Source of the DNA: Heteronotia binoei
Taxonomy: Eukaryota
Direction of reading: 5' to 3'
DNA length: 64,000 nt
Assembly (NCBI RefSeq): GCF_032191835.1
Contig: NC_083242.1
Location: 38,626,001-38,690,000, forward strand
Shown: positions 1 to 64,000 of the stretch, piece after piece
Layout: every line of letters starts with the position of its first letter
Numbering within the stretch: the first letter of the stretch is position 1
Program-made: the position numbers and the translations under genes
The notes under the pieces: generated by a model
Told to the model about the DNA's origin: nothing
The model's database searches: none
Seen by the model: only the letters and a program-made list of their open reading frames with translations

Positions 1-778
1 CTGAGTCCCCCCTCCCCCCAGGAAAACCTCCTCCTCTGTCTTGGGTGGTGCCGAAGGCTTTGGGGGACAAAGAGGCTGATGGACATTGGAGGCTTCCTTC
101 CCCACCAACTCTGGGTCCTCCTCTCTGGACTCTTTCACGCTCACCTTGTGCTTGGATGCATCTCACATCCAATAAATTCCCTCAAGAGGAGTGGGGGACG
201 AGGCAGGGGTCTTTGGGGGGCCCCAGACACCATTCTGGTCCCCTCCCTCCCTGCACGAGGGCATCTAAGCCTCAGGTCTGGCTGGCTGTGATCCAGCAGA
301 CGTGCACCCGCTTCCCCAGGGCCAGTGCTGTGGCGTTATTGTATGCCATGGGGGTGGTGCTTTCTGGGGGTCCCTAGAGAAGCTGGACTGCACACAATTG
401 CCAGATGTGCAAAGCTTGAGGCCAAAACCCCCATCGTTGGAGCTGAGTGTTCCATGCCTGTGCTCTCCATATGCAATCATGGAGAAAGGCCCTGAACGGA
501 ACTAGACTGCAGGGGTCTGATGAAACAAGAAGTCACGGGGGGCGTAGCTAGGTGAGAATTCTGAACCCGCAGAAGCAAATTGGTGTAGGATTCATCCTGC
601 ATTTTTTAGTCCTTGGGTTAGACTTGGCTGAAGCACACCCAGCAAGTGGTGCAGCCACTAAATGCAGATCGCAGGCTGCTGGACTAGTGCTACTTCGACT
701 GTGTGGACGTACATCTACCTAGCACCAGACTAAGGCGCCTTGGGGTATTCCGATCAAGCTGTTCTCTCTTCTCCCCAG

Positions 779-1400
779 CAGCACAGGTGGGAATACCTAC
801 TTTGTTGGGCGGCCGTGGCGCATTGTGGATGGCAGCCTGAACCGGCCCGTGTGCAAGGGCATCATGGAAGGAGTGCTGTGTCACATCATGACCAAGCCCG
901 GCATCCCGGAATCAGCTCTGCGCCATCATTACCTGGGCGTCCTGCAGCCTGCAGCTCTTCTGGAGATCCTGCAGGTTGGTTTGGCCCCTGCGGCAAAAGG
1001 TGGATTCATCCCCCCAAAGGCAGAAGCAGGTGCCCAGTACACCTGGGCAGAGAGGAGAGGGGGCCCTCCTGCCCCACAGTGTGCCTCGTGAAAGGCCCCC
1101 GGTTAGGGTCCGCCCAGCAGGACAGCAATTGCACAAGGATTGTTTCTTGGACAGTAATTTTTATTTATTAAAAACTCTTATGACTGCTTTCTTCTGCAGG
1201 GCTTGGAAGCCCTGGGCTGCATCCAGAAGTTCTGCCTGAAGCAGCAAAAGGTGCCTTCCCTCTTCTCGCGGCCCGTGCTGGAGGAGGAAGTGGCTTGCTC
1301 CAAGCTGAGTGAGGCCCCCATGGCCTTCTACGAGCCGACCGTGGCCTGCACCCTGCAGATGGGCCGCGTGTTCCCCTACGAACGGAACTGGAGCAAGTGA
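779..1400 (+). CDS. GTF3C1: TFIIIC subunit 1 (TFIIIC220), last two coding exons; gene is partial
   Basis: Exons 779-974 and 1200-1400 (GT-AG). Translation [37 protein letters not shown]...LQ|[10 protein letters not shown]...[27 protein letters not shown] matches the recalled vertebrate GTF3C1 C-terminus. A phase-compatible donor at 551/552 suggests another exon upstream. Confidence 0.9.
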
Positions 1401-1415
1401 GTGTAGCAGGCTGTC

Positions 1416-1421
1416 AATAAA
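1416..1421 (+). terminator. Poly(A) signal of GTF3C1
   Basis: AATAAA 15 nt after the TGA at 1398-1400. Confidence 0.7.
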
Positions 1422-1481
1422 GTGACTTTAAAATGCAACTGTGTCTTCTCTGTCTCTGGGCAAAGGTGCAGCATGTGGGGC

Positions 1482-3962
1482 TCAGTCCCGCCAGCGGTGT
1501 CCGCACTGGGGGCTGCAGCACTTGTAGAAGGTGGTCATGGGCTCATCAGCAGAGCGCGTCTGCAGCTGCATGAAGTAGGCCCGTGGGTGCTCGCACCTGG
1601 GGCATGGCTCTGCAGGAGAGAAGGAAACAGTCACGTCCAGTGTTCCCTCTTAGCTGAGTTAGCAGGAGCTAGCTCACAGATTTTTATTCTCCAGCTCATA
1701 CCTTTTTGTCTTAGCTCAGGAACAGGAAGACTGCAGACTTATATCCCGCCCTTCTATGAATCACTCAGAGCGGCTTACAATCTCCTTCCCCCACAACATC
1801 CCCCATGGCTCTCATGAGGATGACCCCAGAGCAGTGATCCCTCTAAGCTGAGTTAGTGTGAGCTAGCTCACAATTTTTTAGCCACCAGCACATACATTTT
1901 TGTCTCAGCTCACGAAGAAATGGCCCTAGAGCACAACAGTTTATGCAGTAGGCAAATTCCTCACTCACAACTTTAATGCCAGTAACTCACAAAGTAGAGC
2001 AGGCATGGGGAACCTTTTTTCTGCCAAGGGCCATACAGATATTTACAACATCATTCACGGGCCATAAAAAACTGTCAGCTTAAAAAACACTGCTCCCCCA
2101 AGGGAGAATGATTCAGGCCAGCAAAATTAATGCAAATAATTGTTTTTCTATTTGAAGTCGTGGGGAGAGCTAATCTGGCACGTGCACACACATCCAGCCT
2201 GCCGCCCTAGGCAAATGCATAGGTCCAAGGCTTTTTTGTAGAAAAAGTCTAGCAGGAACAGCAGCATATTAGACCGCATCCCCTAATATTAGCATATCAG
2301 GCCACACCATCTGGGATAACAAGTGCCAACTTAACTGTGACAATAACTTTTCCAGGCCCTGCAGCAATTCTGGCCAGGCAGCCAGACCCCAGGGAGGCTG
2401 CTGCACAGTACATCTGGGCCCTGTGATCCCTGCCTGGCCTGGGGAGGCTGCTGCACAGTGTGATTGGGCCCCACGATCCTCGCTGGCCAGCCAGGCACTA
2501 GGGAGGCTGCTGCACAGTACATCTGGGCCCTGTGATCCCTATCTGGCTCTGGGGAGGCTGCTGCACAGAGCAGCTGGGCCCCACGATCCTCGCTGGCCAG
2601 CCAGGCCCCAGGGAGGCTGCCGCACAGTACATCTGGGCCCTGTGATCCCTGCCTGGCCTGGGGAGGCTGCTGCAAAGCGCGGCTGGGCCCCACGATCCTT
2701 GCTGGCCAGCCAGGCCCCAGGGAGGCTGCTGCACAGTACATCTGGGCCCCGTGATCCCTGCCTGGCCTGGGGAGGCTGCTGCACAGTGTGATTGGGCCCC
2801 ACGATCCTCGCTGGCCAGCCAGGCCCTAGGGAGGCTGCTGCACAGTACATCCGGGCCCCGTGACCCCTGCCTGGCCTGGGGAGGCTGCTGCACAGTGTGA
2901 TTGGGCCCCACGATCCTCGCTGGCCAGCCAGGCCCTAGGGAGGCTGCTGCACAGTACATCCGGGCCCCGTGATCCCTGCCTGGCCTGGGGAGGCTGCTGC
3001 ACAGTGTGATTGGGCCCCACGATCCTCGCTGGCCAGCCAGGCCCCAGGGAGGCTGCTGCACAGTACATCTGGGCCCCGTGATCCCTGTCTGGCCTGGGGA
3101 GGCTGCTGCACAGTACATCCGGGCCCCGTGATCCCTGCCTGGCCTGGGGAGGCTGCTGCACAGCGCGGCTGGGCCCCGTGATCCATGCCTGGCCTGGGGA
3201 GGCTGCTGCACAGTCTGATTGGGCCCCACGATTCTCGCTGGCCAGCCAGGCTCTAGGGAGGCTGCCGCACAGTACATCTGGGCCCTGCGATCCCTGCCTG
3301 GCCTGGGGAGGCTGCTGCACAGTACATCTGGGCCCTGCGATCCCTGCCTGGCCTGGGGAGGCTGCTGCACAGTGTGATTGGGCCCCACGATCCTCGCTGG
3401 CCAGCCAGGCCCCAGGGAGGCTACTGCACAGTACATCTGGGCCCTGTGATCCCTGCCTGGCCTGGGGAGGCTGCTGCAAAGCGCGGCTGGGCCCCACGAT
3501 CCTTGCTGGCCAGCCAGGCCCCAGGGAGGCTGCTGCACAGTACATCTGGGCCCCGTGATCCCTATCTGGCTCTGGGGAGGCTGCTGCACAGTACATCCGG
3601 GCCCCGTGATCCCTGCCTGGCCTGGGGAGGCTGCTGGTTCCGCCCAGCAATCCTGCCCTCGGACGGAGCTTCCCCTCCCGCCCTCTGACCTGCGGTGGAG
3701 TCCACGTTCTCCCAGGCGGCGGCGCCCCCCAGCACGTCGTCGACCTCCTTGAGCTTCGGGTAGCGCCTGCCGGTCACCTGCAAGGGGGGGGGGGGAGAGG
3801 GGTCAGTGGGGGCGGGGCCACGCAGTCCCTCCCGGGCGGGGCCACGCCCACCTTGCGCGTGACGTTGCGGACGTAGGGGCACGTGGTGCAGGCGAAGCGG
3901 TGGCATCGCGCGCCCTCCTCGGCCACCAGCACGTTCCCGCAGGCCGGGCAGAAGAGCAGCAT
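1482..3962 (-). CDS. POLR3K: RNA polymerase III subunit RPC10/C11, 108 aa
   Basis: Exons 3962-3852, 3777-3690, 1609-1482 (327 nt). MLLFCPACGN...VDSTAEPCPRCEHPRAYFMQLQTRSADEPMTTFYKCCSPQCGHRWRD*, with two Zn ribbons and the TFIIS-like QTRSADEP motif. Confidence 0.97.
1637..2000. mobile_element. Two partial MITE copies (CAGTGTTCCCTCTAAGCTG-type TIR) with a short SINE fragment between them (about 1723-1800)
   Basis: Termini at about 1638 and 1832 match the TIR of the complete elements at 29513-29664 and 33572-33765. The stretch 1723-1800 matches the SINE tail seen at 44348 and 52137. Confidence 0.55.
2392..3635. repeat. Tandem array of alternating 50/59-bp monomers (109-bp dimer) in POLR3K intron 2
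   Basis: GGGAGGCTGCTGCACAG recurs at 2392, 2442, 2501, 2552, 2611, 2661, 2720...3625; about 23 monomers. Confidence 0.95.
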
Positions 3963-4480
3963 GGCGGCGGCGGAGGAGGAGGAGGAGGAGCTGGCGCACG
4001 CCGAGGCGGTGGGGCTCTGGCAGGCCGGGCTGGCGCGCCTCGTCCGCGACCCGCTCCTCTGCGACCTGCCCGCCCAGGCAAGCGAGACGCCAGGGAGCGG
4101 AAGGGGCGGGGCGGGCGGCCATCCCTGGGCCAATCAGGGGCTCCTGCGCCACTTCCGCTTCCTCTCCCCGCTCAGGTGACCCCGGAAGAGATCGCCTCGC
4201 AGGTGGCGCTCGAGTACGGCCAGGCCATGACGGTGCGCGTGCGCAGAGCGGACGCCCCCCAGGAGCCCATGCGTGAGTGGCCGGCGCTGAGCATGCGCAG
4301 AGGGAGGGAGGGCGGGCCGGGGGCGTGGCGGCCGCGCTGAGACTCCTCCTCTCCTCTCCCCTCCCGTGCAGCGGTGGTGGTCGTGCAGCAGGCGACGGTG
4401 CTGGACCTGAAGAAGGCCGTGCAGCGGTTTGTGCAGCTCCGGCAGGAGAGGCAGGGCGGCGTCCGGCACCTCAGCTGGTG
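3690..4480. promoter_or_regulatory. CpG island, bidirectional POLR3K/SNRNP25 promoter
   Basis: Dense CpG; GC boxes at about 3809-3849 and 4102-4115; CCAAT 4130-4134; ETS-type ACTTCCG 4151-4157. Confidence 0.8.
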
Positions 4481-4785
4481 AGGACCCCCCCCCGAAGGGA
4501 GAGGGCCGGGTGCCAACCTCCAGGCGGGGCCGGGAGCCACCCCTCCCCCTAGGCTGACCCTCCCTCCCTCCCCCCCCCGCAGGAGGCACGTGTGGCGGAC
4601 CTACAGCCTGGCCTTTGGCAGCGAGAAGCTGGACGAGGACCACAAGAAGCTGCGGGAGTGAGTGGGGGGTACTTCTGGGGGGCGGGGTGGCTGTCTGGGC
4701 CCTGGCTGACGCCCGCTGTGCCACTTGCAGATACGGCATCCGGAACAGGGACGAGGTCAGCTTCGTGAAGAAACTCCGCAAGTGA
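3961..4785 (+). CDS. SNRNP25: U11/U12 snRNP 25 kDa protein, 149 aa
   Basis: Exons 3961-4077 (GC donor), 4176-4272, 4372-4477, 4583-4657, 4731-4785 (450 nt, phases consistent). DPLLCDLPAQVTPEEIASQVALEYGQAMTVRV...ATVLDLKKAV...YGIRNRDEVSFVKKLRK*. AATAAA at 5468-5473. The start codon is inferred. Confidence 0.93.
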
Positions 4786-6113
4786 GACCCGCCAGGTGAG
4801 ACCATTGACCCCCCCACCCCACCCCCTTGTCCTCTGCAGACTGTACTGGCTGGGGGGGCCAGGGCTGCCCGGGGGGCTCTTCTCCAGAGGGTGGCCCTTT
4901 CCTTCCACCTGATGTTGGGGGGGACCTTCCTCAGAAGAAGGCCCACCCCCCCCCCCAGTGCTGGGTTGCCTTCTGGCAGTTACAGAAAGTGTGAGGTTAC
5001 CTCCTTTGAGGCTCTCAGTGATGTCCTGCAGACTGTCTGTGTTGGGGGCAAAGGGATCCAACCAGTGGCACAAGAGTTTCCGCCAATATAAATCTCTCCT
5101 GCTACCTCAACAAGCCTCTCTTTGTTTCTCTACAGGTGCCAGGACACACTGGGAGCAGGGCTTAAGTATTCCCCTGCTCTACCCAGGGGCAGCTTTAAAT
5201 GGCATCCGTTCCTCACATTTCCTCTTTGAGCCCTGGGGATATTGCGAGGAAGGAAGACAGCCACCCTGGCGGCTGCTCAGCACAGAATCATTTGGGCGGC
5301 AGTCACAGCTGCAGGCCAGCAGCAGCAGAGTGATGGCTCTGGGAGAAATGAGGGCCCCCCCTCAGCTGCCACACAGGTCCATTTTTTGACAGCTCTTCCT
5401 GCCTGGAGGCTGGGAAGTGGCTGCTGCTGCACCAGCTGGACACACAAGCTGGTATTTCCATTTCATCAATAAAGCAGCAGCACAAGGGAAGTGCGCGTGT
5501 GTGGTGTTATCAGGTATTTGGGTTGGGAGCGTTTGGAGGAGAAGCTGTGGTGCTAGCAGCAGAATCCAGTCTGCAGTGAAGACCTCAAACATTTTGAAAG
5601 AGACAGGCAGTTGATGCTATAGCCCACCAAAAAGGCTCTTCCCAGCCCCAAACTCTGAAAATGCATTTCCAGCAGCAGGAGAAACGCTCTCACACCAAGC
5701 CATGTAGGCACAGTTTCCAAATCAAGTACACCTTACATTTAAAAATCTAGTTGTTATAATTAACTGACCTTTGTTTAGAACTTGGGGCTGTCTAGTGCTG
5801 GATTAAGGAGAGGTGTGCACACCTAAATTGGGACTTGTTTGTCAACAATGCGAACCAGCACAGAAACAGCATAGAAGTTTTAGAAATGTAGCTAAAACGC
5901 TACCTGTAATGTTTTAATTACCACCTGGGCAACACATTAAATCTTGTTAAAAAGGCCATTTGGAAACTAGCACAATAAAAACGGAAGGTTCAGAAAAAGG
6001 TCCTGCAAAATCGAACAAGGCACAGATGTCTTTCTGTATGCAGCACACAGTCCAGTCTTGACAGCTAAGGCAGCTTGGGAGGGGGGCTGGGAAGGGCCTT
6101 CTGCGGCAAAGGC

Positions 6114-16411
<10,298 letters not shown>

Positions 16412-17699
16412 CCTCCCACCTCAGCTGTCAGGCCTGCGGAAGGGCAGCGGGGTCAAGGGGGGCAGCTGGCTGGCGGAGGAGAGAGGGAGGGAGGGAGGGG
16501 CAGGCAGGGAAGAGCAGCAGCCCCAGGTGGGAGCAAGCCAAACCCCCCCCCCAGCCTCTTTGCCCAGCATCGAGGCGGCTCCTTCCCTGCTCTCTGACCC
16601 AGGCCCTGCCGCCCCCCCCCCCCTCCCAAGAGGACGGGCTCTCTGGCGAGGAACTCCCTGGCAACTGGCCTGTCCCGGGACAGTGAAGGCAGGAAGAGGG
16701 CTCGGCCCTGGCTCACCCTGCCCCACACACTAGCCCCAGCCTGCTGCTGAGGCTGGGGGGACCAGTCAAGGGACTAAGAGCTCAGCAAAGGCCAAGGCCC
16801 CACCTGGATGCTCTACCCCCCCCCCCCATTTCAAGCTCTGCTCCTCCTCCTCCCTAGTGGGGGAAACAGCCCCCTCCCTCACTGGTGGAGCAACAGTCCC
16901 AGGCACCAGCCCCCCTTCCCAGCCCCCTCCCCCTCTCTTCCCCTGCATTCCAGTCGGTCTGGGGAGGGGAAGGGAGGAAGCTTCTGCCCCACTGCTGGAC
17001 TTTGCCCCGTCAGGCAGCTCCGGCCAGGAGCCCAGAGAGAGGAGGCTGAGGCTGGCTGCCCATCAAACCGCCAGAGCCCAGGCAGAGAGAGCCTCTTCTG
17101 TAGCCCCCACACTCCCTTGGCTCCCTCCGTCTCTCCGCCGCCTCCCCTGCGGCCTGCCTGCACTTCCCTCCCTGCAACAGGCTTCCCGCGCACAAAGGGT
17201 GTCCCCTGAGGCGGGGTCCTGCAGACAAGCCCCTTCCCTGACCCCCCCCCCAACTCGCTCTGGCTTCTTCCCAGGAAAGCTGGAGGGAGCCCTCTGGGGG
17301 CCGGGCCTGAGAGCTGGCCACTGGGCAGCCTGGCATAAGGATGCCCCCCTGCCCCGCCCCTTTCGGTGCCCAGGCTGCCTGGCATAGGGAGGAGAAGGAG
17401 CCAGCCAGAGGCCACAAGCCCGCCCCCTGCCCAAGCCCCACAAGGCAGCCCTTGCAGACCAGCAGCTCCGGACATGCCCCGACTGGGAGGGAAGGAAGGA
17501 AGGGGGCGGGGAGGGGGCGCAGTGCAGGATCAGGCCCAGGTGCCTTGTCTCCCCACAAGAGGAGGCTGCACCCGCCCAGCAGCTGCTGCTGCTGCCTTCC
17601 CCTGGAACCAGAAAAGCCAGTTCCGTGTTCAGGAGTTCCCACGGGATGGGACATCCCCGGACAGAGGCCAGCTGGGCCTTGGCCTGGGGTTGAGGGGCG

Positions 17700-19400
17700 G
17701 AGGCCGCCGGGAAGGCAGCGAGGTCAGAGCCGAGGGCAGGGCCCGCTCCCCGGGAAGGGGCACAAGCAGCACTCCGCTGCTTCCTCCTCCTCCTCCTCCG
17801 CGAAAGAGGTCAGGGCCCCGGAGCGGAAGTGGCCGTGGGAAAAGGCCCTGCCGGAGCCACCGTGGGAGGGAAGGGGTCCCCCCCGCCCCAGGCTGCCCCA
17901 CAGAGGAGGAGGCCTCTGCCGCTCCCGGGGGCTGCATTTCAGGGCCGCCCCAGCCCCCTCCGCCCAGAGCCTGCCTCGGGACACTGAAGAGCGGCTGCCA
18001 ATCCCCTCCCCCTCCCTGCGAGAGCTCGGAGAGGACCGGGACTGCCCCGGGGTGGAGGAGGAGGGGGGACCAAGGCCGCCTCTCCCAGGCCGGCGCCCGC
18101 GCCCTCCGTCCCCCCACTGCCCCCCAGGGGCGTGCCCCGAAGATTGGGGGGCCGGGCGGGGGGAAGGGGGGGCGGCGTCGAGAAGGCTGCCGGGAGCCCC
18201 TCCCCTCCCCTCCCCCCGCAGGAAGGAAGCCGCCGGATTGGCTGCGCCGCCCCCCCCCCCCGAAGCTGCGCGCCCGGCGAGGGAGGGAGGGGGAGGGGCT
18301 GCGGGAGCGCCCCCTCCCCCCGAGGGCCGCCCTCCCCCCCCCGGGCTGGCTGGCGGGGGGGGGCGGACTGACCTCCGCGGGGGGGCGGCGGGGCGGCCAT
18401 GCAGCGGCAGCAGGAGCCGGCGCGGCGGTGGCGGGAGCAGGAGGCCGTCGGTCTGCCGTCCGTCCGGGCCCGGCCTGGAGGAGAGCGAAGGGCGGCCCGG
18501 CGCGGGAAGCGGGCGGGCGGGCCGGCCTGGCGCTGACTCAGGCCCCAGGAATGCGCCCGCGACGGAGGGACGGCTGGGAGGCAGGAAGGAAGGCGGGCAG
18601 GCCGAGAGAGGCCCGCAGGCGGCCCGCCCGGCGCACTCACCTCCGCGGCGCCCCGCCGGACGGGACGGGACGGGCCGGGCCTCCAGCAGGAGCCGAGCGG
18701 GGCCTCCTCGGGCGCGGCGTCGGCCAGCCGGGAGGGGCCCGGCGGGGCCAGCCGCCAAGGGGCGGCCCTGCTGCAGCCCAGGCCTCCGCGGCGCCCCTGC
18801 CCAGCCCGGGGGGAGGGAGGGAGGGAGGGAGGGAGGGGGCGGCCCCGGGGCCGGCCTCCCCTCCCGTCTGCGCCAGCCAGCCTCCTCCTCCTGCCGCCCC
18901 CCTCCGGCGACGGCGCTTCTGGGCCAAGGCCGCGGGCAGCTGCCCAGCAACTCCTCCTCGCCCCCCCCCGACGGGGCAGCTCTTGCACCCGGCCGGGCCC
19001 GCCTCCTGCCGCCCCAACCCCAGCCCCCCCCCCGCCTGCAATGGGGCGAGCCCAGGCGCCCCCTCCCCGGCAGGCAGCTAGTCCCCCCAGCCGCCAGACT
19101 TGCCTGCTGCAGCGGGGGCTCGTGGCCGCCTCCCCTCCCGGGCCCCGCCGCCGCCGCTCCTCCATGCCCGGGGTGGGGGGGGGGAGGTTTCCGGCGCTCC
19201 CGCCCCGGCCAGGCCTGGGAAAAGCCCCGGCTGCTCTGCCGCAGCCCCCAATGCTGCCGTCATCGACGGGGCGGGTGGAAGCCCAGGAAGGGAAAGGCCC
19301 GGCTGGCTTGAATGTGCCTTTGTGGCCCGGCCTGGCACCCGCAGAGCACCTCTGCCAGCGAAAGAAAGCCGCCTTTGAGAGCCGCGGCGTCAGCTGCCCT
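17700..19400 (-). promoter_or_regulatory. CpG island with RHBDF1 promoter and probable non-coding exon 1
   Basis: Very CpG-dense; minus-strand donor GAG|GTGAGT at 18641/18640; acceptor of first coding exon at 16433. Boundaries approximate. Confidence 0.65.
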
Positions 19401-22400
19401 TTCCGCAAAGGCCTCCTTGCAGCCTCCGGCCCCAGAAGGAGTCTCTCAACAGCCCCTTTCTTTCATCCTTTCTTGCTCTCTCTCGCCTTCCTTCCGTCCT
19501 TCCTTCCTGGGCAGGGCAAGGCAAGGGGACGGGGGGGGGGCTGCTGCACCCCAATCCGGCAGCCACGAGGTGCGCCTCGGCCTTCATCAGGCCTATAGCG
19601 ACGGGGGGGGGGGCTCAATCCCCCCTTCCAACTGTGTGGCCCCTCCACTGGAGGGCCCCCTTTGCTCACCGCCATTCTGCACAAGGAGCAGCCTGGCTGC
19701 TGGTCTCTTCCCTTTCATCTGTCCCCTTCCCTAACACACCTTGCAGAGCAAAGGTGGGGCGGGGGGGGGGGTTAGCTTGTGGAACTCAAGGCTCCGAGAG
19801 CCCAGGGCCACCGAGCCAGGTACCCCCCCCCCCCAAGAACAAACCCTACTGTGGCCCCCACCCAACGCGAACTCCTCGCCACAGCCCTGACCTTCGTGCT
19901 GCCCGCCTTTGGATGCTGCGCTGGAACAGGCAGGCCACCTGCCTTTCCCTAGTGCTGCCCCACAAGCCGACTCTTGAGGAATGGGCGGGGGGGGGGGGTC
20001 TGCAGAGAGGCTGAGGCTGAGCCAGCAGCAACGGGAGGAGGTGAGGCAGCCCGTGAAGACCAAACTCTTACCGAAGGTGATGCTTTTCCTGCGTCTTCTC
20101 AAAAGCCCCCCACACCTGTTCCCAGCATCCCTCGGCCTTGGCAGGCCTCTCTGCCAGCCCTGCTGGATGTGGCCCACTCGGCCTGGCGTGGGGGATCCTT
20201 GCCACCTCTCTCGCAGCCTGGCGGTGACAGATCTCAGCTGAGTGTGAAGGGGACAGAGGCCAGGAGGGACCTTTGAGGTCATCTAGTCCCCCCATTCGCC
20301 AGTCTTGGCCCCCAAGTGCAGCACTGGAATCTTTCTCTTCGGTTCCCATATCGTCTCTTGTCAACTGCTTTCTGACAGGCTGGCGTTATCCTGTTCTGTG
20401 ATCTGCCTGCTGACTGACTGAAACTTTTCACTCTCCTGCCAGCAACCAACCTTGAGTCTGCCAGAAAGGGAAGGCCATATATGGATAAGGGAAAGCCATG
20501 TCCGGCACCTCCCTGGGACGCCCACCTAGCCTCTGCCTCAAGACAACCCCCCCCCAAGGACATTCCATTGTGTCCCTCCCTGGAACAGCTCTGGTGGAGA
20601 GGGGTTTTCTCCTCTGCCTCACTCCCACCATTTCTTTCTCCTTCTGCCCGATGGAGCAAGAGAGAGCCAGATGCTGCTGGCACCCCTTCTTCTACCCGAG
20701 AGTCCAGATTTCAGGAGGTAGCTCTCCCTCGTCTCCCAGCTGTTCCAGAGGCCCTGAGTTCCAGACCTGCGGGGGCTCCCCTTGACCACCATGGCACCAG
20801 GACCTCACAAGAGGAACCCGGCTCCAGCGCAGAGACGTCTCCCTCCCCACACTGGAATGCCTTTCGCCCCCAAGGGAAGCTGCCTTTTTCCTCCCAGGAG
20901 AGCTTCTCCACCTCCTGTCCCAGAGGCCGGCTTCCCCACAGGTCAAGGGCCCAAGCTGCCTTTGTGGGAACGCTGAGCCACTGCTGCTGGGTGACATTCA
21001 CCCTTCACCCATCATTGTTAGCCGCCCGGCCCAGCAATTTGTCAGACAAGAATAGCGCAGTGAGCAGCGTCTCCCTCCTAGGCTGTGCCAGTGTCTATTT
21101 TAAAACCAGGGGCAGCCAGACAGCCCACCCCTTTCCCCGGAGACCCAGTCCTGCATGTTTTTCCCACTGAGGGCTGCCCTTCCTAGATGCTCAAGGAACC
21201 AAGTCAGACCCTCAACACCTCCCTCTCTGCCTGCTCTCGACACCTGGATCGTGTCCGGTGGTGCTCGGCCATCCCAGCATCGTCCATGGAGAGCAGATGG
21301 GCTCTTCAGCTCCACAGCCCTGCTCCTTCCTGCGCTCCTCATCCTGCCCTTCCTTCACCACCCGCCCCCCAGGCCAGCCAGGGCTCTCTCCTCCTCCCCA
21401 GGCCCTGGCCAAAACCCCTCTCCCCTTCCTTGGGCCCCAGAGCTCAAGCGGGGTTCCCCTGCCACCCGTGTCAGCACGGGTGTGTGATGCAAGCTCCATC
21501 TCTGGGTGGGGGAGGGACAAGCCACAGAGGAGGGGGCTGTGCTGCGGGGAGGGGGGGAGGAAGTATGTGTGGCAGAGGACGGGGAGCTGCAGGCTGCCCA
21601 CGACACAGACCGCGTTGCTGTTCCCCCAAAAGAGAAGCCCAGCTTGGAAGAAAGACAGATTTGCAGAAATAATAAAGTGGAGCACATCTGGTGTGGAGGA
21701 CCAAGTCTCTGGCAAGGCCTCAGGAGAGAGGCGGGTTTCCAGGGCGAGGAGGAGACCCTGCTGCTGCTGCTGCCACCGTGGTGGCTCAGAAAGGGCTCCC
21801 TGCGGGAAGGATCCCCAAAGAGGCAGTTCCTGCATATTGCAAGCCCCCTGCTAGGCTGGAATGTACCCTGGGCTGTCAACTGCAGCCAGACTGGAGGGGT
21901 GTTTTCATCCAAGTGCCCTTTTTGGACAGCTGGGTTACTCAGAGAGAGGGTGGGCAGCCACCCAGCCTGCCTGCCTCTTGGCCTGCCCAGCAGCCGGCAG
22001 GAGGGGGCCTTTCTGGCCTGGCACAGCAGGGGAACATGCATCCTGCGGCCATGGACCAGACCGAGAATCCAGCCCTCTAACCCCTGTCTGTCACCTGCTG
22101 CAGTTCCCTGACAACGGTGGGAAGGAGTTCTTGGTCCCGCCCACCCAAGACAGGTGTCACGAGGACTGCCCTACCAGTCACAAGACAGACGTAGCCCCTT
22201 CCCACTCACCATCACTGACAGAGCAGGTGTCCTTTGGAAAGCACCAGCAGACCTGTCCTGAATCTCTAAGAGGGCCCACTGGGAGAGAATGCCAGCGAGG
22301 GAGAGCGAGCGAGCGCACTCTGGCCTTTCACGAGAGGCAGGCAGAGCTGGACTGCAACGCTTTTGGGGGCAGAACCAGAATCCGTTCTGACTCTAATATG

Positions 22401-24054
22401 GGCCTCAGCAGCTGGAGAGGGCGTTGAGAGAAGCAGAAGGTCTCTTTGCAGCCCTACCTCATCACAGCGCGTAATGCCCCTGAGTGGTGGGGAGCGGGGG
22501 GCTTGGTGGGCATGTGAAGCCACCTTAGAGAAGGTCACTGTAGGCCCGCCTCGTCTCCCCTGGCCGGCAGCAGCAGTTCTCAGGCAGAGCGGGTCTTCCA
22601 GTCCACATCACCTCCTGCCGTATCCTCTGAACTTGGCACCTTCTGAGCAGCCCCAAGCCATGCCTTTGCTCCCAGAGGGCTGCGTGGAGCAGTGGCGGGA
22701 GGAGGTTGCTTTTATGGTGACCTGAGCTAATCGGCATTGTCGCCCCCCCTTCTCAGCATCTGCCCCCCCTCCAGGTGCCATTCTGGGCAGAGGTCCCATC
22801 GGCCTGGCCTAGTTACTGCCGTGAAGCTCCCAGGGTTCCATGGGTGGGGTGGTTGAAGCAAACCAGACTGGGAGGAAGAGACTTGCAGATGTGAGCAAAG
22901 GGTGTGTGCGTGTGTGTGTGCACGCAGGCAGGTGTTTCCCATTTGGGTTATATTTAGCCCTGGTGAAAGAACTGGATAATTTCCTCCTAACTGAAGTGTC
23001 GGCCAGAGCCACAGCTGCAGTTCTCTGCTGCTGGGGTGGTTTCATTTGAATATTTGGGTCCCACCCTTCAGCTAGAGAACTGGCTTGTGATTGGCCAGCT
23101 GACCCTGGCAACCAGCCAAATCCCCATGGCAATACTTCCCAGAAAAAGCATTACAGAGCTGAAGAAAATAAAAGAACAATTGAATTTAAAAATCCCCAAA
23201 GACCCAGCCATTCAGCAGCAGAAGGAAAAAACCCACCAGTGGTCTAACTACTGGGCAAAAGCGGGGGGGGGGGGGGGTGAATAATAAGGCCACCAGGAGA
23301 ATAACACTTGCTGATAAGCTCAGGGGTGTCAATGAATGGTGTCACCAAGATGTCAAGGGAAGGCGCTGCCAAGCTGGGGTGCCACAACTGAGCAGACCCT
23401 GCTCTTTGGTTGCCGTTTGGCTGAACAGGGCTGTAACTGAAGATCTCGAAGGACTGGGCAGAAAGCCCCCAATTCCTGGCCAACATCTACTTTGAACTAA
23501 GCCTGCAAGCAAAGGTGTCCGGTGCAGTTGCTAGGAGATCAGTGAGACAAAGCATCTGTGGCCAATGGGTGGGTGTTAGACTGGAGCTGCCACACCATCT
23601 AGGGAGGCAGCTTGTGCTAGTCTGGTGTTTGGGGGAGTGGCTCCCAGATCCCCACTAACCACAGCAGCAGGTCAGTGAGTGCCCGCTAGCTCAATCTGTG
23701 CCCCCCCCCAGCAGGGCACCTGGTCCTTCAAGGCTAGCTGGATGCTTTCCTCTTTGGCGTCTGGCTCCGGGCAGGCCTTCAAAATCCCCTTTCGGCTTCC
23801 AGCTGGGATGCCAGAAAAATGTTGTTGAGCCACGCCCTTCTCTGGAGCCCAATCAACAGAGCTGCTCTCTTGGCCAGGCGCTCTGGACAGCTGCAGGGCT
23901 TGCAAGGCAGGCGACCCGCCCAGGCCCACTCATGGGTGGGGGGAGGTCAGGCATGTCCAGGGAATTGGGGGCTGCAGCTGAAGAGCAGGCCCTTCACACA
24001 TCTGCAAGGCTTCAGTCACGGATCTGGGAAGCCACGTTGCTTCCTGCTTTCTCA

Positions 24055-24312
24055 GAGAGCCAGTTTGGTGCAGTGGTTAAGTGTGTATCTGGGAGAACCG
24101 GGTTTGAGTCCCCACTCCTGCACCTGCTGGAATGGCCTTGGGTCAGCCAGAGCTCTGGCAGGAGTTGTCCTTGAAAGGGCAGCTGCTGTGAGAGCTCTCT
24201 CAGCCCCACCTACCTTACAGGGTGTCTGTTGTGGGGGAGGAAGATAAAGGAGATTGTGAGCCACTGAGACTGATTCAGAGAGAAGGGTGGGGTATAAATC
24301 TGCAGTCTTCTC
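24055..24312 (+). mobile_element. tRNA-derived SINE (squamate Squam/Sauria-like)
   Basis: A-box TGGTGCAGTGG, B-box GGTTTGAGTCC, body shared with copies at 44348, 50640, 52137, 60110. Confidence 0.85.
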
Positions 24313-24482
24313 TGCTAACAGGAAGGAAGTAGCCAGCTCCCCTTGGACTCCACCACTTGGGGCCACACTGCCAAGCCCAGCAACTGGCCTTTTGGGGGGT
24401 CCTGATATCTGGCACAGGAAGTTGGGACATGGGTACCCCTGCAGCCAAAAAGAATGGTGGGCTGCATTGCATCACTCTACAC

Positions 24483-24960
24483 CAGGAGTGTCAAACATGC
24501 GGCCCAGGGGTTGAATCAGGCCCCCGAGCAACTGGCTGCTTCCTTCTCCCTCTTTCTTGCCTCCTTCTGCATCACAGCTGGCTTTGCAAGGTATCCTCAG
24601 TCACACAAGAGCTACATACCAAAATTCCTATTTTCTCCATTGGCTGAGGCTCCTCCCTTGGGAAAGAAGAGGGGAGGATGAGCTTGCTTTGCCAGGCTCT
24701 CTCAGTCCCACAGCAGAGCTACTGAGCCAAGCCTCTCTTCCTTCTCTTGGCTGAGGCTCCTCCCCCTCCTGGTCTCCTGGGGAAGGAAGGAAAGAGCCAG
24801 AGCTTCCTTTGCCCAGATCCCTGGATCCCATGGGAGAGCTACAAAGAAAGCACCCTTAAGACCAACAAGTGCTAGCATTTTAAGCAAGTTTTAAGAGTTT
24901 TTTTAAAAAATCTCTGTGTTTGTGTCCTTTATAAAGTTTATCTCTCTGCTACCTAATCTT
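24483..24960. mobile_element. Probable hAT-type non-autonomous DNA element remnant
   Basis: Starts CAGGAGTGTCAAACATGCGGCCC, a typical hAT MITE terminus; right end not located. Confidence 0.35.
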
Positions 24961-24963
24961 AAA

Positions 24964-25187
24964 AAGAATCATAGAAGGGACCTCCAGGGTCATCTAGTCC
25001 AACCTCCTGCACAATGCAGGAAACTCACAAGCCCCTCCCCCTAAATTCACAGGATCTTCATTGCTGTCAGATGGCCATCTAGCCTCTGCTTAAAAAGCCC
25101 CAAGGAAGGAGAGCCCACCGCCTCCCGAGGAAGCCTGTTCCATTGAGGAACCGCTCTAACGGACAGGAAGTTCTTCCTAATGTTCCT
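24964..25187 (-). mobile_element. CR1 LINE 3' fragment
   Basis: Minus-strand NIRKNFLSVRAVPQWNRLPREAVGSPSLGLFKQRLDGHL, the CR1 ORF2 C-terminus, followed by the CR1 tail. Confidence 0.85.
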
Positions 25188-25703
25188 CTCTAGGTACTTC
25201 TCTAGGTACACACGTGGCCAGGCCGGGCCCAACAAGTCTCATTCATGTAATGAATGAGTTTGCCACCCCTGCTCTACACCCTCCGGTTGTGCCAATGGAA
25301 TATTTTGCTCCCAACATAATGGCGCCAGCGGGGCAAGAACGCCGCTCTCTGCTCTGTGATGGGGGGGGGGGGGGGGCGAGAATGCATCTCAGTCCGGTGC
25401 CTCCCTCTGGCGCTGCGCTTGCGGCCCCTGGAGCATCCTTGAATGCTGCTCTGCGGGGCAGTCTGAGCCTGGCCGCGGCGAGGGGAGGGGAGCCCCGCCC
25501 CGTCTGGCCAGGCCCGGCCCCCGGCGTTGCTCCGCCCTTTCCCTGCGAGTGACGCCAGCCAGAGGGGGGAGGCAAAGCCTGAGGGGGAGGGCTGCCCGCC
25601 AGGACCCCGCCCCCTCCCCTCGAGCCGCCCGCCCGTCGGGGCAGCAGCAGCTGCAGGGCCGCAGAGGGCGCTCCTCCTCCTCCTGCTCTTCCTCGGGCGG
25701 CGG

Positions 25704-27072
25704 ATGGCGGGGCCGGGGCTGGAGGCGGGGGACCCGCGGGGGCGGCTGCGGCTGGGCGGCGACTTCTTCGGGCGGCCCTGCGTCGGCCTGGCCAAGGCCC
25801 TCCTGGGGCAGGCAAGCCCTCCCCTTGCAGCCTCTCCCCCGCCCGGCCCTTGCATGGGGCAGGCTTCCTGGGGTGGGGGGCAGGCAGAGGCAGCCATGAT
25901 GCAGGCCCCCCTGCCCCCCCCGCTCTCCTCCTCCCGGTGCTGGCCTTCCCTAGGGGGTGGGGGGCAGGCAGGCCGGCCTGCAGGGGGGGAGCAGAGGCAG
26001 CCATGATGCAGGCCCCCCTGCCCCCCCCAGCTCACCCTCCCCCCCCGCTCTCCTCCGCCAGGTGTAGCCCCTCTGGGGGTGGGGGGCAGGCAGGCAGGCC
26101 TGCAGGGGGGGAGCAGAGGCAGCCATGATGCAGGCCCCCCTGCCCCCCCCCAGCTCACCCTCCCTCCGGCTCTCCTCCTCCAGGTGTAGCCCCTCTGGGG
26201 GGTGGGGGGCAGGCAGGCCTGCAGGGGGGGAGCAGAGGCAGCCATGATGCAGGCTCCCCTGGCCCCCCCCAGCCCACCCTCCCCCCCCCGCTCCCTTCCA
26301 GGTGCTGCCCCCCCAGGGGGTGGGGGGCAGGCAGGCCTGCAGGGGGGGAGCAGAGGCAGCCATGATGCAGGCTCCCCTGGCCGCCCCCCCCAGCTCACCC
26401 TCCCCCCCCCGCTCTCCTCCTCCAGGTGCTGGCCCGAAGGCTGCCAGACGGGCGGGAGCTGCGGGGGCGCATCGTGGAGACAGAGGCCTACCTGGGGGGC
26501 GAGGACACAGCCTCTCACTCACGGGGCGGGCGGCGGACAGCCCGCAACGCCGCCATGTTCATGAAGCCCGGCACCCTCTACGTCTACCAGATCTATGGCC
26601 TCTACTTCTGCCTGAACATCTCCAGCCAGGGTGAGTGGCGGGGGGGGGGGGGTCCAGAGGGGCACTGCCAGGGCGGGGGCTGACCCTGGCTTGTCTCCTG
26701 GCAGGGGAGGGGGCTGCCGTCTTGCTGCGCTCCTTGGAGCCCCTGCAGGGGCTGGAGGCCATGAGGCAGCTGCGCCTGAGCCAGCGCAAAGGGGGCCACC
26801 CTCCTGCCAAGCCCCCCAAGGACTGGCAGCTGTGCAACGGGCCCTCCAAGCTGTGCCAGGCCCTCGCCATCAACAGGACCTTCGACCAGGAGGACTTGGC
26901 CAGCGCCCCGGACCTCTGGCTGGAGCCTGGCCCCGAAGCCCCCGCGGAGGCCCTGGTGTGCAGCCCCCGCATCGGCATCAGCGGCGACTGGGCCCACAAG
27001 CCCCTGCGCTTCTACCTGCGGGGCAACAAGTGCGTCAGCGTGGTGGACAAGGCGGCAGAGCAGGCCACCTGA
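25704..27072 (+). CDS. MPG: N-methylpurine DNA glycosylase (AAG), about 226 aa
   Basis: Exons 25704-25811 (GC donor), 26426-26630, 26705-27072. GDFFGRPCVGLAKALLGQ|VLARRLPDGRELRGRIVETEAYLG...MFMKPGTLYVYQIYGLYFCLNISSQG|EGAAVLLRSLEP...NGPSKLCQAL...RIGI. Catalytic ETEAY present; start codon inferred. Confidence 0.92.
25860..26425 (+). repeat. About 120-bp tandem repeat (5 copies) in MPG intron 1, each ending in a copy of the 3' splice site
   Basis: Unit ends at 25936, 26061, 26183, 26301, 26425; spacing 125/122/118/124. Confidence 0.9.
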
Positions 27073-27419
27073 GGGGAGCTGACCCCCAAAGGACTCCGGG
27101 GGGGGGCTTCTGTGTCAGAATATATGGTTTCCCCCTCAGCCTGTGGTGCCTTCTTTGACCCCCTCTGCCCCCCGACTGCTGCTGCTGGTGTCCTAGAACC
27201 CCACAACTGATGAGAGGCCCATCAGCCCCCTCCCTCCCAGCAATGTTGGAGGGGGAGTGCAGGGAGGCCCTCCACCTGACTGACTGCTGCCCTGCAAGGA
27301 GGGAGGGGTTGCCTTTGGCCTGCAGCAGCCCTGGGGGGGGGAGGCTCTCCAGGTCTCAAAAAGGGGGCAGCCTCTGATTTGTGAAGAGACCCCCCCTCCT
27401 CCCCCAAGAAGCCATCATC

Positions 27420-28407
27420 TGACCAAGAGAGAGATCTTGGGGTCGTGGTAGAGAACCCACTGAAAATGTCAAGACCGTGTGCGGTTTCAATAAAAAAGGC
27501 CAACGCCATGCTGGGAATTATTAGGAAGGGAATTGAAAACAAATCAGCCAGTATCATAATGCCCCTGTATAAATCGATGGTGCGGTCTCATTTGGAGTAC
27601 TGTGTGCAGTTCTGGTCACCGCACCTCAAAAAGGATATTATAGCATTGGAAAAAGTGCAGAAAAGGGCAACGAGGATGATTCAAGGGTTGGACCACTTTC
27701 CCTGTGAAGAAAGGTTGAAACGCTTAGGGCTCTTTAGCTTGGAGAAACGTCGACTGCGGGGTGACATGATAGAGGTTTACAAGATAATGCATGGGATGGA
27801 GAAAGTAGAGAAAGAAGTACTTTTCTCCCTTTCTCACAATACAAGAACTCGTGGGCATTCCATTAAATTGCTGAGCAGTCGGGTTAAAACGGATAAAAGG
27901 AAGTACTTCACCCAAAGGGTGATTAACATGTGGAATTCACTGCCACAGGAGGTGGTGGTGGCTGCAAGCATAGACAGCTTCAAGAGGGGAATGGATAACC
28001 ATATGGAGCAGAGGTCCATCAGTGGCTGTTAGCCAGTGTATTGTTGGAACTCTGTCTGGGGCAGGGATGCTCTTGTATTCTTGGTGCTTGGGGGGGCACA
28101 GTGGGAAGGCTTCTAGTGTCCTCGCCCCATTGATGGACCTCCTGATGGCACCTGGGTGTTTTGGCCACTGTGTGACACAGAGAGTTGGACTGGATGGTCC
28201 TTTGGCCTGATCCAACACGGCTTCTCTTATGTCTGGGGCAGGAATGCTCTGTATTCTTGGTGGGGGGGGGGAACAACAGTGGGAGGGCTTCTAGTGTCCT
28301 GGCCCCACTGATGGACCTCCTGATGGCACCTGGGTTTTGGCCACTGTGTGACAGAGTGTTGGACTGGATGGGCCATTGGCCTGATCTAACATGGCTTCTC
28401 TGATGTT
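27420..28407 (+). mobile_element. 5'-truncated CR1 LINE with duplicated 3' UTR
   Basis: ORF 27445-28032 (KKANAMLGII...HLEYCVQFWSP...EERLKRLGLFSLEKRRLRGDMIEVYKI) is the CR1 ORF2 C-terminus; the 3' UTR segment is repeated with a period of about 177 bp. Confidence 0.93.
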
Positions 28408-28874
28408 ATCACCCCCAGCGATGCTTCCCTCCTCCCGCCCAAGCCCGGGGGGGGGGGGTCTGCTCCTTTGGGGGTGACAGGATGCCCCTCCCCCTTCGCC
28501 AGGGCCAGGCCAGCCACCCCAGCTCTACTGGCCCACAAGAGATGCCATGATTCCTGCCCCACCTTCATCCCCAGACTTTTTAAAAAACACCATTCTCATC
28601 TCCTTGTTATGAAACGACTTGTTTTTTCCGTTTACTGGTCGAGTGGAAGCAGCTGCCTGGGGCTGTGGGAGAGTCAGTCCCATTTGCTGGCTAGAGAGAC
28701 CCGTCTCCTCCTTCACAACAGGGCAGTTCCTTCCGAAGCGGCTGCTTCTGGGGCAAAGTCGGAGCGCAGATGTCTGACTTGCTGCCCTGGTGACAGCCCG
28801 GGCCAGCCCCCTTCCTCTTTGGCCCCCAGCTGAGAGGGCCAAGCATTCAGAGCACTGCTGAGGGCGGGGCCTTC

Positions 28875-45607
<16,733 letters not shown>

Positions 45608-46796
45608 CCTCCCCTCCGGCCGCCACCATGGAGACGGCGCGCGCCGCTCGGAAGGGGGCGGGGCTGGGGCGGCGCATGCGCCTCGGGGCCGGAGGGGCGG
45701 GGCTTGCGTGGAGCGGGGGAAGCCAACTCCCGCCCTGCTCTCGCTCTGCCCCGACGGGAGGGGCGCACGGGAGCACCAGGTCGGCCTCCAGAGCCCGTGG
45801 CAGCCCCTCGCCTTGGCCCTCCAGTCAGGTGGGTGGCAGCCGCAGGCAGGGCCTTCTTGGCCTTGGCTCCCCCTTGGCTCTTCTTCTCCCCCTCCTTCCT
45901 AGGCGCTTGGCCTAAAGGTCGCTTTCAGCGGCTCCTGCCCTAAGGGGCTGTGGCCATGTTGTGGTCCCCAAGCTGAGGGGAGAGGCAGCACAGCCTGGCT
46001 TGTGCCAGAGCACCTCTCTGCGATCCAGGCTGAGGAGGGGGACGGGAGAGCAGCCCCCATCAGCCTCGTGGCTGGGCGGCTGCTTCTCAAGGCAGAGAGC
46101 GGGTGCAGGTGGGGTGTTGAAGAAGCCGCTGGAAAGATTCCATCAGCCGTTGGGGCTGCTCCAGGCACCTGTGCTCCTCCGTTGTGCACACATCAGTCAA
46201 AATGGGCACTGGTCAGCTCACTTGCCATGGTTCTCGATGGCTGGGAGAACACGACAAAGGCCTGCCTTTGCACCACTTGGGGGGAAGGGAAACAGGTATT
46301 GTGAATCAGTCGTCTGCTTGCACTTTCCGGAGGCTGCCCTTTGTCTGAGTGGCCACCGTTGCCAGCCCCTGCTGACCTGCGGGCTGGGCTGCTTCAGCAC
46401 AGCAGCTGCCTTTGCAAAGGGCCCAGGAACTGCCGGAGCCTACTTCACTGTTGCCTGGAGGTTGCTTTGCACGCAGCACCTCCGGTTGTGGCTCCTGGGT
46501 TCTGAGAAGAGGTCAAGGCCCACCCTGGCAGTGCCGTCCTCTTCTTAGACGGGCGTAACGTGGCTTGTGGAGCGACTGGCCCCCCCAGCCTTGGGCACTT
46601 TGGAGTGGCTCCCCTCTCCACCCCAAGTCGTTCCCAGGCACTGCGGGTTACCCTCTGAGGAGCCCGTCTACCTAGTCTGGCCGGGGCACTCCCCATTGCT
46701 TGTCCATGGCTGCCGAGTAACAGTGGGGTCAGGTCTTCCGCCTGGTCACCCCTAGGTGAATGGCAGTCTGTTTTCCTTTCCCCTGGCTGGGAGAAT

Positions 46797-46816
46797 CTTA
46801 TCTTTTACAGTTATCT
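46797..46816. promoter_or_regulatory. Paired GATA sites (possible MCS-R4 equivalent)
   Basis: CTTATCT 46797-46803 and GTTATCT 46810-46816 between the NPRL3 promoter and the globin genes. Confidence 0.35.
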
Positions 46817-47879
46817 GGTTTAAACTGAAGCGTGAGTTCAGTGCAAATGTATTCTCAAACGTGAGAACTCTTTTAGGAACGCAGGGAAAGGTGCTTGTCA
46901 GGGACCAAGCAGAAACCCGGGGGGGAGACCCATCTGCCTTTGGTCCTCCTTGGACATGGGGAGAGAGGCAGAGTGTGCCAGAGGGAGGAAGCCACCTGGG
47001 TTCAGTTCCCAGCAGCCTCTTCAGTTAAAGGGGCCCAGCAGGCAGGAGGAGACGGAGAGGTGGCAGTTTCAGGGGGTTGTGAAGCTTCTGCCTCTGCTGG
47101 CTCTTGACTGCTGGAGCAAATCTCTCCTGCCCGGAGGGCCGGCCTTCCACCTGAGCAGCCTCAGGCCATGTTGACGCTGAGCTGGATTGTCTTTTCTGTG
47201 AGGAGAACCCTGGGATCCAGTCAAAGTCTGTGTGTTGAGACTGGGGCTACGGGAATTGGAAACAGGTTTGAAGTTTATTAGGCTACGTTTTATGAAATAA
47301 ATCTTGCTTATTGTGTAAACAGTAACATTGATTATGTGTTTGTTCAAACGACTGTAACAGTAGAGAAGGGAACGCAGCCCTCGGTTGCCATCAGTCCAGG
47401 GGGAGCCGTCGCTCTGCCTCCGCAGGCCCCTGGCTCTCCCAGCCTCACATGCCCTGGACCCTGCCAACGTCTCTGGGTCATTTATGCCCAGCATGCTGGC
47501 ATTCCTCATGACACTGGTTTGGCAAGAAGCACACAAGATGCTCTCCCCCATTATCTGTGTTGTTATCATGTTCAATTGATGTAGCACCTGTTCCCTACAT
47601 AAGGCTCAGGAGCATGCTGGCACAAGGCACGCCAAAAGCCAACCCTGCTGCTGGGTTCTCTCTGCCCAGAGCTTCTGATAAGTCTCTCCTCCACTGGACT
47701 CTGGCCGCTTGGAGCTGCTGCCGTATCTGGAGGGCCAGTCCTCAGTCAGTCAGCTCGCTTCCTTCAAAACACGGACTTTCCCTGGGAACGGGGGGGGGGG
47801 GGGGGGAGGTCTTGCACCCAAGCCACGATCTCTGCCCACACCAGCCTTATCAGCCCTTCTTATGTGGCCTTGGGAACTG

Positions 47880-48260
47880 GTAAGAACTTCAGGAGAGCCC
47901 TGCTGGGTCAGACCAGGGAGGGTCCATCTAGTCCAGCCTCCTGTCTCACACAGTAGCCAACCAGTTCCTCTGGAGGGCCAACAACAGGGCAGAGAGGCCG
48001 AGGCCTTCCCCTGAGAAGAACATCAGAAGAGCCCTGCTGGATCAGACCAGTGAGGGTCCATCTAGCCCAGCCTCCTATCTCACACAGAGGCCAACCAATT
48101 CCTCTGAAGGGCCAACAACAGGGCAGAGAAGCTGAGGCCTTTCCCTGAGAAAAACCTCTGAAGAGCCCTGTTGGATCAGACCAGGGAGTGTCCATTTAGT
48201 CCAGCCTCCTGTCTCAGCCAGTGGCCACCCAGTTTCTCTGGAGGGACAGCAACAGGGCAG
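47880..48260. repeat. Three tandem copies of the CR1-tail-derived unit
   Basis: Same unit as 37725-39810. Confidence 0.8.
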
Positions 48261-49126
48261 AGAGGATGGATGGAGACAGGAGGTCCTGTGGGTCAAAAGC
48301 TCTGCCCCAGCTGCCAGTGTGTACCAGGGCCAAATGCCAAGGGCTGGTTCTTCCTTCCAAGGCCTTAGATGGCCAAGCACTAGGATAACCAAAGGACCAC
48401 CTCTTTCTATTCTCTCCCCACCCTGCTGCCACCTGGCTAGTTGAGATCCTCTTCCCAAGCCTGGCTCTCTGTGCCCCCCCCCCCAAAAGCCAGGAGGCAG
48501 AGGGGGGTCGCTTGCCACCTCTGCAGTGCCCGCCGCTGGAGTCTCCCAAGGAGGAGGCTGGTGTCTCTGCCTGGGGGGCAGGGAGAGAGCGATTCCAACA
48601 CGGGACGTGGCCATGGGGAAATGCCACCCTCCAAAGACATGCGTGACCCTTCCTGATGCTGGGTGGGGATCAGGACTCTGAGAGCAGACGTCTCTGGGGA
48701 GGCGGCTTCGTTGCTTTCTTTCTACAGTCTGGGTGGCCTCTTCTCCTCAGACCTGCAGACCGGGCGGGCCCTGTGGGGGGGGAGAGCTGCAGGGAAGGGG
48801 GGGCCCTGGAGACCCCCACCACCCCAGGGGTCCATTTTCTCCACCCCTGTGTGGGGCAAGGAAAGCCCTAGAACCCATGTCTAGGCAGGGAAGGGGGGGG
48901 CACAAGGAGGTGGGGTGCCTGGGCAGGCGAGGAGGAGAGATGGAGGTCCGGCTTGCAGCAGGCCCCTCTGGGTGGGCTTGAGTGGGGGCTGAAGCCGCCT
49001 GCCCTTTTGTGACTTGGGGAGGCCTTTTCTCTGTCCCGCTGGAGGCAGCAGGGGAGAGGGGCCTGGGGCAGACCTCCCTGGATCCCCTTCCCGAAGAGCC
49101 CCCCAGAAGCCCCGTCCCCCGCCGTG

Positions 49127-49215
49127 GGGGTGGGGTTGGGGGTGGGGAGAGAGGCCTCTCCCGGGCGATAAGAGGGAAGGGGGCGGAGAGGCCGGCGGCG
49201 GCGGCGCCCATAAAA
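49127..49215 (+). promoter_or_regulatory. Alpha-D globin promoter
   Basis: GGGGTGGGG (CACCC boxes) at about 49127-49146, CGATAAG 49166-49172, CATAAAA 49209-49215. Confidence 0.7.
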
Positions 49216-49314
49216 GGCGCCCTCCCCGCCGGGCTGCCAGTTGCCAGTCGCCCGCAGCCCTCCCGCCCGCCAGCCGTCGAGTCTCGCCTGCCTGCCTGCC
49301 TCACCTCCGCAGCC

Positions 49315-49911
49315 ATGCTGACCGCCGACGAGCGCCGCATCCTCAAGCAGACGTGGGACAAGGTGTCGAGCATCCAAGAGGAGATCGGCGCCGAGTCCCT
49401 CTACAGGTAGGGGCAGGGGAGAGGGGCGGTGGGGTGGGGTGGGCGCCCCGTCGGGGCTCCTCTCACGCTCTCGCTCCCGGGCAGGCTCTTCATCGTGTAC
49501 CCCACCTGCAAGACCTACTTCCCGCACTTCGACTTCGGCGCGGGCTCGGCGCAGATCCGCAACCACGGCAAGAAGGTGATCAAGGCGCTGGAGGACGCGC
49601 TCAAGAACGCCGACCACCTCCACGAGAACCTGGCCGAGCTCAGCAACCTGCACGCCTACAACCTGCGCGTGGACCCCGTCAACTTCAAGGTGAGGCCGGG
49701 CCCGGGCGGGGGGGCGGGGGGGGGTCCCTGCAGCCCCTTCCCCGCGGCTGACGCCCGCCCTCCTTTCTCCTCCGCGCCGCAGCTCCTGGCGCGCTGCCTG
49801 CAGGTGGTGCTGGCCACCCATCTGCGCGCCGAGTTCAACGCGCAGACCTACGCCGCCTGGGACAAGTTCATGGCCTGCGTGGCCGACGTGCTGGCCGAGA
49901 AGTACAGATGA
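49315..49911 (+). CDS. HBAD: Hemoglobin alpha-D chain, 141 aa
   Basis: Exons 49315-49406, 49485-49689, 49783-49911. [14 protein letters not shown]...KTYFPHF...HGKKV...[20 protein letters not shown]...VLAEKYR; the MLT start, [10 protein letters not shown] and EKYR are alpha-D hallmarks. AATAAA 49992-49997. Confidence 0.93.
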
Positions 49912-50325
49912 AGGAGCCCCCGGCCCGCCGGCCTGCCTGCCCGCAGCCTCTTCTCCAGCGCCCGAGCGCGCCTCTGTCCGACAGCCAGCCCAATAAACGT
50001 GCCTCGAACCTACCACCTCTTCTGCCTGCCTGTCTGTGCGCGCGCGCGCGGGTCTGCTGGGGGTGGGGGGTGGGGGGCCCCGCAGGACTCCACCTGCCCG
50101 GGAGGAGGGAGGGGGCCCAGCTCCGGAATAAGCCATCCCCGGAGAGTCTCTCTTCTGCTTCTGGGGTCCTCTCCCCCCCCGCCCCAGCTCCATCTCCTCC
50201 GGCCTGGTGGGGGCGGGGGGAGTCCCGAGCCAGGCCCTGTGGAGCCGCCTCTGCCAGTCTCCCGCCCCCTCCCCTGGTCGGGGCAGCTGGGCAGGGGGCG
50301 GCCCAAGAGAAGACTCGGGTGGGGG

Positions 50326-51500
50326 AAGAAGAAGACTGCAGATTTCTACCCCGCCGTTCTTTGGGAATCAGAGCCTCAGAGCGGCTCACCGTCTTCTACA
50401 AACACAAACATATGAAACCACTGAAGCTGCCTTCTGCTGAATGAGACCCCCCCCCCCCCCAGACCGCCCGCCCCGCCCCGGCCATCCAAGCCAGGCTTGT
50501 CTCCTCAGACTGGCAGCGGCTCTCTCACACCTCTTTGCCTGGACCCTTTTGTTAGCTGGAGATGCCGGGGATTGAACCTGGGACCTTCTGCTTACCAAGC
50601 AGATGCTCCACCACTGAGCCACCGGCCCTCCCCTCCTATATCTACTCCCCGCACAGCAGACACCCTGTGAGGTGGGTGGGGCTGAGAGAGCTCTCCCAGA
50701 AGCTGCCCTTTCAAGGACAACTCCTGCAAGAGAGCTCTGGCTGACCCAAGGCCGTTCCAGCAGGTGCAGGTGGAGGAATGGGGACTCAAACCCGGTTCGC
50801 CCAGAGAAGAGTCCGCGCACTTCAACACTACACTAAACTGATTCATATCCCACCCTCCACTCGGAATCTCAGAGTGGCTCACAATCTCCTTTATCTTCTC
50901 TCCCCCACAACAGACACCCTGTGAGGTGGGTGGGGCTGAGAGAGCTCTCCCAGAAGCTGCCCTTTCAAGGACAACTCCTGCAAGAGAGCTATGGCTGACC
51001 CGAGGCCATGCCAGCAGCTGCAGGTGGAGGAGTGGGGAATCCAACCCGGTTCTCCCAGATAAGAGAGCTCTGGCTGACCCAAGGCCATTCCGGCAGCTGC
51101 AAGTGGAGGAGGGGGGAATCAAACCCGGTTCTCCCAGATAAGAGAGCTCTGGCTGACCCAAGGCCATTCCAGCAGGTGCAGGTGGAGGAATGGGGACTCA
51201 AACCCGGTTCGCCCAGAGAAGAGTCCGCGCACTTCAACACTACACTAAACTGATTCATATCCCACCCTCCACTCGGAATCTCAGAGTGGCTCACAATCTC
51301 CTTTATCTTCTCTCCCCCACAACAGACACCCTGTGAGGTGGGTGGGGCTGAGAGAGCTCTCCCAGAAGCTGCCCTTTCAAGGACAACTCCTGCAAGAGAG
51401 CTCTGGCTGACCCGAGGCCATGCTAGCAGGTGCAGGTGGAGGAGGGGGGACTCAAACCCGGTTCTCCCGGATTAGAGTAGCACGCTTCACCACTACCCCC
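50326..51500 (-). mobile_element. Cluster of tRNA-derived SINEs including a roughly 412-bp tandem duplication
   Basis: Multiple minus-strand copies of both SINE families; the block around 50811 is repeated at 51223. Confidence 0.85.
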
Positions 51501-52136
51501 AGCTGGGAGGGCCAGGGGCGGGACGCAGAGGGCCACCTCTCTTCTAGCCCAGGAGAAAACCCGCCCGGAGTCCCCCGTTGTTGCCCCTGGAGGGGAGGGG
51601 GCTCATCCAGGGAGCCGCAAGGCCTACGAGACCGCCCCGCCCCCGAAGTCGCCTGATCGCGGATCACTGCAATGTCAGGAGTCATCTTCAGGCCCCACCG
51701 GGAGATTGGCACGCCTAGGTGTGGGGTGCGGCCACGAGGTGGGGCCAGGGGCTTCTTCCCGCCCCGCCCCCAAACTACCGGAGCGTTTTCTGGCTGGAGC
51801 GGGGGAGTCCAGTGGGGGGTCCTCCGCCCCCCCCCCAGCAGACGGAGAAGGCCAGCTCTCGACCGGGGGGGGCAAGGGTGGGCAAAGCAAGGGGCCGCAT
51901 TGCAAGGAGGGTCCCTCTGGCCGGTGCTCCCCCCCCCCTCCGCCGCTCCAACCTCCCCAGCCAGCAGCAGTAGCCCGCCAGGAGAGGTTCCGCCAAGCAG
52001 ACCGGCCCGGCGCACGCCTGAGGAAGGAGAGCATCCCCCCCCCCCCCGCACAAGGGAAGGGAGAAGCCTTTGGAGGGGGGAGGCCGATGGAGAACTTGGT
52101 CCCGGTTCCAGGCACTTGCTGGGCGCGCCCCTTCAC

Positions 52137-52840
52137 GCAGAAGAAGAAGAGGTTGGATTTACATTCCGCCCTGCTCCCTGAATCTTCTCTGAATCTCTAC
52201 TCTGAATCTCAGAGCGGTCACAGTCTCTTTTACCTCCCCCCACCCGCAACAGACACCCTGTGAGGTGGGTGGGGCGGAGAGGATTCTGACGAAAGCTGCC
52301 TTTTGAAAGACAACAACCTCTGCCAGAGCTCTGGTTGACTCAAGGCCATTCCAGCAGCTGCAAGTGGAGGAGGGGGAAAATCAAACCCGGTGCTCCCCGA
52401 GAAGAGTCCGTGCACATAGCTACCCTATGAGGTGGATGGGGCTGAGAGGGCTCACCCAGCAGCTGCCCTTTTAAGGACAACAACCTCTGCGAGAGTTCTG
52501 GCTGACCCAAGGCCATCCCAGCAGCTGCAAGTGGAGGAGGGGGGAATCAAACCTGGTTCTCCCAGATAAGAGAGCTCTGGCTGACCCAAGGCCATCCCAG
52601 CAGCTGCAAGTGGAGGAGTGGGGAATCAAACCCGGTTCTCCCAGATAAGAGAGCTCTGACTGACCCAAGGCCATTCCAGCAGCTGCAAGTGGAGGAGTGG
52701 GGAATCAAACCCGGTTCTCCCAGAGAAGAGAGCTATGGCTGACCCAAGGCCATTCCAGCAGCTGCAAGTGGAGGAGTGGGGAATCGAACCCGGTGCTCCC
52801 CGAGAGGACTGCGCGCACATAACCCCGACAACACTCAGCT
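52137..52840 (-). mobile_element. SINE with about four internal 78-bp tandem repeats
   Basis: Tail at 52137, then repeated GCTGACCCAAGGCC...GGAATCAAACCCGGTTCTCCCAGA units. Confidence 0.85.
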
Positions 52841-53463
52841 GGCTCAGGAGACGCTGGGGCAAGGCCCTCTGCAGCGGCTCAGAGGCAAGGCGGAGGAGTG
52901 GGTGGGGGTCTGACGAGGGGGGGAGGGGGACACCCAGCGGGAGCTCCTGTGGCTTGAAGGCCGGGGCAGGCGGAGGGGCTTTGGGTCAGCAAGAGGCTAG
53001 CGAGACCCTCCAGCCACAGGGGAGGTGCAGCAGGGGCGGGCTCCGCTGCTCCGGGACAAGGAGGCTCCATCCCCGCCCCCCACCGCAAAAGAGGATGAGG
53101 GGTGGGGGGGGGCAGACCTGTCCGCCGCGCCAAACAGCCGGCTCCCTTGGCCGCCTTCGGACCGAGAGGGCCAGCCCGCAGGGAGGGAGGGAGGGATTCT
53201 CCGCCTGGCCCACTCCTCAGCGCCCCCCTCCCGCGGCCTGCCTGGCAGGGCTGATGTGGGATCGTGTGCCGCCGCCCTCCGGGGCTTGGGGCTGGGTGGA
53301 GGGGGGAAGGGGTGGGCCTCCTTGGGGCGGGCCAGGCCCGCAGGGGCCGCTCCAGGCTCTCCGCCCGCCCTCCCCTCGGGGCTGGTCCCGCCCCCTCGCC
53401 CGCGGGGATATAAGGGGCGCGGCGGCGGGGGGCACGGAGCGCAGCAGCAGCAGCAGCAGCAGG

Positions 53464-54079
53464 ATGAGCCTGAGCGACAACGACAAAGCCCACGTGAAGG
53501 GCATCTGGTGCCAGGTGTCGGGCCATGCCGAGGAGTTCGGCGCCGAGGCCATCAACAGGTGAGGTGGTCCGCCCCGTCGGGGCAGGTGGGGGCTGGCGGG
53601 CGGCGGGCGGCAGTGCCGCGGGGCTGAGCGCGCCTCTCCCCTCCCGTCCTCTCGGCAGGATGTTCGTGGCCTACCCCACCAGCAAGACCTACTTTCCGCA
53701 CTTCGACGTGAGCGCCGGCTCGGAGCAGATCCGGGCGCACGGCAAGCGGGTGGTGAACGCGCTCTCCGACGCCGTGGCCCACCTGGACAACATCGGCGGC
53801 GCCCTGGCCAAGCTCAGCGACCTGCACGCCCAGAAGCTGCGCGTCGACCCCGTCAACTTCAGGGTGAGCCGGCGGGGAGGAGGAGGAGGGCTGCCCCCCC
53901 CCAGGGCCCCCTCCCGCCCTCCTGACCCTCCGCCTGCCTTCCCCCCGCAGTACCTGGCCCAGTGCCTCCTGGTGACCATCGCCGTCCATTGCCGCGGCCA
54001 GCTGACCGCCGACGTGCTCGTCTCCCTCGACAAGTTCCTCGCCCTCGTCACCAAGGTGCTCACCTGCAAGTACCGCTAG
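53464..54079 (+). CDS. HBA: Hemoglobin alpha-A chain, 142 aa
   Basis: Exons 53464-53558, 53659-53863, 53951-54079. [15 protein letters not shown]...KTYFPHF...HGKRV...[16 protein letters not shown]...LTCKYR. TATAAG 53409-53414; AATAAA 54152-54157. Confidence 0.92.
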
Positions 54080-55725
54080 AGCGCCCGCCCGCCCGCCGGT
54101 CTCGCCCAGCCGCAGCAGCGCCACAGGCCGGCGCACCGACCCCCCCCCCTCAATAAACGCCTGGCCGTCGAAAGGGCCGCCTGCTGCTCGCCTCTCTCTT
54201 TGTCCGGGGGGGGGGGGGAGGGGGGCGCTTCGAGGGCCGCGGGCGAGCCGACTACTGCCCGAGCTGCTGCTGCTGCTGCTGCCGCCGCCACTCCTCCAGC
54301 CGCCCTGTCCGGGAAGGCCTCCTCCCGGCGGAGCAGAGCGGGCCGAGGGGGAGGGGCAGGTCCGAGTGGCCGCCGCCCAGGGACGGGGGAGGGCTCCGGA
54401 GCTCAGCGGGCGCAGCCGCCTCATCCCAGGGCTGGCCACAGAGGCCCCTGACCAACTGCCCAGGAGGAGGAGGCTGGGGAAGTGCAGACCCCCCCTTCCC
54501 CCCGCCCCAAAATGGGGGTGGGGTGATTCTGCGGGAGAGAGCCCCCCTTCCCCTCCCGCCATCCCTCCCCTCTGCTGAGGGCTGCCAGTGCGGGGCCTTG
54601 ACCTGAACTGCCCTCCCCAAGGAACTCCTGGGCCCCAAGGTGGGGGGGGGACAGCTTAATGGAACCTCCAGGGTCAGCAGCAGTCTACTTCTGAGTTCCA
54701 GTTGCTGGGGGGGGGCACACAGCAGGGGAGGATAAGCACTGCCCCCCCAGCCAGGAGAGAAGTGGGTTGGGGCTCCCTGCTGGCCAGCCAGTGGGTTCTC
54801 CTTGCTGTGATGACTGACACCTCCTGAGGGAAGTGGGGAGGGGGCCAGCTAGCACAACCCCCACCCCCCAGTGGCCCCTGCCCTAGATGCCCAGAGGAAG
54901 GCAAAAAGCCTCCAGATTCCTGGGCTCTGCAGCCAGGTGATCAGCTGGAGATCCCCCAGGAGCTGGCACCCCTAGGGCCATGCTGTGTCACCCTGGCAGT
55001 GGCAGAGGAGCCAGCAGGCAGAGGCTGCCCAGCCCTTAGCCCCCCCCCCCCACTGCCAGATATTTCGGATGCCAACAGTGATGTCTGCAGCCCCCACCCT
55101 GCCCTCAGTCTCAGCTAGGGGACCAGCAATGCCCCCTGCGGCTGCTACAGTCGGGTTGCCACAGGAAGCCAGTCCGTTTTGTTCAATGTAAAGTGCTTAA
55201 AAAGACACACACGCGCACACAGCAACCGACAGAAACAGAGAGCTGGCAGCCCAAGATGGAGGGCTCCACAATAGCCCTGAAAAACCCACCTGCCCAGGGG
55301 TCAAATTTCCCTTCCACTGCCTCAAGAACAGTGGCCGACAGTAGAGGGGGAAGGAGGGGGCTCGTGGGGGGGGCGTGCTTTCGATCCAGGTCTGCTGGCA
55401 GGTGGGGACTTGCGAAGGGTCCCTGAAGCATCACCTGTTTCATGCCACAAGCCTCCTGCCAGCGCTTTGCTCACAGGCCTGCAGCGTGACATGCAGAGGG
55501 AGGCTTCTGAAGAGCACTGGCTGGGAGCTTTCATCCACCCACCCATCCCTTCCTTCACAGCAGTCCTCCCTGCAGCCACCACTTCTGCTCACGCAAGCAG
55601 AGCCTTTTTTGCTCCATTCCGGAGGGGAGGCAGGCTGTGGGCCTTTTTGGTGGTGGCACTACAGCGGTGCTCTTCCTTCTCCTGGCAAACGGGCAGGGCA
55701 CCATCATGAATGACGTGGCGCCAGG

Positions 55726-55747
55726 TTTATTCTGCTGCCACTTTATT
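55726..55747 (-). terminator. Poly(A) signals of globin Y
   Basis: TTTATT at 55726-55731 and 55742-55747 (AATAAA on minus strand). Confidence 0.6.
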
Positions 55748-56440
55748 GGTGCTTCAGACTGTGGTTCCAGTTTTAATACTCCTAAGGCAGTTGAGTTATT
55801 CTCATTATATGCTGCAAATTGGCTTTGATTTTTTTAAAAAAGGTGTGAAAGGCTGGGCATAAATGGGAGTCCAGGGTGGGGGCACGGAGGGAAGGCAGGT
55901 GGTGCTAGATGACCCAGACCCCCCCCCCCCCAGGGCTCTCGTGATCTTCCGATGTCCTGCTGGGCTCCTCTTCACCAACACAGCAGAAGCAGCCAGGGGC
56001 AATCCCATCGTCCGTCCACCAGGTGGGGCTGGCCTCCTCCTTTAGAGGCCTTCCCACTCTGCTCTTTGGAAGGCAGGAAGACCAGGACATGACTCCAGCC
56101 AGTGGCTGAGGCAGCCCCACTCTTAGCCACAATCCTTTCCTTTGGGGAGGCAGGCAGCTGATGTCCCAGCTCGGAGAGGAGACTCCTGGGCCTTCCTGCC
56201 TCTCCTCCACCCTTCTCTCTGGCTTTGAGGCAAGCGGCACAGGGAGGGGCCAGCTGCTGCATAGATGGAGATGAAGCGGCAGCCCAGATCTGGCCAGGGA
56301 GGGCTTTCACCCCCGAGTGAACACAGTCCTCTGCGGGAGGAATCCAAACATATGCCCCGCTGCCTGCCCCCTTGATCACCTCCACTCCAATAGCCCAACT
56401 ATCCAAACACAGGGTGGGGCAACCGCTGGCCACTCTCGTT

Positions 56441-57862
56441 CTAGGAGAGCGGGTTCCGAGTGTAGACAGCGCTGATGACTTCGTAGACTGCTCCAAAGAG
56501 CTTCTCCCAGGAGACCAGCATGTCATCAGTGAACTCATTCTCCAGGATGTCTTGGCAGGTGCTTCGCATCGTCCGGAACATTGCCTGTGCCGGGGAGAGG
56601 ATGCTCAGGGACTGCTTGGCACCCTGCCACAACAGCCCCCCAAGGGCCGAGCAAGGCAGAGGGGGACGCAGGGGATTCAGACAGGCCCCCCAGCCCCCAC
56701 CGCCCAGGGGTCTGACTTCTCTACAGTCCAAGCAGCACCCGCTCCTTCCGGTCTTCCGCTGCTGGGCACGATACCTGGAACAGGTTCACGGGCACCCGAT
56801 GGACATTCTTGTGTGACTCTGCCAGGCATTCCAGCAGCTTGCAGGCCCGCTTCCAGTTGTTTATGTTCTCAAACACTTGGTTCATGGCCACCATGACTCT
56901 CCTGCCATGGAAGGCCACCATGGGGTTGCTGTGGAGCGTCCCCTCGGTTGGGATGTGGATGAAGTACTGCTTGGTCTCTGGGTAATCTGTAAAGAACCTG
57001 CACGGGAAAGGCACGGCTGCCGCAAGCAGGGAAAACCAGTCACTCCTTTGTTTGGAGGGGGGTGGGGTGGGAGACCACCCCCCACAGGCCCCCCAGTGGG
57101 CCACGAAGGGAAGGGGGGTAGGCACAGAAGCTGGGGCTGCTAGGCAGAGAACTTTCTCTTGAAAGGCCATGGTTGGTGTGGGGGGCAGCAAGAGTGGAGG
57201 CCAGCCCAGAGCCCCACATCTCAGTGCCAAAAGGTTCCGCCCTCCTTCTCCTTGCCCCTCACCCCCCCAGAGGCTCTGCCACTGGGCCACCAGGGCCCCT
57301 TAAATGTCCCATTTCTGGAGCAGCTTGACCCATGAGGCCTTCCAAGGCCCTGAAGACAGGCAGGCCGGCAGCTGTTCCACACCAGATCCCGCCCCCAGGA
57401 GAAGCAGCCTGGCGGGGGGGGGGGGACTGGGACCGTGCCCTCCCCCTCCTTCCCAGGCATCTTGCCTGCCACCGGAAGGGAGCCGAAGGCAGAGCACAGC
57501 ATCTGCAGGGAGAGGTAGAGGAGGCGTCCTCCTCCTCCTCTATTGGCAGTATTGCTTGGCAGAAGAAGGGCTTCGCCGGTGTGGCCCCCTCCGCAGGTCC
57601 CGGGGCCTTACTTGATGACGATCAGCCGGCCGTTCTCCTCGGCCTCCTCGTACACCTTGGCCCACAGGAAGCGGAGGTTCGCCTGGTCGGCGGGCGTGAG
57701 CGCCAGGGGCTGCAGGGGGGGCTCCCTGGAGGGGCACAACGGGAGGGTCAGGGGCGGAGCAAGGCTGCCGGGGGGCTCTCCCCCTCCCCACCCGGGCAGG
57801 GGCCGGGCCGCTCACCCCGCCTTGGTCCTGCTGGAGGACGACGAGGAGGAGGCGGCAGCCAT
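56441..57862 (-). CDS. GBY: Globin Y with an N-terminal extension, 175 aa
   Basis: Exons 57862-57816, 57725-57612, 56997-56775, 56584-56441 (528 nt). [17 protein letters not shown]...NGRLIVIK|[12 protein letters not shown]...[17 protein letters not shown]...[13 protein letters not shown]|...SWEKLF. Distal and proximal His intact; position 3' of the alpha cluster fits GbY. Confidence 0.85.
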
Positions 57863-58002
57863 GGCAGGCGGGCGGGCGGGGCCTTCCGGCAACGGAATCC
57901 CGGGCGGGGCAGTTGCGGGGGAGGGCGTCCCCGGCGGTGACGTCAGAGGGGCGGGGCGGGGCTGCCTCCCGGGTCGGGTCAGGCGGGCTCCCGCTTGCTG
58001 CC
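57863..58002. promoter_or_regulatory. Bidirectional CpG promoter between GbY and TMEM8A
   Basis: Only 140 bp between the two ATGs; perfect CRE TGACGTCA 57938-57945; GC boxes 57948-57961. Confidence 0.75.
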
Positions 58003-61000
58003 ATGGGCCTCCGGCTACTGCTGCTCCTGGCGCTGCGGCCGCTGCTCGCCGCCTCGCCGGGGGGGAAGGAGCTGCAGAGCGGCGCGCCGGACGGTGAGGG
58101 AGGGAGGGGCCCCTCTTGCTGCTGGAGGGGGCTCGGCGAAGGGGCGCTTGGAGGGCGGGGAGCCCCTCTGCTGCCGCCCCGCCCGGGCCTTGACCTGCAG
58201 CCCGCTCTTCTTCCAACGCCCTCGGCGCCCCACCCTTCCTTGGAAGCGCCAGGCCCGCGGGGCCTAACGGGTGGCGGCCTCCTCCTCCGCGCGGGCGGGC
58301 GGGGCTTCCCTGCAGTGCCCAGGTTCCCGGGCTTCTGGCCTCCCGGCTGACAGGTGCTGCTTCTGCTTCTCTCTTCTCCTCCCAGGCGCGACCTACCTCT
58401 CGGAGTACTTCTCGCAGAGCGCCCAGAGGCTCTCCTTCTACCGGTGGTATGGCACCGCCAAGCTCTTCCGATTCCGTGTGCCGGAGGACACCGTCCTGGT
58501 CCGCTGGCTCCTGCAGGCCTCCCGGGGGACTGGCCCAGAGTGCCGAGGCGAGACCCAGGTCACCATGTACGTCCCCCCGCCCTGCTCCTTCCCTGGGCAG
58601 TAGCAGGCAGCACCCAGCCCCTGGGGCTTCTGAACTATGGCCGCCTCCTCTTTTCTTGCAGCCACTTCCGCCATGGGGCACCGCCCGTCATCAACCCCCT
58701 GGGCACGCAGTTCCCCGCCAACATGAGCCTGCCGGGCTCCTTCAGCCAGACGTTGGCGCTGGGGAGGGCCGCGCCCCAGAACGCCACCTTCCTCAACCTC
58801 ACCAGCCCTGCCGCCGGAGACTGGTTCATCGTGGCCCACCTGCCTGAGGCCACGGGCAAGATTGAAGTCAAGGTGAGTGGGGAGGGGTGGAGGAGGGCCA
58901 CTGAGCCGGGCCTTCGAGGCCCCCTGCCTGAGCCTGCCTTCCCCGCAGGGCTTCTCCACGCCGTGCACCTACACCTTCCAGCCGGATATGTTCCTGCTGC
59001 GCCTCTTGGAGGTCTCCGCCCTGGAGCCCGACCTTCTCTCCTGGCAGACCATCTCTGGCCCAGCTTGGCCGCTTCACACCAAGTGAGAGAAGGCGGGATG
59101 CGGGGGTGGGTGGGCATGGGGGGGAAGGGGGTCAGCCACGGGGCGGAGGGGTGCCCCAGTCCATCAGCCTCTTTTCAGGTTTCTCTCCCTGCCTGCCTGC
59201 ACAGGATCTTTGTCCCGGCATACTGCACTGCCCTGAAGGTTGAGCTGCGAAACTGCACAGCAAACACCTCCGTGGCCTGTGCTCTCCACGTCACGCTGGG
59301 TTCCGCCACGCTGCCCCGGTCCTTCCAGAAGGTGCTGAACTGCACAGGGGGGGAAGCCTTCCCCTGCAGCCTCCTCCTGGCCTCGCCACCGTGGGAGAAG
59401 TGGCTGCGGATCACAGTGGAAAGCCTCAGCGGGCCCAGGGCCCGGCTCTCCTTCCAGATGGAAGCTTCCTTCACAGGTAGGTGTGTGCTGGTGCTCGAGG
59501 GCAGCTGGCTACCCACCTCCGGGGAGGGAAGGAGGGAGCTTCGCCACCCATTGTGGGGGATCTGTGGCATATCAGTTGCTCACCTCCACATTTGGAGGCC
59601 CAGGGTCAGGGTGGCCCTCGGTGACGGTGGCCCCTTCCTGCATCAAGAGGCGCCCTGGTGTGGTTCTCCCTGCTTCCTTCCTTCTCAGCATGCAAGCCCG
59701 GGACGGCCAGCACCTTCCTGGCATTCTACCAGAGCTTGAACCGAAGCCAGGCTGTGCCACCGCAGGGAGGCAGCCCTAATGCCATGTGGCAGGTGGGTGC
59801 CAACGCCTCTGCTCCAGGGAGCTCCTGCCTGCGCAGCCAGCCAGTCGTCCGGGAGGACCTGGATGTGGTGTCGGTGATGTTCCGGGTCCTTGGGGAGTCC
59901 GGCGTGCCAGTCCGGCCTCAGCTGCCAAGCCTGCTCCTTCTCTCCCTGAATTCGGGGATGGACAGCGGGGGGACGCTGATCCTCGGCCTGCAGCTGAACA
60001 AGGTGAGCCGGGGGGGGGGGGGAGGACCGGAGGACCTTGAGCGGCCCCTCGTCAGGCCATCCCTTGCCTTCAGCAAGCTCAGCACCTGCCTCCGTCTTCC
60101 AAGTCTCCAGAGAGCCAGTTTCGTGTAGTGGTTAAGTGCGTAGACTCTTATCTGGGAGAACCGTGTTTAATTCTCCACTCCTCCACTTGCACCTGCTGGA
60201 ATGGCCTTGGGTCAGCCAGAGCTCTCTTATCTGGGAGAACCGGGTTTGATTCCCCACTCCTCCACTTGCACCTGCTGGAATGGCCTTGGGTCAGCCATAG
60301 CTCTCTTATCTGGGAGAACCGGGTTAGATTCCCCACTCCTCCACTTGCACCTGCTGGAATGGCCTTGGGTCAGCCATAGCTCTTATCTGGGAGAACCGGG
60401 TTTGATTCCCACTCCTTCACTTGCAGCTGCTGGAATGGCCTTGGGTCAGCCATAGCTCTCTTATCTGGGAGAACCAGGTTGGATTCCCCACTCCTCCACT
60501 TGCACCTGCTGGAATGGCCTTGGGTCAGCCATAGCTCTTATCTGGGAGAACCAGGTTAGATTCCCCACTCCTCCACTTGCAGCTGCTGGAATGGCCTTGG
60601 GTCAGCCAGAGCTCTCTTATCTGGGAGAACCGGGTTGGATTCCCCACTCCTCCACTTGCAGCTGCTGGGATGGCCTTGGGTCAGCCACAGCTCTTATCTG
60701 GGAGAACCAGGTTTGATTCCCCACTCCTCCACTTGCACCTGCTGGAGTGGCCTTGGGTCAGCCAGAGCTCTCTTATCTGGAAGAACCGGGTTTGATTCCC
60801 CACTCCTCCACTTGCAGCTGCTGGAATGGCCTTGGGTCAGCCAGAGCTCTCTTATCTGGGAGAACCGGGTTTGATTCCCCACTCCTCCACTTGCACCTGC
60901 TGGAGTGGCCTTGGGTCAGCCATAGCTCTCCTAGAAGTTGTCCTTGAAAGGGCAGCTGCTGTGAGATCCCTCTCAGCCCCACCCACCTCACTGGGTGTCT

Positions 61001-63631
61001 GTTGTGCTTGAGGAAGATAACGGAGATTGTGAGCTGCTCTGAGATTCGAAGTGGAGGGTGGGATATAAATCCAATGTCTTTTTCTTCATCTTCTTCACGT
61101 CCTTGCAGACGGCCTCGATCCTTGGGAATGCCACCGTGCTCGCCTGCCTGAGTGCTGCTTCTCCAGTGCTGAACCCAAATGCCATGGGGGACTGCAGGAC
61201 AGGTACAGGAGGCCCACGGCTGCCCCAGGGCTGGGCCGTTCTGCATGGCTCTTGTCCAGGGTGGGTGGTGAAGAGATTGGCTGGGGTGGGGGGAAGCACC
61301 GCCTGGCAGGTCTGGGCTGTGTGTGTGTGTTGCTGGATGAGGGAGCTCACCGCAGCAGTGGCTCTCCCCGTTCTATGCCTGCAGCATTCTTCCAGGGCTA
61401 CCCCTTGAACGTGTCGGAGGCCTCCCTGGAAGCGGTGCTCAGCGTCCCCTACCCAGAGTCAGAGAGCTGGTTCCTGACCTTGCAGCTCGTCTGCCCAAAG
61501 GACGCGGGGTGAGTTGGGGGTGGGAGGAGCCTGGAGGGCAGTGGCAGGGATACCTCCTCGCCCACTCTTCTGCAGCCTGTGCTGTGCCTCCCCTCGGCCC
61601 CCTTCTCCTGCCGCCCTTCCTTTCCCTTGGCACAGCAGAATGACTGCCGCGATGCCCCCTCCCCAGCAGCTTCTTGTTCTGTGTTCTCTCCCCTCCCCCT
61701 GCACAGGGAATGTGCCCAAGCCCTGGTGACTGTCACCGCCTTCCTCAGCCCTTGCTGGAACGACTGCGGCCTGTACGGACAGTGCAGCTTCCTGCGGCGC
61801 CACGGCTACGTCTACGCGGGGTGCAGCTGCAAGGCTGGTGAGGAGAGCCCCTGGAAGCTGGCAGAAGCCCCATGCCTCCCGCAGCTGGGAGATTGGTCTG
61901 GGCCTGCCCTGGTCCCCGCCGGTATGCCCTCTTTGCCACTCGTGCTCCAGCCTGGCCAGGCAGTGCCTTCCGGAAGATGTGGCCCAGTGCTCTGGTTGTT
62001 TTGTTTGCAGAGCACCCTTAAGCGGTTCCCAAGGGACGTTGTGACCAAAGGCGAGCCTTTGTTTGCAGGGGCAGGAGAGGCTGAGCCAGGGCCCCTGAGG
62101 TCATTGGGCTCCTCTTCTTGTACAGCAGGGGTGGCCACACTTGCTTAACATAAGAACCACGTAGAATAAATGTCAGATGTTTGAAAGCTGCAAGACAGGA
62201 AGGCAGGCAGGCAGGCAAACAGAGGGGGGGAAGGAGAGGTGGAAAGAAAGCAACGTCAACTTTAAAGGCATGCTGAAAGCCACCAAAGTGAGTTAAAGAG
62301 GTGGGGCTTTGAGAGCCACATAACATGTGTGCAAGAGTTCCATGTGGCTTCGGAGCCCCCGCAGTCTGGCCACCCCTGTTGTTCAGGCCCCCCCTCCATC
62401 CCCACTGTGGCACAGGTGGCTTTTGTGCACCAAGGGGTATCGCTTGTTGGCTCTTTTCCCTTCCCTTTGGCAGGCTGGAGCGGGTGGGGCTGCACAGACG
62501 GCACGAAGGCCCAGTCGGTCGGTGCCCAAACGCTGGCCACCCTCTTGCTGACGCTCAGCAACCTGATGTTCCTGCCTGCCATTGCCGTGGCCCTGTACAG
62601 CTACCATTTGGTCGAGGCCTCCGTTTATCTCTTCACCATGTTCTTCTCCACGGTACGGCCATCTTCTGGTCCAGCTGGCCCTCTGCTGCGAGAGTCTCCC
62701 TGACACAGGGCCTGTGCTGGGCTGGGGGAGGTGGGCAGGCTGCCAGGACTACATCCTGTCTGAACTTGGCAGCTCTTGACCGACTGGTGGGGAGCGGGCC
62801 TCTGTCCTCTTCCGCCTGCCAGTGGCCTGGAGCTGGATCCATGCAGTTCCCTGTCCCAGGACGCCCTGCACCAGCCCTCCCCTCTCGCTTCTGGCCAGAG
62901 GGCAGCCCCTGCAGGTCCCGGCCAGCTGAGGGGAGGGGTCCACTGGAAGCTGCCGACCAACTTCCCTCTTCTCCCTCGGCTGCAGTTCTACCACGCCTGC
63001 GACCAGCCTGGGGTGGCCGTCCTGTGCATCATGGATTACGACACGCTGCAGTTCTGCGACTTCTTGGGCTCTGTGGTCTCTATTTGGGTCACCATTCTGT
63101 GCATGGCCCAACTGAAGAAAATGCTGAAACACGTACGTTTGCGGACACTGCTTGGGGACTGGGGGGGGGGGGGAGGTCTGTCAGCCTGGCTGGCGGCTTC
63201 TTAAGCAAGGGAGGGGGGAGCCGAAAGAGCCAGGGGGAGGAGAAGGCCAAGCACTTGAGTTCCCCCCTTGAACCAGGCCTTCACCCTCTCTGGAACTTCT
63301 GGCTGCCAGATGATCTTAGGATCACCTGACTATTCTACACACAACGGCTTACAGTAATTTAATCACTGTGTCCAGATGAAAGTGCTGCAGGCTCTGCAGG
63401 CGGACAAGGAGATTTCCGGGGGGGGAGGGGGGTGTTGGCCAAGCTCAGATTCTTGCCCTGCTTTGGCAGTGGGGCTTCTGCGATGCCTCTGACTGTCCTG
63501 TGGCCCCTCTGTAGATCCTTGTTCTTCTCGGGACCCTCTTCATCGCCATGTCTCTGCAGCTGGACCGGAGGGGGGTTTGGAACATGATGGGACCCTGTCT
63601 CTTTGCCCTCGTCATCATGATGTCCGTTTGG
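58003..63631 (+). CDS. PGAP6: Post-GPI attachment to proteins factor 6 (TMEM8A); last exon(s) outside window
   Basis: Exons 58003-58093, 58386-58566, 58662-58872, 58949-59082, 59205-59476, 59689-60002, 61109-61202, 61385-61508, 61707-61837, 62474-62652, 62986-63132, 63515-63631; phases consistent. Signal peptide, EGF-like [12 protein letters not shown]...[14 protein letters not shown], then [14 protein letters not shown] and FYHACDQP segments. Confidence 0.93.
60110..61096 (+). repeat. SINE expanded into a satellite: ten 77-79-bp units, each with a B-box-like motif
   Basis: TCTTATCTGG starts at 60146, 60225, 60304, 60381, 60459, 60536, 60615, 60692, 60771, 60850; single SINE head at 60110 and tail to about 61096. 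Confidence 0.93.
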
Positions 63632-63769
63632 GTAGGTGGCTGAGCCCTGCACTCCAGTCTCAGGGAGTGGAAACGTAAACATTGCACAGTTCTGCTGATG
63701 CAAGAAGATGAATAGTTGAGAGTTTCTCTACCTGAAGGAGTCTCAAAGCAGCTCACCCAGGCCTTCCTT

Positions 63770-63925
63770 CCCCTCCCCCTTGTGAGGCTTTTGGGGCTGA
63801 GAGTGGGGATAGGCCCAAGGTCACCCAGCTGGCTTCACATGCAGGAGAAGTAGGAGTGGGGAGTCAAGCCTGGCTCTCCAGATTAGAGCCCGCTGTTCCC
63901 CACCACTGCGCCACACCTGCTCTCA
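63770..63925 (-). mobile_element. Decayed SINE fragment
   Basis: Diverged match to the 44348 family. Confidence 0.55.
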
Positions 63926-64000
63926 GGTCTGGCATAACACCTCCATGCCCAGGAATTGGTTGCACAAGAGGAAATGGTAGCTGGGAGGGAAGTATGCAAC

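Follow-up and report, generated by a model that had tools for sequence, protein, structure and literature searches.

Start codons of POLR3K and SNRNP25 interlock in a single CATG in Heteronotia binoei and other geckos

We examined a 64,000-nucleotide stretch of the Heteronotia binoei genome (the window, to whose positions all coordinates refer) in which POLR3K, encoding a subunit of RNA polymerase III (RPC10), and SNRNP25, encoding a minor-spliceosome protein, lie on opposite strands with their 5' ends facing each other. The window matches the public H. binoei assembly exactly (8785 nt compared, 0 mismatches). On the minus strand, POLR3K coding exon 1 (3852..3962, 37 codons) translates to MLLFCPACGNVLVAEEGARCHRFACTTCPYVRNVTRK, which holds the N-terminal zinc ribbon and matches human RPC10 residues 1-37 (E 1e-17). 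A 74-nt GT-AG intron (3778..3851) separates it from exon 2 (3690..3777), and the joint 3777^3852 was present in RNA from runs X22, X23 and X1. Exon 2 was likewise delimited by RNA joints, and a loose RNA end at 3690 reads into the coding part of exon 3 (1482..1609, stop codon 1482-1484). As marks of a POLR3K orthologue, we looked for an N-terminal Rpb9-type zinc ribbon (CxxC...CxxC) and a C-terminal TFIIS-type zinc ribbon in a protein of about 108 amino acids; the public product at this locus is 108 amino acids long and carries PF02150 and PF01096. Together with the human match, these domains bear out the identity proposed by an earlier, sequence-only reading of the window.

SNRNP25 begins on the plus strand with coding exon 1 (3961..4077, 39 codons), which translates to MAAAEEEEEELAHAEAVGLWQAGLARLVRDPLLCDLPAQ and ends in DLPAQ; residues 19-39 of this translation align to human SNRNP25 residues 3-23. 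RNA joints define exon 2 (4176..4272), which also matches the human protein, exon 3 (4372..4477) and exon 4 (4583..4657). Exon 5 (4731..4798, stop codon 4783-4785) ends at a loose RNA end at 4798 and is followed by an intron in the 3' UTR (4799-5138). That this gene is SNRNP25, as had been recognised before, is confirmed by the match of exons 1 and 2, each searched singly, to the human chain 8r7n_B. Our orthologue definition, a ubiquitin-like domain (PF18036) preceded by a DPLLCDLP segment, describes the public H. binoei protein P0001 (GCA_032191835.1), which carries PF18036, is identical to our translation over exon 1 and already begins at ATG 3961 (MAAAEEEEEELAHAE). Intron 1 (4078..4175, 98 nt) was supported by an X1 contig at depth 54 and by one X22 read. 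The only canonical placement of its joint (4077^4176) is GC..AG, making it a GC-AG intron with the donor GCAAGC; the donor is GC in Heteronotia versus GT in other geckos. We ruled out a U12-type intron, the donor being neither ATATCC nor GTATCC. The span 3778-4175, singled out by the sequence-only reading, corresponds exactly to the two first coding exons and the two first introns, both introns being confirmed by RNA.

The two genes meet in a CATG (3960..3963; c3960, a3961, t3962, g3963) that contains both start codons, POLR3K Met1 on the minus strand (3962-3960) and the SNRNP25 ATG on the plus strand (3961-3963), so that the coding sequences overlap by 2 nt. The proposal that one CATG spells an ATG for each gene holds in the sequence and in translation on both strands, and agrees with the public CDS ranges 1522-4002(-) and 4001-4825(+) in L001 (window coordinates plus 40). 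The start contexts are also as described earlier: GCCGCCGCC precedes the minus-strand ATG, and the plus strand reads agcATGg. Position 3961 is indeed the sole in-frame ATG of exon 1, with an in-frame stop upstream at 3874-3876, and alignment verified that the codon corresponding to human SNRNP25 Met1 is GTG (4009-4011). Scanning the sequence, we found no plus-strand ATG at 3186-3960, leaving ATG 3961 the first for 775 nt, and no minus-strand ATG at 3963-4119. With no competing ATG on either strand, both AUGs are the first for any nearby transcription start site.

The sequence-only reading had suggested aligning the junction across squamates and birds; we ran this comparison and found the interlock in geckos and short spacers elsewhere. 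Sphaerodactylus, Paroedura and two more gecko contigs (Logan) carry the CATG interlock as well, and public annotation gives a 2-nt overlap of the coding sequences for Heteronotia and for both of these genera. The distance from ATG to ATG is 17 nt in Pogona, 24 nt in Eublepharis, 35 nt in two passerines, 77 nt in a snake and 101 nt in a turtle. The arrangement is not unique to this locus and stands at the end of a series, found across sauropsids, of very short spacers of 17-101 nt. For a single species, the chance that the base after CAT is a G and that the resulting ATG is also in frame is roughly 1 in 10, a figure to be weighed against the recurrence of the in-frame interlock in five gecko taxa whose exon 1 lengths differ (37-43 codons). 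ATGGCGG is unchanged in the five interlocked geckos; only G3963 counts as independent evidence of conservation, since the other three bases of CATG are fixed by the POLR3K start codon.

The N-terminus of SNRNP25 was compared in the same way. An upstream in-frame ATG, a conserved acidic stretch and the motif AHAE occur in 11/11 taxa, with exon 1 varying from 36 to 62 codons, and turtle, birds and geckos share this extension as conserved protein sequence. The human protein, of which we used PDB chain sequences only, is without it. Paroedura and the gecko contigs L008 and L009 have a Met that aligns with human Met1, and exon 1 of Heteronotia and Sphaerodactylus is without a second in-frame Met. 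Annotation in three gecko genomes, the in-frame extension conserved among sauropsids and the absence of any other AUG all support the claim that SNRNP25 starts at ATG 3961; the N-terminal peptide predicted from this start is (acetyl-)AAAEEEEEELAH.

Synonymous divergence was lower in POLR3K exon 1 than in exons 2 and 3 (0.248 versus 0.415, permutation p 0.004) and lowest in codons 1-16, which adjoin the SNRNP25 ATG (0.142, with the codon cut picked after seeing the data). This may indicate extra constraint at the 5' end of POLR3K, and it can also reflect POLR3K's own needs.

The Heteronotia raw reads came from four runs (40-50 reads per run, libraries apparently unstranded), with 3954-4002 masked as repeat. 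Both genes were covered in 4/4 runs mapped, at a depth too low to correlate their expression; this coverage speaks against the two genes excluding each other at the tissue level. Both first introns and all SNRNP25 joints were seen. In run X1, POLR3K and SNRNP25 assembled as separate contigs, with unplaced ends of 20 and 28 letters and 0 differences from the flanking genome. If these ends are colinear with the genome, the POLR3K contig would end near 3973 and the SNRNP25 contig near 3975, in which case the latter would be without ATG 3961 and the covered overlap would be less than 30 nt. L008, an RNA contig from a related gecko, runs from spliced POLR3K exons 3-2-1 in antisense unbroken through CATG into spliced SNRNP25. 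For this continuity, all 31-mers over the junction must exist in RNA, which needs a transcript overlap of at least 30 nt. L008 need not be one molecule, as strand-blind assembly can join two mRNAs. Queried with P0015 residues 1-66, we found no Heteronotia RNA contig extended into antisense POLR3K, the only such records being from birds (P0021, P0023 and P0024). In a further bird record, P0022, antisense POLR3K exon 1 is spliced into SNRNP25.

A CpG island (3640..4800, GC 0.73, CpG o/e 0.73 against 0.24-0.26 in the flanks) covers the 5' halves of both genes and spans both 5' ends, as in bidirectional CpG-island promoters. The motifs named in the sequence-only reading were all located, namely GC boxes at 3809-3818, 3834-3843 (both in POLR3K intron 1) and 4104-4113, a CCAAT at 4130-4134 and the ETS-like CTTCCG at 4152-4157. 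The accompanying suggestion that each first intron houses the partner's promoter fared unevenly in the gecko alignment, as the CCAAT box in SNRNP25 intron 1 is conserved while most GC boxes of POLR3K intron 1 and the ETS-like site are not. The conserved element, GGCCAATCA (4128..4136), is a candidate NF-Y site of a shared or POLR3K promoter; GGCCAAT.A is unchanged in five geckos though the intron has otherwise diverged, and factor binding there would be expected from the motif. Among geckos, the GC boxes of POLR3K intron 1 were ruled out as conserved promoter elements save for a GC/CACCC box, GGCCACGCCCAC (3840..3851), which directly adjoins the donor of POLR3K exon 1 and lies some 110 nt upstream of ATG 3961. 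This box reads GGCCAC(A/G)CCCAC in 4/5 aligned geckos (Paroedura GGCCCCTCCCAC, Eublepharis GGTAACACCCAC), and its conservation is ambiguous given its partial overlap with the splice donor. The ETS-like site showed no conservation among the geckos aligned.

The SNRNP25 start codon lies inside CAGCATGGCGGC (3957..3968, plus strand), which resembles the TISU/YY1 element SAASATGGCGGC (PMC3177215, PMC2518114) at 11 of 12 positions; the one mismatch is at position 3, and positions 5-12 (ATGGCGGC) are exact. Read in reverse complement, the same bases form the GCCGCC Kozak context of POLR3K, and the match may be partly forced, as POLR3K codons 1-2 determine positions 1-6. We rejected the element as a stand-alone statistical signal, there being 4 matches at this stringency in the window versus 1.7 expected. 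We know of no prior description of a TISU doubling as the Kozak context of a gene on the opposite strand. A TISU/YY1 function at 3957-3968 is putative.

These observations suggest the following course of events. POLR3K and SNRNP25 are a divergent housekeeping pair in one CpG island whose 17-101 nt spacer, present in other sauropsids, was lost in the lineage of Gekkonidae and Sphaerodactylidae, bringing the two ATGs into one CATG. With both ATGs in use, the 5' UTR of either gene must run antisense to coding exon 1 of the other, as the sequence-only reading had concluded, and the mRNAs must overlap at their 5' ends. Each mRNA would then start within the partner's first coding exon, with short leaders and a complementary 5' overlap of probably tens of nucleotides. 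The near-perfect TISU/YY1 element would suit the SNRNP25 AUG to initiation from a short leader, and its opposite-strand reading would supply the Kozak context of POLR3K. In turtle, snake and birds, promoter elements occupy the space between the ATGs. In geckos they may have been displaced to the flanking introns and exons, the CCAAT box and the GC/CACCC box being candidates; the positions of start sites and promoter elements are our inference. The interlock itself is real and shared by several geckos, and it takes an otherwise ordinary divergent gene pair to its extreme. That both ATGs are genuine starts, with CATG standing in place of the lost spacer in a 5'-overlapping divergent pair within one CpG island, is in our judgement likely.

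The plus-strand ATG could instead be a by-product of the POLR3K start and its Kozak context, with SNRNP25 transcription starting downstream at about 3975 and the protein made from CUG 3991 (gagCTGg), GUG 4009 or the exon 2 AUG 4227. The apparent ends of the unmerged X1 contigs, near 3975 for SNRNP25 (depth 54) and 3973 for POLR3K, fit such a start, as does the POLR3K constraint on C, A and T of CATG regardless of SNRNP25; the Met at the human Met1 position in Paroedura, L008 and L009 also fits, a shorter protein being viable in mammals and perhaps in geckos. However, contigs assembled from RNA-seq usually fall 10-30 nt short of a transcript's 5' end and the region is masked here, L008 RNA is continuous over CATG, and Heteronotia and Sphaerodactylus offer no AUG at the human Met1 position. 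The conserved AHAE extension also speaks against a downstream start, as turtle, birds and geckos all have an in-frame ATG before it, and initiation at AUG 4227 would cut away DPLLCDLP, a conserved segment that can be aligned to the solved human chain. We regard this alternative as unlikely.

It is far less probable that an unrecognised upstream exon, in or beyond POLR3K, is spliced to SNRNP25 exon 1 and supplies another start, which would make the interlock irrelevant to translation. At 40-50 raw reads per run, joints within the masked 3954-4002 could be missed, but no joint into SNRNP25 exon 1 appeared among the RNA joints outside it, and the plus strand left of 3961 is rich in purines and shows neither a pyrimidine tract nor an obvious acceptor. 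The frame is moreover shut by the stop at 3874-3876 with no ATG between, L008 is colinear with genomic sequence over the junction, and the public gene models of three geckos begin at the CATG. An assembly or annotation artefact might be feared in a region of 75% GC with triplet repeats, which is error-prone in assemblies; given that the junction recurs in chromosome-level assemblies of three geckos and in two Logan contigs, all of them independent, and that the X1 RNA contigs fit its flanks with 0 differences, we consider this extremely improbable.

Returning to the reading in which both ATGs are used, we can extend it, tentatively and with considerable doubt, to a dual-use initiation module. 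The 12-15 nt around CATG would have been retained for roughly 100 million years, acting rightwards as a YY1/TISU element for SNRNP25 transcription and short-leader translation and leftwards as the Kozak context of POLR3K. Each core promoter would lie in the other gene's coding exon, so that a given allele could hold only one pre-initiation complex at a time. Firing would alternate, and the amounts made of a Pol III subunit and of a minor-spliceosome protein would be tied together stoichiometrically.

Use of both ATGs would oblige any translatable mRNA of the two genes to begin within its partner's coding sequence. The locus would then offer a natural and evolutionarily stable test of two Pol II core promoters superimposed on opposite strands, of translation from very short leaders (TISU-type initiation outside mammals) and of coding, Kozak and promoter constraints acting on common bases. 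The graded series of 101, 77, 35, 24 and 17 nt, followed by the interlock with its 2-nt CDS overlap, makes a ready comparative design. There is also a lesson for annotation, as gene callers that forbid overlaps cut one gene short; in L008, POLR3K was called from Val13. The pair itself is already contained in public annotation. Of 22 papers that name both genes, none of the 15 listed appears, by title and abstract, to deal with their arrangement.

The gecko locus is an extreme variant of familiar arrangements, namely overlapping divergent genes and bidirectional promoters, and introduces no new principle. Human POLR3K and SNRNP25 presumably also overlap at their 5' ends. The order GTF3C1, POLR3K, SNRNP25, RHBDF1-like was found in all squamates and the bird checked, and the two ATGs lie within about 100 nt of each other in every sauropsid examined; outside Gekkonidae and Sphaerodactylidae, however, spacers of 17-101 nt place ETS and GC boxes between the ATGs. 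TISU elements, whose positions 5-12 are essential, are bound by YY1 and permit cap-dependent, scanning-independent initiation from leaders of about 5-30 nt (median 12), the start site lying no more than about 30 nt upstream (PMC3177215, PMC2518114). Like TISU genes, SNRNP25 has a basic cellular function and its locus geometry favours a very short leader; the difference is that the element is known here from its sequence match, with leader and YY1 binding putative. The pair resembles bidirectional CpG-island pairs (PMC1487180) in joining two housekeeping genes on opposite strands, with 5' ends less than 1 kb apart, in one CpG island with GC-box, CCAAT and ETS-type motifs, and in the presence of both gecko genes in the same RNA libraries. 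In typical head-to-head pairs, 100-200 bp separate the start sites and the genes do not overlap (Li et al. 2006, PMC1487180). A closer likeness is to the 5'-overlapping subclass exemplified by INO80E/HIRIP3, where the overlap is limited to particular long isoforms and effects of RNA duplexes or R-loops have been reported (PMC11890862); the gecko transcripts would likewise be complementary at their 5' ends, here by necessity. What sets POLR3K/SNRNP25 apart from both is that, with coding sequences overlapping by 2 nt and start codons interlocked, no translatable mRNA of either gene could escape the overlap.

At 3960-3963 the sequence reads CATG, which gives an ATG on each strand: the start codon of POLR3K on the minus strand (3962-3960) and the probable start codon of SNRNP25 on the plus strand (3961-3963), an arrangement that the sequence-only reading had proposed; matches to the human proteins agree with both gene identities. 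POLR3K coding exon 1 (3962..3852, minus) contains 37 open codons (MLLFCPACGN...NVTRK) and matches residues 1-37 of the human Pol III subunit RPC10/POLR3K (E 1e-17). SNRNP25 coding exon 1 (3961..4077, plus) contains 39 codons, MAAAEEEEEELAHAEAVGLWQAGLARLVRDPLLCDLPAQ; human SNRNP25 residues 3-23 align with its residues 19-39, and the match carries on in the next exon. Homology searches were performed with single exons and public protein ids, and the human comparison used protein sequences. The alignment places GTG 4009-4011 opposite human Met1, and translation of the exon found ATG 3961 to be its sole in-frame ATG, both as initially read. Upstream of 3961, the SNRNP25 frame is shut by TAG 3874-3876, and a plus-strand scan from 3185 up to 3961 found no ATG in any frame; on the minus strand, the first further ATG rightward of 3962 is at 4122. 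A CpG island spans 3640-4800 (GC 0.73, CpG o/e 0.73; 0.24-0.26 beside it).

RNA joints confirm POLR3K intron 1 (3778-3851, 74 nt, minus, GT-AG) and SNRNP25 intron 1 (4078-4175, 98 nt, plus), and the span 3778-4175 singled out earlier is exactly these two introns and both first coding exons. POLR3K continues on the minus strand into exon 2 (3777..3690) and exon 3, with its stop at 1482-1484. Further SNRNP25 introns with RNA joints lie at 4273-4371, 4478-4582 and 4658-4730 (plus), and loose RNA ends after 4798, which match 5139 onward in all four runs, indicate a 3' UTR intron (4799-5138, 340 nt, plus) beginning 13 nt past the stop codon. The SNRNP25 intron 1 donor in Heteronotia is GC (GCAAGC), in agreement with the RNA joints; GC..AG is the sole canonical option among the placements that the joint allows. 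Paroedura, Sphaerodactylus, Eublepharis and L009 (a Logan gecko contig) have GT at the matching site, so the Heteronotia donor carries a lineage-specific T-to-C substitution, in a gene that itself encodes a minor-spliceosome component.

To compare the junction across sauropsids, we measured the nucleotides between CAT and ATG in 11 loci or contigs. The alignment bore out the interlock in five geckos: Heteronotia and Paroedura (Gekkonidae), Sphaerodactylus (Sphaerodactylidae) and two Logan gecko contigs (L008 and L009). The other sauropsids compared have spacers of 17-101 nt: 17 nt in Pogona, 24 nt in Eublepharis (Eublepharidae), 35 nt in two passerines, 77 nt in Pseudonaja and 101 nt in Emys. 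All 11 have an in-frame ATG ahead of a segment that is acidic or rich in alanine and varies in length, then a conserved (L/M)AHAE motif and DPLLCDLP segment, which points to a translated N-terminal extension absent from the human protein. The length of SNRNP25 exon 1 ranges between 36 and 62 codons with the frame preserved throughout, though its indels lie partly in triplet repeats that are in-frame by nature. In Heteronotia and Sphaerodactylus, the only AUG able to start the extension is that of CATG. Since C, A and T are dictated by the POLR3K Met codon, independent conservation is confined to G3963 and the GCGG after it, unchanged across the five-gecko alignment. We consider it quite likely that ATG 3961 is used as the SNRNP25 start.

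If both ATGs are used, the SNRNP25 mRNA must begin at or left of 3960, within POLR3K coding sequence, and the POLR3K mRNA at or right of 3963, within SNRNP25 coding sequence; a 5' overlap of the two mRNAs then follows by logic, while direct evidence is limited. L008 (1061 nt) leads from antisense spliced POLR3K exons 3-2-1 across CATG to SNRNP25 exon 1, which is joined by splicing to exon 2 and beyond. As a k=31 assembly, it requires every junction 31-mer in RNA and thus a combined overlap of at least 30 nt, its continuity being that of k-mers and not proof of a single molecule. In a bird contig (P0021), too, spliced SNRNP25 is continuous with POLR3K exon 1 in antisense. Run X1, labelled Heteronotia, has the two genes on unmerged contigs, with 20 letters past 3953 for POLR3K and 28 past 4003 for SNRNP25; RNA mapping masked 3954-4002, so these letters are placed by length only. 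If colinear with the genome, the contigs end near 3973 and 3975, respectively, and the SNRNP25 contig lacks the ATG, which fits SNRNP25 transcription starting downstream of ATG 3961. RNA-seq assemblies often miss the final 10-30 nt of a 5' end, and the X1 ends are therefore also compatible with very short leaders upstream of both ATGs. The raw-read runs contributed 40-50 reads each, without strand signal. The same RNA libraries contain reads of both genes, giving no sign of mutually exclusive expression.

Use of both ATGs with short leaders would suit the plus-strand context CAGCATGGCGGC (3957-3968), which matches the YY1-linked short-leader initiation element TISU (SAASATGGCGGC) at 11/12 positions and exactly at positions 5-12, those required for YY1 binding, transcription and translation (PMC2518114, PMC3177215). 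The median leader length of TISU genes is 12 nt, and leaders down to 5 nt still allow cap-dependent initiation at the element (PMC2518114, PMC3177215). Read on the opposite strand, the bases at 3957-3968 supply the GCCGCC Kozak context of POLR3K; the same candidate bases could thus give both genes short leaders and limit antisense overlap to tens of nt. The match alone is weak evidence, because the window contains four such hits where 1.7 are expected, and POLR3K codons 1-2 account for positions 1-6. Elsewhere in the window are a perfect match, GAACATGGCGGC (26549-26560, minus), and a one-mismatch match, GAAGATGGCGGG (43075-43086, plus), both of which may mark translation starts of further housekeeping genes in the cluster.

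Among six squamates, POLR3K synonymous divergence is 0.248 for exon 1, below the 0.415 of exons 2+3 (permutation p 0.004), with a minimum of 0.142 in codons 1-16 (p 0.0014, post hoc cut), the 48 nt directly upstream of the SNRNP25 ATG. The proposal that each promoter lies in the partner's first intron held in part: five geckos share an unchanged GGCCAAT.A box (4128-4136) within an otherwise diverged SNRNP25 intron 1, and among geckos neither the GC boxes of POLR3K intron 1 nor the separate ETS-like site is conserved. The low exon 1 divergence and invariant box would fit a regulatory role for each partner's sequence. The interval between the two ATGs holds ETS and GC boxes in turtle, snake and birds.

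Eublepharidae diverge before the Sphaerodactylidae/Gekkonidae split. On this tree, the interlock would have a single origin, with a ~20-nt spacer lost or replaced, and would have persisted from that split onward, for some 100 million years, with free divergence of the adjoining SNRNP25 codons 2-14. One base change cannot make the interlock in Eublepharis because the frames differ.

Several observations concern the rest of POLR3K. A GC-rich 1.26 kb minisatellite (2379-3636; 109-nt unit, ~9-11 copies, 89% matches) occupies much of intron 2, has a CpG o/e of only 0.26 and yields long spurious ORFs on both strands. At 1596-1598, within the CPxC zinc-ribbon motif of exon 3, the assembly has AGG (Arg) and the loose-end consensus AAG (Lys) in four of four RNA runs, with CPKC in all other compared species; the mismatch at base 1597 reflects either polymorphism in the individual sequenced or an error in the assembly. 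At 3906, the assembly has T and reads have C (9/9 in RNA run X22, 2/2 in X23), a synonymous change (CGA to CGG, Arg19). The upstream neighbour GTF3C1, a TFIIIC subunit gene on the plus strand, has its stop at 1398-1400 and AATAAA at 1416. The closest minus-strand poly(A) signals for POLR3K (1160/1164) lie beyond that stop, so its 3' UTR should be antisense to the last GTF3C1 coding exon. Stop-to-stop gaps of 61-82 nt occur in four other squamates. POLR3K is tightly packed at its 3' end too, two Pol III-related genes lying tail to tail.

Record CM063344.1 of the Heteronotia binoei assembly GCA_032191835.1 is identical to the window with an offset of 40 (0 mismatches in 8785 nt). Its coding ranges (POLR3K, 108 aa, 1522-4002, minus; SNRNP25, 4001-4825, plus; record coordinates) and the public Heteronotia SNRNP25 protein (P0001, 149 aa), which begins MAAAEEEEEELAHAE, make the interlock already implicit in public annotation. 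A non-exhaustive literature search on the gene pair found no paper remarking on it, and as far as we found it is undescribed. A public bird protein, the Thryothorus ludovicianus 'SNR25 protein, partial' (P0022), holds VVQAKRWQRGPSSATSTFPQAGQKSSIAA, an antisense translation of POLR3K exon 1, inserted past DLPPQ, which looks like an annotation error from the tight head-to-head layout; in L008, an overlap-averse gene caller began POLR3K at Val13.

POLR3K and SNRNP25 belong with head-to-head pairs on bidirectional CpG-island promoters, probably in the 5'-overlapping subclass (PMC1487180; INO80E/HIRIP3, PMC11890862). Usual head-to-head pairs have non-overlapping start sites spaced 100-200 bp apart (PMC1487180). 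The difference from these is one of degree: POLR3K and SNRNP25 share 2 nt of coding sequence, and use of both ATGs would make overlap obligatory for every functional mRNA.
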